From Bacteroidaceae bacterium (GTDB taxonomy: Bacteria; Bacteroidota; Bacteroidia; Bacteroidales; Bacteroidaceae): DNA of 64,000 nucleotides. Below the pieces are notes generated by a model. That model did not search any database, was not told the DNA's origin, and saw only the letters and a program-made list of their open reading frames with translations. This document shows positions 1 to 64,000 of the stretch, piece after piece. The DNA lies in assembly GCA_017546785.1 (NCBI GenBank), contig JAFYRW010000031.1, positions 3,151 to 67,150 of the forward strand, read 5' to 3'. The translations under genes were made by a program, and so were the position numbers. Within the stretch, counting starts at the first letter, position 1, and every line of letters begins with the position of its first letter.

Positions 1-3
1 ATT

Positions 4-1587
4 ATGAAAAATACAGAAAAAGGACATAACATAATGAATGTGGCAATAGCAACAGCAGCTGTATTGCCTTTGGGTGCTGCTCTCTTTACCTCCTGCAACG
101 AGGCTAAAGAGCCTGCAAAGCCTATGAACATTCTCTATATAATGTGCGACGACCACTCGTACCAGACATTGAGTGCCTACGACTCGAGCTATATAAAGAC
201 TCCTAATATCGACCGTATAGCTGCCGATGGAGTGCGCTTTACCAATAGCTTTGTGGCAAACTCCATAAGCGGTCCCAGCCGTGCCTGTATGCTCACCGGA
301 AAGCATAGCCTTGCCAATGGCTTCACCGACAACCGCTCGTCGTTTGACGGCGCTCAGCAGACATTCCCCAAATTGCTGCAGGCACAAGGATATGAGACAG
401 CCGTAATAGGAAAATGGCATTTGACCTCGGAGCCTACAGGCTTTAACCATTGGGATATTCTCATAGGTCAGGGCGACTATTATAATCCTACATTCATCTG
501 CAATGGCGAAAAGGTGCAGCGTAGCGGCTATGCAACCAACGTTACAACCGACCTTGCTCTCGATTGGCTCGACAATGGCCGTAACCCCGAAAAGCCTTTC
601 TGTCTGTTGCTGCATCACAAGGCTCCTCACAGAACGTGGATGCCCGATACTTGCGACCTTGAGCTCTTCAGCGATTCCAATTTTCCTGTGCCGGCAACAT
701 TCTACGACGATTATAAAGGCCGCAAGGCTGCTGCCGACCAACATATGTCAATATCAAAGGATATGGACATTGTGTACGACCTTAAATTGGCCGACAAGGA
801 GAATGAGATACACAGCCGTCCCGACCTTGAAGAGGCCGGCCGCAGAATATACAACCGTATGGATGCTGCCCAAAAGGCTGCGTGGGATGCACACTACGAC
901 AAGGTCATTGCAAAATTCAAGGCTGCGGGACTCAAAGGACGTGCTCTCGACGAGTGGAAATATCAGCAGTATATGCGCGACTATCTGCGTGTGATAACAT
1001 CGGTCGATCGTAACATTGGCCGTGTGCTTGACTATCTCAAGGATAACGGATTGCTTGATAATACTCTTGTTGTCTATACATCGGACCAGGGATTCTATAT
1101 GGGAGAGCACGGATGGTTCGACAAACGCTTTATGTACGAGGAGTCCTTCCGCACTCCTTTGCTTATGCGTCTGCCTGGTGGCATCAAAGGTGATGTCTCG
1201 GAGCTTGTACAGAATATTGACTATGCTCCCACAATGCTTGAACTTGCCGGAGTAGAGATTCCGTCGGACATTCACGGTGAGTCGTTGTTGCCTCTGCTTA
1301 AAGGCGAAAAATGGACTACCGACCGCGAGGCTCTCTATTACCACTATTACGAATTCCCCGACGAGCACTCGGTTCATCCTCACTATGGAGTGCGCACCGA
1401 GCGTTACAAGCTGATGTATTTCTACGATGAGCTCGACTCGTGGGAGTTGTACGACCTTGAAAATGACAAGAATGAATTGAACAATATATACGGAACCCCC
1501 GGTACTGAGGAGCTTACAGACTCTCTAAAGCAGATGCTCAAGGAACTGCAGGTAAAGTATGGTGAGGAGGAGTATATAACTCAATGA
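4..1587 (+). CDS. S1-family sulfatase, predicted lipoprotein, serine-type formylglycine motif
   Basis: The ORF is 527 aa with an N-terminal signal ending in LFTSC. It carries the CDDHS metal-site motif and GKWHL. The sulfatase signature reads S-G-P-S-R-A-C-M-L-T-G-K, with Ser (codon 268-270) at the position that is usually Cys. An anSME gene follows 9 nt downstream. Confidence 0.85.
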   Translation: MKNTEKGHNIMNVAIATAAVLPLGAALFTSCNEAKEPAKPMNILYIMCDDHSYQTLSAYDSSYIKTPNIDRIAADGVRFTNSFVANSISGPSRACMLTGKHSLANGFTDNRSSFDGAQQTFPKLLQAQGYETAVIGKWHLTSEPTGFNHWDILIGQGDYYNPTFICNGEKVQRSGYATNVTTDLALDWLDNGRNPEKPFCLLLHHKAPHRTWMPDTCDLELFSDSNFPVPATFYDDYKGRKAAADQHMSISKDMDIVYDLKLADKENEIHSRPDLEEAGRRIYNRMDAAQKAAWDAHYDKVIAKFKAAGLKGRALDEWKYQQYMRDYLRVITSVDRNIGRVLDYLKDNGLLDNTLVVYTSDQGFYMGEHGWFDKRFMYEESFRTPLLMRLPGGIKGDVSELVQNIDYAPTMLELAGVEIPSDIHGESLLPLLKGEKWTTDREALYYHYYEFPDEHSVHPHYGVRTERYKLMYFYDELDSWELYDLENDKNELNNIYGTPGTEELTDSLKQMLKELQVKYGEEEYITQ

Positions 1588-1595
1588 TATAAAGA

Positions 1596-2843
1596 ATGAA
1601 AAGTAACAAAAAGAACAATCTGAATTTGGCCGATGTTGCAAAAATGAGCCGTATGCCGGCATTTGCTACACTTGTAAAGCCTATAGGCTCGGCTTGTAAT
1701 CTCGATTGCCATTATTGTTACTATCGCGATAAATCGGAAATATATGCAGGGAAGATGCCGTGTATGAGCGAGGAACTTCTCGAGACATATATACAACAAT
1801 ATATTCAGGGTGCTACACAGCAAAAGGTAACCTTTTGTTGGCACGGAGGAGAGCCTCTTATGGCGGGGCTGCCATTCTTTAGGAAGGCAATGGGGCTTCA
1901 GCAGAAATACAGAGGCGACAAAGAGATTGAAAATACCATACAGACCAACGGTATTTTGATAAATTCCGAATGGTGCGCTCTCTTTCGCGACAACAATTTC
2001 CTTGTAGGAATATCGCTCGACGGTCCCGAGGATATACACGATGCCTTCCGCAAGGATTGCGGAGGAGCCCCTACATTTGCGAGGGTAATGAGGGCTGTTG
2101 AAATGATGGCGCAGAGTGGCGTTGAATACAATATCCTCTCGACGGTTAATGCTCGCAGTGTAGGGCGCGGTGCCGAGGTGTATAAGTTCAACTGCTCGTT
2201 GGGACACTATATGCAGTTCCTTCCGGTAGTGGAATATGTGAGGATGCGCGGCGAGGGTAAACGCCCCCTTATAGTATCTCCCGACGAGGAGGATGCCGTC
2301 GAGGCTCCCTGGTCGGTAACGGCAAAGGGCTATGGCAACTTTATGTGCGATGTATTTGACGAGTGGATAAAGTTTGACGTAGGAAACTATTTTGTGCAGC
2401 TTTTCGACGTTACATTGGCAAATTGGTGCGGAGTACCGCCTCCTCTTTGTGCCTTTTGTGAAACCTGTGGCGACGGCCTTGTGGTAGAGCATAATGGCGA
2501 CGTATATTCGTGCGACCATTTTGTATATCCCGAGTATCTGCTAGGTAACATAAAGGAGAATACATTGCAGGAACTGTACTGCAGCGAGGCGCAGCAGGCA
2601 TTCGGACGCGATAAGCGCGAGGCGCTGCCTATGGAGTGTAAACGCTGCAACTACTATTTCCTCTGCCGAGGCGAGTGCCCCAAGCATCGTTTCGACTTTG
2701 CAAAGAATGGCGAGCCATATAAGAATGTGCTTTGCGAAGGATATAAAATGTTCTTCAGACATACCGACCCCTATATGAGGTATATGAGGACTTTGATTGA
2801 GAAAGGTGAACCTGCATCGTTGGTGATGCAATGGAAAAAATAA
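1596..2843 (+). CDS. anaerobic sulfatase-maturating enzyme (radical SAM / SPASM)
   Basis: The radical-SAM cluster motif CNLDCHYC lies at 1695-1718. C-terminal Cys clusters (CAFCETCGDG, CKRCNYYFLCRGEC) are typical of SPASM/anSME proteins. The gene is adjacent to a sulfatase. The true start may be an internal Met (MSRMPAF). Confidence 0.85.
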   Translation: MKSNKKNNLNLADVAKMSRMPAFATLVKPIGSACNLDCHYCYYRDKSEIYAGKMPCMSEELLETYIQQYIQGATQQKVTFCWHGGEPLMAGLPFFRKAMGLQQKYRGDKEIENTIQTNGILINSEWCALFRDNNFLVGISLDGPEDIHDAFRKDCGGAPTFARVMRAVEMMAQSGVEYNILSTVNARSVGRGAEVYKFNCSLGHYMQFLPVVEYVRMRGEGKRPLIVSPDEEDAVEAPWSVTAKGYGNFMCDVFDEWIKFDVGNYFVQLFDVTLANWCGVPPPLCAFCETCGDGLVVEHNGDVYSCDHFVYPEYLLGNIKENTLQELYCSEAQQAFGRDKREALPMECKRCNYYFLCRGECPKHRFDFAKNGEPYKNVLCEGYKMFFRHTDPYMRYMRTLIEKGEPASLVMQWKK

Positions 2844-2874
2844 AAGATAAATATTAACGAAAAAACAGATAACT

Positions 2875-4806
2875 ATGAATCCTAATTTTGTACTTCCTAA
2901 GATTGGAGAGCTGCCTGTATTGGCATCTATCGACAGTATATGTAAGTTTGAAAAAGTGCCTACAACCGTCAGCAGCACTGCTGCCGAGGGCGCAAAAAAA
3001 GCTGCCGACATTGTAGTGAATGCTATTAACCGTCACCGTTCCGACGGTAACTTTGTGCTTGGTCTTTCTACAGGCCGCACACCCCTCGGACTTTATGCCG
3101 AGCTTGTTAAACGCTACAAGAAGGGAGAGGTATCTTTCAAAAGAGTGGAGGTATACAGCCTCGATGAGTTCTATCCTATGACTCCGAGCAATCCTCAGAG
3201 CCGTAACCACAGAGTATTCGAGGATTTCCTCAACGACATTGATATTGATCCTAAAAACGTTCATTTCCCCGACGGTACAGTTCCTATGGAGCGTATACGC
3301 GAATACTGCAAGGAGTATGAGCAGATGGTACACGGCAACGTAGACCTTATGATTATGGGGGTCGGTGAGCTTGGACAGATTGGCTTCAATGAGCCCGGTA
3401 GCTACGCAAAATCAACAACACGCCTTGTGCAGCTTACATACAACAGCCGCAAGACACAGAATCAGTTCTTCTCTAACCCCAACGAGGTTCCCAAAATGGC
3501 TATCACAATGGGACTTGAGACCATTAGAAGCGCAAAGAGCATTGTTCTTATGATGTGGGGCGAGGATAAGGCTCTTATTGCTCGTAACCTCATCGAGGGC
3601 GAGATTAGCGAGAGTTATCCTGCAACAAGCCTCCAGCAGCATCCCAATATGAATGTTATTATCGATGAGGCTGCCGCTCAGGAGCTTACACGCGTTAAGG
3701 AGCCCTGGCTCATTGCTCCTCCCGCAGAGTGGACACCAAAACTCATCCGCAAGGCTGTTATTTGGTTGTGCGGTATCGTCGATAAGCCTATTCTCAAATT
3801 GACATTCCAGGATTATATTAACAACTCATTGTCTGACCTTTTGGAGCGCGTAGGCTCTTACGATCAGATAAACATCAGAGTATTCAACGATGTTCAGCAT
3901 ATTATCTCAGGATGGCCCGGAGGAAAGCCTAATGCCGACGATTCTACACGTCCCGTTCCTTCGAATCCCTATCCTAAACGTGTACTTCTCTTCTCTCCTC
4001 ACCCCGACGATGATGTAATCTCTATGGGAGGAACATTCAACCGATTGATTGAACAGGGACACGATGTTCACGTTGCATACGAGACATCGGGTAACGTTGC
4101 TGTAAACGACGACGTTGTATTGCAGAATATCGATACAGCCCGTGAGATGGGATTCGGACATCTCGGCGACCTTTTTGATGAGATTCGTCATATTATCGAG
4201 ACAAAGGTTCCCGGTCTTCCCGAGCCTCGTGAACTTCTCAATTTCAAGGGTGCTATCCGTCGTGCCGAGGCGCGTGCAGCGTGTCGCTCTATTGGATTGA
4301 ACGACAGAACAAACGCTCACTTCCTCAATCTTCCTTTCTATGAGACTGGAGGTATAAGAAAAGGTCAATTGACCGATGCTGATATTGAGATTGTAAAAGA
4401 GTTGATGCAGAGCGTTAAACCCCATCAGATTTATGCTGCCGGCGACCTTGCCGATCCTCACGGCACACACCGCGTATGTATCGAGGCTGTGCTTAGAGCA
4501 TTCGACGAGCTTAAGGACGAGGAGTGGGCAAAAGAGTGTCATATATGGCTCTATCGTGGAGCTTGGCAGGAGTGGGATCTCTCACTCGCTGATATGGCAG
4601 TGCCTTTGAGCCCCGAGGAGATGATACGTAAGCGTCACGCTATCTTCCGTCACTTATCGCAGAAGGATATTGTACCCTTCCCCGGTGAGGATTCACGCGA
4701 ATTCTGGCAGCGTGCCGAGGACCGTATGCAGGCTACAGCCCGTCTCTTCGACAAGATTGGCCTACCTGAATATCAGGCTATTGAAATGTTCGTTAAATTG
4801 CTCTAA
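2875..4806 (+). CDS. nagB: long-form glucosamine-6-phosphate deaminase: NagB-like domain fused to an LmbE/PIG-L-like deacetylase domain
   Basis: The ORF is 643 aa. The N-terminal half has NagB motifs (LGLSTGRTP, SLDEF). The C-terminal half has the LmbE zinc-site motif SPHPDDDVISMGG and a later DPHGTH. Confidence 0.75.
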   Translation: MNPNFVLPKIGELPVLASIDSICKFEKVPTTVSSTAAEGAKKAADIVVNAINRHRSDGNFVLGLSTGRTPLGLYAELVKRYKKGEVSFKRVEVYSLDEFYPMTPSNPQSRNHRVFEDFLNDIDIDPKNVHFPDGTVPMERIREYCKEYEQMVHGNVDLMIMGVGELGQIGFNEPGSYAKSTTRLVQLTYNSRKTQNQFFSNPNEVPKMAITMGLETIRSAKSIVLMMWGEDKALIARNLIEGEISESYPATSLQQHPNMNVIIDEAAAQELTRVKEPWLIAPPAEWTPKLIRKAVIWLCGIVDKPILKLTFQDYINNSLSDLLERVGSYDQINIRVFNDVQHIISGWPGGKPNADDSTRPVPSNPYPKRVLLFSPHPDDDVISMGGTFNRLIEQGHDVHVAYETSGNVAVNDDVVLQNIDTAREMGFGHLGDLFDEIRHIIETKVPGLPEPRELLNFKGAIRRAEARAACRSIGLNDRTNAHFLNLPFYETGGIRKGQLTDADIEIVKELMQSVKPHQIYAAGDLADPHGTHRVCIEAVLRAFDELKDEEWAKECHIWLYRGAWQEWDLSLADMAVPLSPEEMIRKRHAIFRHLSQKDIVPFPGEDSREFWQRAEDRMQATARLFDKIGLPEYQAIEMFVKLL

Positions 4807-4828
4807 TGCAATGAAATAAGAGTGTAAA

Positions 4829-6664
4829 ATGCGAAAAACTATTTTAGCACTCCTTTTATCTATTCTCCTTGCACCCCTTTTCGTAGGGTGCAAGGAGAAT
4901 GTTCAAATACGCTCGTTCGAAGCTGATAATGGCGTGTTTGCTCTTGATAGTCAGTTGTTTGTTGTTGCATCGGCCGAACTTCCCTATGCTCGTCTCCCGC
5001 GTGAATATTGGAGTGACCGTATGGACATTATCAAACAAATGGGCTTTAACACCGTTTTTTTGAGAGCGCCGTGGAGCCTGCACGAGCCAGATAGTGCACT
5101 CTACGACTTTAAAGGCGACAGGGATATTCACTCTCTTTGCCGTATGGCGCAGCAGAAAGGGCTTCTTGTGTGGCTACATATAGGTCCTGCAGTGGATGCT
5201 CATATTGATATGAGCGGACTCCCCTGGTGGCTGCTCAAGGAACAGAGAATGGAGTTTACAGCCAAAGATAAACTCTTTGTCGAGGCTGTACGCCGCTATT
5301 ATAAGGCTCTTGCTGCAGAACTGTCGCAAATGCAGATTACCAAAGGTGGTCCTATAGCAATGATACAGGTAGGCGAGCCCGGCACTATTGTCGAGAATAA
5401 TGGTCGCGCGCTTTCTGTGTGGCGCTCTCTAGCAGTAGAGGCAGGCTTTGATGCCTCGCTGTTTACCTCGGCGAGCCGCTCCTATGATGTAGGGCGTGTC
5501 ATAGCCGACTCTCTTACAACAGCGGTTCTTGTGGATAACGAGGAGCACTCAATGTCTAATTTTACATCTGTACGCAAATTGAATGCCGTTGCGCCATTCA
5601 TTGCCTATGATATTGACCGACGCTCTCCGCAAAAGTATGGCTATACAGCTGTGCGTGAGTGGAACAAGGTGTATATGAGAATATTTGAACTGCTGACCTC
5701 TGTGTCGTCGTTCAATATATCCTCGCTGTGTGCAGGAACAGCCTTTGGACATTTATCAGGTGCCGAAATTTCCGATGAGGGGCTTTATGTTCCCTATTCG
5801 AGCTATTCGGCTGCGGCTCTTGTCGATGAGGCTCTTCGCTTCGATGAGCAGTATGAACAGTTCTTTCTGCTGTTGAATAATTATGTTCACAACTCTTCGA
5901 AGAGGGAGGTTCCCGAATTTGAAGCGCCTTCATTGCAGGATTTTGAAGAGACCGTAGTGCCCGAGATTGCACCGTTGTTCGATAATCTTCCGCAGCCTAT
6001 AGAGTCGCAAAGAGCATTGACTATGGAGCAGTGCAATATATCTTCGGGTGCTGTTTTCTATGCGACAAAATTGCCTCCTACAAAGGGTAATGAGCTATTG
6101 TTGCTTTCTAAAATTAACGATAATGCCCAACTGTTTTTCGATGGACAGCCTATTGCTGCCCTGTCGCGCAACGACTCGAACAGGGAGTTCTTGCTGCCCG
6201 CCTCAGAGGATGGCATAATGCTCCATATTCTGGTCGATGCAATGGGGCGCGTGGGAAACAAGATTCAGTATAAGGACTATAAGGGCATTATCGGTCCCGT
6301 TAAAATAAAGGATGGCAGTGGCGCTGCTTCCGAGATTCTCGGTTGGGAGAATTATCCTCTCGCGGCAGAATATTCGTTTGCAAAAGAGTGCGGCTACCGA
6401 ATGTTGAAAGGGATGATGTTCCCCGGCTTTTATAGGGCTGTTCTCTCCTTTGGCTCCAACGACGACTTTTATCTTAATATGTCAATGTGGTCGCGTGGAG
6501 AGGTGTGGATAAACGGACACAGCTTGGGACGATTCTGGAATACCGACGGACAGGCTACTCTCTTTGTCCCCGGCTGTTGGCTGAATAAAGGTGACAATGA
6601 ACTTATTATACTCGATTGGATAGGACCTGTAAGGCCTGTCGTCTCGGGAGTAAAAGTGAGATAA
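4829..6664 (+). CDS. GH35-family beta-galactosidase-like lipoprotein (catalytic signature degenerate)
   Basis: The signal ends in LFVGC. GH35-like blocks are present (NTVFLRAPWSLHEP, GLPWWLL). The C-terminal galactose-binding-like block reads EVWINGHSLGRFWN..LFVP. The GGP..Q.ENE[FY] signature instead reads GGPIAMIQVGEPGTIVENNG. Confidence 0.7.
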   Translation: MRKTILALLLSILLAPLFVGCKENVQIRSFEADNGVFALDSQLFVVASAELPYARLPREYWSDRMDIIKQMGFNTVFLRAPWSLHEPDSALYDFKGDRDIHSLCRMAQQKGLLVWLHIGPAVDAHIDMSGLPWWLLKEQRMEFTAKDKLFVEAVRRYYKALAAELSQMQITKGGPIAMIQVGEPGTIVENNGRALSVWRSLAVEAGFDASLFTSASRSYDVGRVIADSLTTAVLVDNEEHSMSNFTSVRKLNAVAPFIAYDIDRRSPQKYGYTAVREWNKVYMRIFELLTSVSSFNISSLCAGTAFGHLSGAEISDEGLYVPYSSYSAAALVDEALRFDEQYEQFFLLLNNYVHNSSKREVPEFEAPSLQDFEETVVPEIAPLFDNLPQPIESQRALTMEQCNISSGAVFYATKLPPTKGNELLLLSKINDNAQLFFDGQPIAALSRNDSNREFLLPASEDGIMLHILVDAMGRVGNKIQYKDYKGIIGPVKIKDGSGAASEILGWENYPLAAEYSFAKECGYRMLKGMMFPGFYRAVLSFGSNDDFYLNMSMWSRGEVWINGHSLGRFWNTDGQATLFVPGCWLNKGDNELIILDWIGPVRPVVSGVKVR

Positions 6665-6800
6665 ATAAAACATTTACTATTTATGAATATAAAAGATCAA
6701 ATTCTTGTTTGATTATTGTATATTCGCAGAAAATAAGAACAAAGAAAAAGAGAAGATAATAATTGTTATATAGAAATTGAGCTTTTAGCTTTATTCCTAC

Positions 6801-6916
6801 AACTGAAAACCGCCAATTTGAAGAGACACAGGAATAAGCACGACAAAAAGTTCATACCTACGAGGTGTGAGCTGTTTGTGCTTATCTGTGTCAGGGTGCT
6901 TGGCGGTACCTCAGTT
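6801..6916 (+). other. 116-nt extended imperfect hairpin (candidate structured RNA, leader or MITE-like palindrome)
   Basis: I hand-paired about 43 bp in six helices: 6801-6806/6911-6916, 6809-6816/6900-6907, 6825-6831/6886-6892, 6834-6841/6878-6885, 6845-6847/6875-6877 and 6849-6859/6863-6873. The triloop is 6860-6862. Two G.U pairs exist only in the plus-strand transcript. Confidence 0.45.
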
Positions 6917-6946
6917 GAAGATTCGCAACAAACAGTTCCGCCTTTT

Positions 6947-7147
6947 ATGATACACATAGGAAAGATAATTGAAGAGGAAATGCGTCGTCAAGAGCGTACT
7001 CCCGCGTGGCTTGCACGTAAAATAAATTGTGCTCGTCCGAATGTGTACTATATTTTAAAACAAGAATCTATAAATACCGATCTTCTTTTACGTATTTCTC
7101 AAGTGCTTCATCACGACTTCTTTTGTTATTACTCAAAAGAGGTGTAA
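6947..7147 (+). CDS. small XRE-like helix-turn-helix protein (66 aa)
   Basis: The sequence MIHIGKIIEEEMRRQERTPAWLARKINCARPNVYYILKQESINTDLLLRISQVLHHDFF has an HTH pattern typical of small Bacteroidales regulators. I prefer the internal ATG at 6947, because the 5' extension of the 6818 ORF lies inside the hairpin. Confidence 0.6.
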   Translation: MIHIGKIIEEEMRRQERTPAWLARKINCARPNVYYILKQESINTDLLLRISQVLHHDFFCYYSKEV

Positions 7148-7181
7148 CCCTGATTCTTATAGCTGTTATTGAAAGCTGTAT

Positions 7182-7273
7182 AAATTTTCTACGTTATAGT
7201 ATAGTAAATTTACGTTGCTTGTTTTTGTTGGATATATATAATCAGGATCTTTGTATTAAATAAAATTTACGTT
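7182..7273. repeat. direct repeats AAATTTACGTT (x2 exact, plus one variant)
   Basis: Exact 11-mers lie at 7206-7216 and 7263-7273. A variant, AAATTT-TCT-ACGTT, lies at 7182-7195. All sit in the 171-bp spacer between the HTH gene and the Cys-rich gene. Confidence 0.6.
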
Positions 7274-7318
7274 TATCTATAACTGCTGCGACAGGATAAA
7301 TACTGCACTTTTGTTACT

Positions 7319-7792
7319 ATGAAAAAAATGTTTTTCTTATTTTTATTTATGATTGCTTGTAATTATGCTTTTAGCCAAAGCTTTGTAGCCTGTGGTGGCT
7401 GCGGTGGACGTGGAAGAGCTGTCTGCGGTGGCTGTTGGGGTAATGGCGTGACCTATATGGGCAATTATTGTGTTTTGTGTGGCGGTACAGGTTCTACTAT
7501 TTGTGCTGGCTGCAACGGTACAGGAGGTTATTATAGCAATATAAGCTATGATAATGTTAGTAACAATAATAATACTAATGTAGAACGCAATAAAACAGAG
7601 AATAAATCTTCAAGTAATTATGGCTACAAGGAGTGTTATAGCTGTAGAGGTAATGGAAAATGTACTACTTGTAATGGAAAAGGTTGGATTAGACATACTT
7701 ATACAGATACAATAGGAGATTGTCCTAATTGCAAGAATGGAGTCTGCTCAACGTGTAGTGGTGATGGAAAAGTTTATGGAAAAAAATATTAA
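7319..7792 (+). CDS. exported cysteine-rich protein with two DnaJ-type zinc-finger (CxxCxGxG) modules
   Basis: The ORF is 157 aa with a hydrophobic signal (possible lipobox MIAC, or cleavage after AFS). It has eight CxxC motifs at residues 25, 36, 51, 62, 106, 115, 135 and 143. Seven of them fit CxxCxGxG. An N/S-rich linker separates two four-motif modules. Confidence 0.7.
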   Translation: MKKMFFLFLFMIACNYAFSQSFVACGGCGGRGRAVCGGCWGNGVTYMGNYCVLCGGTGSTICAGCNGTGGYYSNISYDNVSNNNNTNVERNKTENKSSSNYGYKECYSCRGNGKCTTCNGKGWIRHTYTDTIGDCPNCKNGVCSTCSGDGKVYGKKY

Positions 7793-7796
7793 TAAA

Positions 7797-7829
7797 TTAA
7801 GCCCAAAGTTGAAAAAACTTTGGGCTTAA
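7797..7829. terminator. bidirectional rho-independent terminator
   Basis: A perfect 14-bp stem ttaagcccaaagtt/aactttgggcttaa carries a 5-nt loop. It lies between convergent genes. Confidence 0.75.
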
Positions 7830-7856
7830 TTATTGTTTGCTCGTAGAGACGCTCTA

Positions 7857-8177
7857 TTACTCTTCGTCTATAACACCGTTGTATGCAAGCTCTCCCTCAA
7901 CAATGAAGAAAAGCTCCTCGGCGTCGTAATTGCCAATATTGTTTTTCTTGGCCTCTTTTACTATGAACTCAGCAATCTTGTTTATATCAATGTCGATATA
8001 ATCGTCGTTGCTGTCAAGAATTCCGCTCTTGTCGTAATAGTCGTAGATGGTGTCGAGGAAATAGTAGAATTCATCATCGCTGAATTTCTCCTTAAGTTCC
8101 TGCGGCAATCTTTCGCGAATATATGCTATGGTCTTCTCGTCGTCGAGATCTTCCAAGCCAAACTCGTCGTTCTGCAT
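7857..8177 (-). CDS. small highly acidic hypothetical protein
   Basis: The ORF is 106 aa with 31 D/E and 10 K/R by my count. It starts 6 nt downstream of trxA on the same strand. The competing plus-strand ORF 7833-8192 is hydrophobic low-complexity. Confidence 0.6.
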   Translation of the reverse strand: MQNDEFGLEDLDDEKTIAYIRERLPQELKEKFSDDEFYYFLDTIYDYYDKSGILDSNDDYIDIDINKIAEFIVKEAKKNNIGNYDAEELFFIVEGELAYNGVIDEE

Positions 8178-8183
8178 ACTCTC

Positions 8184-8501
8184 TTATCCTAAAAGGTTCT
8201 CAAATTTAGCCTGAATGTCTGCTTTAGACTTTGAGCCTACAAATTTGTCTACAACCTCTCCATTTTTAATGAAGATTACGGTAGGAATGTTGCGGATACC
8301 ATACTCGTTGGTGAGGTCATCGGCCTCCTCAATGTCGCATTTACCTACGGCAATACGTCCCTCGTACTCATTTGCAAGTTCGTCGATGATGGGAGCCAAC
8401 TGCTTGCAGGGACCGCACCAAGTAGCGCTAAAATCGAGAACAATGGGAAGCTCAGTTGCGAAAAACTCTTTTGAGTTGCTGTCTGTTACATTAAATGCCA
8501 T
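8184..8501 (-). CDS. trxA: thioredoxin
   Basis: The ORF is 105 aa with a WCGPC active site and thioredoxin-length fold. Confidence 0.92.
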   Translation of the reverse strand: MAFNVTDSNSKEFFATELPIVLDFSATWCGPCKQLAPIIDELANEYEGRIAVGKCDIEEADDLTNEYGIRNIPTVIFIKNGEVVDKFVGSKSKADIQAKFENLLG

Positions 8502-8521
8502 AATCTTAAATTTTTAAGTTA

Positions 8522-11500
8522 TTAGTTAAGTTTATATTCAATATTATCTAACGATTTTATATAGTCAATAAGTTCTTGCTCAATAGTGATATTTGTGTTT
8601 TTTGATATTAGCTCCAACGAAAATTGATGCTCCGAATCTTTTATCTGGAACTGCAGCTTGCTGTTTCCCGGATGCGTGTCGATATATTCTGTAAGATTGT
8701 CGTATATCTCCTGAGTAAGATTCATTACATCGAAACTTATTGTCAGACTCTTTACTATCTTCTCCTTGACGTCGGGCAAAAGTTCAATGCTGTTTACAAC
8801 AAACGACAGTTTGTTGGGGTCCCAGCGAAGCGGCTGGCAACTGCCTGTGATATACAGGAAAGTTCCCTGAGTGAAATAGAACTGTTTTTTTATCCATTCG
8901 TCACCAAAGAATGGGAATTCTGCTGTTCCGGTAAAGTCCTCAATCTTTACAACGCCGTAAGGCTTGCCGGTTTTTGTCTGTCCTACACGCGGAGGCTCGC
9001 TTACGATGCCACCAAACGTTACCTTGCGATTCTTGATATTTTCAATGTCGGCAAACTCCTCGGCTTTTGTGTTGCAGAATTCGTTGAGAATCAAAGAATA
9101 CTCGTCGAGTGGGTGAGCCGACAGATATATTCCCACAAGGTCTCTCTCCTTGTTCAGACGCTCCAGCGTGCTCCATTTTCCACCCTCGGGAACCTCGGGG
9201 TGTGGAATCTCGGCCATATCTTGCTCTCCGAACAATGAGTTTTGAGACATATTCTTGTCTATCTGGAAGCGGTTGCCATATTTCACAATCGATTCAAGGA
9301 ACTGCTCGCCTTTGCTGTTGCTGCTCATATATTGCTCACGCTCTATTCCGCCAGGAAGTTCATCGAACGCTCCCGACAGTGCGAGGCATTCAAGGTTCTT
9401 GCGGTTGCAGGCTGTGAGGTTCACTCTCTCTACAAAGTCGAATATGCTTGTGAATGGTCCGTTTGCTTCGCGTTCTTCAATGATGCTCTGTACGGCATTC
9501 TCTCCTACGCCTTTTACTGCGCAGAGACCGAAGCGAATATCGCCGTGCTTGTTTACACTGAATTTGCGGCGCGATTCGTTTACGTCGGGTCCCAACACCT
9601 TGATGCCCATACTTGTACACTCCTGCATAAGCTTGGTAATTTCGGTGATATTCGAAAGGTTGCGGCTCAGCGCACCTGCCATATACTGCGATGGGTAGTG
9701 AGCCTTAAGGTAGGCTGTCTGATAGGCTACCCACGAATAGCACGTTGCGTGAGACTTATTGAACGCATAAGAGGCAAATTTTTCCCAGTCGGCCCAAATT
9801 TTCTCCAGCGTCTCGGCGGGGTGTCCGTTGCTCTTGCCACCCTCGATGAATTTAGGCTTTAACTGGTCGAGCTTGTCCTTGAGCTTCTTACCCATAGCCT
9901 TACGCAGCGTATCACTCTCGCCTCGTGTAAAGTTGGCCAACAGACGCGACAGCAACATCACCTGCTCCTGATATACGGTAATACCATAGGTGTCCTTAAG
10001 GTATTTCTCCATACAGGGAAGGTCGTATTTTACAAGCTCGGGGTTGTGCTTACGCTGTATAAAGTCGGGGATATAATCCATTGGGCCAGGACGATAGAGG
10101 GCATTCATCGCAATAAGGTCCTCGAATGTGCTCGGCTGTAGTTCGCGCAGGTGCTTCTGCATTCCCGGCGACTCGAATTGGAATGTTCCAATGGTGCTTC
10201 CCTTGCAGTAAAGGTCATAGGTAAGCTGGTCGTCGATGGGAATATTGTCAATGTCAATATCAACACCTACACTCTGTTTAATATTTATTATTGCCTCGTT
10301 AATGATGGAGAGGGTCTTAAGACCCAAAAAGTCCATCTTTATAAGGCCTGTCTCTTCGATGACGCTTCCCTCGTATTGTGTTACGAGCATCTTTTCGCCG
10401 GTGGTCTTATCCTCGGCAATGCTGATAGGTACGTGGTCGGTAATGTCGTCGCGGCAGATGATTGTTCCGCAGGCGTGTACGCCGGTGTTGCGTACGTTGC
10501 CCTCGAGCATCTTCGCATATTTTATCGTGTCGCGCAGCACAGGGTTGGGCGATGCTTCTGCTTCGCGTAGCTCGGGAACGGCTGCAATGGCATTGGGAAG
10601 ATTCATCTTCTTGCCGTCGGGCAGGCGGTCGGGAATTGCCTTACATAGTCTGTTCGACTCGTCGAGAGGCAGTTTCTGTACGCGCGCAACGTCCTTGATG
10701 GCCAATTTTGTAGCCATCGTACCATAGGTAATAATGTGGGCAACCTTCTCTTGTCCATACTTTTCGGTAACCCATTTAAGAACCTCGCCGCGACCGTCAT
10801 CGTCAAAATCGACGTCAATATCGGGGAGAGATATACGGTCGGGGTTAAGGAAACGCTCAAATAGAAGGTCGTACTTTATGGGGTCTACACGGGTGATTTT
10901 CAAGCAGTAGGCAACTACACTGCCGGCGGCGGAACCACGACCCGGGCCTACGGCAACCCCTAACTCCTCGCGTGCGGCGCGTATAAAGTCCTGCACAATA
11001 AGGAAGTATCCGGGGAATCCCATTGTCTTCATAATGTGAAGCTCAAAGTCTATGCGGTCTATAAGCTCTTGCGAGAAGGGCTCCGGATAGCATTTCTTTG
11101 CTCCGTCGTATGTAAGTTTGCGAAGATAGTCTCCCTCTAATTTTATACGGTATAGTTTTTCGTAGCCTCCAAGCTTCTTTATCTTCTTTTCTCCCTCCTC
11201 GCGCGACATTACCACATTACCTTTTTCGTCGCAGGTAAATTCGTTGAAAAGGTCCTCGTGCGAGAATTTCTGTCTGTAAAGCTCTTCGGTTCCAAACTCC
11301 TCGGGAATTGCAAAGGTGGGCATAATGGGCGCGCTGTCGATGCTGTAGTACTCTACGCTGTCGCATATATCTACAGTATTTGTCAGTGCCTCGGGAACGT
11401 AGCCGAATAGCTCATTCATTTCGGCCTTTGTCTTTAGCCACTCCTGCTTTGAGTAGAGCATACGCTTGGGATCGTCGAGGTCCTTACCGGTGCTTAGGCA

Positions 11501-12217
11501 TATAAGGCGATCGTGCGCCTCGGCATTCTCCTCATCTACAAAGTGAACGTCGTTTGTGCACACTAATTTTACTCCGCATTTTTTGCTTAGCTCTATAATG
11601 TGCTTGTTTACATTCTCCTGAATCTCGTGAACCTCGTGATTGGCTCTCTCCACTGTTGCCTTGTGCAGCTGCAGCTCAAGATAGTAGTCGTCGCCAAAGA
11701 TGCTTTTGTACCAATTGACAGTATCCTCGGCAGCCTGTAGCTCACCTTTTATTATAAGCTGTGGAATCTCTCCTCCCAGACAGGCCGAACAACATACTAG
11801 TCCCTCTTTGTATTTGCTTAGCTCCTCCTTGTCGGTACGGGGGGTATAGTAGTAACCCTCGGACCAGGCTTTTGATACAATCTTGATAAGGTTGTGATAG
11901 CCCTTTTCGTTCTTTGCCAGCAGAATAAGGTGGTGTCCGCGGACATCCTCCTTCTGGTCGCGGTTGAACAGGCGTCTTTCAGCTACATAAACCTCACAAC
12001 CGATTATAGGCTTGAACTTTTCTTCGTCGCTCTTGCCTTTGTTCACCTTGTTCACATAATTGTAGAACTCCTTTATTGCCATCATATTTCCGTGGTCGGT
12101 GATGGCAATACCACGCATTCCATCTTCTATAGCCTTGTCTACCAATCGTTTGACTGATGCTTGGCCATCGAGAATGGAGTATTGTGTGTGTACGTGTAAG
12201 TGAACAAAATCGTGCAT
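8522..12217 (-). CDS. dnaE: DNA polymerase III alpha subunit
   Basis: The ORF is 1231 aa. It has an N-terminal PHP motif (HLHVHTQYSILDG), polymerase core blocks and a C-terminal OB-fold region. Confidence 0.97.
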   Translation of the reverse strand: MHDFVHLHVHTQYSILDGQASVKRLVDKAIEDGMRGIAITDHGNMMAIKEFYNYVNKVNKGKSDEEKFKPIIGCEVYVAERRLFNRDQKEDVRGHHLILLAKNEKGYHNLIKIVSKAWSEGYYYTPRTDKEELSKYKEGLVCCSACLGGEIPQLIIKGELQAAEDTVNWYKSIFGDDYYLELQLHKATVERANHEVHEIQENVNKHIIELSKKCGVKLVCTNDVHFVDEENAEAHDRLICLSTGKDLDDPKRMLYSKQEWLKTKAEMNELFGYVPEALTNTVDICDSVEYYSIDSAPIMPTFAIPEEFGTEELYRQKFSHEDLFNEFTCDEKGNVVMSREEGEKKIKKLGGYEKLYRIKLEGDYLRKLTYDGAKKCYPEPFSQELIDRIDFELHIMKTMGFPGYFLIVQDFIRAAREELGVAVGPGRGSAAGSVVAYCLKITRVDPIKYDLLFERFLNPDRISLPDIDVDFDDDGRGEVLKWVTEKYGQEKVAHIITYGTMATKLAIKDVARVQKLPLDESNRLCKAIPDRLPDGKKMNLPNAIAAVPELREAEASPNPVLRDTIKYAKMLEGNVRNTGVHACGTIICRDDITDHVPISIAEDKTTGEKMLVTQYEGSVIEETGLIKMDFLGLKTLSIINEAIINIKQSVGVDIDIDNIPIDDQLTYDLYCKGSTIGTFQFESPGMQKHLRELQPSTFEDLIAMNALYRPGPMDYIPDFIQRKHNPELVKYDLPCMEKYLKDTYGITVYQEQVMLLSRLLANFTRGESDTLRKAMGKKLKDKLDQLKPKFIEGGKSNGHPAETLEKIWADWEKFASYAFNKSHATCYSWVAYQTAYLKAHYPSQYMAGALSRNLSNITEITKLMQECTSMGIKVLGPDVNESRRKFSVNKHGDIRFGLCAVKGVGENAVQSIIEEREANGPFTSIFDFVERVNLTACNRKNLECLALSGAFDELPGGIEREQYMSSNSKGEQFLESIVKYGNRFQIDKNMSQNSLFGEQDMAEIPHPEVPEGGKWSTLERLNKERDLVGIYLSAHPLDEYSLILNEFCNTKAEEFADIENIKNRKVTFGGIVSEPPRVGQTKTGKPYGVVKIEDFTGTAEFPFFGDEWIKKQFYFTQGTFLYITGSCQPLRWDPNKLSFVVNSIELLPDVKEKIVKSLTISFDVMNLTQEIYDNLTEYIDTHPGNSKLQFQIKDSEHQFSLELISKNTNITIEQELIDYIKSLDNIEYKLN

Positions 12218-12433
12218 AGTCGGTTATTGCATTGATTGCGTTCATAAAGATAGTAGCTTTGCGCCATATGACATAATTGTTTTAGGAAAAAGTTTTCAAC
12301 AATTTATAAATAGGTGCGATGCGATGTTTTTTTGTTCTTTTGTAAATGTTTGAAAAATAGCTCATTCTCGATTATTTGATTACTGTGCGTGTGCTTTTTG
12401 TTTTATTTTGTTTGGGATTTAATAAATTGTAAC

Positions 12434-12441
12434 TATTTTTG
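12434..12441 (+). promoter_or_regulatory. Bacteroides-type -7 box TATTTTTG (psd)
   Basis: This matches the TAnnTTTG consensus 33 nt upstream of the psd ATG. Confidence 0.4.
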
Positions 12442-12473
12442 TGGGTAGGTTATATTTCTTTAATCAGGATGCG

Positions 12474-13175
12474 ATGAAAAATATTAAGAAGATTAAGAAA
12501 CTTAAAAAGCTGAAAAAAATACGTATACATAGAGAGGGCACAGAGATTCTGTTGGTCTCTTTGTTCCTTTTTCTGTTAATTAACGGGGTATCTTGGTCTT
12601 TTTTGCCCTGCTTCCTGTTCAATGTCCTTCTTTCTGTGGTAAGCGTTGTTGTCTATCTTCTGATGGTCAATTTCTTCCGCAGTCCCAAAAGAGTCTTCGA
12701 GGGTGACGAGGAGGGTGTAGTAGTAGCTCCTGCCGATGGAAAGGTGGTTGTAATTGAAAAGGTTTATGAGCCCGACCACTTTAAGGACGAAAGAATTCTG
12801 CTCTCTATATTTATGAGCCCTATGAATGTTCACGCCAATTGGTATCCTGTAGAGGGTGTCGTTACACGCGTGGAGCATCAGAAAGGAAAGTTCCACAAGG
12901 CTTGGTTGCCTAAGGCAAGCACCGAGAATGAGCGCTCGCTTGTTGTTATTAGAATGGAGGATGGCAGAGAGATTCTTATGCGTCAGATAGCCGGTGCTAT
13001 GGCGCGAAGAATCGTTACATACTCTGAGGTTGGCGAGGAGTGCTTTATCGACCAGCATATGGGATTCATTAAATTTGGTTCGCGTGTCGATGTTTATCTG
13101 CCTCTCGATGCACAGATTCTTGTGTCGCTCGACCAAAAGACTGTCGGTAACGAGACTGTAATTGCAAAATTCTAA
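12474..13175 (+). CDS. psd: phosphatidylserine decarboxylase proenzyme
   Basis: The Psd family pattern is present with the FGSRVD self-cleavage motif near the C-terminus. I prefer the ATG at 12474 over the GTG at 12441. Confidence 0.9.
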
Positions 13176-13185
13176 AAAACTGCCT

Positions 13186-13890
13186 ATGGCTTCGATAAAG
13201 AAACATATTCCGAATGCAATAACTTGCGGTAATCTCTTTTCGGGTTGTGTTGCTGTGACAATGGCCTTTTGCGGAGAGTTCAAGTTGGCCTTGTTGTTCA
13301 TAGTAATCGGTGCTGTTTTTGATTTTTTCGATGGCCTTGTTGCCCGAATCCTGGGCGTAAGTTCTCCAATGGGCGTTGAAATGGACTCTCTTGCCGATGA
13401 TGTAACCTTTGGCTTTGCTCCTGCAGCGGTGGTCTTTGTGTATATGAGAGGTCTCAGTTATCCCTCTTTTTTGGATGGCGTTGCGGAATATATACCTTAC
13501 CTTGCGTTCCTTATAGCTGTATTTTCGGCATTGCGTCTGGCAAAGTTCAATATTGACAAACGACAGACATCATCGTTTATAGGATTGCCTACCCCGGCTA
13601 ATGCTCTCTTCTGGGTTTCATTGGTTGGAGGCTGCGGCTCTTGGATTCAGGAGAATCTCTACTATGCGTGGCTGTTGATTATAGGACTTATATTCCTCTT
13701 CTCCTATCTTCTTGTGGCAGAAATACCGATGTTCTCGCTTAAGTTCAAGCGCTTGGCGTGGAGAGCAAATAAAATACGTTATATCTTCTTGCTCTCAATA
13801 TTGCCAATGTTTGTATTGGGCCTCTCTTCGGCGGTGCTCATAATATCTTGGTATGTCATTCTGTCTGTGATTCGCTCGCTCCGTCGATAA
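13186..13890 (+). CDS. pssA: CDP-diacylglycerol--serine O-phosphatidyltransferase
   Basis: The full CDP-alcohol phosphatidyltransferase motif DG-x2-AR-x8-G-x3-D-x3-D is present (DGLVARILGVSSPMGVEMDSLAD). The protein is multi-TM. The ATG at 13186 avoids overlap with psd. Confidence 0.87.
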   Translation: MASIKKHIPNAITCGNLFSGCVAVTMAFCGEFKLALLFIVIGAVFDFFDGLVARILGVSSPMGVEMDSLADDVTFGFAPAAVVFVYMRGLSYPSFLDGVAEYIPYLAFLIAVFSALRLAKFNIDKRQTSSFIGLPTPANALFWVSLVGGCGSWIQENLYYAWLLIIGLIFLFSYLLVAEIPMFSLKFKRLAWRANKIRYIFLLSILPMFVLGLSSAVLIISWYVILSVIRSLRR

Positions 13891-13973
13891 AGTCGGAATT
13901 TTTGTCCTGTTTCTTCTTGCTTGGTAAGCAAGGCATACCTTTTGTTTGTTTACAGATAAAAGAGTAACTGAAT

Positions 13974-14237
13974 ATGTTTAATCTAATTTTATTTATAGGT
14001 TTTATAATATTGGCCGTTATAATAATGTTGCCGATATTGTTTGTTTCGTTTATCAGTTCAATTGCGCGAATCTTCCGCGTGCCTAAAAAGAGTAGAAACA
14101 GGAACGAAAGGCCTGTCGAGGATAATAGCACAATGTGGCAGGATTCTGAAATTTCGCAGCCTAAAACAAAAAATAAAAAGATATTCGATAAGGACGAGGG
14201 CGAGTATGTCTCTTTCAAAGAGGTTGATGAGAAGTAG
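13974..14237 (+). CDS. small membrane protein, DUF4834-like
   Basis: The ORF is 87 aa with an N-terminal TM helix, a basic/acidic tail and a GEYVSFKEV motif. A terminator follows. Confidence 0.5.
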   Translation: MFNLILFIGFIILAVIIMLPILFVSFISSIARIFRVPKKSRNRNERPVEDNSTMWQDSEISQPKTKNKKIFDKDEGEYVSFKEVDEK

Positions 14238-14252
14238 TCGTCGTTGCTACAT

Positions 14253-14291
14253 ATAATAAATGCTGCAACCGTTGGCTGCAGCATTTATTAT
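14253..14291. terminator. bidirectional rho-independent terminator
   Basis: A 15-bp perfect stem ataataaatgctgca/tgcagcatttattat lies between convergent genes. Confidence 0.7.
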
Positions 14292-14295
14292 ATGT

Positions 14296-14727
14296 CTATC
14301 GTTTGTTTGCAAAGAACTTTTTCATTAGAGCCGTGGACTCTTCGCTGCAAACGCCCTCGATGACCTCGGTGCGCGGGTGAAGAACATCGGGAGCGTATCT
14401 TCTATAGCCTCGTTTCTCGTCTCCGGCGCCGTAGACAAGGCGTCCCAATTGCGACCATCCTAAGGCTCCGGCGCACATAGGGCAGGGCTCCACCGTAACA
14501 TATAGTGTACACTCGTTAAGATATTTTCCTCCAATGTGGTTGGCTGCCGCTGTTATTGCCTGCATTTCGGCGTGTGCTGTAACGTCGTTCAGCGTCTCGG
14601 TCATATTGTGGCAACGTGCTATTATGCGGTTATTGCATACTACAATAGCACCAATAGGTACCTCGTCTTTGTCGTAGGCCTTTTGTGCCTCGGCAAGCGC
14701 TAGTTTCATATAGTCGTTGTCGGTCAT
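14296..14727 (-). CDS. tadA: tRNA adenosine(34) deaminase
   Basis: The CDA zinc motifs HAEMQAI and PCPMCAGA are present. The ORF is 143 aa. Confidence 0.92.
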   Translation of the reverse strand: MTDNDYMKLALAEAQKAYDKDEVPIGAIVVCNNRIIARCHNMTETLNDVTAHAEMQAITAAANHIGGKYLNECTLYVTVEPCPMCAGALGWSQLGRLVYGAGDEKRGYRRYAPDVLHPRTEVIEGVCSEESTALMKKFFANKR

Positions 14728-14734
14728 AGTGGTA

Positions 14735-14971
14735 TCAGCGTCGCATTTCGTGCTCCCCGAATAGTGTGGGGTAGTCCTCGTCTATGTTTTTGTAGATAAA
14801 GGCAAGCAGAGTCTCTCGAATCCAGTTACTTTTGTTCGTAATTCTGTACTTCTTGAGATATTCGTCAATTATTCTATTCTCTTCTTCGCTTACAAGGCTC
14901 ACTATGCGTGTGTGTCGTTTGGGTTGCGGACGCGCCATTGTTGCTTTAGGTGCAATCTTATTCTTAGCCAT
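14735..14971 (-). CDS. small hypothetical protein (possible ribbon-helix-helix)
   Basis: The ORF is 78 aa with a basic N-terminus. It ends 7 nt upstream of tadA on the same strand. Confidence 0.5.
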   Translation of the reverse strand: MAKNKIAPKATMARPQPKRHTRIVSLVSEEENRIIDEYLKKYRITNKSNWIRETLLAFIYKNIDEDYPTLFGEHEMRR

Positions 14972-15093
14972 TATAAGTTTGTTTGGAATTTATTAGACTG
15001 CAAAAATACATTTATCTTATTCGAAAAGCAAACTTTTGGTTGTCTTTTCAATGTCAATGCACTATCTTAGCACACTATAAAGAGTGTATATCA

Positions 15094-15459
15094 ATGGCCG
15101 AACATAATCTTTTGGGCAATAAGGGTGAAATGTTGGCTGCCCGCTATCTGCTTGATGCGGGCTTTGCCATTCACGAGTATAATTGGCGCAGCGGACACAA
15201 GGAGATTGACATTGTTGCACAAGAGCGCGATGTCCTTGTCTTTGTCGAGGTAAAGACCCGCTCTTCCAATGCCTTTGGCAGTGCCGAAGAGGCTGTTACT
15301 CCAGCAAAGATGCGCAATCTTATTCTTGCTGCCGATGCATATATAAAAAAGAAAGATATTGACCTAGATATTCGTTTCGACGTTGTTACAATTGTCGGGC
15401 ACGACGAAAATAGGACTATAAGCCACATTCGCGATGCTTTTTATCCCACATTAGAGTAG
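15094..15459 (+). CDS. YraN-family (UPF0102) endonuclease-like protein
   Basis: The pattern LGNKGEMLAARYL...EIDIVA...VFVEVKTR is typical of YraN. I prefer the internal ATG at 15094. Confidence 0.8.
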   Translation: MAEHNLLGNKGEMLAARYLLDAGFAIHEYNWRSGHKEIDIVAQERDVLVFVEVKTRSSNAFGSAEEAVTPAKMRNLILAADAYIKKKDIDLDIRFDVVTIVGHDENRTISHIRDAFYPTLE

Positions 15460-15462
15460 GCT

Positions 15463-15810
15463 ATGAATATAGAGGATGCACGAATATATTGTTTGAGCAA
15501 GCAGGGTGCCACCGAGGATTTTCCTTTCGACGAATGGGTGCTTGTGTTCCGCGTCGAGAATAAGATTTTTGCCTGTGTCAATCTGCAGGATATATTGTGG
15601 TTCTGTGTAAAATGTAATCCCGACCGTGCCATAGAGCTTCGCGATAAGTATCCGCAGATTACTCCCGCTTGGCATTGGAACAAGAAATATTGGAATCAAT
15701 TGGATATTGAGCAGCTTCCCGACGCGTTTGTCTGCGAACTAATAGACCACTCCTACGATGAGGTCCTTAAGAAACTGCCGCGAAAGATAAGAGAAAAGTA
15801 TGGACGATAA
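15463..15810 (+). CDS. MmcQ/YjbR-family protein
   Basis: The ORF is 115 aa. The N-terminal pattern ...YCLSKQGATEDFPFDE..LVFRV.NKIFA is typical of YjbR. Confidence 0.75.
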   Translation: MNIEDARIYCLSKQGATEDFPFDEWVLVFRVENKIFACVNLQDILWFCVKCNPDRAIELRDKYPQITPAWHWNKKYWNQLDIEQLPDAFVCELIDHSYDEVLKKLPRKIREKYGR

Positions 15811-16561
15811 TTCCCTAAGATATTATCATAAGCACCTTTTATGTGTCGATTCAACCAATAGATACATAAAGGATGAGGCTGCCAATCTTGCGCTCGAGGC
15901 TCCGGACGCGAATGCTTTTGTCGTTACAGCCGATGAGCAGACGGCCGGTCGCGGTCAGCGTGGAAACTCTTGGCAGTCGCAACGATGCGAGAATCTTCTT
16001 GTCAGCATATTGGTCAATCCATCCTTTCTTAAGGTCTCCCGACAATTTGCCTTGTCGCAGACTGTTGCATTGGCCGTAAATGCGACAATGGCCCATTTTG
16101 GAATAGAATCACTGCTTAAATGGCCCAACGATATTTATGTAGGAAAAAGAAAAATATGTGGAATATTGGTTGAATTGTCGTGGGAGAGCGATACTATTGC
16201 CGATGCCATAATAGGAATAGGAGTTAATGTCAATCAGTCTCTCTTTGGAGAAATGGACCGTATTCCCGTATCGATGAAAATGCTGTTGGGGGCAGATATT
16301 CCGATAGACAATGTGCGCGATAGGCTATTGAGTAATTTCTCCTATTATTACTCTCTGCTACAGTTGGGAAAGGAAGAACTTATCACCCGTGAATATATAG
16401 CCTCGCTGCTGGGTTACAGAAAGAAATTGCTGTATCGCGACTCCTCTGGGAGCTTTACAGCGACAATAGAGGACGTTACGCCAATGGGGCATCTGCTGTT
16501 GCGCTGCGACGATGGAGCGCTGCGTACCTATGCGTTCAAAGAGGTTGAATTATTGCTCTGA
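15800..16561 (+). CDS. birA: biotin--[acetyl-CoA-carboxylase] ligase
   Basis: The GRGQRGNSWQS biotin-binding loop and a KWPNDI block are present. There is no N-terminal HTH, so this is a group I ligase. Confidence 0.85.
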   Translation: MDDNSLRYYHKHLLCVDSTNRYIKDEAANLALEAPDANAFVVTADEQTAGRGQRGNSWQSQRCENLLVSILVNPSFLKVSRQFALSQTVALAVNATMAHFGIESLLKWPNDIYVGKRKICGILVELSWESDTIADAIIGIGVNVNQSLFGEMDRIPVSMKMLLGADIPIDNVRDRLLSNFSYYYSLLQLGKEELITREYIASLLGYRKKLLYRDSSGSFTATIEDVTPMGHLLLRCDDGALRTYAFKEVELLL

Positions 16562-16788
16562 TTCTTTTTGCTGTTGCGAACCTCCTCCTCTCTTTCGCGG
16601 CGCAGACGGCTGCGGCGTCTCAGAAGGAACCATAATAGTACAAGCGCCATATACGACACGCCTACTATACACCATTTCTCAATATCGCCCATTTCGGTAT
16701 TTCGTGGGAATAGATAAATATACATTCCTGTTGTATATACAAACAGGATGGCAACAGTAAGGTTGGGGTTCTTTATGAAGCGCATCAT
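16528..16788 (-). CDS. small two-TM hypothetical protein
   Basis: The ORF is 86 aa with two hydrophobic helices and an Arg-rich tail. Its 3' end overlaps the birA 3' end by 34 nt (convergent). Confidence 0.35.
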   Translation of the reverse strand: MMRFIKNPNLTVAILFVYTTGMYIYLFPRNTEMGDIEKWCIVGVSYMALVLLWFLLRRRSRLRREREEEVRNSKKNQSNNSTSLNA

Positions 16789-16919
16789 AGTGGTTTATGT
16801 GATTTTATTTTTCTGTCCGCAAAGGTACTAAATTATATATAAAACCTCTTCTCGATTATTACTTTTGATACAAAAGATAGTAATCTTTAACCTTTATTGC
16901 ACTATTCAGAAAATTCTCT

Positions 16920-16927
16920 TATTTTTG
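16920..16927 (+). promoter_or_regulatory. -7 box TATTTTTG (pyrH)
   Basis: This matches TAnnTTTG 45 nt upstream of the pyrH ATG. A second match, TACTTTTG, lies at 16860-16867. Confidence 0.4.
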
Positions 16928-16971
16928 CCTGAGTGTATGATTCTTGGATATTATCAATAAAAGACAAATAT

Positions 16972-17682
16972 ATGGCTAAATTTAAAAGAATCCTCCTTAA
17001 GTTAAGTGGCGAGAGCCTTATGGGAGAGCAGGGCTACGGTATTGATGTCAAGCGTCTCAATGAGTATGCGGCACAAATTAAAGAGGTAGCAGCGATGGGA
17101 GTCGAAATAGGTATTGTCATTGGTGGCGGAAATATATTCCGTGGTCTTACAGGTGCGGGCAAGGGCTTCGACCGTGTGAAAGGCGACCAGATGGGAATGA
17201 TGGCAACAGTGATAAACAGCCTTGCACTAAGTTCGGCTCTTGGAGCAATAGATGTTCCCAATAAGGTGCTTACAGCTATCCGTATGGAGCCTGTCGGCGA
17301 ATATTATACAAAATGGAAGGCTATTGAGGCTATGCAGGAGGGAAAGGTTGTCATTATGGCGGCAGGAACAGGAAGCCCCTACTTTACAACCGACACAGGA
17401 TCGTCGTTGCGTGGCATAGAGATTGAGGCCGACGTAATGCTCAAGGGTACACGCGTCGATGGTATCTATACTGCTGATCCAGAGAAAGACCCCACCGCAA
17501 CAAAGTTCCACGATATAAGCTACGACGAGGTTATAAGCCGCGGACTAAAGGTGATGGATATTACAGCAACTGCAATGTGCCGCGAGAATAATCTCCCCAT
17601 TTATGTATTTAATATGGATGTTGTTGGCAATCTTAAGCGTGTGATGGACGGCGAAGAGATTGGAACATTCGTTCATCCTTGA
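16972..17682 (+). CDS. pyrH: UMP kinase
   Basis: The sequence MAKFKRILLKLSGE...GGGNIFRG is the canonical PyrH pattern. I prefer the ATG at 16972. Confidence 0.95.
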   Translation: MAKFKRILLKLSGESLMGEQGYGIDVKRLNEYAAQIKEVAAMGVEIGIVIGGGNIFRGLTGAGKGFDRVKGDQMGMMATVINSLALSSALGAIDVPNKVLTAIRMEPVGEYYTKWKAIEAMQEGKVVIMAAGTGSPYFTTDTGSSLRGIEIEADVMLKGTRVDGIYTADPEKDPTATKFHDISYDEVISRGLKVMDITATAMCRENNLPIYVFNMDVVGNLKRVMDGEEIGTFVHP

Positions 17683-17698
17683 TATATTAAGGCATTAT

Positions 17699-17732
17699 AA
17701 AAAAGAGAGCAACAATTGTTGCTCTCTTTTTT
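17699..17732. terminator. bidirectional rho-independent terminator
   Basis: The palindrome aaaaaagagagcaaca/tgttgctctctttttt has A and T runs on both sides. Confidence 0.75.
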
Positions 17733-17760
17733 GTTTGCTGTATATTGCAAATGATGGCTG

Positions 17761-19431
17761 TTACTCTTTTCCTTTTGTCATCATCCAGCCTGCACTCTGT
17801 TTCACAGCAACAGTTGTTGCGTTGGTATCATCGTTGCTTATTGCGTGCAATGTACCGTCGGACAGCGTAGCAGATGTTGCTGATATAGCTTTATCGTAGG
17901 CAAGGAGACGAGCATTTCCTGCAGTCTGTGTATAGGTAATACAGGTTACTGCTCTCGACTTTTTGTCGTCGGTATCGGCGTTGTAATTCTCGCCGGTAGA
18001 CAACAATGTAACATCAGCATTGTTGATTGTTACGTTAGCATCGCTGTTTATGGCCTTTGAGCCTTTGCCTGTACATTTTATGGCAACATTACCGCCTTTT
18101 ATATCAACATTGCCGCAGCTCTTGATACCTCCGGCTGCTGTTGTGTCACTGTTGGCTATAAAGTATACAGAGCCCTCGGCAATACCCGATATTTTGCCAC
18201 CGTTGATTGTTACGGCACCATCGCTGTTCACTATCTTTGAACCGTTGCCCTTTACCTCGGCCTGTATAACTCCGTTGTTCAATATAAAATTGCCGGTAGT
18301 CTTTATTGCCGAAGCCTTTTCGCCAGTGGTGCATATCTTGATGAATCCACCATTGATTGTTGCGTTGGGGGTAATATTGGTGTCACTCTTCTCGTACTGA
18401 ACCTTTATGGCCTCTCCTACTGTGTTGAATGTAAGATTGCCGGCCTCTATCAGCACATAGCCTTTACCGCAGTCTACTCCGTTACCATTGGCATTTACGG
18501 TTATTTTGGGCGATGAATTCTTTGTGCGTCCCACACGGAACAGGTCATTTGTGTTGAATCCGTCCTTTGCCGCCTCGGTAATGTTTATATTACCTTCGCG
18601 TATGCGGATGTAATCATCGCTGCATATGCCGTGACCACCGAGACTCTTTACGTTAAGAGTACCCGATCCGCTGAATATGAGCTGTCCCTCGCTGAAGAGA
18701 GTGCCTTTCTGGTCTTCTCCTTCTTTTGAGGGAGAGGCATACACTGCACCGTCGCAAAGAGAGTTTGTGGTATTTTTTCCTATAGAGAAATAGACAGTCT
18801 TTCCACTCTGAATGTTAATCGCAGGGCCGTTAGGGTTCGTCAGATTAAGGTTGTTCATCTGTATCATAAACTTCTTGGTGCTATATATTTTTATAGAACC
18901 ATTGCTACAGGTACCTTTAATCTGATAACGCATCTTGCCTTTGCTTGAGTTTATTGTAATATGAGTGTTATCCTCTTTTGTAATTGTAACATTATCAATA
19001 GTACTAGGAGAGTATACTACTCCCGATTCGTTGAATGTGATTATTACTGTCGATTCGTAGGAGAAATTTTCGTGAAAATCGCCCGACTCGTCGATAAGTT
19101 CATCGGTTATTATAACCTCATCCTTTTCGTAGTAATTGTCTGCGTCGGCCTCATTAAATACAACATCAAAGTCAGTTGAATAGTCGAGTAGTGTGCTACT
19201 TAATGGGAGTGCTGCAACAATGCTGTCTGTATTTGCTGTTGCGAAACTATGACATACATTTCTCTTGTTGTTGAATTGTACTAATTTCTGTTCGGGAACA
19301 AAGGTAATATCTTCGTTCTCCGAAACGGGTATCTCAACAGCTGAGCCGTCCTTGTTGCATATATAATATGATTGCGCTTGTACACAAAATACTGTTGCAA
19401 GCAGTGTTAGAGCCAATATTATTCTTTTCAT
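17761..19431 (-). CDS. secreted beta-helix protein, Cthe_2159-like (carbohydrate/polyanion-binding family)
   Basis: The ORF is 556 aa with a signal peptide (VQAQS). It shows periodic G-x-I/V-x-I/V..GG turns (GHGICSDDYIRIREGNINI, NGVDCGKGYVLIEAGNLTF, INGGKISG, IKGGNVAIK) typical of parallel beta-helices. Its start overlaps the upstream gene by 4 nt (ATGA). Confidence 0.65.
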   Translation of the reverse strand: MKRIILALTLLATVFCVQAQSYYICNKDGSAVEIPVSENEDITFVPEQKLVQFNNKRNVCHSFATANTDSIVAALPLSSTLLDYSTDFDVVFNEADADNYYEKDEVIITDELIDESGDFHENFSYESTVIITFNESGVVYSPSTIDNVTITKEDNTHITINSSKGKMRYQIKGTCSNGSIKIYSTKKFMIQMNNLNLTNPNGPAINIQSGKTVYFSIGKNTTNSLCDGAVYASPSKEGEDQKGTLFSEGQLIFSGSGTLNVKSLGGHGICSDDYIRIREGNINITEAAKDGFNTNDLFRVGRTKNSSPKITVNANGNGVDCGKGYVLIEAGNLTFNTVGEAIKVQYEKSDTNITPNATINGGFIKICTTGEKASAIKTTGNFILNNGVIQAEVKGNGSKIVNSDGAVTINGGKISGIAEGSVYFIANSDTTAAGGIKSCGNVDIKGGNVAIKCTGKGSKAINSDANVTINNADVTLLSTGENYNADTDDKKSRAVTCITYTQTAGNARLLAYDKAISATSATLSDGTLHAISNDDTNATTVAVKQSAGWMMTKGKE

Positions 19432-19889
19432 CGTTTCAGAAATTTAACGGTTCTACAATTTGCTTGTAACATATATACTCCATTGGGTAGGTGCGCAATG
19501 TTTATGCAACCATTGTTGCTTAATGCTCTCTGTGAAAGCACGATGCAACCGCTGAGGTTGTATATGGCAATTATTTCTCCCGCAGGGCAATTAACCGAAA
19601 TGTCGTCTGATGATACAAAATTCAAAAGTCTGCCATTGTCGGTAACATTCTCTACTCCTGTCTCGGTAATAGTGGTAGTAATACGCAGAATATCGGCCAT
19701 CTGATTGCTGATACTCTCTCCTTTATCAGACAGTATATTTACCTTGTTGCCATCGAATGTAATCTTGCGGAAATTCTTCCATAGCATAGTCTGTGTGTCG
19801 CCACTAACCTTTTCTATAGTTATTTGCGACTGCGACATTGCCGGGATTGTCAGCAAGGCGAATGTGAAAAATATTATTAATTTTTTCAT
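19428..19889 (-). CDS. small T9SS substrate (about 60-aa cargo plus C-terminal sorting domain)
   Basis: The ORF is 153 aa with a signal peptide. The C-terminal roughly 70 aa end ...IAIYNLSGCIVL...HLPNGVYMLQANCRTVKFLKR, which resembles the Por_Secre_tail type. Confidence 0.6.
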   Translation of the reverse strand: MKKLIIFFTFALLTIPAMSQSQITIEKVSGDTQTMLWKNFRKITFDGNKVNILSDKGESISNQMADILRITTTITETGVENVTDNGRLLNFVSSDDISVNCPAGEIIAIYNLSGCIVLSQRALSNNGCINIAHLPNGVYMLQANCRTVKFLKR

Positions 19890-19898
19890 ACAGTTATA

Positions 19899-20777
19899 TT
19901 AAAGGTCGAATGAGTATCCCACTCCTATTGCGTGTATGGCAGGGCTGCTGCTTGAGTGGTTGTCCTGATATAGATAGTAGAGCGAAATTTCGTTGTCCTT
20001 GTCTATCTTATACTCGGCACCGATGCGGTAGCGTAACTTGTCGTGGAACTGCCATTTGTCGAGACGAGTGAAAAGCTCTACTGACGCAAAAGGTGTTACG
20101 GGGCATTTTTTGATATCCCATTTCGCAGTGAGACGTGAACGCAATGTGGTATTGTGCTTGGCATCCTTCAATTCTGCCTCGCTTTTGGTGGGCTTGTAAG
20201 GATCGTTGGGGTCGTCGTTGGTGATGTACTCCGAATTGGGGTCGTCGCTGTCTTTCTGGAATGGTCTGTATTGGTCCTCGTATACCAATGCGCTGTGAGT
20301 GTACTGATACTGTACTCTTTCGCGCAGGCTGAATTTTACGCGTCCAATCTTCCAGCTTGCACTCAAAGAGGCAACGAGACGGTCGCGCTGCTCCCAATAA
20401 GAACGGTCTATATTGTAGCTGTAAATCTCGTTGTTGTCGTTGTCAAGGCCTACAAAATCTTTTATTTTCTTCTCCTCGGCATTGTGCGACTGAATGTAGA
20501 TATATCCAATATCGGCTTTTAACCACGAAAGAATGTCGTAGCTAAAATCTACGCCAATTGAACGGCGGTCCATCTGAGAAACACCCTCAATGCTTCGAAG
20601 CTCTCCCTCGAATCCTATTTTCAGGCGGTCGGTCAGTTTCTTACTTGCATTTAAGCTTGTCCATATTCCAAAATCGTCGCACTCGCTCTGAGCCTGTGCT
20701 GCCGAAAATGAGAATAGTATAACTGTTGCTACTGCAATCAGTCGTGCAAATTTGTTATTCTTTAATCTTGAATTCAT
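19899..20777 (-). CDS. predicted outer-membrane beta-barrel protein, DUF2490-like
   Basis: The ORF is 292 aa with a signal peptide (AAQAQS). It has repeated amphipathic beta-strand pattern and the terminal strand GVGYSFDL. It overlaps the upstream gene by 23 nt. Confidence 0.55.
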   Translation of the reverse strand: MNSRLKNNKFARLIAVATVILFSFSAAQAQSECDDFGIWTSLNASKKLTDRLKIGFEGELRSIEGVSQMDRRSIGVDFSYDILSWLKADIGYIYIQSHNAEEKKIKDFVGLDNDNNEIYSYNIDRSYWEQRDRLVASLSASWKIGRVKFSLRERVQYQYTHSALVYEDQYRPFQKDSDDPNSEYITNDDPNDPYKPTKSEAELKDAKHNTTLRSRLTAKWDIKKCPVTPFASVELFTRLDKWQFHDKLRYRIGAEYKIDKDNEISLYYLYQDNHSSSSPAIHAIGVGYSFDL

Positions 20778-21516
20778 CGCTGGGGGCTTTTGTAATAGTA
20801 TCTACTGTGTTGATTGACTTGTTAGATGAGCGGTAATACATCTTGATAATAGCTGCATCTTTCAAAAAGTCTATTCCACCAACCTCTACTTTAACAATGT
20901 CGAGTCCTGTGCGTTTCTTTAAATCCTCGATAAGTTCCTCTTTTTTGTCGGGGGTAATAAGGTTTACATTATCGTATTTAATAACCTTGTACGACAAATG
21001 GCTAATGAAGATAGTACTTTCGCACATCCATATAGAGAAGATGAACAAAAGGTTTGCAACAACCATTTCGGAATAGCTTAACTCCTCGATTACCAATCCG
21101 TTGATAGCACTCATCGCAATAATGATGAACAGATAGGTCATCTCTCTGATGGCTACCTGCTCGGTGCGGTAACGTATGATGCTGAAGATAGCAAAAAGTC
21201 CGAGTGCGAATCCTGTCTTCAACTTTACTCCACCCAATAGGTAGATGAGCAAGAAAATGCTGATAGAGATTAGTATGAAAGTGAAGAAGAACTCTCCGCG
21301 TTTACATTTTGGGTAGTAGAAGCAGCGTGCAACGATACCTACGAAAAAGAGGTTGATGAAGAATCCTAAAACAAGGTTCCACACTCCGGGAAGGTTAATT
21401 ATCTCACCAGCCAGACGTGCGCTCTCGCCGGTAGTGATAAAGTCTTCTCCTAAACTGGCGAGAGTGTTTGCAGCCTGTGCACCACCTGCCAAAAAAGTTG
21501 TAAAAATGTCCATCAT
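20755..21516 (-). CDS. DUF4956-family inner-membrane protein
   Basis: The ORF is 253 aa with 4-5 TM helices. It has the FAIFSIIRYRT...REMTYLF block and a C-terminal soluble domain. Confidence 0.65.
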   Translation of the reverse strand: MMDIFTTFLAGGAQAANTLASLGEDFITTGESARLAGEIINLPGVWNLVLGFFINLFFVGIVARCFYYPKCKRGEFFFTFILISISIFLLIYLLGGVKLKTGFALGLFAIFSIIRYRTEQVAIREMTYLFIIIAMSAINGLVIEELSYSEMVVANLLFIFSIWMCESTIFISHLSYKVIKYDNVNLITPDKKEELIEDLKKRTGLDIVKVEVGGIDFLKDAAIIKMYYRSSNKSINTVDTITKAPSDEFKIKE

Positions 21517-21528
21517 ATTAGTAGTTTT

Positions 21529-22296
21529 TTATTGTTTATGCTCTAATCTGTCTATGAATTTAAGTCTCTCCTTAAAATTGTTCCTTTTAAGATTTTTGTT
21601 TGTGCGTGCGCTTCCTATGCAGTATTTGCTGAATCCCGAGCGCTTTATTCTAAGGTCGCGTATGATGGCGAGTGCCGGTGAAGGAACGTTGCCGTCGCGC
21701 TTTAATTCTATTATCGCCACTCGTCTGAGCTCGTCTTTGCCGTCGGTGGCAAAGCTGTGGAATCTTAAGTCAAAATCTATGGTGAGACGTTCGGTTTTTT
21801 CGTAATTGACCAATGTTATTCTGCTGAACCTGTTTTCGCAGGTAGGAATCAATTCTTCGAGATTATACCACGCGTGTTTGGCAAGAAACGGTACAACGTT
21901 CTCCTGTTCGGCCTTTAGTGTATTGACACTTTCGACGTTGATTCGTTTCTTTTTTGTGCGGCCGTGGTTGTTCTTGTTCTTTACCTCGAGAAAGGTGTCG
22001 TTGCTGTCGAGATATGTTCTTACTCGTATCTTCTCGCGTCTGGTCTTGCCGTTGTGATGCATTGTGTACATTGTATAATCGGCAGTGTCGAGATATACTG
22101 TGTGATACGATGCAATACGCGTGTCATTGTGCTCCTGAATGTAATATTTGCCCTGAACGGCAAGTAGAAAGGCATTCAGTTGCTCCAGTGTCGCAACAAA
22201 TTTCGTGTCGGTTCTATTCATAAGTTTTATACCCGACATATCCTTTAGCGATATTGGTGGCAATAGCTTAACGTTCTCTGTAATCTGATTTCTCAT
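21529..22296 (-). CDS. VTC-domain protein (polyphosphate polymerase-type triphosphate-tunnel fold)
   Basis: The motifs are R-TDTKF, KIRVRTY...FLEVKNKN..RTKKKR, RITLV, LTIDFDL and IIELK. These alternate basic and acidic tunnel strands as in Vtc4/CYTH folds. I prefer the start at 22296 (MRNQI) because a -7 box overlaps the longer ORF start at 22371. Confidence 0.7.
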   Translation of the reverse strand: MRNQITENVKLLPPISLKDMSGIKLMNRTDTKFVATLEQLNAFLLAVQGKYYIQEHNDTRIASYHTVYLDTADYTMYTMHHNGKTRREKIRVRTYLDSNDTFLEVKNKNNHGRTKKKRINVESVNTLKAEQENVVPFLAKHAWYNLEELIPTCENRFSRITLVNYEKTERLTIDFDLRFHSFATDGKDELRRVAIIELKRDGNVPSPALAIIRDLRIKRSGFSKYCIGSARTNKNLKRNNFKERLKFIDRLEHKQ

Positions 22297-22368
22297 ACGC
22301 TTGTTCGTGTCTCTTGCGGCACTGTCCTGTGTCCGCAATAATTCGATATTAGCATAAATTATTTGGAA

Positions 22369-22376
22369 CAAATATA
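22369..22376 (-). promoter_or_regulatory. -7 box TATATTTG (VTC operon)
   Basis: The plus strand reads CAAATATA, which is TATATTTG on the minus strand. It lies 73 nt upstream of the 22296 start codon. Confidence 0.4.
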
Positions 22377-22408
22377 GTAAAAAAAATAAATAAATTGTCG
22401 AATTGTGG

Positions 22409-22416
22409 TAAATTTG
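22409..22416 (+). promoter_or_regulatory. -7 box TAAATTTG (HD gene)
   Basis: This matches TAnnTTTG 80 nt upstream of 22496 and is divergent from the VTC operon promoter. Confidence 0.35.
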
Positions 22417-22495
22417 TATTCGGCAATGTGATGAACGGTTATAATTTAGCTGTCTGCAGCCCTCTTTTGTAAATAAAAATTTAATAAATGCAGCA

Positions 22496-23035
22496 ATGGA
22501 TTTTCAGAAAATAATAGACAAATATTATCCTTTGGAGAATGAGCAGAGACGAATCTATATGACTCACGCACGTAAGGTCGCTGATCTTGCTCTCGATATT
22601 TCTCGCCGTCATCCTGAACTCAATGCCGACGATGCATTCATAGAGGAGGCTGCAATGCTCCACGATCTTGGGATGTTCCTTGTCGATGCTCCCCGCATCC
22701 ATTGCTTTGGCGATGCACCCTATATTTGCCACGGATACCTTGGCGCCAATCTTCTGCGTAACGAAGGCTTTGAGCGTCACGCCCTTGTGTGTGAACGACA
22801 TACGGGGACGGGCCTCTCAAAAGAGCTTATCGAATCATCGGGCTGGCCGTTGCCCTGTAAGGATATGCTGCCTCTTAGCATAGAGGAGCAGATTATCTGT
22901 TTCGCCGACAAATTCTATTCAAAGACAAAGTTTCTCGAGGTGTCGCGAACAATTGAGCAGGTCGAAGAGAGTATGCGCAAAATATCGGAAGAGTCGGTAG
23001 AGAAAATCCGAAATTGGGCAGGATTATTTTTATAA
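22496..23035 (+). CDS. HD-domain phosphohydrolase
   Basis: The ORF is 179 aa with H...HDLG metal-binding motifs (MLHDLGMF). Confidence 0.8.
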   Translation: MDFQKIIDKYYPLENEQRRIYMTHARKVADLALDISRRHPELNADDAFIEEAAMLHDLGMFLVDAPRIHCFGDAPYICHGYLGANLLRNEGFERHALVCERHTGTGLSKELIESSGWPLPCKDMLPLSIEEQIICFADKFYSKTKFLEVSRTIEQVEESMRKISEESVEKIRNWAGLFL

Positions 23036-23115
23036 AAAAATAAAATATTGGCAGAAGCACCCTTTTTGCCCCTCTTTTTTAATCAAAAATTGCTGTTTAC
23101 TTCTTTTTTATTTCG

Positions 23116-23123
23116 TATTTTTG
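23116..23123 (+). promoter_or_regulatory. -7 box TATTTTTG (lptD-like gene)
   Basis: This matches TAnnTTTG 27 nt upstream of 23150. Confidence 0.4.
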
Positions 23124-23149
23124 TCGCTTAAATTGAACGTATAGTGTAA

Positions 23150-25903
23150 ATGGGGCGACAAATGGGACGTAGTATACTCTCTGCATTTCTTATCTTTATA
23201 TCGGTTGTGCTGCTTGCATTGCCGGTGCAGGGTAGCGTATCTCCCCGTTATATTGCCAATTGCTATATGTCATCAGACTCTCTTGCTGGCGACTCGCCCT
23301 CTAAGCTTCCTGCCGACTCTATAGCCTCCGATTCTACCGAGAAAAAGTCCAATGCCATAGATGCTCCTGTCATCTATGAGTCCAACGACTCAATGGTGTG
23401 GGTACGCGGCGGCAATGCCTATCTTTATGGCGAGGCAAAGGTCAATTATCAGAATATAGAGCTTACTGCGGGAACAATCTCAATGAATATGGACAGCAGC
23501 CTTGTTCACGCTACCGCAATGGTCGATTCGTTGGGTAATTCCCACTCGCTGCCGGTGTTCAAGGATGGAGGAACCCCTTATGAGTCTGACCGTATGAGCT
23601 ATAATTTCAAGAGCAAGAAGGGCTATATAAACAACGTCTACACTCAGCAGAGCGACGGCTTTCTTATGGGAAAGAATGCTAAGAAAGACGAAGATAATAC
23701 ATTCTACGCACAGAATGCCCGTTACACTACTTGCGATGCTAGCCATCCGCACTTTTACGTAGCCTTGACAAGAGCAAAGATGCGCCCCGAGAAAGATGTT
23801 GTCTTTGGTCCTGCCTATCTTGTTGTTGCTGACGTTCCTCTGCCGTTGGCCATACCTTTTGGATTCTTCCCCTTTACCAGCGACTATTCATCGGGATTCA
23901 TTATGCCATCATATGGCGACGAACTTGAGCGAGGATTCTATCTGCGCGACGGCGGTTACTATTTTGCCATAAGCGACAAGATGGACCTTAGGCTCACGGG
24001 AGAGATTTTTACTAAAGGTTCGTGGGGTGTTGCCGCCTCTTCGAACTATGCGCGGCGTTACCGTTTTTCGGGAAGCTTTAATCTTAGCTATCTTGTGACA
24101 AAGCAGGGCGAGCGTAATTTGCCAGACTACTCTGTGGGTAAGAACTTTAGAATACAGTGGAATCATACTCAGGATGCAAAGTCAATGCCTAGCAGCAATT
24201 TCTCGGCGAGTGTGAATTTTGCTACCTCAAACTATGAGCGTGCCAATCTGAACAGTCTCTATAATCCCATCCTCAATTCCCAGAGTGTGCGAACGTCGAG
24301 TGTGAGCTATTCAAAGACATTCTCCAGCATAGGCCTTACTCTCTCTACAACAGCGAATATCTCGCAGAATGTGCAGGATTCAACCTTGTCGCTCACTTTG
24401 CCCAGCCTTAATGTGTCGCTCTCCAAGAAATATCCTTTTAAGCGTAAGAAGAGAGCTGGCGAGGAGCGCTGGTACGAAAAAATATCACTCTCTTATAGCG
24501 GACAGCTCAGCAACAGTATATCGACAAAGGAGGATAAATTGTTTAAGTCCAATCTTGCACGAGACTGGAACAATGGCTTCAAGCATAATATCCCCATAAG
24601 CGCGACATTCCAATTGTTCAAATATATAAACATTACCCCTAGCTTCAATTACACCGAACGATGGTATCTTAGAAAGGTTAATCAGTCGTGGGACGAGGCT
24701 ACACATTCGGTAGTAAAGGATACAGTCTTTGGCTTTAACCGAGTGTATAACTACAATATGTCGCTGTCGATGAATACGACCCTCTATGGCTTCTATCAGC
24801 CGGCGGGATTCCTCAAGAATAGCCGCGTGCAGATGGTGCGTCACGTATTCAAACCCTCTCTCTCGTTCTCTTATGCCCCCGATTTTGGAGCTTCGCGATA
24901 CGGATACTACGATACTTATACATATACCGACGACAGAGGAGAGGTTCGCACTGTGGAGTATTCTCCCTATGCAGGCTCAATGTATGGAGTGCCCGGAAAG
25001 GGACGTACTGGTAGCATCAATCTCGATATTGGCAATAATGTCGAAATGAAATGGCGTACAAAGACCGACTCCATAAAAAAGGTCAGTATCATTGATGAGC
25101 TTGGTGCAAATATTTCGTATAATCTTGCTGCAAAGAAGCAGCCGTGGAGTAATCTTTCGACTCGTTTGCGTCTGAAACTGACAAAGAACTACACATTCAG
25201 CTTCAATGCTGTGTGGGCTACATACGCCTACGCTTTCAATGACAGAGGACAAGTAGTCGTGGGAGATAGGACCGAATGGTCTTATGGTCGTTTCGGACGT
25301 TTCCAGGGAATGAGCCACAACCTTTCGTATACATTCAACAATGCTACTTGGGGAAAAATTGTCAAGCTGCTGAATCTTGGCAAAAAGAAAGATATTGACG
25401 AGGAAGAGTCGGAGGAAATGAGCGAGAAGGATAAGATAAAGGAGAATGCCGACAAGATGAAGGGTGCATCTATGCGCTCGGCCTCACGCGAGAAAAAAAG
25501 CACTGCCGATGTTGATGATGACGGATATATGCCATTCAAATTCCCGTGGAGTTTCTCGGTGTCCTATGGTATTGTGATGGCCGAGAATAGGTCGGCACCT
25601 ATAAATATACGCACAATGCGTTACCCCTATAAATTTACTCAGAACCTTAACTTCTCGGGTAATATAGGAATCTCCGACGAGTGGAAGATAAATTTCACTT
25701 CGGGATATAATATCGAGTACAAGAAGCTGACAACAACTACAATGAATGTCTCGCGTAACCTTCACTGTTTCGAAATGTCGTGCGGCATTGTCATTGCTCC
25801 ATATACATCCTTTAATTTCTCGTTCAGGGCTACCTCGCAGATGCTTGCCGACGTGCTTAAATACGACAAACACGGAGGAAACAGCAATGTGGAGTGGTAT
25901 TAA
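23150..25903 (+). CDS. LptD/OstA-like outer-membrane LPS-assembly protein
   Basis: The ORF is 917 aa with a signal sequence. An N-terminal OstA-like beta-jellyroll block is present (VWVRGGNAYLYGEAKVNYQNIELTAG). A long beta-barrel region follows, with a K/E-rich insert. Confidence 0.72.
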   Translation: MGRQMGRSILSAFLIFISVVLLALPVQGSVSPRYIANCYMSSDSLAGDSPSKLPADSIASDSTEKKSNAIDAPVIYESNDSMVWVRGGNAYLYGEAKVNYQNIELTAGTISMNMDSSLVHATAMVDSLGNSHSLPVFKDGGTPYESDRMSYNFKSKKGYINNVYTQQSDGFLMGKNAKKDEDNTFYAQNARYTTCDASHPHFYVALTRAKMRPEKDVVFGPAYLVVADVPLPLAIPFGFFPFTSDYSSGFIMPSYGDELERGFYLRDGGYYFAISDKMDLRLTGEIFTKGSWGVAASSNYARRYRFSGSFNLSYLVTKQGERNLPDYSVGKNFRIQWNHTQDAKSMPSSNFSASVNFATSNYERANLNSLYNPILNSQSVRTSSVSYSKTFSSIGLTLSTTANISQNVQDSTLSLTLPSLNVSLSKKYPFKRKKRAGEERWYEKISLSYSGQLSNSISTKEDKLFKSNLARDWNNGFKHNIPISATFQLFKYINITPSFNYTERWYLRKVNQSWDEATHSVVKDTVFGFNRVYNYNMSLSMNTTLYGFYQPAGFLKNSRVQMVRHVFKPSLSFSYAPDFGASRYGYYDTYTYTDDRGEVRTVEYSPYAGSMYGVPGKGRTGSINLDIGNNVEMKWRTKTDSIKKVSIIDELGANISYNLAAKKQPWSNLSTRLRLKLTKNYTFSFNAVWATYAYAFNDRGQVVVGDRTEWSYGRFGRFQGMSHNLSYTFNNATWGKIVKLLNLGKKKDIDEEESEEMSEKDKIKENADKMKGASMRSASREKKSTADVDDDGYMPFKFPWSFSVSYGIVMAENRSAPINIRTMRYPYKFTQNLNFSGNIGISDEWKINFTSGYNIEYKKLTTTTMNVSRNLHCFEMSCGIVIAPYTSFNFSFRATSQMLADVLKYDKHGGNSNVEWY

Positions 25904-25922
25904 GCAAAAGGAATATCATAAT

Positions 25923-25958
25923 AAAAAATGAGCGGTTACATTGTAACCGCTCATTTTT
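25923..25958. terminator. bidirectional rho-independent terminator
   Basis: The stem is aaaaaatgagcggttaca/tgtaaccgctcattttt. Confidence 0.75.
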
Positions 25959-25963
25959 GTATG

Positions 25964-26629
25964 TTACCAATTTATAGGTTCTTTGCTGTGCAACTTAAGA
26001 TAGTCGTTTGTGAGGGTGAAATGGTGGTTGCCGAAAAATCCCTGATAGGCCGAAAGGGGCGACGGGTGGGGTGACGATAGCACAAGATGTCTTGTGCGGT
26101 CGATGAATGCTCCTTTCTTCTGTGCATAGCTGCCCCACAGTATGAATACGATATTCTCGCGCTTCTCGGCGAGGGTAGCAATTACAGCGTCGGTGAACTG
26201 CTCCCATCCGCGTTTCTGGTGCGAACCGGCGCTTGCCGCGCGTACCGTCAGTGTGGCGTTGAGCAACAATACTCCCTGGTCGCTCCATCGTGTAAGGTCG
26301 CCGTCGCTGGGGATAGGGACTCCTGTGTCGCTCGCTACCTCTTTAAATATATTCATTAGTGAGGGAGGAAAGGCTACTCCTTTATTCACCGAGAAACAGA
26401 GGCCATTGGCCTGTCCCTCGCCGTGATAAGGGTCCTGCCCCAGAATTACCACCTTTACTTTATCAAAAGGGCAGTGGTCGAATGCGTTGAATATGAGCTT
26501 GGCTGGAGGGTATATTGGGGTGTTGCCCCTGTACTCCTCTCTGACAAACGCGGTCAGTTTCTCGAAATAATCCTTTTCGAACTCACCGGCAAGATGCTTC
26601 TTCCAGCTCTCTTCTATTCTTACGTCCAT
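25964..26629 (-). CDS. ung: uracil-DNA glycosylase
   Basis: The GQDPYH motif and HPSPLS block are present. The ORF is 221 aa. Confidence 0.95.
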   Translation of the reverse strand: MDVRIEESWKKHLAGEFEKDYFEKLTAFVREEYRGNTPIYPPAKLIFNAFDHCPFDKVKVVILGQDPYHGEGQANGLCFSVNKGVAFPPSLMNIFKEVASDTGVPIPSDGDLTRWSDQGVLLLNATLTVRAASAGSHQKRGWEQFTDAVIATLAEKRENIVFILWGSYAQKKGAFIDRTRHLVLSSPHPSPLSAYQGFFGNHHFTLTNDYLKLHSKEPINW

Positions 26630-26639
26630 TTATTGCTTG

Positions 26640-27677
26640 TTATATCAATGGAATATTAAGCTCTTTGCATTTGTCGCGCATCTCCTCGGGCCAAATACTC
26701 GCCTGAATCTCTCCAATGTGCGCTTTTTTGAGCAGTAGCATACATAGACGCGATTGTCCTATACCACCGCCGATGCTGAGAGGCAATGTGTCGTTGAGCA
26801 GTCTCTGGTGGAAATAGAGCTTTTTGCGTTCCTCCTTGCCCGACTCCTTCAATTGGCGCAATAATGCCTCCTTGTCTACGCGTATACCCATAGACGAGAG
26901 CTCTACGGCCTTGCCCAAAATGTCGGACCATATCATCATATCTCCGTTGAGGCCAAAAAATCCATCTTCGTTGGCTGTGCTATAATCGTCGTAGTCGGGA
27001 GCGCGGTTGTCATGAGGCTCGCCGTTGCCCAATTTTCCTCCGATACCAAAAATGAATACTGCCTTGTGGCGCTTTGTGATACGCTCCTCGCGCTCTTTGG
27101 GCGAGAGGGTGGGGTATTTACGGCGCAACTCCTCGGAGTGAATAAAGAGTATCTCTCTTGGTAACGAAGGCTTTAGCTTGGGGTAATATTCGCAAATTGT
27201 AAATTCTGTGTGCAAAATTGCCGAATAAATTCTCTTTACAATGTCCTTTAGGAAATGAATGGTTCTCTCCTCTTTGCTTATTACGCGTTCCCAATCCCAC
27301 TGGTCTACATATAATGAATGCAGATTGTCCAACTCCTCGTGAGCTCTTATGGCGTTCATATCGGTATAAATACCGTGTCCGCAGGCAATGTCATAGTCGG
27401 CCAACGTCACTCGTTTCCATTTTGCAAGCGAGTGTACAACCTCGGCAACAGCTCCGTTCATATCCTGAATGGGGAAGCTTACAGCATTTTCTATACCATT
27501 AAGGTCGTCGTTCAATCCTGTTCCCTGTAATACAAACAGGGGGGCGGTTACTCGTCTCAGACGCAATGCTGCCGAGAGGTTCAACTGAAAAATTTCCTTA
27601 ATCTGCTTAATCGCAAGTTCAGTCTGTTTGAGGTCGAGCAGAGGTTTATATACCTTGGGGAGTTCGTAGAGTTTCAT
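26640..27677 (-). CDS. asnA: aspartate--ammonia ligase
   Basis: The ORF is 345 aa with an AsnA N-terminal pattern and class-II synthetase-like blocks. It ends 10 nt upstream of ung. Confidence 0.92.
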   Translation of the reverse strand: MKLYELPKVYKPLLDLKQTELAIKQIKEIFQLNLSAALRLRRVTAPLFVLQGTGLNDDLNGIENAVSFPIQDMNGAVAEVVHSLAKWKRVTLADYDIACGHGIYTDMNAIRAHEELDNLHSLYVDQWDWERVISKEERTIHFLKDIVKRIYSAILHTEFTICEYYPKLKPSLPREILFIHSEELRRKYPTLSPKEREERITKRHKAVFIFGIGGKLGNGEPHDNRAPDYDDYSTANEDGFFGLNGDMMIWSDILGKAVELSSMGIRVDKEALLRQLKESGKEERKKLYFHQRLLNDTLPLSIGGGIGQSRLCMLLLKKAHIGEIQASIWPEEMRDKCKELNIPLI

Positions 27678-27759
27678 TTCTTTGACAATTTGCTAATAAT
27701 ATACGCGTTGTGCTTGACGTTTAATTTTGTTTTTTCTTTGTTTGGTGTTTATTTGCCTG

Positions 27760-27767
27760 CAAATATA
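27760..27767 (-). promoter_or_regulatory. -7 box TATATTTG (asnA)
   Basis: The plus strand reads CAAATATA, 83 nt upstream of the asnA start. Confidence 0.35.
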
Positions 27768-27902
27768 ATCTACTGTTTGTTAATTTGCAAAATATAAGTT
27801 TGCTTTTTAATAATTATACATAAGATTCTTTCTTGCGAAGCTTATTTTTTGTTTGAATAGATGAATTTTATAAATATGATACCTTATTAAATGTGTTATG
27901 CG

Positions 27903-28045
27903 TATATTTGAACATATGTTCGAAGATACTTTTTGGGTGGCAAGCCGCACCCCTTTGGAAAGCTAAAGCTTTCGTTGTCGCAAGCAATGCTAATTCGCAT
28001 TGCCGCTGTGAGAAATAAAAAGCAAGCTTTTTTTTATTTCTTGCT
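27903..28045 (+). ncRNA. candidate small RNA (promoter box plus four consecutive hairpins)
   Basis: A TATATTTG box lies at 27903-27910. Hairpins follow at 27935-27952 (5 bp), 27958-27973 (6 bp gaaagc/gctttc), 27984-28003 (7 bp gcaatgc/gcattgc) and 28011-28041 (11-bp A/U stem). No credible ORF is present, only a 16-codon one. Confidence 0.25.
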
Positions 28046-28055
28046 CGCTTATGCG

Positions 28056-28063
28056 TATCTTTG
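28056..28063 (+). promoter_or_regulatory. -7 box TATCTTTG (tRNA-Arg)
   Basis: This matches TAnnTTTG 27 nt upstream of the mature tRNA 5' end. Confidence 0.45.
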
Positions 28064-28089
28064 CAAAGGAAATAGGAATAATATTCAAT

Positions 28090-28163
28090 GGCCTCGTAGC
28101 TTAGCTGAATAGAGCGTCGGATTCCGGTTCCGGAGGTCCTGGGTTTGAATCCCAGCGGGGTCA
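28090..28163 (+). tRNA. tRNA-Arg (anticodon CCG)
   Basis: I hand-folded a cloverleaf. It has a 7-bp acceptor stem (2 G.U), a 4-bp D stem, a 5-bp anticodon stem and loop TTCCGGT (CCG at 28124-28126). The variable loop is 5 nt, the T stem is 5 bp, and A20 and A73 are present. No CCA is encoded. Confidence 0.9.
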
Positions 28164-28167
28164 CAAC

Positions 28168-28205
28168 AAAAAAGCGGTTCATCTTTAAAGGTGAACCGCC
28201 TTTTT
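28168..28205. terminator. bidirectional rho-independent terminator (tRNA / proS)
   Basis: The stem gcggttca/tgaaccgc has an A-run upstream and a T-run downstream. Confidence 0.75.
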
Positions 28206-28220
28206 ATAGGATATTTGATA

Positions 28221-29699
28221 TTAGTAAGCTCTTGCAAAGAGTACTCGGCGTGCCGAAGGCTTGCCTGTAACCATACAGGTTCCGGGAGTCTCGTCACCAC
28301 CAATTGGAATACAACGGATGGTTGCCTTTGTCTCATTCTTGATAAGTTCCTCTGTCTCGGGAGTGCCGTCCCAGTGTGCGAGGATGAATCCGCCCTTCTC
28401 AATCTCAACCTTGAACTCTTCGTAGCTATCAACCTTGCGGGTGCTTGCCTCGCGCATTTCGAGCGCTTTCTTGTGAAGGTTCTTCTGAATGTCGTCGAGA
28501 AGTTCCTTTACATATGTTGTGATGCCATCGATGCTGCGTGTCTCCTTCTCGAGGGTGTCGCGGCGCATAACCTCAATTGTTCCATTCTCAAGGTCGCGTG
28601 CACCAAGAACCAAACGTACGGGTACACCCTTGAGCTCATAGTCGGCAAATTTGAATCCAGGGCGACGGTTGTCGGCGTTGTCGTATTTTACGCTGATGCC
28701 CATCTTGCGCAATTCTGCTCTAATCTCGTCTACCTTTGCGTCGATAACATCCAACTGCTCCTTGTTCTTGTAGATAGGAACAATTACTACCTGAATAGGT
28801 GCCAACGCGGGAGGAAGAACAAGGCCGTTGTCGTCGGAGTGTGTCATAATGAGCGCACCCATAAGACGTGTCGATACTCCCCAAGAGGTTGCCCATACAT
28901 ATTCGAGCTTGTTCTCTTTGTCTACGAACTGAACATTGAATGCCTTAGCGAAATTTTGTCCGAGGAAGTGTGATGTACCGCACTGAAGAGCCTTTCCGTC
29001 CTGCATAAGTCCCTCGATGGTGTATGTGTCGAGTGCTCCGGCGAAACGCTCGTTAGCCGATTTTACTCCCATAATAACGGGCAATGCCATATAGTTGTTG
29101 GCAAAGTCGTTGTATACGTGCAACATTGTTACAGCCTCCTTCTCGGCCTCCTCTTTTGTGGCGTGAGCAGTATGTCCCTCCTGCCAAAGGAACTCTGCTG
29201 TACGCAAGAAAAGGCGTGTGCGCATCTCCCAACGCATTACATTGGCCCACTGATTGACCATAATGGGAAGGTCGCGGTAAGACTGTATCCAATTCTTGTA
29301 TGTGCTCCATATGATGGTTTCTGAGGTAGGACGTATAATCATCTCCTCCTCCAACTTCGCAGCAGGGTCTACAATAACGCCGCTACCATCGGCTGAGTTC
29401 TTTAGACGATAGTGTGTAACCACGGCACACTCCTTTGCGAATCCCTCAACGTGCTCGGCCTCTCTACTCAAGAACGATTTTGGGATAAGTAGGGGAAAGT
29501 ATGCGTTTACGTGTCCTGTTTCTTTGAACATATCGTCGAGTGTGCGCTGAATCTTCTCCCAAATGGCGTAACCGTAAGGCTTAATTACCATACAGCCGCG
29601 TACGGGTGACTGCTCGGCAAGGTCGGCCTTTAATACTAAGTCGTTATACCATTGTGAGTAGCTTTCGCTACGTTTTGTCAAATCTTTTAACTCTGCCAT
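28221..29699 (-). CDS. proS: proline--tRNA ligase (archaeal/eukaryote-like type)
   Basis: The ORF is 492 aa with class II motifs and a C-terminal zinc-binding-type domain ending ...ARAY. Confidence 0.95.
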
Positions 29700-29742
29700 A
29701 TTTTTGTTTGTTTAGTTACAATTGAATTATGCCGCGAAATTA

Positions 29743-29750
29743 CAAAAATA
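29743..29750 (-). promoter_or_regulatory. -7 box TATTTTTG (proS)
   Basis: The plus strand reads CAAAAATA, 44 nt upstream of the proS start. Confidence 0.4.
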
Positions 29751-29897
29751 TATTTTATTACACCTCTTTATTTAAAACTTTAGATTGAATTGTTGCGTTT
29801 TTTTGTGGCTTATAGAGCTTAAAAACAGAAAAACGGTGACAATGGTCAAATGGTGCGCCTTTACTTTGTAATTATCGGCAATGGATGATTGCTGTCC

Positions 29898-30731
29898 CTA
29901 TTTTATTCTAAAGACTCTTACCCCGAGATTATTCTTCTTGTTTTTCATATAATCGAAGAGGGGCTGCTCGTCTATTATAGTCTCTCCTTTTCCGCTTGAT
30001 GCGTGTATAAGATGCAGCGTCCCTTCCTGCCATAGGGCAAAGCCTACGTGACTTACGTCTAACCCTTCGATGGCAGTGACAATTGCCAAAATATCGCCAT
30101 CGGCTATGCTTAACTCTTGTGGGCTGCCGTTTAAAAGGCTTTTAGGTATGTACTCAATGGAAATATTCCCGAAAGGCTGCTCTCCCTTTTTAATCTCTTT
30201 TACCAATGAGGGATTCTCTTTTAGTTGCCTGTATGAGTCGGGGTGTCTGCTCATAAAATTCAGATTGAGCCTTTGTGTGGCCTTGTGTGCACAGCCTTTA
30301 ACCTCGTATAGAAGCCCTATGCGCTCTCCCTGCTCAATCCATTGTGAGATATAGTGCAGGCGGTCGCAGTAACCATTGCATTGCCCGTTGCGGTAACGTA
30401 GCTTATTCAGCGTGCAGCAGAACTCCTCGAAGCTCTCTCCTTTGTTGTTGGCTGTGATTGTTATCGCTGCAATCTGTTCGACGAATGTGGTGCAGTCAAA
30501 CTCTCTGATATTGACCGTCAGCCTCTCGTTGTTCTCTTTGTCGAGCGTGCCTGCAATGTATGGCAGTCCAATGAATTGTGTGGCAATATCTGTTGTGCTG
30601 CATCTGTCGCTCTTTTGCAGAATATCTACAATGCGACAGCTGTCGGCTGCAGTGTACGATATTTGTGCCACGGCTGTTGTGCTGCAGCATATAAGCAGTA
30701 ATGATAATGCTCTTATTTTACTAAGTTTCAT
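29898..30731 (-). CDS. DUF1460-family (amidase/transglutaminase-like) secreted protein
   Basis: The ORF is 277 aa with a signal peptide. It has the blocks FIGLPYIAGTLD and FDCTTFVEQ. Confidence 0.6.
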   Translation of the reverse strand: MKLSKIRALSLLLICCSTTAVAQISYTAADSCRIVDILQKSDRCSTTDIATQFIGLPYIAGTLDKENNERLTVNIREFDCTTFVEQIAAITITANNKGESFEEFCCTLNKLRYRNGQCNGYCDRLHYISQWIEQGERIGLLYEVKGCAHKATQRLNLNFMSRHPDSYRQLKENPSLVKEIKKGEQPFGNISIEYIPKSLLNGSPQELSIADGDILAIVTAIEGLDVSHVGFALWQEGTLHLIHASSGKGETIIDEQPLFDYMKNKKNNLGVRVFRIK

Positions 30732-30821
30732 TCAACGTTGGGTTATAATTGGTAAATATATGTACTTTTTCGCTTTTATTGTTTATCTTCGTCTCGAAAA
30801 TAGCAATAAAAAAACTGTTCT

Positions 30822-32066
30822 ATGCGTAATACTCTTATTTTGTTGTTGTTTCTGCCCGTTGCGCTGTACGCGCAATTTATGGAGACTCGCAGTGCCAATG
30901 TCCGCTCTCTGCAGACATTTGTCAATGGAGAGGCCGATTGTGCTCCTGTGATTGCTCTCGGTAGTGATGATGAGATAACATTTGTATTCGATGAACTGTC
31001 GCATATTTACCATAGATACATTTACCGTATAACCCATTGCAATTCCGATTGGACTCCGTCGGAAATGTTTCCTATCGATTATCTCGATGGCTTCAACGAC
31101 CTTACAATAGACTATTGGGAGAATTCCGAGAATACCACTCAGCTATATACCCGCTACGAATTGACGCTACCCAACGACGATGTCTCGCTGAAGCTCTCGG
31201 GCAACTATATGCTGGAGATTATCGATGATGAGAATGATGCTGTCGTGGCTGTCTATCGTTTCGCGGTCGTTGAGCGCCGTTTCTTCCTCACTGCCGGGGT
31301 CAGTGGAAATACCGATATTGACTTTAACAAGACTCATCAGCAGGTGAGCTTCAATGTGGGTTATTCGGGTGTAAGGATAAACTCTCCGGCAGCAGAGGTT
31401 AAGCCTGTCGTTTATCAGAATCGTAGGTTCGACAATAGGATAGAGGCTATTGTTCCCACATACGTTACCGGCAATGAATTGCAGTATGTACACAATCGCA
31501 AGCTCATTTTTGATGCGGGTAATGAGTATCGTCGATTCGAGCTTACCGACCCTTACTCTCCCGGAATGAATGTGGAGCGTATAACATTCATTGCTCCCTC
31601 CTATCACGCTGATATTTACGAAGATAAGGTGGCTGTGAATTATAGGAACGACCGCGACGAGAATGGCCGCTATTTTATAAATACTCTCGAGGGGTACGGC
31701 AGTAGCATTGAGGCTGATTATGCTCTTGTGCATTTTAATTTAAAGGCTCCCTACCGCACCGACGGACACTATTATCTGTTGGGTGATGCTTGGGGTAATA
31801 GCTTCCTCGATTCAAATATTCTGGAGTATGATTATTCTACACAGACCTATGGTGCAGTGCAGCTTCTGAAATTTGGACTCTACAATTATCAGTATGTGTG
31901 GATACCTACCTATAAAGGAGAGGCGGCTAACGTTGCACCTGCCGAGGGAGCATTCTATAATACCGACAATGAATATCTGCTACTTGTCTATTACCGGGCT
32001 CCCGGTGGACGCTACGATGAACTGCTCGGCTTCCTGCAGATGAACTATATCATTGAACGTAACTGA
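30822..32066 (+). CDS. DUF5103-family protein (type IX secretion system plug-like)
   Basis: The ORF is 414 aa with a signal peptide. The N-terminal pattern is NVRSLQ..VNGE...PVI.LGSDDEITF.FDEL....HRYIYRI.HCNSDW. Confidence 0.55.
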   Translation: MRNTLILLLFLPVALYAQFMETRSANVRSLQTFVNGEADCAPVIALGSDDEITFVFDELSHIYHRYIYRITHCNSDWTPSEMFPIDYLDGFNDLTIDYWENSENTTQLYTRYELTLPNDDVSLKLSGNYMLEIIDDENDAVVAVYRFAVVERRFFLTAGVSGNTDIDFNKTHQQVSFNVGYSGVRINSPAAEVKPVVYQNRRFDNRIEAIVPTYVTGNELQYVHNRKLIFDAGNEYRRFELTDPYSPGMNVERITFIAPSYHADIYEDKVAVNYRNDRDENGRYFINTLEGYGSSIEADYALVHFNLKAPYRTDGHYYLLGDAWGNSFLDSNILEYDYSTQTYGAVQLLKFGLYNYQYVWIPTYKGEAANVAPAEGAFYNTDNEYLLLVYYRAPGGRYDELLGFLQMNYIIERN

Positions 32067-32079
32067 TTCTATAATATGT

Positions 32080-32109
32080 AATTATCCACCGCCGCAGCGG
32101 TGGATAATT
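32080..32109. terminator. bidirectional rho-independent terminator
   Basis: A 13-bp perfect stem aattatccaccgc/gcggtggataatt carries a 4-nt loop. Confidence 0.75.
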
Positions 32110-32116
32110 CTCTTCT

Positions 32117-32683
32117 TTATATTTTGCCGACAAGGTCAATGTCGGGCCTTATTGTTTTGTCTCCTTTCTGCCATTTTGCGGGACATACCTCTCCGTCGTG
32201 TCCGGCAACAAATTGCGCAGCCTCAACTTTACGCATTAGCTCGTCGGCATTGCGGCCTATGCTGTTGTCCTGAATCTCGGCAAGCTTAATCTTGCCTTCG
32301 GGGTTTACTACGAATGTTCCTCTGTAGGCAATGCCCTCCTCCTCGATAAGCACTCCGAATGCTCTTGCGAACGAGCCTGTGGGGTCGGCGAGCATAGGGA
32401 ATTTAATCTTTCTTATGCTGCTTGAGGCATCGTGCCACGCCTTGTGCACATAATGGCTGTCGCAACTTACCGAGTAAACCTCTACTCCTATCGATTTTAG
32501 CTCGTTGTATTTCTCAGCAAGGTCCACAAGCTCTGTGGGGCAGACAAATGTAAAGTCGGCAGGGTAGAAAAAGAATATCACCCATTTACCCTCAATGTCT
32601 GCATTGCTTACACTTTTGAATACTCCATTATGAAAAGCCTTAAGCTTGAATTCGGGAACTTTTGAATTGATGATTGGTGCCAT
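32117..32683 (-). CDS. ahpC: typical 2-Cys peroxiredoxin (alkyl hydroperoxide reductase C)
   Basis: The ORF is 188 aa with the FVCPTE peroxidatic site and the EVCPAKW resolving Cys. Confidence 0.92.
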   Translation of the reverse strand: MAPIINSKVPEFKLKAFHNGVFKSVSNADIEGKWVIFFFYPADFTFVCPTELVDLAEKYNELKSIGVEVYSVSCDSHYVHKAWHDASSSIRKIKFPMLADPTGSFARAFGVLIEEEGIAYRGTFVVNPEGKIKLAEIQDNSIGRNADELMRKVEAAQFVAGHDGEVCPAKWQKGDKTIRPDIDLVGKI

Positions 32684-32829
32684 AATTGTTCTTCTTGATT
32701 TTTGATACTCCTAAACTGTCTTTCTGCTTTATAACAAGCGAAAAAATAAAAATGTTGTCGGGCACAGAATATAAAATGCCTCGTTCTTTTCTGTATCTCT
32801 TGGGTAAAGGAGTATGAATTTTAGGCCTG

Positions 32830-34002
32830 TTACAATTGGTCTATTACCTTTTGGATGCTCGAGAAAAGAGTGTTGATCTCTATTCTTAAGAATCGGCCTG
32901 TTCTCTTTAGAGCGCGTATGTATAAAGTATTGCTTCCTCTCCTTAATTCTCTCTTTGTCACATTGTAGAATATGAATGTGAATAATACTCCGGCGCCTAA
33001 TACAATATACAATTGCGTGTCAATGGCTGCGCCGTATTTGTAGGAGAACCACCATAATCCCAATATAATGGTATTGAATGTCATAATGGATATTGTAGTG
33101 CCTACGTGTGTGAATCCCAATTCAATGAAAAGATGGTGTAAATGTGTCTTGTCGGGACTGAATGGCGAGCGGCGATGCAATATGCGCGATGACATTACTC
33201 TCAGTGTGTCGAATACAGGGATAGCAAGCGTTGCCAATGTGAATGCGATGATGCTCATTCCTTGTATTGCAAATTGACGGCAGGGGGAATTGGTGTTTAG
33301 AATCTCAATGGCGAACATCGACATTAGTATACCCATAAGGAGTGCTCCGCTATCGCCGATGAACATCTTGGTACTTCTACCGAATACATTGTGCAGGAAG
33401 AATGGAATGAGAGCGCCTACAGCCGATACTGCAACCTTTGTCATAACAAAATTGCCCGAAGCGTAGAACATTATTGCGAATATCGATGATGAGAATATGC
33501 AGATACTCGATGATAATCCGTTTACTCCGTCAATCATATTTATAGCATTTATAATGCCGACGGCAGCTGTCGCTGTCAAGGGAATAGACAGCCAACTGGG
33601 TATTGCGTTTATGCCCCATAGACCGAAAAAGTCGTTTATCGATACATTGTTCACAAGCATCACGGTAAGGATTACCGATACCTCGATAAGGAATCTGAGC
33701 TTGGGCGATAGGTTCAGAATATCGTCTATTGCACCAATATACAACATTATTATCATTGCTGCAATGAGTATGAAAAGGTAGCGGCTGGGCTCGTTGAACT
33801 GTGAACTTGACAATCCTATGATTATTCCAAAGAAGACAGCAATGCCGCCCATTACTGGCACCGGGTTACGCTGCAGTTTGCGGGCGTCGGGGTTGTCTAC
33901 AAGGTTTTTCAAAAGCGCAATCTTTAATATTTTGGGATGTATCCAAAATGTTGCGATCATTGCAGCAATGAACGGAATCAATATGTTGTATACAAATTGC
34001 AT
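32830..34002 (-). CDS. glycosyltransferase family 4 (MraY/WecA-like undecaprenyl-phosphate sugar-1-phosphate transferase)
   Basis: The ORF is 390 aa and polytopic. It has DD..NL, NAINMIDGVNGL and IGDSGA blocks typical of polyprenyl-phosphate HexNAc-1-P transferases. Confidence 0.85.
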   Translation of the reverse strand: MQFVYNILIPFIAAMIATFWIHPKILKIALLKNLVDNPDARKLQRNPVPVMGGIAVFFGIIIGLSSSQFNEPSRYLFILIAAMIIMLYIGAIDDILNLSPKLRFLIEVSVILTVMLVNNVSINDFFGLWGINAIPSWLSIPLTATAAVGIINAINMIDGVNGLSSSICIFSSSIFAIMFYASGNFVMTKVAVSAVGALIPFFLHNVFGRSTKMFIGDSGALLMGILMSMFAIEILNTNSPCRQFAIQGMSIIAFTLATLAIPVFDTLRVMSSRILHRRSPFSPDKTHLHHLFIELGFTHVGTTISIMTFNTIILGLWWFSYKYGAAIDTQLYIVLGAGVLFTFIFYNVTKRELRRGSNTLYIRALKRTGRFLRIEINTLFSSIQKVIDQL

Positions 34003-34039
34003 AGCTTTTGATATTTATATATTCTTCTAAACTCTCAAA

Positions 34040-34597
34040 TTAAATTTTTTCTACAAGGCGGGCGGCTATTGTGGTGGTTGCCACAGTGGCAATACCATCT
34101 ATTCTTACGACAACACGTCGGGCTCCTTTGACCTTTAATTTTACGTATACTCCCTCAACTCCCTCGAAAGGACCTGCCAATATGCGCACTTTGTCTCCTG
34201 CAGCCAAATTAACCTCGTCGTCGCTAAGAAAAAGAATCTTTTCATCCTCCTTGCCTGCAATGGCTATGAAATTGAGCATCTCCTTGTCGGGGACATACAG
34301 AGGCGCTTTCGATTCTCTCTCTTTGTGGCTCATCACATATCTGAGCCAGGGTATCCTGTATTTTTTTATATCATCAACAGCCTCTCTTGTCGAATGGATG
34401 AAAATGTAATTGTGTAGTGCTGCGACTCTCTTCCATACGGGCTTTCCGCTCTTGTCGGCCCTTTTTATGCGTAGAGTGGGCACAAAACTCTCAATGCCTA
34501 TGGAGTCCAGTTTCTCTTTTGCTATCAACTCACGCTGATAGGTGACGCGCATCGCAAACCATTTCTTTTCATCATCACAAGCTTCTATGCTGCTCAC
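34040..34597 (-). CDS. UpxY-family (NusG-like) transcription antiterminator
   Basis: The ORF is 185 aa. The NGN domain begins WFAMRVTYQRE and a C-terminal KOW is present (GDKVRILAGPFEGVEGV). Confidence 0.8.
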   Translation of the reverse strand: MSSIEACDDEKKWFAMRVTYQRELIAKEKLDSIGIESFVPTLRIKRADKSGKPVWKRVAALHNYIFIHSTREAVDDIKKYRIPWLRYVMSHKERESKAPLYVPDKEMLNFIAIAGKEDEKILFLSDDEVNLAAGDKVRILAGPFEGVEGVYVKLKVKGARRVVVRIDGIATVATTTIAARLVEKI

Positions 34598-34676
34598 GTT
34601 GTTTATTCTATTGATATTTAAGTTCGTAGTTGCTGAGTTTCAAATGTTGATACTCAATATTTTAATTGTTGTAATG

Positions 34677-34684
34677 CAAATATA
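34677..34684 (-). promoter_or_regulatory. -7 box TATATTTG (upxY)
   Basis: The plus strand reads CAAATATA, 80 nt upstream of the upxY start. Confidence 0.35.
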
Positions 34685-34862
34685 ACAAAAAAGATTTGTT
34701 CTTGTTTACTTTTTAATAAATTTTCAATAAATGTGTGCTTAGTTATAACAAAATGTATTGCTGTTTTTGTTTGATAAAATGTTAGCTTTAATGTTTTTTT
34801 ACTATTTTTGCACTAAAGTACGGATGTACCGGAGTAAACTTTATATTTTGCTCGTCTGTTCG

Positions 34863-34939
34863 TATATTGGCTGTGAATGGCGAATATGTACTCTACTCTT
34901 TTGAAATAAAGGTAAGCTTTATATATTTGCTGTGAATAG
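34863..34939 (+). repeat. tandemly duplicated promoter-like module
   Basis: TATATTGGCTGTGAATGG lies at 34863-34880 and TATATTTGCTGTGAATAG at 34922-34939. They match at 16 of 18 positions with a 59-nt period, and each is followed by CTCTTTTG. The second copy contains a perfect TATATTTG box. Confidence 0.5.
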
Positions 34940-34996
34940 TGGCTCTTTTGCTTTTGAAAGGGCTGTAGAATATTAGTAAGCATAATTTAAAAGACA

Positions 34997-36058
34997 ATGA
35001 GTGTATCTAACCATTTGGTAATAATGGCGGGTGGAATAGGCAGCCGTTTTTGGCCTGTTAGCACCGATGATTATCCTAAACAGTTTATCGATGTTTTAGG
35101 CTGTGGAAAATCGTTGTTGCAATTAACCGCTGAGCGTTTCGGAACTATCTGTCCGCCCGAGAATATCTGGGTGCTTACATCGCAAAAGTATGCTCATCTT
35201 GTACGAGAGCAGCTGCCGATGCTCAAAGAGGAGAACCTCTTGCTTGAGCCTTGCCGTCGCAGCACAGCTCCTTGTATAGCCTATGCTGCCTGGAAGATAA
35301 AGAAGCGCGATCCTAATGCCAATATGGTAGTTACTCCCAGCGACCACTATATAGGCGATGTTCAGGAATTCCGCAGAGTGATAGAGTCGTCGTTGCAATT
35401 TGTCTGCGACTCTGACGCCATACTCACATTAGGAATAAAGCCTACCCGTCCCGAGACAGCTTTTGGTTATATCGAGGCTGTGCTTGGCAGTGCGACATTG
35501 TCGAACAAAGAGGTCTATCGTGTCGATTCTTTCAAGGAAAAGCCCGATATTGAGACAGCAAAGGTCTATCTGTCAAAAAACAATTATTATTGGAATTCCG
35601 GAATATTTATATGGAATGTCCAGACTATAGTGAATGCCTTCAGAGTATATCAGGCACCTATTGCTAATATCTTTGAGTCGTTGCTCCCTCTCTATTATAC
35701 CGATGGTGAGCGCGAGGCTATAAACGAGAAATTCCCCGAATGCCGAAATATCTCGGTCGATTATGCTATTCTTGAGCGTGCCGACGAGATATTTGTCTTT
35801 CCCGTGGATTTTGGTTGGAGCGATCTTGGAACGTGGGTATCTCTGCACGAGCGTATGCCGCAGGATATCAACGGCAATGTGGCAATAGCTTCGACGGTTG
35901 AACTGCTCGATTCGCACAATTGTGTGGTACACGCGCAGGAAGCCAAAAGGGTGGTGCTTATAGGAATGAACGATTGTGTAGTGTCGGAGCACGATGGCAA
36001 TATCCTCGTGTGCAAAATGAGTGAGGAGAATCGCATCAGAGAGGTTGCCGACAAATAG
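34997..36058 (+). CDS. manC: mannose-1-phosphate guanylyltransferase
   Basis: The ORF is 353 aa with the GGIGSRFWP nucleotidyltransferase loop. No C-terminal isomerase domain is present. Confidence 0.85.
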   Translation: MSVSNHLVIMAGGIGSRFWPVSTDDYPKQFIDVLGCGKSLLQLTAERFGTICPPENIWVLTSQKYAHLVREQLPMLKEENLLLEPCRRSTAPCIAYAAWKIKKRDPNANMVVTPSDHYIGDVQEFRRVIESSLQFVCDSDAILTLGIKPTRPETAFGYIEAVLGSATLSNKEVYRVDSFKEKPDIETAKVYLSKNNYYWNSGIFIWNVQTIVNAFRVYQAPIANIFESLLPLYYTDGEREAINEKFPECRNISVDYAILERADEIFVFPVDFGWSDLGTWVSLHERMPQDINGNVAIASTVELLDSHNCVVHAQEAKRVVLIGMNDCVVSEHDGNILVCKMSEENRIREVADK

Positions 36059-36080
36059 GATAACCTTTGTGCAGTATATT

Positions 36081-36115
36081 AAGGAGTATGAGCAATAGCT
36101 TATGCTCCTTTTATT
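36081..36115 (+). terminator. rho-independent terminator (manC)
   Basis: The stem ggagtatgagc/gcttatgctcc has 11 bp, including 2 G.U on the plus transcript. It is followed by ttttatttt and overlaps the 3' end of the convergent TPR gene. Confidence 0.5.
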
Positions 36116-37524
36116 TTATTCATAAACTCCTCGGGGGATATATTCGCATCGTAAGGGATTGCGAAAAGCTCAAAGAGTTTGTTAGACTTTCCTATCAGTG
36201 CCTCTTTTACATAAGGAATAATGTGTGCCTCGCTGTCGATGCAATATTTTGAGTAGGCAACGTAGGCGCTTATCTCGGCAGTATCTGTTGCCGATTTTAG
36301 TGCGAGAGAGAAAATGTTGAATGCGTGGCAGTATAGCTTCTTGTCAAGGAAAAATGTTCCGTAGGAAAACAAAAGCTCGCAGAGCTTCCACTCTTTGACC
36401 TCTATTGTACTCATATCACGATAGGTCATATTCTCCTTGTCGCGTAGCTCGTAGTATCGGCCGTTGTTGAGCATCAGCTGCTTGCGGTCGTTGCATAATA
36501 TATGTTCTATTGCCGAGCTTAATGTGGCATTGGCGTAGTGCGACATTCCCTCTTCGTTCAGCAGTATTGTCTTGTTGGTATATGCCAGCATTGCCTCGAT
36601 TGAGTATACTTCTTGCTGCCCGATAATTTCTATTACAGCATCATACTCGTCTATGGCGCTCTCTCTGTCGTCAAGATAGCTCTTTGCCAATGCTGTGTAG
36701 AATCGGGGTACAATACTCTGCGGGTATTTGTTCCTGAAGTACTCGAATATGCCTATGGCGCTCTTGTAGTCGCGCAGACGATAGTAGCAGTATCCCTGCA
36801 TCATCTTTGCATATTCAATGCTCTCGTCTATCGTAAGCTCATATTCGAAGCACTCGAGAGCCTTGCCGTAGCGCTCTATAAGATAGTATATGCGTCCCAA
36901 CTGCTCCCAATAGAATGTAGAATAGGGATCGTGGTCGAGCAGCTTGTTGTAAATATCTATCGCCTCGTCTGTCTGTTGCAGTTCAATAAGACATTCGGCC
37001 TTTACCTCGTGCAGCATACGCAGTGTGGGGCGACGCTGCAGCCACTCCTCGATAATGTGCAATGCCTCTTGCGCGAATCCGCAGTCTAGCAGTATCGTCA
37101 GTGCGTCGTATATTTCGTCATTTTGTAGCTTCTGTTGCTTCAGAATGTTCATTGCCGCATTTTGTGCAGCCTTGTACTCCTTAAGCTCAATGAGAATCTC
37201 GGCGCGCAATATCTGCGATTCAAAATCGTCGCCCAGCTTGCCTTTGTCGAGAATTTCGAGCGCCTCTTTTGCTCTGCCGCGTGCCAGCAGCATACGAACA
37301 TCTAGACGGTCGATAAACTCCTTGTTGGTAGGATGCAGACGCTTGGCATAAGCATACAACGCCTCTGCCTCACCGTACCTCTCGTAGTATAGAAAGTGTA
37401 TCAGCAGGTTCGTGAGTTCATCAGTTTCAAAATATGAGCAGATGTTTTCTGCCTTCATCTGCTCATATTTCTTTATGATTTTCTTGAACTCCTCAGAGTC
37501 GAAATATCTTTTGCCTTCATCCAT
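36100..37524 (-). CDS. tetratricopeptide-repeat protein
   Basis: The ORF is 474 aa with many 34-aa TPR-like repeats (A..Y..AL...P). It starts 11 nt downstream of glnS. Confidence 0.7.
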   Translation of the reverse strand: MDEGKRYFDSEEFKKIIKKYEQMKAENICSYFETDELTNLLIHFLYYERYGEAEALYAYAKRLHPTNKEFIDRLDVRMLLARGRAKEALEILDKGKLGDDFESQILRAEILIELKEYKAAQNAAMNILKQQKLQNDEIYDALTILLDCGFAQEALHIIEEWLQRRPTLRMLHEVKAECLIELQQTDEAIDIYNKLLDHDPYSTFYWEQLGRIYYLIERYGKALECFEYELTIDESIEYAKMMQGYCYYRLRDYKSAIGIFEYFRNKYPQSIVPRFYTALAKSYLDDRESAIDEYDAVIEIIGQQEVYSIEAMLAYTNKTILLNEEGMSHYANATLSSAIEHILCNDRKQLMLNNGRYYELRDKENMTYRDMSTIEVKEWKLCELLFSYGTFFLDKKLYCHAFNIFSLALKSATDTAEISAYVAYSKYCIDSEAHIIPYVKEALIGKSNKLFELFAIPYDANISPEEFMNKIKGA

Positions 37525-37535
37525 AGGATGCTCTC

Positions 37536-39317
37536 TTATTTACCCTTTATTTTGCTCCAGGTATCTTTAAGCGATACTGTTCGGTTGAAGATAAGATGCT
37601 CTGGTGTTGATGCCGGGTCGATATTGAAGTAACCGATTCGCTGGAACTGCAGGTACGATAGAGGCTCCATCGTTGCTGCGAATTTCTCTATATAGCAGCA
37701 GGGGAGAACCTTTAATGAGTCGGGGTTGATAATCTCCTTCATTGCGGTTAGAGCATCGCACTGTTTCTCTTCGCGTATAGCGGCAAGCTCATCGCGAGGG
37801 TTCTCTACCTTCCACAAACGGTCGTATAGACGAACTTCAGCCTGTATGCTGTGTGCACAGCTTACCCAGTGTAGAGTGCTCTTTACCTTGCGGTTAGCCT
37901 CGGCCTCGCCAGTCTTTGTCTGGGGGATATATTCGCAAAGAACCTCAGTTACATTGCCATTTTCGTCTTTGTTGCATCCTGTACAAAGTACAATGTATGC
38001 ATTCTTCAGACGAACCTCTCTGCCGGGGGTAAGACGGAAGAAGCTTTTGGGAGCATCCTCCATAAAGTCGTCGCGCTCAATCCATAGCTCGCGGCTGAAC
38101 TCAATGGTGTGTGTACCGCTCTCGGGGTCTTCGGGGTTGTTTATTGCCTGTAGCTCCTCAACCTGACCCTCGGGGTAGTTGGTTACAATGAGCTTCACGG
38201 GGTCTATTACCGCCGATACTCGTGTGGCGCGTGAGTTGAGGTCCTCGCGTATGGCCGATTCGAGCAACGAAATGTCGTTCAATGCATCGAATTTGGTGTA
38301 TCCAATCTTGTCGATGAAATTGCTGATACCCTCGGGAGAATATCCTCTGCGGCGTAATCCGCATATAGTGGGCATACGGGGGTCGTCCCAACCGTTCACC
38401 AATCCCTCCTTTACAAGAGTCAAAAGGTTGCGCTTGCTCATAAGAGTATAGCTTAGGTTCAATTTGTTGAACTCGTGCTGACGGGGACGATTGTTGTCAA
38501 GGTCCTTACCCTCTTTTACCCAATCGACAAAAAGGTCGTAGAGCGGACGGTGGGGTACAAACTCCAATGTGCAGAGAGAGTGTGTCACGCCCTCGAAATA
38601 GTCGCTCTGACCGTGCGCAAAGTCGTACATAGGGTAGGCCTTCCACGTTGTGCCAGTGCGGTGGTGCGGATGCATTACAACGCGATAGATGATGGGGTCG
38701 CGGAAATGCATATTGGAGTGTCCCATATCAATTTTTGCGCGTAGTACCATAGAGCCCTCGGGAATCTCTCCTGTGTTCATCTTGTAGAACAATTCGAGGT
38801 TCTCTTCGATGGGGCGGTCGCGGTAGGGGCTGTTTGTTCCTGCCTGTGTGGGAGTACCTTTCTGCTTTGCAATCTCCTCGGATGACTGTTCGTCAATATA
38901 TGCTTTTCCCTCTTTTATGAGTCTTACGGCAAAGTCCCATAGCTGCTGGAAATAGTCCGATGCATAGTATACATTCTCCCATTGGAATCCCAACCATTTA
39001 ATGTCCTCCATAATGGATTCTACATATTCGGTCTCTTCTTTGCTGGGGTTAGTATCATCGAATCGCAGGTTACAGATACCATTGTATTTCTGTGCCATAC
39101 CAAAGTCCATATGAATAGCCTTTGCGTGTCCTATATGAAGGTATCCATTGGGTTCGGGCGGGAAGCGGGTCTGTAGTCTTCCGTCGTTCTTACCCTCCTG
39201 CAAGTCATTTATTATTGCTTGCTCAATAAAACTGATGCTCTTTTTTTCGCTCTTTTCAGTTTCGTTAATCTCGCTCATTTCTATATTGTTTTTTGTTGTT
39301 TTCTGTTTGTAGGACAA
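37536..39317 (-). CDS. glnS: glutamine--tRNA ligase
   Basis: The HIGH motif (LHIGHAKA), KMSKS-type motif (LMSKR) and a GlnRS anticodon-binding domain are present. The start could instead be the MSEINE Met at 39278. Confidence 0.95.
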   Translation of the reverse strand: MSYKQKTTKNNIEMSEINETEKSEKKSISFIEQAIINDLQEGKNDGRLQTRFPPEPNGYLHIGHAKAIHMDFGMAQKYNGICNLRFDDTNPSKEETEYVESIMEDIKWLGFQWENVYYASDYFQQLWDFAVRLIKEGKAYIDEQSSEEIAKQKGTPTQAGTNSPYRDRPIEENLELFYKMNTGEIPEGSMVLRAKIDMGHSNMHFRDPIIYRVVMHPHHRTGTTWKAYPMYDFAHGQSDYFEGVTHSLCTLEFVPHRPLYDLFVDWVKEGKDLDNNRPRQHEFNKLNLSYTLMSKRNLLTLVKEGLVNGWDDPRMPTICGLRRRGYSPEGISNFIDKIGYTKFDALNDISLLESAIREDLNSRATRVSAVIDPVKLIVTNYPEGQVEELQAINNPEDPESGTHTIEFSRELWIERDDFMEDAPKSFFRLTPGREVRLKNAYIVLCTGCNKDENGNVTEVLCEYIPQTKTGEAEANRKVKSTLHWVSCAHSIQAEVRLYDRLWKVENPRDELAAIREEKQCDALTAMKEIINPDSLKVLPCCYIEKFAATMEPLSYLQFQRIGYFNIDPASTPEHLIFNRTVSLKDTWSKIKGK

Positions 39318-39347
39318 TAGTGCCCGGTCCTAATCGGACTTAGTTTG

Positions 39348-39355
39348 CAAAAATA
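39348..39355 (-). promoter_or_regulatory. -7 box TATTTTTG (glnS)
   Basis: The plus strand reads CAAAAATA, 31 nt upstream of 39317. Confidence 0.4.
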
Positions 39356-39408
39356 GTTAATCTTTTCGTATTTTTTGCTGAATTTGTCCATTTATTGGAG
39401 TGAAAAAT

Positions 39409-40299
39409 TTACTTCTGTCGAGTGTTACTGCTTATATGGCAGAAGAATCCTAATTTGTAGATGTTTAGGATGGTCAGCGAAGGGTGCTTGCTCAACAGAT
39501 TCTTCTTTAGAATCTTGTTTGTCAATTCCCACAGACGGGCGATGAGGCTGCTCATATGCAGACGCTCTATTTTCTTTGCCGCCATAAGCAGTGGAGTGTC
39601 GCCAATCTCGCTGCGAATGCCGGTCAGTGTTCTAACGCTCTCCTCTACCTTGTTAAGATAAACGGCGTTGCGCTCTAATCCTTTGTGCAGCAAGGCATTG
39701 TCAATGTGTCTGATGTCAATGTTCCTGTTGCGCAGACAATGCCCGAAGAGTGTGTCCTCGTAGCCGTAGCGGGTTATCTTCTCGTTGAATTTTATGTTGA
39801 GGAATATCTCGCGGTCGATGGCAAAATTGAATGTGGTGAAATTGTCGTACGGAGATTGGTTGCGTATGGCTGCCGAACGTCTCTTGTCGGCTCTTTTCTC
39901 GTATCGGTAGCGTAGAGAGCACTCTTTCGACGGAGCTTTTGCTGAGTGGTATAATCCTCCGCAGACAACCTTGTTGTGGGCGAGTGCATTTGCGTAATTG
40001 CTCAGGAATGCACTATGCTCAACGGCTGCGTCGCTGTCTATGAATATGAGATTCCTGCATTTTGCCTCTTCAGCCAAAAGGTTGCGTATGCGCGCCCTGC
40101 CAATATTCTCCTCGAGGGCTATAATGCGGCAGCCTGACAGTTGGGCCAGAGGGGCATTCGTGCTTATCCATTCGGACGAAGAACCATCCTCTCCGATAAT
40201 AATCTCGAACGGGAGTTGCAGTTCTTGTGCCTGTTTGTGCAGCTTCTTTACAAGCTCGCGGCAGTCGTAGTCTTTTGTGGGAATTATTATCGAGAGCAT
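39409..40299 (-). CDS. glycosyltransferase family 2
   Basis: The sequence MLSIIIPTKD...GEDGS...IFIDSD shows the GT-A pattern. I prefer the start at 40299 because a -7 box lies inside the longer ORF. Confidence 0.8.
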   Translation of the reverse strand: MLSIIIPTKDYDCRELVKKLHKQAQELQLPFEIIIGEDGSSSEWISTNAPLAQLSGCRIIALEENIGRARIRNLLAEEAKCRNLIFIDSDAAVEHSAFLSNYANALAHNKVVCGGLYHSAKAPSKECSLRYRYEKRADKRRSAAIRNQSPYDNFTTFNFAIDREIFLNIKFNEKITRYGYEDTLFGHCLRNRNIDIRHIDNALLHKGLERNAVYLNKVEESVRTLTGIRSEIGDTPLLMAAKKIERLHMSSLIARLWELTNKILKKNLLSKHPSLTILNIYKLGFFCHISSNTRQK

Positions 40300-40314
40300 T
40301 CTTGTTCTTTTTTG

Positions 40315-40322
40315 CAAATATA
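40315..40322 (-). promoter_or_regulatory. -7 box TATATTTG (GT2 gene)
   Basis: The plus strand reads CAAATATA, 16 nt upstream of the 40299 start. Confidence 0.35.
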
Positions 40323-40400
40323 GCCAAAGAGCAGATAAAAACAAAAATTTTATTCAACCGTTATATTGTATTACGACAGAATTTTTAAGGCTGTAGCTAC

Positions 40401-40434
40401 AAAAACGGGGACGCAATTTGCGCCCCCGTTTTTG
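40401..40434. terminator. rho-independent terminator (GH20 gene)
   Basis: The GC-rich stem aacggggacgca/tgcgcccccgtt has one mismatch, with an A-run and T-run flanking it. Confidence 0.7.
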
Positions 40435-40453
40435 TGGTCAGTCTGTTTTTCCG

Positions 40454-43400
40454 TTATTTGCGAACGAGAATCTTTTCGCCTCTTCCGTTAATGTAGATGC
40501 CTTGTGCAGTGCCTTCGATTACACGTCCCTGAAGGTCGTATGTCCTATTCGTGCAATTATCATTCTGCTCCTCTACAATCTCGTCGATACCTGTTCCGGT
40601 AGCAACATTGCTCTTGTCGAAGCTCCATATACAAGCACCCCAAAAAGGCTTCATAAGCACGTAACCCCAAGCGTTAGGATTGGTGTACCAAGCGTTTGCT
40701 CCGTTGGCGCCGATGATGGCAATGCCGCTGTGCCCTGTGTCTACTGTCGTCTCCTCTATTGTCCACGAGTACTCCTTTCCTACCATAACCTTCTGGTCGG
40801 CAATGTCGCTGTTTATGTATGCGCTCTCGCCGTTCGCCTTGTTGTATATTGACACTGTACCGTCGTTGTTCTTGACAATTCTCCAAAGGTAATTGTCGCT
40901 GTTGTCCTTCAGCTTGGGTTCTACACTGTTGTTGCTGGTGTTCAGTGTCGCATAGTATGACGCGTAGTCAGGGTAAGCATTTCTTATGTAATAGTAGTAA
41001 TGCTCGCTTATTGCATCGATGATTGTTGTGCGAGGCATAAGAAGATATTGGTTGTATAGGGCTACGTATACATTATATTTGGCCTCTGTAACAACGTCGT
41101 TCTTCTCAATCTCCTTAAGAGCGGGATTCAATATGCTGTTCTTCAAGAAGTATAGAGCCTCGCTCGAGGGCTGTCCTGCCTCGTCGCTGCTTGCGGTAAG
41201 CATAATTCTCTCGCATTTGTCGCATAGTCCCTGTAGCTGTGCTTTAAAGTCGCTTACCTCTACAATATACCACGTTGAGGGGTAGCAGAGTGCCGCTTCG
41301 TTCTTTGCGAAAATCTTACCCGATAGTTCGGCGTTTATACGTTTGATATTTCCGGTAGCCGATGCGCTGTATCCGCTTACTGCAGAAATAGTTACTACTC
41401 CTGGGATATAATCGTATGGCGCCGATGGTACGGTGGCCTTGTCTACGCGCAGAGGAGTGCCGTTCTTCTCGGCCATTACAACAGCCTTGTTATATTCGGG
41501 CATCTGAAGAACCTCGTTGTTGCATACGTTTCTTAGAATGAATCCATCGTTGTCTTGCTCGAATTTCCATAGCTCCTCGGGCTCTGTCTGCTGAGTGTAG
41601 TGTATGCGTACACCATCGTCGGCAATGTACATCGAAGAGCCGGCGAATTGCTTCTTGTAATAGGTGGATGCCGATATTATCTGATAGGTCTTTCCTGGTA
41701 CAGGCTTTACAATCTCAGCCTCCTTGAATGCCTGAAGAGCTTTTGAAATTTCAGTGGCTTTGCCACTTTTTACTGCATTCTCCAATTCATCGTAGACATT
41801 TGCCTCGGGATATCCTACTCCGCCTCTTATGCTGCTTGCGAGAATCTCCTCGGCATCCTTGAGATTCTGCTCTTCGCTGCTTAATATCTCCTGCTCGATA
41901 TAATGCTTTGCGTATGTGTAGCCTAATGCATCGAGAATCTCATCGTGTGACTGCAGACGTGTGTAGAACGACATCCAATTCTTTTGTGCAACGGGCAACC
42001 ATCCAGTCTCGGAGAGTGCGATGAGGCGGGGCAGCATCTGGTACTCCAATTCAATGTTGTCGTTACAGGTCTCTGTCCACATATTACACTGTACACCCAT
42101 ACAGAATTCCTCTCTTCCAGCCAGCGACGAAACGGGGTTTAACGAGTAGACACTCTCTACGGTATTTGTTCCCCAACCGCCATTGTAGGGCTCGTCCACG
42201 AGCAACTGGCTCTCGGGAGCCTGCATAAAGTCTATGTAAACGTGTGAATAGGGAGTGAGAATGCTCTTGAAACCTTTGTTGGCTGCGTCGCTACTCTTGC
42301 CTATGCTGTTCCACGCCATTACAACGGGCTTAACCTTGTTGTCGCTCTTCCAGTGAGAAAGCAGCTCGTCCCATACGACGATATCCTTGTTGTGCTTCTC
42401 CTTGATATATGTTCCGAGCTCCTCGACCAACCACGATTGCAACTGATCAACTCCGCTCAAACCCTCCTCCTGTACGCGGCGCAGACAATCCTCGTTTGTT
42501 TTCCACTGGTCGGTAGGACATTCGTCGCCTCCAATGTGAATGTAGGGGAAGGGGAATATGCTTGCTACATTGTCAATGACGCATTTAAGGAATTCTATTA
42601 CTTTGTCGTTGCCGACATTTAGCACGTCCTTTGAGATACCGCCGTCTATGCGTACCGAATATTTCTTTGTGGGGTCGCAGCTCAATTCGGGGTAGGCTGT
42701 TACGGCTGCCACCATATGTCCGGGAAGGTCAATCTCGGGCATAATGTCAATATTGCGCTCCGCTGCGTAGGCAACAATCTCAATGAGTTCCTCCTGTGAA
42801 TACCACATTCCGCGACCATACTCTGTGTCGTCGTAGAATGCAACGCCGCCCTCTCCTGGGTTGCTGAACGAAGAGGTGCGGATAGAGCCGACCTCTGTGA
42901 GCAAAGGATACTCGGGAATCTCTATACGCCATCCTTGGTCATCGGTGAGATGCCAGTGCAGACGGTTGAGTTTATAGAGTGCCATAATGTCAAGAACTTT
43001 CTTGACCTCATCCTTGTCGAAAAAGTGACGTACAATGTCGAGCATAAAGCCGCGATGCTCAAATTGGGGCTTGTCGATGATGCTCACAAAAGGTACGCTC
43101 CAATTAGCAGAGCTGTTCTGTGTGTCGCAGAAATAGTCTCGTGGCAACAACTGCTTCATTGTCTGTATAGCATAGAAGAATCCGGCCTTTCCTGCGGCTT
43201 TAATCTCAATGTTCTTCTCGTTCACACTGATAGTGTAGCCCTCGTTAGGCAGGCTGTTGTCGGTAGAGAGGAAAATCTCGCCATCGCTGGCATTCGAGCC
43301 GCTCTCTTTTGCTGTCAGCTTAATTCCCGACGCTGTATACAACTGCTCGGCAAAATCATCGACATATTTTTTTACCTCGCCATCGGTGTATGTGATAGCA

Positions 43401-43993
43401 TTCAATGCCGAAAGGGGAAGGGTACCCTTTTTTGTTACTGTCAGCTGTGAGGGGTAGGGGATTATCGATATTTCTTTAAGAACCTTCCACTCTTCGTACT
43501 CAACGAACTTTATCGAGTTGTTGGGGTCGCCGTTGTTCCAAAGGCATACTCCGCGATTCTCGCTTGGACCACCCTCGAGATTCATTGATATTGCAGAATT
43601 GCCAACGGGGATAATCTCGAAATTGCCACTGTAGTCACTGTTGGTGGTAGGCTTGATGAAGAATCTGCTTGTACCGCCGGGGTTCTGTGACGCATATACG
43701 GCAGTGCCGCTGCTTGCCGATGATACGTAGAGTGTGTATCCCTTTTTGTTTGTGAAAGAGTATCCTGCGGTTGCATCGCCTGTAACTTTCCACAATTGCT
43801 CGTCGGCGCCTGTGTCGATAGAGGTTGTTATTCTTTGGCCGTTCGATGCTGCTGTAAAGGTGTTTCCTCCGTTCAGGAACTTAATGAGATACCACACCTC
43901 ATTGCCTGCGTTGCTTACCGTAGGCAGTGCCGCAGCGTTTGATAAAAGGAAAAATAACGCTAAAAGCGTTACTGAAGTAAAAAAACGTTTCAT
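40454..43993 (-). CDS. GH20 beta-N-acetylhexosaminidase with lectin-like modules and a T9SS C-terminal sorting domain
   Basis: The ORF is 1179 aa with a signal peptide. GH20 blocks are present (HRGFMLDIVRHF, YIHIGGDECP). Three LW[KR]-containing modules occur. The C-terminus YDLQGRVIEGTAQGIYINGRGEKILVRK resembles a Por_Secre_tail. Confidence 0.85.
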   Translation of the reverse strand: MKRFFTSVTLLALFFLLSNAAALPTVSNAGNEVWYLIKFLNGGNTFTAASNGQRITTSIDTGADEQLWKVTGDATAGYSFTNKKGYTLYVSSASSGTAVYASQNPGGTSRFFIKPTTNSDYSGNFEIIPVGNSAISMNLEGGPSENRGVCLWNNGDPNNSIKFVEYEEWKVLKEISIIPYPSQLTVTKKGTLPLSALNAITYTDGEVKKYVDDFAEQLYTASGIKLTAKESGSNASDGEIFLSTDNSLPNEGYTISVNEKNIEIKAAGKAGFFYAIQTMKQLLPRDYFCDTQNSSANWSVPFVSIIDKPQFEHRGFMLDIVRHFFDKDEVKKVLDIMALYKLNRLHWHLTDDQGWRIEIPEYPLLTEVGSIRTSSFSNPGEGGVAFYDDTEYGRGMWYSQEELIEIVAYAAERNIDIMPEIDLPGHMVAAVTAYPELSCDPTKKYSVRIDGGISKDVLNVGNDKVIEFLKCVIDNVASIFPFPYIHIGGDECPTDQWKTNEDCLRRVQEEGLSGVDQLQSWLVEELGTYIKEKHNKDIVVWDELLSHWKSDNKVKPVVMAWNSIGKSSDAANKGFKSILTPYSHVYIDFMQAPESQLLVDEPYNGGWGTNTVESVYSLNPVSSLAGREEFCMGVQCNMWTETCNDNIELEYQMLPRLIALSETGWLPVAQKNWMSFYTRLQSHDEILDALGYTYAKHYIEQEILSSEEQNLKDAEEILASSIRGGVGYPEANVYDELENAVKSGKATEISKALQAFKEAEIVKPVPGKTYQIISASTYYKKQFAGSSMYIADDGVRIHYTQQTEPEELWKFEQDNDGFILRNVCNNEVLQMPEYNKAVVMAEKNGTPLRVDKATVPSAPYDYIPGVVTISAVSGYSASATGNIKRINAELSGKIFAKNEAALCYPSTWYIVEVSDFKAQLQGLCDKCERIMLTASSDEAGQPSSEALYFLKNSILNPALKEIEKNDVVTEAKYNVYVALYNQYLLMPRTTIIDAISEHYYYYIRNAYPDYASYYATLNTSNNSVEPKLKDNSDNYLWRIVKNNDGTVSIYNKANGESAYINSDIADQKVMVGKEYSWTIEETTVDTGHSGIAIIGANGANAWYTNPNAWGYVLMKPFWGACIWSFDKSNVATGTGIDEIVEEQNDNCTNRTYDLQGRVIEGTAQGIYINGRGEKILVRK

Positions 43994-44023
43994 ATAAATA
44001 GGCTATTTGGTTGTCTGTTTGCA

Positions 44024-44031
44024 CAAAAGTA
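44024..44031 (-). promoter_or_regulatory. -7 box TACTTTTG (GH20 gene)
   Basis: The plus strand reads CAAAAGTA, 31 nt upstream of 43993. Confidence 0.35.
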
Positions 44032-44075
44032 CAAAAAAACTTAATATTTAACAATATAGCTTTAATTTTAATAAT

Positions 44076-44083
44076 TATCTTTG
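44076..44083 (+). promoter_or_regulatory. -7 box TATCTTTG (fhs)
   Basis: This matches TAnnTTTG 52 nt upstream of 44135. Confidence 0.4.
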
Positions 44084-44134
44084 CAAAGAATAAACCAATC
44101 TTTATTTTCGCATAAATAAACAATATAAAATATT

Positions 44135-45796
44135 ATGAAAACTGATATTGAGATTGCTCAGGAAGTACAATTGGAGCGTATAGACAATGTTGCCGAGAAG
44201 ATAGGCATTTCTTCGGACTCGTTGGAGCATTACGGTAAGTATATTGCAAAATTGCCTTTGAGCCTTTTGAACGACAAAAAAGGCAAACTTATTCTTGTAA
44301 CGGCTATTACCGCGACAAAGGCCGGCATTGGAAAAACAACAGTTTCTATTGGCCTTGCCTTAGGACTCAATAAAATAGGTAAGCGTGCTACTGTAGCCTT
44401 GCGCGAGCCCTCTCTGGGACCCTGCTTCGGAATGAAGGGCGGTGCAGCCGGTGGAGGATATGCTCAGGTGCTGCCTATGGAGAAGATAAATCTTCATTTT
44501 ACAGGCGATTTTCACGCGATAACATCGGCGCATAATACTATTGCAGCCCTGCTCGATAATTATCTTTATCAGCACGCAAAAGATGGATTCGCGTTAAAAG
44601 AGATTCTTTGGCGCAGAGTACTCGACGTGAACGACCGTTCGTTGCGCTCTATTGTAACAAGTTTGGGACCCTCTTCTAATGGAATAACACGTCAGGCGGG
44701 CTTTGACATTACTCCCGCTTCGGAGCTTATGGCTATTTTGTGCCTCGCATCGGACGAAGAGGACTTGCGCCGTCGTATCGATAATATCCTTTTGGGATAT
44801 AAATATTCGGGTGAGCCTTTTACAGTGAAGGATCTTGGCGTGTCGGGTGCTGTGATGGTACTCCTCAAGGAGGCTATACAGCCTAACCTCGTTCAGACAA
44901 CAGAGAATACTCCTGCTATTGTGCACGGTGGTCCTTTTGCCAATATCGCGCACGGCTGTAACTCGGTGATTGCTACAAAAATGTCTCTTGCCCATAGCGA
45001 ATATACAATTACCGAGGCAGGCTTTGGAGCCGACCTTGGTGCCGAGAAATTCTATAATATCCTCTGCCGTAAGAGTGGCCTGCAGCCCGACGCAACCGTT
45101 CTTGTTGCTACCGCGCAGGGACTTAAGATGCACGGAGGAGTGCCTCTTGACAAAATCAAGGAGCCCAATATCGAGGGCCTTCGTACAGGACTCGCGAACC
45201 TAGACAGACACGTTGAGAATCTTCGTTCTTTCGGTCAGTCGGTTATTGTTGTCTTCAACCGCTATGCTGCAGACACCGACGAGGAGATGAATTTCTTGCG
45301 CGAGCATTGCGAGAATGACCTCAAGCTTCCGTTTGTCGTAAACGATGCCTTTGCGAACGGCGGTGCCGGAGCCGAGGAGGTTGCAAGAGTGGTAGTAGAT
45401 ACTATAGAGAATAATCCTTCTGCTCCCTTGCTGTTTACATACGACGATGGCGATGATATCTGTACAAAAATCGAAAAGGTGGCAAAGAAAATCTATCGTG
45501 CCGGTTCAGTCTCTTTCGCAAAGCCTGCGCTCGACACAATAAAGCTCGCCGAGAAGCTTGGAATGGGCTCGTTCCCCGTATGTATTGCAAAGACACAGTA
45601 CTCTTTCTCGGGCGACGAGAAGCAGTATGGCGCAGTTTCGGGATTCGACCTACATATTCGCGATATAGTGCTTAATGCCGGTTCCGAAATGATTGTAGCT
45701 ATTGCTGGCAGCATTATGCGTATGCCGGGATTGCCTAAAGAGCCTCAGGCTAATTTCATCGATTATGTAAATGGTGAGATTGTTGGATTGAGCTGA
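44135..45796 (+). CDS. fhs: formate--tetrahydrofolate ligase
   Basis: The ORF is 553 aa with a P-loop-like block (TKAGIGKTT) and FTHFS blocks throughout. Confidence 0.95.
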
Positions 45797-45820
45797 TTGT
45801 ATAGCAAAATCATATAAGCA

Positions 45821-45856
45821 AAAAAGTGTAGCAATATATGGCTACACTTTTTTTTG
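45821..45856. terminator. rho-independent terminator
   Basis: The stem aaaaaagtgtagc/gctacactttttt carries an 8-nt loop. Confidence 0.75.
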
Positions 45857-45907
45857 CATACTGCCGATAAATGCTCTATATTTGCATTGACCTAAATAAT
45901 ATATTGT

Positions 45908-47188
45908 ATGGCACGACCATTGGCTGAACGTCTGCGTCCCAACGATTTTGACGGATTTGTAGGACAGCAACATCTTGTTGGCGAGGGAGCGGTTCTCCGT
46001 CGAATGATATATTCGGGGAGAATTCTTTCGTTTATATTGTGGGGCCCTCCCGGAACGGGAAAAACCACGATAGCAAAGATTATTGCCAATAGACTGAACC
46101 GTCCTTTTTATACTCTCAATGCAGTATCATCGGGAGTAAAAGAGGTACGCGAGGTTATTGATAAGGCAAAATCATCGCCACTATTCTCCAATGGAGGCGC
46201 TATACTCTTTATCGACGAGATTCATCGTTTCAATAAATCGCAGCAGGACTCTCTGCTCAGTGCGGTAGAGACGGGCATCGTTACTCTTATAGGCGCAACC
46301 ACCGAGAATCCCTCTTTCGAGGTCATTCGTCCTTTGCTGTCGCGTTGCCAATTATATGTGCTTAAGTCTCTCGAAAAGGAGGACCTTCTTGCGCTTCTGC
46401 ATCAGGCGGTAGAAAAGGATGATGCTCTTAAGAGCCGTGGCGTTGAACTGCGCGAATGCGATGCGCTGTTGCGTTACAGTGGCGGCGATGCCCGTAAATT
46501 GCTTAATATTCTGGAGCTTGTCGTTGAAGCCGATTCTGAATCGCCGGTCGTTGTTACCGACGAAAAGGTGGTTAATCGTCTGCAGCAGAATCCTGCCGCC
46601 TACGACAAGGATGGTGAAATGCACTACGATATTATCTCGGCATTCATAAAGTCTATCCGTGGCAGCGACCCCGATGCAGCCCTTTATTGGCTTGCCCGTA
46701 TGATAGAGGGCGGTGAGGACCCTGCGTTCATTGCCCGCCGCCTGATTATCTCGGCATCCGAAGATATTGGCCTTGCCAATCCTAATGCCCTGCTGCTCGC
46801 CAACGCTGCATTCGAGGCTGTGATGAAGATAGGCTGGCCCGAAGGCCGTATACCGTTGGCGCAGGCTACCGTTTATCTGGCAACCTCCCCCAAAAGCAAT
46901 TCGGCTTATATGGGAATAAACAGCGCTCTTGAGACTGTCCGCGCTACGGGTAATCTTCCGGTGCCGTTGCATCTGCGCAATGCTCCCACCAAGCTTATGA
47001 AAGAGCTCGGATACTCAGACGGCTACAAATATTCACACGATTATCAGGGACATTTTGTGCGTCAGCAGTTCCTGCCCGACGATGGCCGTGATTTCTCCTT
47101 CTGGGTACCGCAGGAGAATGCCGCTGAACTTAAGATAAAATCGTGGATGCACGAATGTTGGGGCGATGAGAGGAAATTCTCAAAGTAG
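45908..47188 (+). CDS. rarA: replication-associated recombination protein A (AAA+ ATPase)
   Basis: The blocks LWGPPGTGKTT, Walker B IDEIHRFNK and a MgsA C-terminal domain are present. Confidence 0.92.
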   Translation: MARPLAERLRPNDFDGFVGQQHLVGEGAVLRRMIYSGRILSFILWGPPGTGKTTIAKIIANRLNRPFYTLNAVSSGVKEVREVIDKAKSSPLFSNGGAILFIDEIHRFNKSQQDSLLSAVETGIVTLIGATTENPSFEVIRPLLSRCQLYVLKSLEKEDLLALLHQAVEKDDALKSRGVELRECDALLRYSGGDARKLLNILELVVEADSESPVVVTDEKVVNRLQQNPAAYDKDGEMHYDIISAFIKSIRGSDPDAALYWLARMIEGGEDPAFIARRLIISASEDIGLANPNALLLANAAFEAVMKIGWPEGRIPLAQATVYLATSPKSNSAYMGINSALETVRATGNLPVPLHLRNAPTKLMKELGYSDGYKYSHDYQGHFVRQQFLPDDGRDFSFWVPQENAAELKIKSWMHECWGDERKFSK

Positions 47189-47194
47189 TAAAAC

Positions 47195-47222
47195 AAAAAA
47201 GAGAGCCACGGCTCTCTTTTTT
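47195..47222. terminator. bidirectional rho-independent terminator
   Basis: The stem is aaaaaagagagc-cacg-gctctctttttt. Confidence 0.75.
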
Positions 47223-47234
47223 GTTTTCTGTCTG

Positions 47235-48188
47235 TTAAAGACTCTCTAGGATTCTTTTTAGTACCACCGTTGCCGAAATTTCGCGGTTGGCTGCCTCGGG
47301 TATTACAAGCGAGCGGGGGCTCTCGATAACCTCGTCGGTAACAATCATATTGCGACGTACGGGCAGACAGTGCATAAAATAGGCATTATCGGTTACTGCC
47401 ATCTGACGGCTGCTTACTGTCCAATCGCGGTCGGTAGACAGAACCTTACCGTAATTCTCGTCGCTGTATGCCGACCAGTTTTTTGCATAGATAAAGTCGG
47501 CGCCCTCAAAGGCCTTCATCTGGTCGTACTCTACCTTTGCGTTGCCTACAAATTCGGGAGCAAGCTCATAGCCTTTGGGGTGAGTGATGACAAACTCATA
47601 GTCTGTGGCATTCATCCACTCGGCAAAAGAGTTAGGTACAGCCTGAGGCAATGCTTTGGGGTGGGGTGCCCACGTTAGAACAACTTTAGGACGCTCCTTC
47701 TGCTTGTGTTCCTCAATTGTTATAAGGTCGGCGAAACTCTGTAGAGGGTGGCGTGTGGCAGCCTCCATAGAAAATACCGGACGTCCCGAATATTTTATGA
47801 ATTGGTTGAGTATAATCTCGTTGTAATCATCGGCCTTATTCTCGAAACGGGCAAACGAACGCACTCCAATAACATCGCAGTAGCTGCCAATTACAGGAAT
47901 TGCCTCCAATAGATGCTCGGGCTTGTCGCCATCCATAATGACTCCTCGCTCGGTCTCCAATTTCCACGCTCCCTGGTTAATGTCAAGCACAATGACATTC
48001 ATTCCTAAGTTGAGCGCAGCCTTCTGTGTGCTCAGACGTGTTCTTAGGCTCGAATTAAAGAATATCATCATCAGAGTCTTGTTCTTTCCTAATTCACAAT
48101 ATTTGTAGCGGTCGGCCTTTATCTCAAGAGCTTCTTTTACGGCCTCTTTAAGGTCGCCAATCTCTTTTACCGATGTAAAATGTCTCAT
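47235..48188 (-). CDS. argF': N-succinyl/N-acetyl-L-ornithine carbamoyltransferase (ArgF'-type)
   Basis: The ORF is 317 aa from the MRHFTSV start. It has SLRTRLSTQKAALNLGM and a long block matching my recollection of the Bacteroides fragilis ArgF' family (INQGAWKLETERGVIMDGDKPEHLLEAIPV). I prefer the start at 48188. Confidence 0.88.
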   Translation of the reverse strand: MRHFTSVKEIGDLKEAVKEALEIKADRYKYCELGKNKTLMMIFFNSSLRTRLSTQKAALNLGMNVIVLDINQGAWKLETERGVIMDGDKPEHLLEAIPVIGSYCDVIGVRSFARFENKADDYNEIILNQFIKYSGRPVFSMEAATRHPLQSFADLITIEEHKQKERPKVVLTWAPHPKALPQAVPNSFAEWMNATDYEFVITHPKGYELAPEFVGNAKVEYDQMKAFEGADFIYAKNWSAYSDENYGKVLSTDRDWTVSSRQMAVTDNAYFMHCLPVRRNMIVTDEVIESPRSLVIPEAANREISATVVLKRILESL

Positions 48189-48205
48189 ATTATTATTTTT
48201 TTGAA

Positions 48206-51200
48206 TTATTCTTGCTGAGTGTTCTCCTTTTTCTCTTTTAGCCATGGGAACCATTTGTTAAAGTCGTGGCGCAGCATTATACCGGCACCCTGTGTCGTCA
48301 ATGTCGTTTTTGAGAAATAACGGTCGTTGGTCTTGTTATATGCCTTTAGACTTATATTGCCATTCTTGTTCAATAGCCACTCTACCTCAAAATCACCAAT
48401 AAAGTTCTTGTTGTCGATAGGGTTGTTGCGGTAACCGAAATTACCGTTCACAAGCAGTCTGTTGTCGAGCAATCTTCCCGATAGCATACCCTCAACCTCC
48501 ATACTGTTCCATCCTCGTTCGCTTGTAGAGAAATTGCTCGAAAGGTTCCAATTGTCGTTGTTTGTAATGTGCGAGAGCATATTGTTCAGCTGCCCCGATA
48601 TTGTGCTCGAGAAGAGCGATTCTACAGCAGTGGTTGTTTGTCCCTGATTGTTAAAGTCGTAGGTGTAGAATTTGCCAATACCGAGCAGATAGATGAACTG
48701 CATCGTTGTCTGCTCCTGTGTGCTTGTGGCATTGGCGAGCATCTCTTTCTCCTCCTCGTTTGCATCGGGTAGCTCGAGACTGAACGCAAGGTTCGGGGCT
48801 GCTAATGTTCCTGTAATATCCATAAGACAATTAACCTTTACACTTTTGCGTCTCTCGGCGGTCAGTGAAAGGTCGGTCAATGATACCGACGGAACAGTGT
48901 ACAGTGCTTTCAGATTAAGGTTGGCATAGTAAGGGTCGCCATTGAAGATGAGCGTGCTTCCCGACTGTATGCTGAACTCTTTGGGGAATATATCCTGGAA
49001 TGTGAATTTATATGTTCCTCGGGCAAGGTCAAGATTACCTTGCATACTGAAGCCCTCTCTGTCGTCGTATATGGCATTTATGGCTCCCGAACCGTAAATG
49101 TCCAAATAGTCGTCGGTAACAGTGTTTGTGTATACTCGCACCAGAGCCTCGGGGGATACATCAATCATAAAGTCGAGCCTGAGGTCACTTTTCAATTTGT
49201 TCTTTATGACGATGGTCTCATCCTCGCCGCTTTTAGACTTTTTGTCCTTAATCTTGTTGCGGTCTACGAATGTTACGAAATTATTCTCTTTGGCTCCTTC
49301 GGGTCCCGATGTGTTGTATACAATCTTGGAGCCTTTGTTTGTTCTGACATTCGTGCTCAGAGAGATTCCGTCGGGGGCAACATTCAGCGATGCGTCTCCT
49401 GTGACGAATGCTGTGCCGTAGAATGGCAATGTGCTGAAATCTGACGAGTAGTAGGCCAAAAGATTGTCGGCCAATATGTCGAATTTACAGCTCCATTCCT
49501 TGAGTCTTCTGTGGTACACTCCACCGTTCAGAATACCCGAATTGCCGTATATATCCTTGACTTTGAAATTGTCGAACTTAATCTTGTTGTAATCGAAACG
49601 TATGGTGTCTCCGGCAACATTGTATGCGGTGTTTATCTGCTTTATGCGCAGGCGTCCTGTTGGCGCAAGTGCTCCGTAGAGATTTATGTTCTTAAGAGAG
49701 CCGCGAATGTAAAGGTTACCGTTGGCCACGGCATCAACGTCCGACATTATGCTGCTCAGCATATGGTTCAGGAATTCTATTCGGGTATTTTGTGCTCTTA
49801 ATCCTAAATTGATGGTGTCGTTGGCTGGTGAGACAAAGCCTCGCAACAGTGTCGTTGCGTGTGTTCCGTCTATAATATTGGCGTCGAGTATTACGGCCTT
49901 TGTATCCTCGTCCCAGCGTCCTTCGAAAATCATCTCACCCATATAGCCATTCTCGAATTTGAAATTGTCTACGTGCAGACGAGTATTCAGCTTGGGAGTC
50001 TTAAGTATGCGCGATACATTCACATTACCTGTTGCAATGCCGTCAAGCGCCACCGGACGGAAATTTGCAATCTCCATCAATTTGCCAATGTCAATATGTG
50101 AAAGATTGACCTTGAGGCTATCCTCCTCTTGGTCGCCTATTGTTCCATTCACGCTCAAGCGCTTGTCCTTGTTGTGTATGGCAAGGTTGTTTATATGGAA
50201 TTTTCCTGCGTTGCTGTATATGTTGCTCTCGGATATTGACCACAATTCTCCGTCGTTGGTTATTATTCCTGGGAGAAGATGGATAGAGACTTCTATGCTG
50301 TCGTTGTTGTTCGCTATTCCAATATTGATGTTAAGGTCTCCCTTGTTCTTGATAGGACCGTCACTGACCCATTCGATAAAGTTCTTTATGGAGTCGTCGC
50401 GAATTATTGAATTGCTGCTTATGCTTATCTCGTCGCGAATTATCTCGTTGCGGCTTATCTTCTTCTTGATAGGTAATATAAAATTGCTTTTGCAAACAAT
50501 TTTCTCTTGGTCTCCTTTACCCGATATCTTTATGTTCTTGTATTTGCTGCCTGCAATGTCGGTGTCGTGTAGATTGGCTGTAATCTCAAAATGGTTGAAG
50601 CTGTCGTCGCAGTTCCCCTCGACATACGATTCCTTGTTTATTCTTATCGGCAACTTTATAAAATGGTTAATGATGCTGCTGTTGTTTATCTCGTAGCGGA
50701 ATACATATTTGTTCTGTATATTGTTGCGGTGCCTATTCGATGATAGCGCCGGCAGTGTCTGATTGACCATTCTGTGTATGCTGTTCGCCAACGATGAGTA
50801 GTTGAAGAATCCCAACAGATAGCCCTGCATAATGTCGGAATCAAGATAGAGACTGTGACGATCACCCATTGTGTTTCCGCGCAGATGCAGATAGTGCATA
50901 ATGAGGCTGTCGTCGGGGGTGGTGACGCAAAAATCGTAAATGTCGCTGTTAATTATGGACTCCTCGATGCTTTTGCCGCTGAATTCAGTCTGTATGTTGA
51001 ACGATATATTCTCTCCTTTATATTTCTCACTCAGATTAAGCTCGTGTAGATGCAACGAGTCTATCTGCGCCTTTAGCTTAATGTTGGGAATGCCCTCGCG
51101 CAGCTCGTATGTGGCTTTTGCCTCTAATGCAATGTTGCTGTCGCTGCTTGTCAGTGTAGCCGTTGCCTTGTTGTTCTCAAAATCTCCAGCAATGGCAATG

Positions 51201-52627
51201 TTCTCGTAGTCGTATTCCTTGAATGTGAGTGATTTTATACTTGTGAGATACTTTCCGCTGAATTTCTCGCGATTGTGGAACTTACCGTCGGCTACGGCGC
51301 CGATATTGCAGAGACCAAAATTGTTGTTGCCTGTAATTCTTTTAAGATTTATTCTGCGACCTTGCAATCTTGCTACGAAACGCTGTTTCTCGTCTAATGT
51401 CAGTTTGGCATTTACTGTTCCGCTGCCTGTGTTAATCTGGCTTGAAAAGAAGATGTTATTGGTGCCATTCTCTACCTTTCCAACCAATTCTATGGCACCC
51501 AATTTCTGATGAGGCTTGAACTGCTCAATGCTTTGCGGCAATATGGGGTAGAGGCTCTTGAATCCCTCTTCCTTTATTTTGAGCGCAGGAATATCTAAAG
51601 AGAACAGAGGCTTTCCCTCTCTCTTCTCCACTCTTCCTGCTGCCGACAGATGAATGTTCTCTCCTGCAGTCGCAATTTCAATGCTCTTGATATTGGCGCT
51701 ATTTGCTGTTCCGTTGAATTCAGCCTTAATGTCGGCACTCGGAATCTTTGCGAGTATAGGCAACAGAGCCTGAATGTCAGCAGGGGATAGCGGACGGCAA
51801 ATTATTTTGCCGCGATAGTCTATATTCTGAATCTTTTTCCCTTCTTCGTTCCAATGCAATGCAACGGCTATGCTGTCCGATGTTATTCTGCTCTTGGGCA
51901 ACGACAGACGGAAACGCTCCAAGCGGCAAACTTTCTTCGATGCGTTGAGATTGGCTCTCAGGCTATTTATCTGAAGGCCCGACGACTCTTTTGCCGAAAT
52001 GTTTCTTATGTAAAGGCTCAGAGTGTCGCTGTCCAGCTTCTTGAGTGAAATGTTTGTGCTGATGTCGTATACGGCAATGTGCCCGGGGTCGAAACTTTTG
52101 CTGCTGGGCTCCTTTGAACGAATGTCGTATGTTACTTTTCCGTCGTATATCTGCAACTGGTTGATTCTTGTTTCGGGAATTATGCTCTCGGTAGTATCGT
52201 TGCTGGCAAAAAGGTCTAGGATGAATTGCAGATTGGTGCAACTGTCGGGACTCTCTCTGTATATCCTAATGTCGGGCTTTGCGAGAGTGATTGTGTTTAC
52301 TCTAATCTGTTCGCGTAGTAAACGCTGTGGAGAAACGTGCAACGTCAGCTTCTTGACACAAGCCATAGTGTCTCCCTGCTGGTCGTTGAGCAGAATGTCG
52401 TTAATCTCTATCTTGTTAAGATGCCTTACGCGTACCGAACCAATCTCCAAAGGCAGCTTGCCGTAATTGCGTATGCCCTCCGATACGCGCTCTGCAACAT
52501 ATTGTTGTATGGCGTCGATTCTCAGGAGCAACGACGATGTGTACATTGCGAGTATGAGAAATACAATAGCGGTCAGTATGTATTTAAACTTTCTTATAGC
52601 TCGGGTCCTCTTTTTGCGACATTGCAC
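48206..52627 (-). CDS. TamB-like translocation and assembly module protein
   Basis: The ORF is 1473 aa with one N-terminal TM anchor. The body is long and beta-rich, and a DUF490-like C-terminus is present (NGNFGYRNN...GDFEVEWLL). Confidence 0.78.
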   Translation of the reverse strand: MQCRKKRTRAIRKFKYILTAIVFLILAMYTSSLLLRIDAIQQYVAERVSEGIRNYGKLPLEIGSVRVRHLNKIEINDILLNDQQGDTMACVKKLTLHVSPQRLLREQIRVNTITLAKPDIRIYRESPDSCTNLQFILDLFASNDTTESIIPETRINQLQIYDGKVTYDIRSKEPSSKSFDPGHIAVYDISTNISLKKLDSDTLSLYIRNISAKESSGLQINSLRANLNASKKVCRLERFRLSLPKSRITSDSIAVALHWNEEGKKIQNIDYRGKIICRPLSPADIQALLPILAKIPSADIKAEFNGTANSANIKSIEIATAGENIHLSAAGRVEKREGKPLFSLDIPALKIKEEGFKSLYPILPQSIEQFKPHQKLGAIELVGKVENGTNNIFFSSQINTGSGTVNAKLTLDEKQRFVARLQGRRINLKRITGNNNFGLCNIGAVADGKFHNREKFSGKYLTSIKSLTFKEYDYENIAIAGDFENNKATATLTSSDSNIALEAKATYELREGIPNIKLKAQIDSLHLHELNLSEKYKGENISFNIQTEFSGKSIEESIINSDIYDFCVTTPDDSLIMHYLHLRGNTMGDRHSLYLDSDIMQGYLLGFFNYSSLANSIHRMVNQTLPALSSNRHRNNIQNKYVFRYEINNSSIINHFIKLPIRINKESYVEGNCDDSFNHFEITANLHDTDIAGSKYKNIKISGKGDQEKIVCKSNFILPIKKKISRNEIIRDEISISSNSIIRDDSIKNFIEWVSDGPIKNKGDLNINIGIANNNDSIEVSIHLLPGIITNDGELWSISESNIYSNAGKFHINNLAIHNKDKRLSVNGTIGDQEEDSLKVNLSHIDIGKLMEIANFRPVALDGIATGNVNVSRILKTPKLNTRLHVDNFKFENGYMGEMIFEGRWDEDTKAVILDANIIDGTHATTLLRGFVSPANDTINLGLRAQNTRIEFLNHMLSSIMSDVDAVANGNLYIRGSLKNINLYGALAPTGRLRIKQINTAYNVAGDTIRFDYNKIKFDNFKVKDIYGNSGILNGGVYHRRLKEWSCKFDILADNLLAYYSSDFSTLPFYGTAFVTGDASLNVAPDGISLSTNVRTNKGSKIVYNTSGPEGAKENNFVTFVDRNKIKDKKSKSGEDETIVIKNKLKSDLRLDFMIDVSPEALVRVYTNTVTDDYLDIYGSGAINAIYDDREGFSMQGNLDLARGTYKFTFQDIFPKEFSIQSGSTLIFNGDPYYANLNLKALYTVPSVSLTDLSLTAERRKSVKVNCLMDITGTLAAPNLAFSLELPDANEEEKEMLANATSTQEQTTMQFIYLLGIGKFYTYDFNNQGQTTTAVESLFSSTISGQLNNMLSHITNNDNWNLSSNFSTSERGWNSMEVEGMLSGRLLDNRLLVNGNFGYRNNPIDNKNFIGDFEVEWLLNKNGNISLKAYNKTNDRYFSKTTLTTQGAGIMLRHDFNKWFPWLKEKKENTQQE

Positions 52628-52852
52628 CGCGAAGGTAATGATTTTTTATTTTTCCATAAATATTATTTCATTATAAATATACTCTTTATTGTGCAAAAAA
52701 AATAGCGCTGTACAATTTGCGGCTTTCCTCTTTTTGTTTCTCTCTCTACTTTTTTATCTGTAGTCTGTCAAAATTGCAGTCACTAGAGTCTAATTTTCTA
52801 TTATAATTGTAAGATTTTTATAAATAGAGAGCATATTCTAAATATTTATCGG

Positions 52853-52860
52853 TAATTTTG
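52853..52860 (+). promoter_or_regulatory. -7 box TAATTTTG (sigma54 activator gene)
   Basis: This matches TAnnTTTG 17 nt upstream of 52877. Confidence 0.35.
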
Positions 52861-52876
52861 TCAGCAAATATAGACT

Positions 52877-54109
52877 ATGGAAATTTCAGAGATACAAAGG
52901 GTGAAACAGCAGTTCGGAATTATTGGAAACGATGCTGCTTTGATGCGTGCCATCGATACTGCTATTCAGGTGGCGCACACCGACCTTACCGTTCTTATCA
53001 CAGGAGAGAGCGGAGTAGGTAAGGAGTTCTTTCCTCAAATAATTCATACGAACAGCGTACGTAAGCATAACAAATATTTTGCAGTAAACTGCGGAGCAAT
53101 CCCTGAGGGTACTATTGACTCGGAACTTTTTGGACACGTCAAAGGCGCCTTTACCGATGCTGTCAGCGAGCGTAAGGGTTACTTTAGCGAGGCCGATGGT
53201 GGTACAATCTTTCTCGATGAGGTAGGAGAGCTTCCTCTTCCTACTCAGGCGCGTCTGTTGCGTGTGCTCGAGAATGGCGAGTTTATCCGCGTGGGTTCGT
53301 CAAAGGTCGAAAAGACCAATGTGCGCATAGTCTGTGCAACAAATGTCAATCTGCCCGAGGCTATCAGCGAGGGACGCTTCCGCGAGGATCTTTACTACCG
53401 TCTGAACACAGTGCCCATAAATGTTCCTCCTTTGCGCAAGCGAGGCGAGGATGTTGTGCTACTGTTCAAGAAGTTTGTTATGGATTTTTCGGCAAAATAC
53501 AATATCCCTAAAGTACAGCTCGACGAGAATGCCCGTCAGGCGATACTCGACTATTCGTGGCCGGGTAATATCAGACAGCTCAAGAATGTAGCGGAGCAAA
53601 TATCTATTCTGGAACTTAACCGCGAGGTTACTGCCGACACTATACGACGCTATCTTCCCGAACAGCCCAAAATGAATCTGCCGGCTCTCTTCGGCAAGCA
53701 AGGCGGCAGCGGAAAGACTTTCGAGAGTGAGCGCGAGATTCTCTACAGTGTGCTCTTTGATATGCGCCGCGATATTACAGAGCTTCGCAGTCAGGTTCAG
53801 ACGCTTATGTCTGGACATTCACACTCGCACCCAAGCGAAAATATCCCTCTTTATGAGGCTCAGGAATATTCCGATGCGGTTCATCCTGTAAAGCAGACTC
53901 TACATATATCGTCGCCGATGTCCGAGGTGGTTCGTAGCGTCGAGGATAGCGAGTATGTCGAGGAGGCAATGTCGCTCGAGGATATGGAGCGTAGAGCAAT
54001 CATTCAGGCACTGGAACGCCATCGTGGCAAGCGTCGCGATGCGGCCAAAGAACTCGAAATTTCCGAAAGAACACTTTATCGAAAAATAAAAGAGTATGGT
54101 ATTGAATAA
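52877..54109 (+). CDS. sigma54-dependent transcriptional activator (AAA+ plus Fis-type HTH, no N-terminal sensor domain)
   Basis: The motifs are GESGVGKE Walker A, DSELFGHVKGAFTDA (a GAFTGA-loop variant), LDEVGEL Walker B, and a C-terminal HTH (AAKELEISERTLYRKIKEYGI). Confidence 0.87.
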   Translation: MEISEIQRVKQQFGIIGNDAALMRAIDTAIQVAHTDLTVLITGESGVGKEFFPQIIHTNSVRKHNKYFAVNCGAIPEGTIDSELFGHVKGAFTDAVSERKGYFSEADGGTIFLDEVGELPLPTQARLLRVLENGEFIRVGSSKVEKTNVRIVCATNVNLPEAISEGRFREDLYYRLNTVPINVPPLRKRGEDVVLLFKKFVMDFSAKYNIPKVQLDENARQAILDYSWPGNIRQLKNVAEQISILELNREVTADTIRRYLPEQPKMNLPALFGKQGGSGKTFESEREILYSVLFDMRRDITELRSQVQTLMSGHSHSHPSENIPLYEAQEYSDAVHPVKQTLHISSPMSEVVRSVEDSEYVEEAMSLEDMERRAIIQALERHRGKRRDAAKELEISERTLYRKIKEYGIE

Positions 54110-54626
54110 GATAAAAAGAGCGCTTCGCCTCTCAATCGTTCCTGTCATTGCAGTAATGCTGTTGGTGGGCTGTAAAATAAGTTACAAACTCACTGGAGCC
54201 TCTATCGACTACTCTATCGTAAAGACAATTACTCTGGAGACATTCCAGAATAGAGCACCCTATCAGTGGGGACCGATGGCGACTATGCTTAACGAGACAT
54301 TGAGCGACGTGTTTATTCAGCAGACAAAATTGCAGCAGGTATCCCGTGGCGGCGATCTTCAGCTGGCGGGAGAGATTACTGCGTACGACCAGTTCAATAA
54401 GTCAATTTCGGCCGACGGCTATTCGGCAATGGTTCAGCTGAAGATGACAGTGAATGTGCGCTTTACAAACAACAAGAATCACAACGAGGACTTTGAACGT
54501 TCATTCTCTGCCACTCGAGATTTTGATGCAAGCCAATCGCTCGAATCGGTACAGGAAGACCTTGTGAATCAGATGATAAAGGAGATTGTAGAATCTATAT
54601 TCAACGCTGCGGTAGCTAATTGGTAA
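54096..54626 (+). CDS. LptE-like lipoprotein
   Basis: The ORF is 176 aa with lipobox LLVGC. Its size and context (after the sigma54 activator, before secG) match what I recall as a conserved Bacteroidota cluster. It overlaps the upstream gene by 14 nt. Confidence 0.5.
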   Translation: MVLNKIKRALRLSIVPVIAVMLLVGCKISYKLTGASIDYSIVKTITLETFQNRAPYQWGPMATMLNETLSDVFIQQTKLQQVSRGGDLQLAGEITAYDQFNKSISADGYSAMVQLKMTVNVRFTNNKNHNEDFERSFSATRDFDASQSLESVQEDLVNQMIKEIVESIFNAAVANW

Positions 54627-54629
54627 AGA

Positions 54630-55355
54630 ATGGAATCTCTTGCGCATTACATATTACACCCCGAACAGCTCAATAGAGAGACTCTTTATGAGCTGCGTTT
54701 GCTTGTGGCAAAATATCCCTATTTCGACGCCGCACGTCTGCTGATGCTCAAGAATCTCTATCTTTTGCACGATATTGAATTTGGCCGGGAGATGCGCAGG
54801 GCTGCGCTCTATCTAAAGAATCGCAGGGTGCTGTTCGATATTATGGAGGGCTATGGAGCAGAGCCTCTTCGCGATATTCCAAAGGATGAGGGGCTTACTG
54901 TCGATAGGACAATGAGTCTTATCGATGCTTTCCTCGAGACGTTGCCCGAAGAAAAACTCTCTTTGGAGGCAGAGGGAGCTGCTGCTGTCGATTATATGTC
55001 GGCCTATGTAAAGGAGAACCGCAATGATGGCGTTGAGCAGGAAGCTGTCCCCGAATTAAGAGGTCAGAGCCTTATCGATGAATTCCTCTCGGGAGGCAAC
55101 GAAAAGATTGTCCTGCAATTGGAACCCGAGGAACCGTCAGCTTCGTCAGTAGCGCCAGGCGAAGAGGAAGAGCCTGCTTCGGAAGATGCATTTTTTACCG
55201 AAACGCTTGCTAATATTTACATTAAGCAGAAAAAATATGAGAAGGCGCTCGAAATTATTAAACGATTATGTTTGGAATATCCGAATAAAAACCGTTACTT
55301 TGCAGACCAAATAAGATTTTTGGAAAAATTGGTGAAATATTCCAAAAGAAATTAG
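54630..55355 (+). CDS. hypothetical protein with an acidic linker and a C-terminal TPR-like motif
   Basis: The ORF is 241 aa. The C-terminus reads FFTETLANIYIKQKKYEKALEIIKRL. Confidence 0.55.
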   Translation: MESLAHYILHPEQLNRETLYELRLLVAKYPYFDAARLLMLKNLYLLHDIEFGREMRRAALYLKNRRVLFDIMEGYGAEPLRDIPKDEGLTVDRTMSLIDAFLETLPEEKLSLEAEGAAAVDYMSAYVKENRNDGVEQEAVPELRGQSLIDEFLSGGNEKIVLQLEPEEPSASSVAPGEEEEPASEDAFFTETLANIYIKQKKYEKALEIIKRLCLEYPNKNRYFADQIRFLEKLVKYSKRN

Positions 55356-55416
55356 TCCAAAGGTCTTACCCTATTAAGAAATAAACTAAATTCTATAATT
55401 TAAAAAATAAAGAAAG

Positions 55417-55761
55417 ATGTATTTGCTTTGCGTTATCTTGATTGTATTAGCAGCGGTGCTAATGTGCTTTATAGTGTTAATTCAGAACTCTAAAGGTGGA
55501 GGTCTTGCTTCGGGATTCGCTTCTTCGAATCAGATTATGGGTGTTAGAAAGACTACCGACTTCTTGGAGAAAGCTACAATTACTTTGGCTATAGTAATAG
55601 TTGTATTCAGCATAGTAGCATCATTTGCTATCCCTGAGGTTGTAGAGGTTGAGAGCAGCCGCATTCAGCAGAATGCTGTTGAGAACAATCTCGTAAACCC
55701 CAACCTTACTCCTGATTTCTCACAGGAACTTGAGGCTCCTGTAGCTCCTGTTGCTGAATAA
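55417..55761 (+). CDS. secG: preprotein translocase subunit SecG
   Basis: The ORF is 114 aa with two TM helices and the NSKGGGLASGF motif. Confidence 0.85.
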   Translation: MYLLCVILIVLAAVLMCFIVLIQNSKGGGLASGFASSNQIMGVRKTTDFLEKATITLAIVIVVFSIVASFAIPEVVEVESSRIQQNAVENNLVNPNLTPDFSQELEAPVAPVAE

Positions 55762-55779
55762 TATTTAGTACCGGAATAT

Positions 55780-55815
55780 AAAAATAGGCTGCGTCATTGA
55801 CGCAGCCTATTTTTT
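55780..55815. terminator. bidirectional rho-independent terminator
   Basis: The stem is aaaaataggctgcgtca/tgacgcagcctattttt. Confidence 0.75.
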
Positions 55816-55825
55816 ATGTCGCTTA

Positions 55826-56926
55826 TTATCCTTGTTGTATTATAAGCCTTCTTTTTTCTGTTCTTGCAATAAAAATCTTTGAACTATCGGGCGATAAAAG
55901 AGTGTCTTCTCCCTTTGTAGCATTGTTAATGAATATTGCGGCAACGCCCATATTCATTCTTAGGTTAATTTCTACGCAAGGATGTATCTTTGCACAGCCG
56001 TCAGTGTCGGCGACAAGCATATCAATTCCTAAATAGCCATTGTAGTATTTAGCAATCTCGCTCTCTAACAGTGTGGCGTGTGTCTCTATGCAGTGGGTCA
56101 GCAGTGACTCCTCTATGCCTGTCGATAGTATAAGGCTTTGTAGCTTCTCTTGCGATTCTATAATGTTGTATCCGTAATATCCATTGTCGGCAGCGGTAAA
56201 TACCGAATATCCGGCGAATTTTACAATGCCGTTGTCTATCCTGAATTCTAAGGCAAAGTCGAGAATCTTGTTGTAGAGCTTGTCGGCAATGAATCCTCCC
56301 TGTCTGTTAATGAATCCCGATAGCTTCTCGCGTATAGATGGTGCATCGATGCTGTCGGCCGAGAATACACCGCGCCCGCTGCTCGACCACGGCGATTTTA
56401 ATATTGTAGGCTCTGCTATTTTTAGTGCATCGATACTTTGCAGATAGCGCATCCTCTCGCCAACGAATCTGTGGCGGTTACCGATAATCCTTTCGTTGGA
56501 TAAAAAACGTTGAATATATTCGGTAGCGTATTTCTTGCTCGACAGGCGGCGTATCTCCTCCAATTGCTCTCCGTCGGGTATTCTCTCTTCGGGGAATCCG
56601 AATTTGAGCAGTCGTCGTGCAATGTCTTTACTCCAGCCCCACGGGGCGGCTCTGAATTCTGTGCCGCATCTGTTGCACAATCTGTTGTACCCCTCGTCGG
56701 GCGTCGTGAATATTATCCTTTTGCCTATTCGTGCGGCAATAGCTTGCGCTTCGGCAATCTGATGAGGCTCCAGCAGTAATACGGCGTCTTCGTCGTCAGC
56801 CCACCAAAGGGGTAACGACGAAAGATCCTGCTCCATTTGCAAAATGTTTCGTGGAGGAATGTATCCTAAGCTGTTCGATGCAAGAGAAAGGTCATTCGAA
56901 CAATTGAATATATGCAACAGCCTCAT
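55826..56926 (-). CDS. hypothetical protein, ATP-grasp-like
   Basis: The ORF is 366 aa. The motifs KSPWSSSGRGV and HPCVEINLRMNMG resemble ATP-grasp phosphate-loop and catalytic-loop motifs. It starts 12 nt downstream of ribH. Confidence 0.55.
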   Translation of the reverse strand: MRLLHIFNCSNDLSLASNSLGYIPPRNILQMEQDLSSLPLWWADDEDAVLLLEPHQIAEAQAIAARIGKRIIFTTPDEGYNRLCNRCGTEFRAAPWGWSKDIARRLLKFGFPEERIPDGEQLEEIRRLSSKKYATEYIQRFLSNERIIGNRHRFVGERMRYLQSIDALKIAEPTILKSPWSSSGRGVFSADSIDAPSIREKLSGFINRQGGFIADKLYNKILDFALEFRIDNGIVKFAGYSVFTAADNGYYGYNIIESQEKLQSLILSTGIEESLLTHCIETHATLLESEIAKYYNGYLGIDMLVADTDGCAKIHPCVEINLRMNMGVAAIFINNATKGEDTLLSPDSSKIFIARTEKRRLIIQQG

Positions 56927-56938
56927 TTTTGGTGCGCC

Positions 56939-57421
56939 TTACTTGAAGCGTGCCATCATCTGCAGTGCTGTAACAGCGCACTCGTCGCCTTTGTTGCCGA
57001 GTCGTCCGCCGCTGCGCTCCTGCGCTTGTAAAAGGTTGTTTGTTGTGATGAGTCCGAATATTACAGGAGTATCGTACTCTACGTTCAATTGTGTAAGGCC
57101 CGCGGTTACTCCCTCGCAAATATAGTCGAAATGAGGAGTGTCGCCACGAATGACACAGCCGATAGCTATTACAGCGTCGTATTTCTTGCTTTTTACCATC
57201 TGTGCCGCTCCGTATATCAGCTCAAAGCTTCCTGGAACGCTTACGACGGTAATGTCGCTGGCCTCTACGCCATTGTCGGTCAGTGTCTTTATGGCACCAT
57301 CGCGCAGTGCGTATGTAATCTCTGAATTCCAGTCTGCATATACAATGCCAACCTTACGTCCCTCTCCCGATGCAACGGTCGTGGGGTCGTATTGTGAAAG
57401 ATTGTGTAGTTCGCTTGCCAT
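56939..57421 (-). CDS. ribH: 6,7-dimethyl-8-ribityllumazine synthase
   Basis: The ORF is 160 aa with the blocks VPGSFE, GCVIRGDT.HFDYI and G.KG.E. Confidence 0.95.
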   Translation of the reverse strand: MASELHNLSQYDPTTVASGEGRKVGIVYADWNSEITYALRDGAIKTLTDNGVEASDITVVSVPGSFELIYGAAQMVKSKKYDAVIAIGCVIRGDTPHFDYICEGVTAGLTQLNVEYDTPVIFGLITTNNLLQAQERSGGRLGNKGDECAVTALQMMARFK

Positions 57422-57440
57422 AATATCGTTTATTTAAAAC

Positions 57441-57475
57441 AAAAGGCTGTGTCAAAGATATTGACACAGCCTTTT
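57441..57475 (-). terminator. rho-independent terminator of the upstream TPR gene
   Basis: A 15-bp perfect stem aaaaggctgtgtcaa/ttgacacagcctttt carries a 5-nt loop. Confidence 0.7.
57453..57460 (-). promoter_or_regulatory. -7 box TATCTTTG embedded in the terminator hairpin (ribH)
   Basis: The plus strand reads CAAAGATA across the stem/loop junction, 32 nt upstream of the ribH ATG. Confidence 0.3.
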
Positions 57476-57490
57476 ATGTTGTCCGTTGAA

Positions 57491-58162
57491 TTATTTTACG
57501 TACTCAATGTGCTTTGCAATATCCATCGCCTGATAAGAAGCGGGGTACTCTTTCTCTATCTTCTCGTAGAGCTTGAGTGCCTTGCTCTTCTCGCCCATCT
57601 GCTCGTAGATCTTTCCTGCTGAAAGCAAGCAAGCGGGGCTGATGCTGTTGTTGTCGGCAGCGTCAGCAGCCTTGAGGAGATATTTGACTGCAGCTGCATT
57701 GTCGCCCAAATGAGCGTAGCAGTCGCCGATTGTACGCAATACCGAGGGTGCTACTACCTGATCGTCGCCATCGAACTTCTTCAAATATTCGATTGCTTCG
57801 TCGTAACGCTCCAATTTAGCAAGAGAAAGGCCTGCGTATGCGTTGGCAAGGTCGGCTGTCTTTGTGCCTTTGTACTCTTTTGCTACCTGAATAAAACCGA
57901 GTGAACCGGCGTTGTCACCGTTGAGTGCAGCCTCGTACTGCTCCTGTGCGAAAAGAGTCTCTGCGGGGAAGATAGCCTCTGCAGCTTCTGCTTTGCGGGG
58001 CTCGGCTACGTAAGTGTTGTAAAGAACGCTTCCTGCAATGGCTACAACGATTACAGCGATTACTGCAAGGATAATTGTCTTGTATTTGAGGACGAAAGCC
58101 TCTGATTTGCTAAGAGCCTGGTCGAATACAATAGGCTCGTCATTTTTCTTTTTTGTGCTCAT
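57491..58162 (-). CDS. membrane-anchored TPR protein (YfgM-like)
   Basis: The ORF is 223 aa with one TM helix after a basic N-terminus, followed by TPR-like repeats. Confidence 0.7.
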   Translation of the reverse strand: MSTKKKNDEPIVFDQALSKSEAFVLKYKTIILAVIAVIVVAIAGSVLYNTYVAEPRKAEAAEAIFPAETLFAQEQYEAALNGDNAGSLGFIQVAKEYKGTKTADLANAYAGLSLAKLERYDEAIEYLKKFDGDDQVVAPSVLRTIGDCYAHLGDNAAAVKYLLKAADAADNNSISPACLLSAGKIYEQMGEKSKALKLYEKIEKEYPASYQAMDIAKHIEYVK

Positions 58163-58366
58163 TTCTATTTATTTGTTTATTTTGTCTTTTTGGTAATTTT
58201 ACAGCATTTATAATGGCTGCTGTCTGTACATTTGCTTGCAAAAATAATCAAAAAATATTTAGGCCGAAAATTATATCTGTTTTTTTTGCTTTGGAACGGA
58301 TTTATATCTTTTTTAACGATAAATTTATCTATCTTCGCACTGAATTTATTAAATGTATTATAGTAG

Positions 58367-59473
58367 ATGCTACTCGATTCACTAACAGTGCTTAATTATA
58401 GGAATCTTGCCGACGTGAATGTCTCTTTCTCGCCAAAGATAAATTGCTTGATTGGTCGTAACGGAATGGGAAAGACTAACTTGCTCGACGCTGTTTACTA
58501 TCTTTCGTTCTGTAAGAGTGCCATTTCATCGTCCGATACGCTGAATATAATGCACGAGACACCTTTCTTTATGCTGCAGGGAAATTATCGTAGGGATAGT
58601 GGCCTTGAGGAGGAGATTTCTTGCGCTCTCAAACGTGGCGAAAAGAAACAGTTCCGCAGAAATAAGAAAAATTACGAACGCTTCTCGGAGCATATAGGCT
58701 CGGTGCCTTTGGTAATAGTCTCTCCTGCCGACAATGAATTGATTGCCGGTGGAAGTGATGAGCGTCGCCGCTTTATGGACGTTGTAATATCGCAATACGA
58801 CAAGGAGTATCTTACAGCGCTCATACGCTATAATCGTGCTCTGCAGCAACGCAACAGCCTGCTGCGCGGTGAGCGTGAGCCAGACTCGGAAATGATGACA
58901 CTCATAGAGGATATGATTTGTGCCGAAGCGTATGTTGTGCACGAAAAGCGCTCGCTCTTTGTCGAGGAGCTTGTGCCGATTTTCCAGGAATTCCACAAGC
59001 AGATAACGGGCGGCAACGAATCGGTTATCCTTCGCTATCGCAGCGACGTTGCCGAAAAGAACCTCTCGGAGCTTCTTGCTGCATCGCGTGCCTACGACCG
59101 TCGCTTGGGTTATACGACAAAAGGTGCGCACCGCGATGAACTTGTTATGCAGTTGGGTGGTTATGCTATTAGACGTGAGGGCTCACAGGGGCAGAATAAA
59201 AGCTTTCTTGTGGCGCTGAAATTGGCTCAGTTCGATTTTTTGCGTCGCAAGGGCGGCGAGACGCCATTGTTGTTGCTCGATGATATTTTTGACAAACTCG
59301 ATTCGCGTCGTGTAGAAAAGATTATAGAATTGGTTGCAAGCGACCTTTTCGGACAAATTTTCATCACAGACGTCAATCGCGAACATATAGATAATATTTT
59401 GGATGGCGTAAACGGCGAATATAAACTTTTTGAGGTTAATGCCGGAAACGTGGAGTTATTAAAGGAACGATGA
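58367..59473 (+). CDS. recF: DNA replication and repair protein RecF
   Basis: The Walker A motif GRNGMGKTNLLDA, an SMC-like signature and Walker B LLLLDDIF are present. Confidence 0.93.
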   Translation: MLLDSLTVLNYRNLADVNVSFSPKINCLIGRNGMGKTNLLDAVYYLSFCKSAISSSDTLNIMHETPFFMLQGNYRRDSGLEEEISCALKRGEKKQFRRNKKNYERFSEHIGSVPLVIVSPADNELIAGGSDERRRFMDVVISQYDKEYLTALIRYNRALQQRNSLLRGEREPDSEMMTLIEDMICAEAYVVHEKRSLFVEELVPIFQEFHKQITGGNESVILRYRSDVAEKNLSELLAASRAYDRRLGYTTKGAHRDELVMQLGGYAIRREGSQGQNKSFLVALKLAQFDFLRRKGGETPLLLLDDIFDKLDSRRVEKIIELVASDLFGQIFITDVNREHIDNILDGVNGEYKLFEVNAGNVELLKER

Positions 59474-59760
59474 AGAGAGGAGAGACAAAATCAATAGCGG
59501 AGCTTGTGAGAGCTACTTGCCGCGAGGAGGGTATAGAGACTCCTCTCAACGAGTATCGTCTCATTCAATCGTGGCCCAAAATATTCGGTCCCGGAGTATG
59601 CGCCTATACAAAGGAACTTTTTATAAAGAATCAGGTTCTTTATGTTACACTGACCTCTTCAGTATTGCGTCAGGAACTTATGATGAACCGTAAATTGCTT
59701 GTACACAAACTGAATGAGTCCGTTAAGGCTCAAGTAATAACCGACATTATTTTTCGTTGA
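59470..59760 (+). CDS. DUF721-family (DciA-like) protein
   Basis: The ORF is 96 aa and overlaps the recF stop by 4 nt, which is the typical recF-DUF721 arrangement. Confidence 0.7.
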   Translation: MKRGETKSIAELVRATCREEGIETPLNEYRLIQSWPKIFGPGVCAYTKELFIKNQVLYVTLTSSVLRQELMMNRKLLVHKLNESVKAQVITDIIFR

Positions 59761-59797
59761 ATAAAATTGTTTCGGAAATTATTATAGAAAGAGTGTT

Positions 59798-61057
59798 ATG
59801 CGGAATTCAAGAATCGGTATCAGGCTTATAGGGTTGAGCTTTTTGCAGTTTGCGGTGTGGGGCGCCTATCTTACATCAATGGGACGCTGTCTCGATGAGT
59901 GTGGCCTTGCCTCGCGTATAGGGGCATTTTATGCAGTGCTGGGAATAGTCTCTATATTTATGCCGGCAATAATAGGTATAATAGCCGACAGATGGGTACA
60001 GGCTCAGCGTCTGCTCTCTTTCTGCCATTTTGTTGCCGCAGTCTTTATGCTGGCACTTGCTTATGTGGGAATAACAAAAGGCGACACGCTTGTATTCTCC
60101 GATGTTTTCTGGCTCTATACTATAAGCGTGGCATTTTATATGCCCACTCTCGCCCTCTCTAATTCAGTCTCTTATTCGGTGCTCGAAAGAGCTTCTCTCG
60201 ACACGGTAAAGGCCTTCCCCCCAATAAGAGTCTTTGGTACGGTGGGCTTTATTGTCTCAATGTGGATTGTGGACCTTCTAGGTTTTCAGGCCAATTGGAA
60301 CCAATTTATAACGTCGGCAGTGTGGGGCTTGCTGTTGTCGGCCTATTCGCTGACAATGCCTGAGTGCTCGGTGAGTAAGAGCCGCGAAAAGCGTTCCTTG
60401 TCCGCAATCTTGGGCCTCGATGCCTTCAAACTGTTCAGACAAAAGAGGATGGCAGTCTTTTTCCTCTTTTCGATGCTGCTAGGAGGCGCATTGCAGGTGT
60501 CGAACAGCTACGCAAACATTTTTATAGAGAGTTTCGCTTCCGATGCAAAATATGCAGGCACTTTTGCCGTTGAACATACGAATATACTAATCTCATTGTC
60601 GCAGATGAGCGAGGTTCTTTGCATACTTCTTATCCCGTTCTTCCTCGGACGCTTCGGAATAAAGAAGGTGATGCTAATCTCTATGCTTGCCTGGACTCTG
60701 AGATTCGCATTCTTTGGAATGGGTAATCCCGGTGGGGGAGTATGGTTTTTTATCCTCTCGATGGTTGTCTATGGTATGGCGTTCGATTTTTACAATATAT
60801 CGGGTTCCCTGTTCGTGGACAAAGAGGTTCCCGAGAATATGCGTTCAAGCGCTCAGGGGCTTTTTATGCTTATGACAAATGGTCTTGGAGCGTCGTTGGG
60901 TGTTATTGCGGCGCAAGAGGTCGTGAACTACTTTACCGACAATCTGCAGTCGCCCTCGGGGTGGCCTGTAGTGTGGTATTTGTTCGCTGCCTATGCGCTT
61001 GTGATAGCTGTACTTTTTGCGATAATGTTCAAGGAAGGTAAGGTTGAAAAGAGATAA
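59798..61057 (+). CDS. MFS nucleoside permease (NupG/XapB-like)
   Basis: The ORF is 419 aa with about 12 TM helices and an N-terminal pattern typical of nucleoside:H+ symporters. Confidence 0.75.
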   Translation: MRNSRIGIRLIGLSFLQFAVWGAYLTSMGRCLDECGLASRIGAFYAVLGIVSIFMPAIIGIIADRWVQAQRLLSFCHFVAAVFMLALAYVGITKGDTLVFSDVFWLYTISVAFYMPTLALSNSVSYSVLERASLDTVKAFPPIRVFGTVGFIVSMWIVDLLGFQANWNQFITSAVWGLLLSAYSLTMPECSVSKSREKRSLSAILGLDAFKLFRQKRMAVFFLFSMLLGGALQVSNSYANIFIESFASDAKYAGTFAVEHTNILISLSQMSEVLCILLIPFFLGRFGIKKVMLISMLAWTLRFAFFGMGNPGGGVWFFILSMVVYGMAFDFYNISGSLFVDKEVPENMRSSAQGLFMLMTNGLGASLGVIAAQEVVNYFTDNLQSPSGWPVVWYLFAAYALVIAVLFAIMFKEGKVEKR

Positions 61058-61060
61058 AAT

Positions 61061-61648
61061 ATGATAGAACTTGTTGTTTCCGATATTCTTAGTAAGTCCT
61101 CAGACGAGCGAGCCTATGTGATGCTGCTCCGCGAGCGCGATGGTGCGCGAAAGATTCTTGTGGCCATAGGCTATATTGAAGCGCAGGCAATAGCTTTTGC
61201 AATGAAGAATATAACTACTAAGCGTCCTATAACACACGATCTTTTCGGCACTATAATAGATGCGTTGGGCGCAACTATGCAGTGTGCGGTGGTAAGAAAG
61301 GTCGAAGATGGAACATTCTACTCCAAGCTGGTATTCAAGGTAGGCGACAGCGAGGAACTGCGCGAGGTTGATGCGCGAACATCCGATGCTGTGGCAATAG
61401 CCCTGCGCTGTTCCGCGCCCATATATATACAGGAGGAATTGCTTAACCGCGTATGTATACGCGACGAATTCAATGGGGCAATATCAATCCCAATCTCCAT
61501 TGCCGATACAAAAACTTTAAAGGCTGTGATGCAGCAGGCTGTCGAGGAGGAGAATTACGAGCTTGCATCGAAACTTAAGGAGGAACTCGATTCGCGTCGA
61601 CGCGAGAGTGACAAGAATATAGACACAGACGAAAATATGAAATTATAA
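61061..61648 (+). CDS. bifunctional nuclease family protein with a UVR motif
   Basis: A DUF151-like N-terminal domain is present (RKILVAIGYIEAQAIA...RPITHDL). The C-terminal part has EENYELASKLKEEL. Confidence 0.75.
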   Translation: MIELVVSDILSKSSDERAYVMLLRERDGARKILVAIGYIEAQAIAFAMKNITTKRPITHDLFGTIIDALGATMQCAVVRKVEDGTFYSKLVFKVGDSEELREVDARTSDAVAIALRCSAPIYIQEELLNRVCIRDEFNGAISIPISIADTKTLKAVMQQAVEEENYELASKLKEELDSRRRESDKNIDTDENMKL

Positions 61649-61653
61649 TAAAA

Positions 61654-62355
61654 ATGGCACTTTTTTACGCACCGAACATAGACACGACATTAGAATTACC
61701 CGAGGATGAGGCTGCACACTGTCTGCGTGTGCTTCGATTAGGGGTTGGAGCCGAGCTTGATGTTACCGACGGCAAAGGAAATTTCTATAAGACAGTAATT
61801 TCATCCATTGCTGGTAAGCATTGCTATCTGGAGATTGTCGAAAAGATTACCCCTGCTAAAGGCTGGAGAGGACATCTGCATCTTGCCATTGCTCCCACAA
61901 AGAATATGGATCGCATAGAGTGGCTCATAGAGAAGGCTACAGAGATTGGCATAGACGAGATTACCTTCCTTAATTGCCGTTTCTCGGAGCGTAAGGTTGT
62001 AAAGACCGACCGCATAGAGCGCATAGTCGTTTCGGGAATGAAACAGTCGCTAAAACCATTAAAGCCCATAGTAAACGAAATGGTGGACTTTAAAAAGTTT
62101 ATTGCAGCTACCCGCGACGGCGCAAGATTTATCGCCCACTGCTACGATGGCGACCGTAAATTGCTCAAGGAGCAACTACTGCAGGGTGTCGATGCAACAA
62201 TACTCATAGGCCCCGAGGGAGACTTTAGCCCCGAGGAGGTTGAAACGGCCATTGCCGCAGGCTTTATGCCTGTGAGTCTGGGTAACTCACGCCTTCGCAC
62301 CGAGACTGCCGGCCTTGTAGCTTGTCATACGTTTAATCTGATAAATGAACTTTGA
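61654..62355 (+). CDS. rsmE: 16S rRNA (uracil1498-N3)-methyltransferase
   Basis: The ORF is 233 aa with an RsmE pattern (..HCLRVLRL..G....[15 protein letters not shown]). Confidence 0.9.
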
Positions 62356-63104
62356 TGGCACGCTATTTTATAATATTCTCATACGACGGTGCAGCCTATC
62401 ACGGTTGGCAGATACAGCCCAACGCCCGTACCGTTCAGCAGGAACTCGAGGGTGCATTGGCGCTGCTTCTGCGCGAGAATTGCCCGGTGGTTGGCGCCGG
62501 TCGTACCGACACAGGGGTTAATGCTGCTCAGATGGTGGCGCACGCCGACCTTCCCGAAAATATAGACACAGCTCAGCTGATATATAAATTGAACAAGGTG
62601 CTTCCGCCTGATATCTCGGTAAGCGCTATACGCCGCGTAAAGGACGATGCACACGCTCGCTTCGACGCTGTGTCGCGCTGCTACTGCTATTATGTATCGA
62701 CAGTAAAGAGCCCCTTTGCGCGTAGATACGCCTGCCGAGTACCATCTGACCTTAATTTTGAGGCAATGAACAATGCGGCTAGAGTGTTGCCTGAGTATAC
62801 CGACTTTACCAGCTTCAGCAAGCTGCACACCGACGTAAAGACAAACAATTGCAAAATAAAATCGGCTCAATGGAAGCGTCTCGACGATAATCATTGGGTG
62901 TTTGAGATAGAGGCTGACCGCTTTTTGCGTAATATGGTGCGTGCAATAGTGGGTACGCTGCTCCTTGTCGGTAGAGGAAAACTGACTGTCGATGATTTTC
63001 GCAATGTGATAGAGCAGAAGGAGCGCTGCGCTGCGGGCGATTCGGCCGTTGCCGAGGCTCTTTTCCTTGCCGAAGTAAAATATCCTAATGATATTTACCT
63101 ATGA
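62352..63104 (+). CDS. truA: tRNA pseudouridine(38-40) synthase
   Basis: The [11 protein letters not shown] catalytic-Asp motif and a RFLRNMVR block are present. Confidence 0.93.
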
Positions 63105-64000
63105 TGTGGGCTCTGTTGGCATTTGTATCGGCTGCGTTGCTCGGCTGCTACGACTTTTTCAAAAAAGTGTCGTTAAAGGATAACTCTGTCCTTGTGGTGC
63201 TTTTCCTGAATACTCTCTTCTCTACTGTAATATTCCTACCGTTTATATTCCTGTCGCAGCAGGGCTGTATAGAATCGGGAATGCTATATGTGCCCGAGGG
63301 TACTCTGCAGCAGCATCTTTATCTGGTGCTTAAGGCTGTGATTGTGCTCTCTTCATGGCTCTGCGGATACATAGGAATAAAGCATCTACCAATAACAATA
63401 GTATCTCCCATACAGGCGACACGCCCTGTTCTTGTGCTTTTGGGCGCGTTGCTCCTTTTTGGAGAGAAACTCAATCTCTACCAATGGGTGGGAGTGCTCA
63501 CTGCCATTCTCTCTTTTTATCTGCTTAGCAGAAGCGGCAAGCGCGAGGGAATAGACTTTAAGCACAACCGTTGGGTGTTCTTTGTCATTATGGCTGCATT
63601 GCTGGGAGCGGTGAGCGCCCTTTACGATAAATTCCTTATGCGCTCTCTTGAACCTATGTTCGTGCAGTCTTGGTTCAATTTGTACCAGTGTCTGCTTATG
63701 GGAGCTATTGTCCTTGCAATGATCGCGTTTACCAAAAATGGCGGAAAGAGACATTTTTCCTGGCGCTGGTCTATTCCTCTTATATCGTTGTTCCTTGCCG
63801 CGGCCGATTTTTGTTATTTCTCGGCATTGGCGCAGGACGATGCGCTCATTGCCGTTGTATCAATGATACGCCGAGGCAGTGTGGTAGTCTCTTTTGCTTT
63901 TGGTGCGTTGTTGCTGCGCGAGAAGAATCTGAAGAGCAAGGCTGTAGACCTGCTATTCATCTTAATAGGATTGTTTTTCCTTTATCTTGGTTCAAAATGA
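63101..64000 (+). CDS. EamA/DMT-family transporter
   Basis: The ORF is 299 aa with about 10 TM helices. The stop codon sits at the window end. Confidence 0.8.

Follow-up and report, generated by a model that had tools for sequence, protein, structure and literature searches.

A VTC-DUF4956 gene cluster of gut Bacteroidales as a candidate operon for an envelope-associated phosphate polymer

Gene organisation of the locus

The window analysed here, a stretch of 64,000 nucleotides from a Bacteroidaceae genome, carries five tightly packed open reading frames on the minus strand in the order g1-g2-g3-g4-g5 (Table 1), and the junctions are a 12-nt gap (g1/g2), a 23-nt overlap (g2/g3), a 9-nt gap (g3/g4) and a 4-nt ATGA overlap (g4/g5). 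These junctions, the -7 box and the palindromic terminator were all found where the initial annotation had placed them, and Pfam searches matched all five proteins to the families proposed there, each above the curated cut-off.

Table 1. Features of the five-gene cluster (positions refer to the window)
Feature	Position	Strand	Evidence
Putative Bacteroidota-type -7 promoter box TATATTTG	22369..22376	-	Sequence read; 73 nt upstream of the g1 ATG
g1, VTC-domain protein, 255 aa	21529..22296	-	Pfam VTC 1.3e-29
g2, DUF4956 inner-membrane protein	20755..21516	-	Pfam DUF4956 1.3e-51
g3, DUF2490 outer-membrane beta-barrel with signal peptide	19899..20777	-	Pfam DUF2490 1.1e-28
g4, 153 aa: signal peptide, ~55-aa N-module, linker, T9SS type-A C-terminal sorting domain	19428..19889	-	Por_Secre_tail 1.6e-6
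g5, secreted Cthe_2159-type parallel beta-helix, 556 aa	17761..19431	-	Pfam Cthe_2159 2.5e-45
Perfect 34-nt palindrome AAAAAAGAGAGCAACAATTGTTGCTCTCTTTTTT with flanking A and T runs	17699..17732	.	Sequence and fold energy

The box TATATTTG is the sole TAnnTTTG upstream of the cluster on the minus strand, with no clear -33 TTTG element; since the window holds 62 TAnnTTTG matches compared with 46.7 expected, the motif carries little weight by itself. The TTG start of g1 suggested by the ORF finder (22371) was rejected, as it falls within this box; the start is the ATG at 22296, and the homologues are 254-255 aa long with an alignment that begins at that residue. At the other end, AAAAAAGAGAGCAACAATTGTTGCTCTCTTTTTT (fold energy -23.8 kcal/mol, z = -6.2; no shuffle out of 200 reached this stability) is located between g5 and the convergent pyrH and therefore probably terminates both, i.e. 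it is probably a bidirectional intrinsic terminator.

Conservation of the cluster among Bacteroidales

The initial annotation had named co-conservation as a check on its reading, and the cluster is indeed kept independently of its flanks. Specifically, among 59 species-level Bacteroidales loci with flanks unlike those of the window, the VTC-DUF4956 pair (g1-g2) is present in 59, the DUF2490 gene (g3) in 58, the Cthe_2159 gene (g5) in 51 and the small-protein gene (g4) in 40, and the gene order is retained. Close relatives repeat the 23-nt overlap of g2 with g3, and the ATGA overlap of g4 with g5 is found in distant relatives as well as close ones. The closest relatives of the window are herbivore gut MAGs, in which the whole neighbourhood is syntenic, and conservation of the five-gene cluster extends over Bacteroidales of the gut and rumen. 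Neither glycosyltransferase nor polysaccharide genes were found with the Bacteroidales cluster, and in Muribaculaceae SurE follows a three-gene form. Judged from sequence, the cluster is a real unit and the five genes constitute one predicted operon.

The VTC-domain protein and its membrane partner

The Pfam VTC match of g1 is well above the family cut-off, and the protein is soluble, strongly basic (pI 9.8) and contains the motifs IRVRTY, LEVKNK and IIELK on which its assignment was originally based. A profile built from 150 diverse relatives (35-58% identical to g1) matched no PDB sequences other than those of the Vtc2 and Vtc4 structures, for which the E-values were only 5e-5 and 3e-4, respectively. 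In a residue-by-residue alignment to Vtc4 (3G3Q), K32, R91, R93, K106 and K116 of g1 correspond to K200, R264, R266, K281 and K294, and R159, R170, E197, S223 and K224 to R361, R373, E426, S457 and K458; all ten are invariant or at least 90% conserved among the 150 representatives. Every catalytic tunnel residue tested is thus retained, in agreement with the earlier proposal, and the set includes the equivalent of Vtc4 K200, which is needed for polymerase activity. The first strand of g1 reads R-x-D-x-K, where triphosphate-tunnel hydrolases have an acidic ExExK. Our data suggest that g1 is a Vtc4-like triphosphate-tunnel enzyme and a putative polyphosphate polymerase.

The AF2 model of g2 (pLDDT 72.7) comprises five TM helices and, at the C-terminus, an ACT-like domain that is probably cytoplasmic; the interval between TM3 and TM4 holds an invariant RYRTE..REMTY motif. 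Structural neighbours were obtained for the C-terminal domain alone, in the form of the ACT domains of AcuB. The protein had been viewed as a Vtc1-like conduit, a view that found no support: no resemblance in fold or sequence was detected to the membrane part of yeast VTC, the Vtc1-type channel with its 3 TM segments, or any channel or transporter of solved structure. Its plan, a TM bundle with an ACT-like domain, is closer to the regulator MgtC than to a channel, and the Streptococcus intermedius DUF4956 homologue has been called MgtC-like (PMC12345266). An hhalign comparison of the DUF4956 profile with Escherichia coli YhiD, a Pfam MgtC member, revealed no sequence relationship (probability 0.1%), and a Pfam search of g2 gave no MgtC match even at E <= 10.

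The outer-membrane barrel and the secreted proteins

The AF2 model of g3 (pLDDT 85.4) is a confident all-beta barrel for which Foldseek returned only generic outer-membrane barrels of the 12-14-strand type; the best were plugged 12-strand autotransporter domains, and AlgE appeared as a weak neighbour at rank 48. On an estimate that uses strand alternation rather than coordinates, the inward-facing residues comprise 24 Lys/Arg and 16 Asp/Glu. The invariant residues are mostly the inward-facing arginines, and the invariant Arg/Lys would face the lumen.

The small protein g4 scores 28.8 bits against Por_Secre_tail (cut-off 27) and 28.3 against TIGR04183 (cut-off 23). Its N-module of approximately 55 aa is conserved in at least 40 loci, and hhalign shows the N-terminus of g5 to be a relative of this module (probability 87.7%, E 3.4e-6). 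The g5 protein has an SPI-type signal peptide followed by an acidic N-extension, and matches the crystal-structure sequence 4PEU (Cthe_2159) at 1.6e-6. Two properties previously ascribed to it found no support or were weakened: the beta-helix as a polyanion binder, given that 66 of 78 homologues have an acidic core, and surface anchoring by its own signal, given that the protein has only a signal peptide and lacks a T9SS domain. It follows that surface exposure of g5 in this genome hangs on a putative g4-g5 interaction. Across loci, g5 would reach the surface through interchangeable devices: it has a plain signal peptide where g4 is present, homologues at loci without g4 are lipoproteins in which the Cys is followed by an acidic run, and a second g5 paralogue carries a dockerin-like repeat. 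The sole characterised relative of g5, Cthe_2159, binds cellulose and pectate and is similar to PL9 pectate lyases.

VTC-DUF4956 pairs in other lineages

In Deinococcus we found CotH-VTC-DUF4956 sets as well as VTC-DUF4956 genes adjoining an acid phosphatase gene and phnDCE, and in three alphaproteobacterial genera with differing flanks the arrangement is DUF4956-VTC-(PiT)-phytase-like. The pair is always accompanied by a lineage-specific gene, the product of which is secreted or expected to be so, and it is often near phosphorus genes, which together fit an extracytoplasmic, phosphate-related product.

Gram-positive cotH / polyP-polymerase-domain / DUF4956 genes have been described as accessory genes adjoining pel (Whitfield 2020, PMC7112168). 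One such set is SIR_1592-1594 of S. intermedius, where aggregation was unaffected by deletion of the VTC-domain gene but affected by deletion of its DUF4956 and CotH neighbours (PMC12345266). Its authors state that they found no case of the three-gene arrangement beyond pel loci (PMC12345266); in our analysis the distribution of the VTC-DUF4956 pair reaches far beyond these loci. Apart from this partial genetics, the searchable literature holds no established function for bacterial VTC-DUF4956 pairs, in keeping with what the initial annotation stated. The pair itself has already been noted, and the five-gene Bacteroidales form appears to be undescribed.

Proposed function and alternatives

We propose, tentatively and with somewhat less than even confidence, that the five genes form one operon for an envelope-associated phosphate-polymer module with a route of synthesis, export and display. 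Here g1, on the cytoplasmic face of g2, would polymerise the gamma-phosphate of ATP into polyphosphate, and the chain would be passed to g2 and out of the cytoplasm as in the yeast VTC complex. It would reach or cross the outer membrane by way of the g3 barrel, in which the conserved arginines that point inward would be suited to an anion. The g5 beta-helix, tethered via the small g4 adaptor or, in other lineages, by its own lipid anchor or dockerin-like module, might then hold or act on the product at the cell surface, probably via bound divalent cations. The core would be g1 and g2, possibly with g3, and g4 and g5 a lineage-specific outer layer; the corresponding genomic position may be taken by CotH in Gram-positives and Deinococcus and by the phytase-like protein in Alphaproteobacteria. 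We infer both the transport direction and the product's identity. Of the export-and-display route as first drawn, the families, the conservation and the tunnel residues stand; the Vtc1-like conduit, the polyanion-binding helix and the g5 anchor are unsupported or weakened, and the barrel is of a generic kind. A bacterium with extracellular, non-PPK polyphosphate of unexplained origin has been reported, and the operon is a candidate route by which some bacteria might produce polyphosphate beyond the cytoplasm, independently of the usual PPK enzymes.

Alternatively, though we consider this unlikely, the cluster might serve phosphate acquisition and storage, with polyphosphate kept inside the cell and the flow directed inward. 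The g2 protein would then resemble MgtC in serving as a membrane anchor or sensor, its ACT-like domain binding a small-molecule signal; g3 would be an uptake pore, and g4 and g5 would capture a phosphorus-rich or anionic plant polymer (pectin, phytate complexes). Such a role is consistent with the MgtC-like plan of DUF4956, the uptake and hydrolysis neighbours in other phyla (PiT, phnDCE, acid phosphatase, phytase-like proteins), SurE in Muribaculaceae, pectate and cellulose binding by Cthe_2159 and the herbivore gut origin of the closest relatives. However, homology between DUF4956 and MgtC was not detected by hhalign, and a dedicated outer-membrane barrel with secreted partners, strict order and overlapping frames would be needless for a storage enzyme. 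Moreover, synthesis by yeast VTC, to our knowledge the only VTC system that has been studied, is coupled to translocation away from the cytosol.

It is also conceivable, if rather improbable, that the product is not polyphosphate: g1 might use another triphosphate, or phosphorylate a surface glycan or protein. The cluster would then alter or structure an extracellular layer of matrix or adhesin, and g5 would be a carbohydrate-binding protein resembling a lyase. The PL9 likeness of Cthe_2159 would agree with this, as would the hydrolases, cyclases and RNA triphosphatases of the triphosphate-tunnel superfamily (PMC4641920) and the Gram-positive homologues, which, together with a gene for a secreted CotH kinase, lie within pel exopolysaccharide loci and the deletion of which alters Pel level and aggregation (PMC12345266). 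Against it are the Pfam VTC score, PDB matches limited to Vtc2 and Vtc4, the Vtc4-specific residues kept in g1, among them the K200 equivalent, and a Bacteroidales cluster free of glycosyltransferase and polysaccharide genes. The R-x-D-x-K strand likewise differs from the hydrolase ExExK.

That the five genes are chance neighbours or inherited synteny and do not work together is very improbable: the closest relatives are syntenic throughout and Cthe_2159 and DUF2490 genes also occur away from VTC genes, but this reading is already contradicted by the order held in 40-59 of 59 loci with unrelated flanks, the overlapping reading frames and the one promoter-like box and one terminator for the cluster.

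Comparison with known systems

The proposed export module shares with the eukaryotic VTC complex (Vtc4 with Vtc1/Vtc2/Vtc3; 3G3Q, 8I6V) the Pfam domain, the catalytic tunnel residues and the obligatory pairing of a soluble catalytic domain with a membrane protein. It differs in that the catalytic domain is a separate polypeptide of 255 aa with neither an SPX domain nor DUF202/Vtc1-type 3-TM segments, and in that the membrane partner is DUF4956 (5 TM and ACT-like), the fold of which is unlike the yeast membrane part. With the MgtC family, g2 shares the overall architecture of 5 TM and a C-terminal ACT-like domain.

The logic resembles that of synthase-dependent systems (alginate Alg8/44-AlgE, Pel, PNAG PgaCD-PgaA, cellulose BcsAB-BcsC) in having a predicted polymerase at the cytoplasmic face, a partner in the inner membrane and an outer-membrane barrel dedicated to an anionic polymer, but the operon has no glycosyltransferase, TPR periplasmic scaffold or c-di-GMP receptor, and polymer porins, with their 16-18 strands, are far larger than g3; the likeness is a functional analogy only. 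Cthe_2159 of Clostridium thermocellum (4PEU) is a secreted beta-helix of the same family as g5 in a cellulolytic setting, whereas g5 is in an operon with a VTC enzyme and has an additional N-terminal module in common with g4. Finally, the Gram-positive pel-locus sets have, like the Bacteroidales form, the VTC-DUF4956 pair beside a gene for a secreted protein; the Bacteroidales form is devoid of CotH and pel genes and adds the outer-membrane DUF2490 barrel, the T9SS mini-protein and the Cthe_2159 beta-helix.

Operon organization and signals

The five minus-strand genes g1 to g5, which encode VTC, DUF4956, DUF2490, Por_Secre_tail cargo and Cthe_2159 proteins, respectively, form a compact operon, and our ORF calls reproduce the junctions given in the initial annotation: g1 and g2 are separated by 12 nt, g2 and g3 overlap by 23 nt, g3 and g4 are 9 nt apart, and g4 and g5 share the 4 nt ATGA. 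The family assignments made there were also confirmed, each with a Pfam score above the curated cut-off (E-values 1.3e-29 for VTC, 1.3e-51 for DUF4956, 1.1e-28 for DUF2490, 1.6e-6 for Por_Secre_tail and 2.5e-45 for Cthe_2159). For g1, the ORF finder used a TTG start at 22371 that falls within the promoter box; because of this, and since the g1 homologues are 254-255 aa long and their alignment begins at the ATG at 22296, the latter was chosen as start.

Positions of the operon genes, associated signals and compared loci (Lnnn, VTC loci of other genomes)
Feature	Position	Strand	Comment
g1	21529-22296	-	VTC; 21529-22371 by ORF finder
g2	20755-21516	-	DUF4956
g3	19899-20777	-	DUF2490
g4	19428-19889	-	Por_Secre_tail
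g5	17761-19431	-	Cthe_2159
-7 box TATATTTG	22376-22369	-	upstream of g1
-7 box TAAATTTG	22409-22416	+	faces HD-domain gene
Intergenic region	22297-22495		199 nt
HD-domain gene	22496-23035		divergent
Palindrome	17699-17732		34 nt
Rfam sub-threshold matches	17697-17732
g4 module	19665-19829		g4 residues 21-75
g5 module	19222-19371		g5 residues 21-70
Two-component pair	L087:11633-13679		His_kinase / LytTR
SurE	L056:4959-5738; L077:12437-13201		Muribaculaceae
Deinococcus loci	L084:6575-9385; L092:5635-11667		CotH-VTC-DUF4956 in one, acid phosphatase/phnDCE in the other
Alphaproteobacteria loci	L085:7391-9703; L086:7396-11436; L094:5391-7717		PiT in between in Nitratireductor
Second g5 copies	L047:11003-11756; L051:13593-14942; L053:13503-14852		dockerin-like, and similar copies
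g4 homologues	L070:12504-12932; L072:12341-12748		dockerin-like C-terminal part

The Bacteroidota-type -7 box TATATTTG is present upstream of g1, as had been noted. Matches to TAnnTTTG are only mildly enriched in the window (62 vs 46.7 expected), and within 17.7-22.5 kb of the minus strand they are limited to the TATATTTG site and one site in g5. The intergenic region upstream of g1 carries two divergent -7 boxes, of which TATATTTG is directed toward the operon. The HD-domain gene on the other side was considered as a sixth member and rejected, as it adjoins the operon only in the closest relatives.

Downstream of g5, the perfect palindrome was likewise found (fold energy -23.8 kcal/mol, z = -6.2); it sits between g5 and the convergent pyrH and is therefore probably a terminator for both genes. 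A scan for sigma-70-type promoters and terminators, which is uninformative for this organism, missed the palindrome, and Rfam gave only sub-threshold matches at this site (≈30 bits vs gathering scores of 48-56). These matches are to plastid psbA 3'-UTR hairpin families; true membership was rejected, the likeness being that of generic hairpins. The PHROGs search returned 0 matches, and neither it nor the Rfam search pointed to a phage origin or to an RNA leader. The window is a stretch of ordinary chromosome of the Bacteroidales type, whose ORFs include LptD, TamB, GlnS, FTHFS and glycoside hydrolases, and the relatives closest to it are MAGs of uncultured 'Bacteroidaceae' recovered from the hindgut of herbivores.

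Conservation of the cluster in Bacteroidales

One genome per GTDB species was scanned using a VTC alignment of 25 sequences (a 150-sequence alignment was too diverse), which yielded 80 Bacteroidales loci with 48-75% identity to g1, labelled as Prevotella-type Bacteroidaceae, Paraprevotella, Alloprevotella, Bacteroides, Muribaculaceae and Paludibacteraceae. ORFs were called in these loci and mapped by HMMs for which the five proteins of the window served as seeds. The flanks of the window (HD, LptD_2, UDG, AsnA, pyrH and BirA) recur in the eleven closest loci only, and these were left out when architectures were counted in the 59 further loci whose downstream sequence is complete. The order g1-g2-g3-g4-g5 is present in 40 of the 59, followed by g1-g2-g3 (7 loci), g1-g2-g3-g5-g5 (6), g1-g2-g3-g5 (5) and g1-g2 (1). 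Hence, the cluster is kept where the flanks differ from those of the window and is conserved independently of synteny. Its core is g1-g2-g3, and g4 and g5 make up an outer layer. The g2/g3 overlap of 23 nt is found also in close relatives and the ATGA g4/g5 overlap in both close and distant loci; their recurrence suggests translational coupling within the cluster.

On a contig bearing a Bacteroides helcogenes-type DUF4956 protein, we found VTC-DUF4956-DUF2490-Cthe_2159 without g4; a His_kinase / LytTR two-component pair lies 3' of this four-gene cluster on the same strand and is a possible dedicated regulator. B. thetaiotaomicron has DUF4956 and DUF2490 genes as an adjacent pair (BT3498-99), and a literature search on BT3497-3500 turned up one transcriptome table entry only. 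In two related Muribaculaceae loci having g1-g2-g3 only, the next same-strand gene encodes SurE, a nucleotidase for which short-chain exopolyphosphatase activity has been reported; in these two loci the adjacency may be inherited synteny.

The VTC-domain protein

The g1 protein matches the VTC profile PF09359 with 103.8 bits (cut-off 23) over positions 1-233 of 235, and its family comprises 3751 clusters at 50% identity (E ≤ 0.001). It has neither a signal peptide nor a TM segment, and it is very basic (pI 9.8, net charge +16). Across 150 aligned representatives that share 35-58% identity with g1, the residues R28, D30, K32, R87, K89, R91, R93, E104, K106, K108, K116, R118, R159, E169, R170, D174, E197, K199, S223, K224 and Y225 are invariant or at least 90% conserved.

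Single-sequence searches of the PDB with g1 and g2 gave spurious matches only (designed beta-propeller 'Bagel' proteins and IL-34). The 150-sequence g1 profile matched only the structures of Vtc2 (4.7e-5) and Vtc4 (2.8e-4), the latter being the yeast polyphosphate polymerase subunit. Residues were mapped by counting along the printed profile alignment to 3G3Q, with native Vtc4 numbering taken as the 3G3Q chain numbering + 185 and cross-checked with 8I6V. In this way K32 corresponds to Vtc4 K200, R91 and R93 to R264 and R266, K106 to K281, K116 to K294, R159 to R361, R170 to R373, E197 to E426, and S223 and K224 to S457 and K458, residues that we take to line the Vtc4 tunnel (Hothorn et al. 2009). 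The equivalents of these ten tunnel residues are all retained in the g1 family, and Vtc4 Y359 is replaced by Phe157. Loss of the tunnel Lys/Arg residues had been named in advance as an observation that would count against a polymerase, and the alignment to Vtc4 has all of them in place. NCBI names g1-type proteins 'polyphosphate polymerase domain-containing', and no demonstration of polymerase activity for any bacterial VTC-domain member was found in the searchable literature.

The DUF4956 membrane protein

The match of g2 to DUF4956 (PF16316) covers positions 1-169 of 169 with 175.2 bits. An AlphaFold2 model based on 120 homologues (pLDDT 72.7) predicts five TM helices (residues 42-71, 74-94, 98-117, 123-143 and 148-166) and a C-terminal beta-alpha-beta-beta domain (174-229). 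Only the latter resembles known structures, namely ACT-type domains, e.g. AcuB (Foldseek probability 0.87-0.92 over 59-79 columns). According to the positive-inside rule, the segments PKCKRGE (after TM1) and RYRTEQVAIRE (between TM3 and TM4) and the ACT-like domain would be on the cytoplasmic side. The stretch RYRTE..REMTY is the most conserved in DUF4956 across phyla and is a candidate docking or anion-handling site. Residues 1-40 of g2 include an acidic N-terminal extension of ≈25-40 residues (pLDDT about 50) that is seen also in the closest relatives; most DUF4956 homologues (220-230 aa) are without it, and some close relatives are longer (280-332 aa).

The initial annotation had proposed DUF4956 as an inner-membrane conduit and a comparison with the Vtc1 channel. 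The g2 model gave nothing against the PDB at E ≤ 0.001 using Foldseek, and it matched neither 8I6V, which was present in the library, nor any channel; no Pfam hit to DUF202, the Vtc1-type family, was obtained at E ≤ 10. We regard g2 as a membrane partner, for which a conduit role is hypothetical and not a finding.

The outer membrane barrel and the proposed surface layer

The g3 protein belongs to the DUF2490 OM beta-barrels as judged by its family match (PF10677, 100.6 bits), its signal peptide and its AF2 model (pLDDT 85.4, pTM 0.78), in which a signal helix is followed by 14-15 beta elements. Foldseek retrieved generic OM barrels with a probability of about 1.0; the best superpositions were with the plugged 12-strand autotransporter beta-domains of NalP, BrkA and EstA (TM 0.42-0.50), followed by FadL and VDAC at later ranks, with AlgE at rank 48. 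When lipid and lumen faces are assigned from strand alternation only, the lumen side has 24 Lys/Arg vs 16 Asp/Glu, and the whole mature protein has a net charge of -6. Most positions that do not vary in the subfamily are such inward arginines (R61, R71, R133, R152, R154, R213, R215 and R249), which in the model would be compatible with an anion pore and, equally, with an internal salt-bridge network.

With a signal peptide, a conserved module of ≈55 residues, a linker and a C-terminal T9SS type-A sorting domain (TIGR04183, 28.3 bits, cut-off 23; PF18962, 28.8 bits, cut-off 27), in this order, g4 has the make-up of a T9SS type-A cargo; no T9SS component was detected among the large window ORFs examined. 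The g5 protein matches Cthe_2159 (PF14262, 155.2 bits) and the sequence of the crystal structure 4PEU (E 1.6e-6); its signal peptide is of the SPI type, and a T9SS domain is absent. By hhalign, the conserved module of g4 and the g5 N-terminus are related (probability 87.7%, E 3.4e-6, 51 columns). This module of ≈50 residues is without a Pfam family, and it may mediate g4-g5 pairing or the binding of a shared partner.

The way in which g5 is anchored varies with g4. Where g4 is present g5 has a plain signal peptide, and where g4 is absent the first g5 is a lipoprotein with an acidic run after the Cys, e.g. SCVNDDTDMDD, which we take to resemble the Bacteroidota lipoprotein surface-export signal. 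Such a lipoprotein is the first g5 copy following g3 in L032, L047, L051, L053, L065, L066, L071, L073 and L075, and was seen also in L018, L021, L024 and L078. Judging from these sequences the beta-helix stays the same and its means of anchoring is exchanged, and in the simplest reading g5 needs to be held at the cell surface and g4 would be its T9SS-dependent tether. In Muribaculaceae, the second g5 paralogue starts with a dockerin-like GDVNGDGEVNISDVN repeat, and two g4 homologues have a dockerin-like C-terminal part in place of the T9SS domain. These putative calcium-binding repeats would imply a cohesin-like partner in Bacteroidales.

Speaking against the role of polyanion binder earlier proposed for g5, 66 of 78 homologues have an acidic core in the beta-helix (median net charge -7.5, pI 5.2); any polyphosphate binding would therefore need bound cations. 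A link to VTC as a property of the entire Cthe_2159 and DUF2490 families was rejected: genes of both also occur alone, unlinked to VTC, on 'plasmid' records, and the link thus holds from the VTC side only.

The VTC-DUF4956 pair in other lineages

Annotated plasmid and chromid records were searched by tblastn for the pair in other phyla. Deinococcus taeanensis has CotH-VTC-DUF4956, and in Deinococcus sp. QL22 VTC-DUF4956 adjoins a HAD acid phosphatase and a phnDCE transporter. Aminobacter, Nitratireductor and Shinella have DUF4956-VTC-(PiT)-'phytase-like esterase', and the flanks differ among the three genera; in two of them the neighbourhood includes an S8 peptidase and an ECF sigma/anti-sigma pair. 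Gram-positive pel loci carry attached cotH / polyP-polymerase / DUF4956 genes (PMC7112168), and for Clostridium perfringens a set of VTC, a 'tubulin-like' membrane protein and CotH has been mentioned in the literature. Its recurrence in Deinococcus, Alphaproteobacteria and Gram-positives makes the VTC-DUF4956 pair the universal element, while its neighbour, secreted or expected to be so, is lineage specific (CotH, a phytase-like protein, or DUF2490 + Cthe_2159). The pair is also often near phosphorus-uptake genes. In our view, no other indirect argument speaks as strongly as these two kinds of neighbour for a pair that acts on the outside of the inner membrane or delivers something to it, the something being phosphate-related.

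Discussion

The best-supported reading of the cluster, which we hold tentatively, is synthesis, export and surface handling of polyphosphate. In such a system g1, working at the side of g2 that faces the cytoplasm, would use ATP to polymerise phosphate, the chain would exit the cytoplasm as in the yeast VTC complex, g3 would give it passage at the outer membrane, and g5, tethered by g4, would hold or process it at the surface. Our analysis shows how the operon is built and conserved, the catalytic residues of g1, the folds of g2 and g3 and the modular way in which g5 is anchored; the product, a contact between g1 and g2, translocation, a pore in g3, pairing of g4 with g5 and the g5 ligand are inferences. 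The initial annotation described the genes accurately, and of the four steps in its export-and-display model two, the conduit and the polyanion binder, found no support; as an envelope-spanning model it is reasonable but unproven.

An inward-directed module for phosphate acquisition and storage, with g2 as an MgtC-like regulator, is in our opinion unlikely. The S. intermedius DUF4956 homologue has been described as MgtC-like (PMC12345266), and g2 shares with MgtC the overall architecture of five TM helices and an ACT-like domain. This likeness is one of architecture only; homology was not detected, with an hhalign probability of 0.1% against E. coli YhiD (itself Pfam MgtC, PF02308, 5.4e-39) and no Pfam MgtC hit. 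Less likely again is a module that modifies a surface matrix or adhesin and makes no polyphosphate. In S. intermedius, deletion of the DUF4956-type and CotH genes altered Pel level and aggregation and deletion of the VTC-domain gene did not (PMC12345266), and the characterised member of the Cthe_2159 family binds cellulose and polygalacturonate; the g1 family, for its part, keeps the catalytic residue set. That the genes are unrelated neighbours can be dismissed as highly improbable, chance adjacency of the five being excluded.

The VTC-DUF4956 pair is not new, given the NCBI naming and two papers that treat the Gram-positive cotH / polyP-polymerase / DUF4956 triad. We found no description of the five-gene Bacteroidales form, the DUF2490 link or the g4/g5 adaptor arrangement in the searchable literature, and, in agreement with the initial annotation, no experimental function for bacterial VTC-DUF4956 pairs. 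The enzymes credited with polyphosphate synthesis in bacteria are PPK1 and PPK2. According to a 2026 preprint, Bacillus cereus, a species without a VTC4 homologue, has extracellular polyphosphate and a non-PPK synthesis route with an unknown enzyme; this question, together with the presence of the cluster in Bacteroides-type genomes, is the main reason why it deserves experiment. The operon offers a genetically tractable hypothesis with a named part for each envelope layer. If the polyphosphate model is true, bacteria would have polyphosphate synthases of a second class, extracytoplasmic polyphosphate would be accounted for, and surface polyphosphate, a strong cation chelator that is active on the host, might matter in gut and rumen ecology. 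Should the model be wrong, the conserved module still signals an envelope function yet to be named.

Taken to its full extent, the proposal would be that Bacteroidales, among them common genera of the gut and rumen, possess a dedicated PPK-independent machine with Vtc4-like synthesis at the inner membrane, threading through DUF4956 and the DUF2490 barrel, and surface display or processing by the beta-helix and its adaptor, VTC-DUF4956 being either the ancestor in bacteria of the eukaryotic VTC complex or its counterpart there, and supplying extracellular polyphosphate in bacteria generally; in this breadth we consider it somewhat unlikely. The eukaryotic complex has an SPX regulatory domain, whereas g1 is a VTC domain alone (Pfam) and lacks SPX, and the polyphosphate channel of the eukaryotic complex is formed by three-helix DUF202 subunits, which the cluster does not have. 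Were the polyphosphate model to hold, it would be relevant to how the VTC complex of eukaryotes arose.
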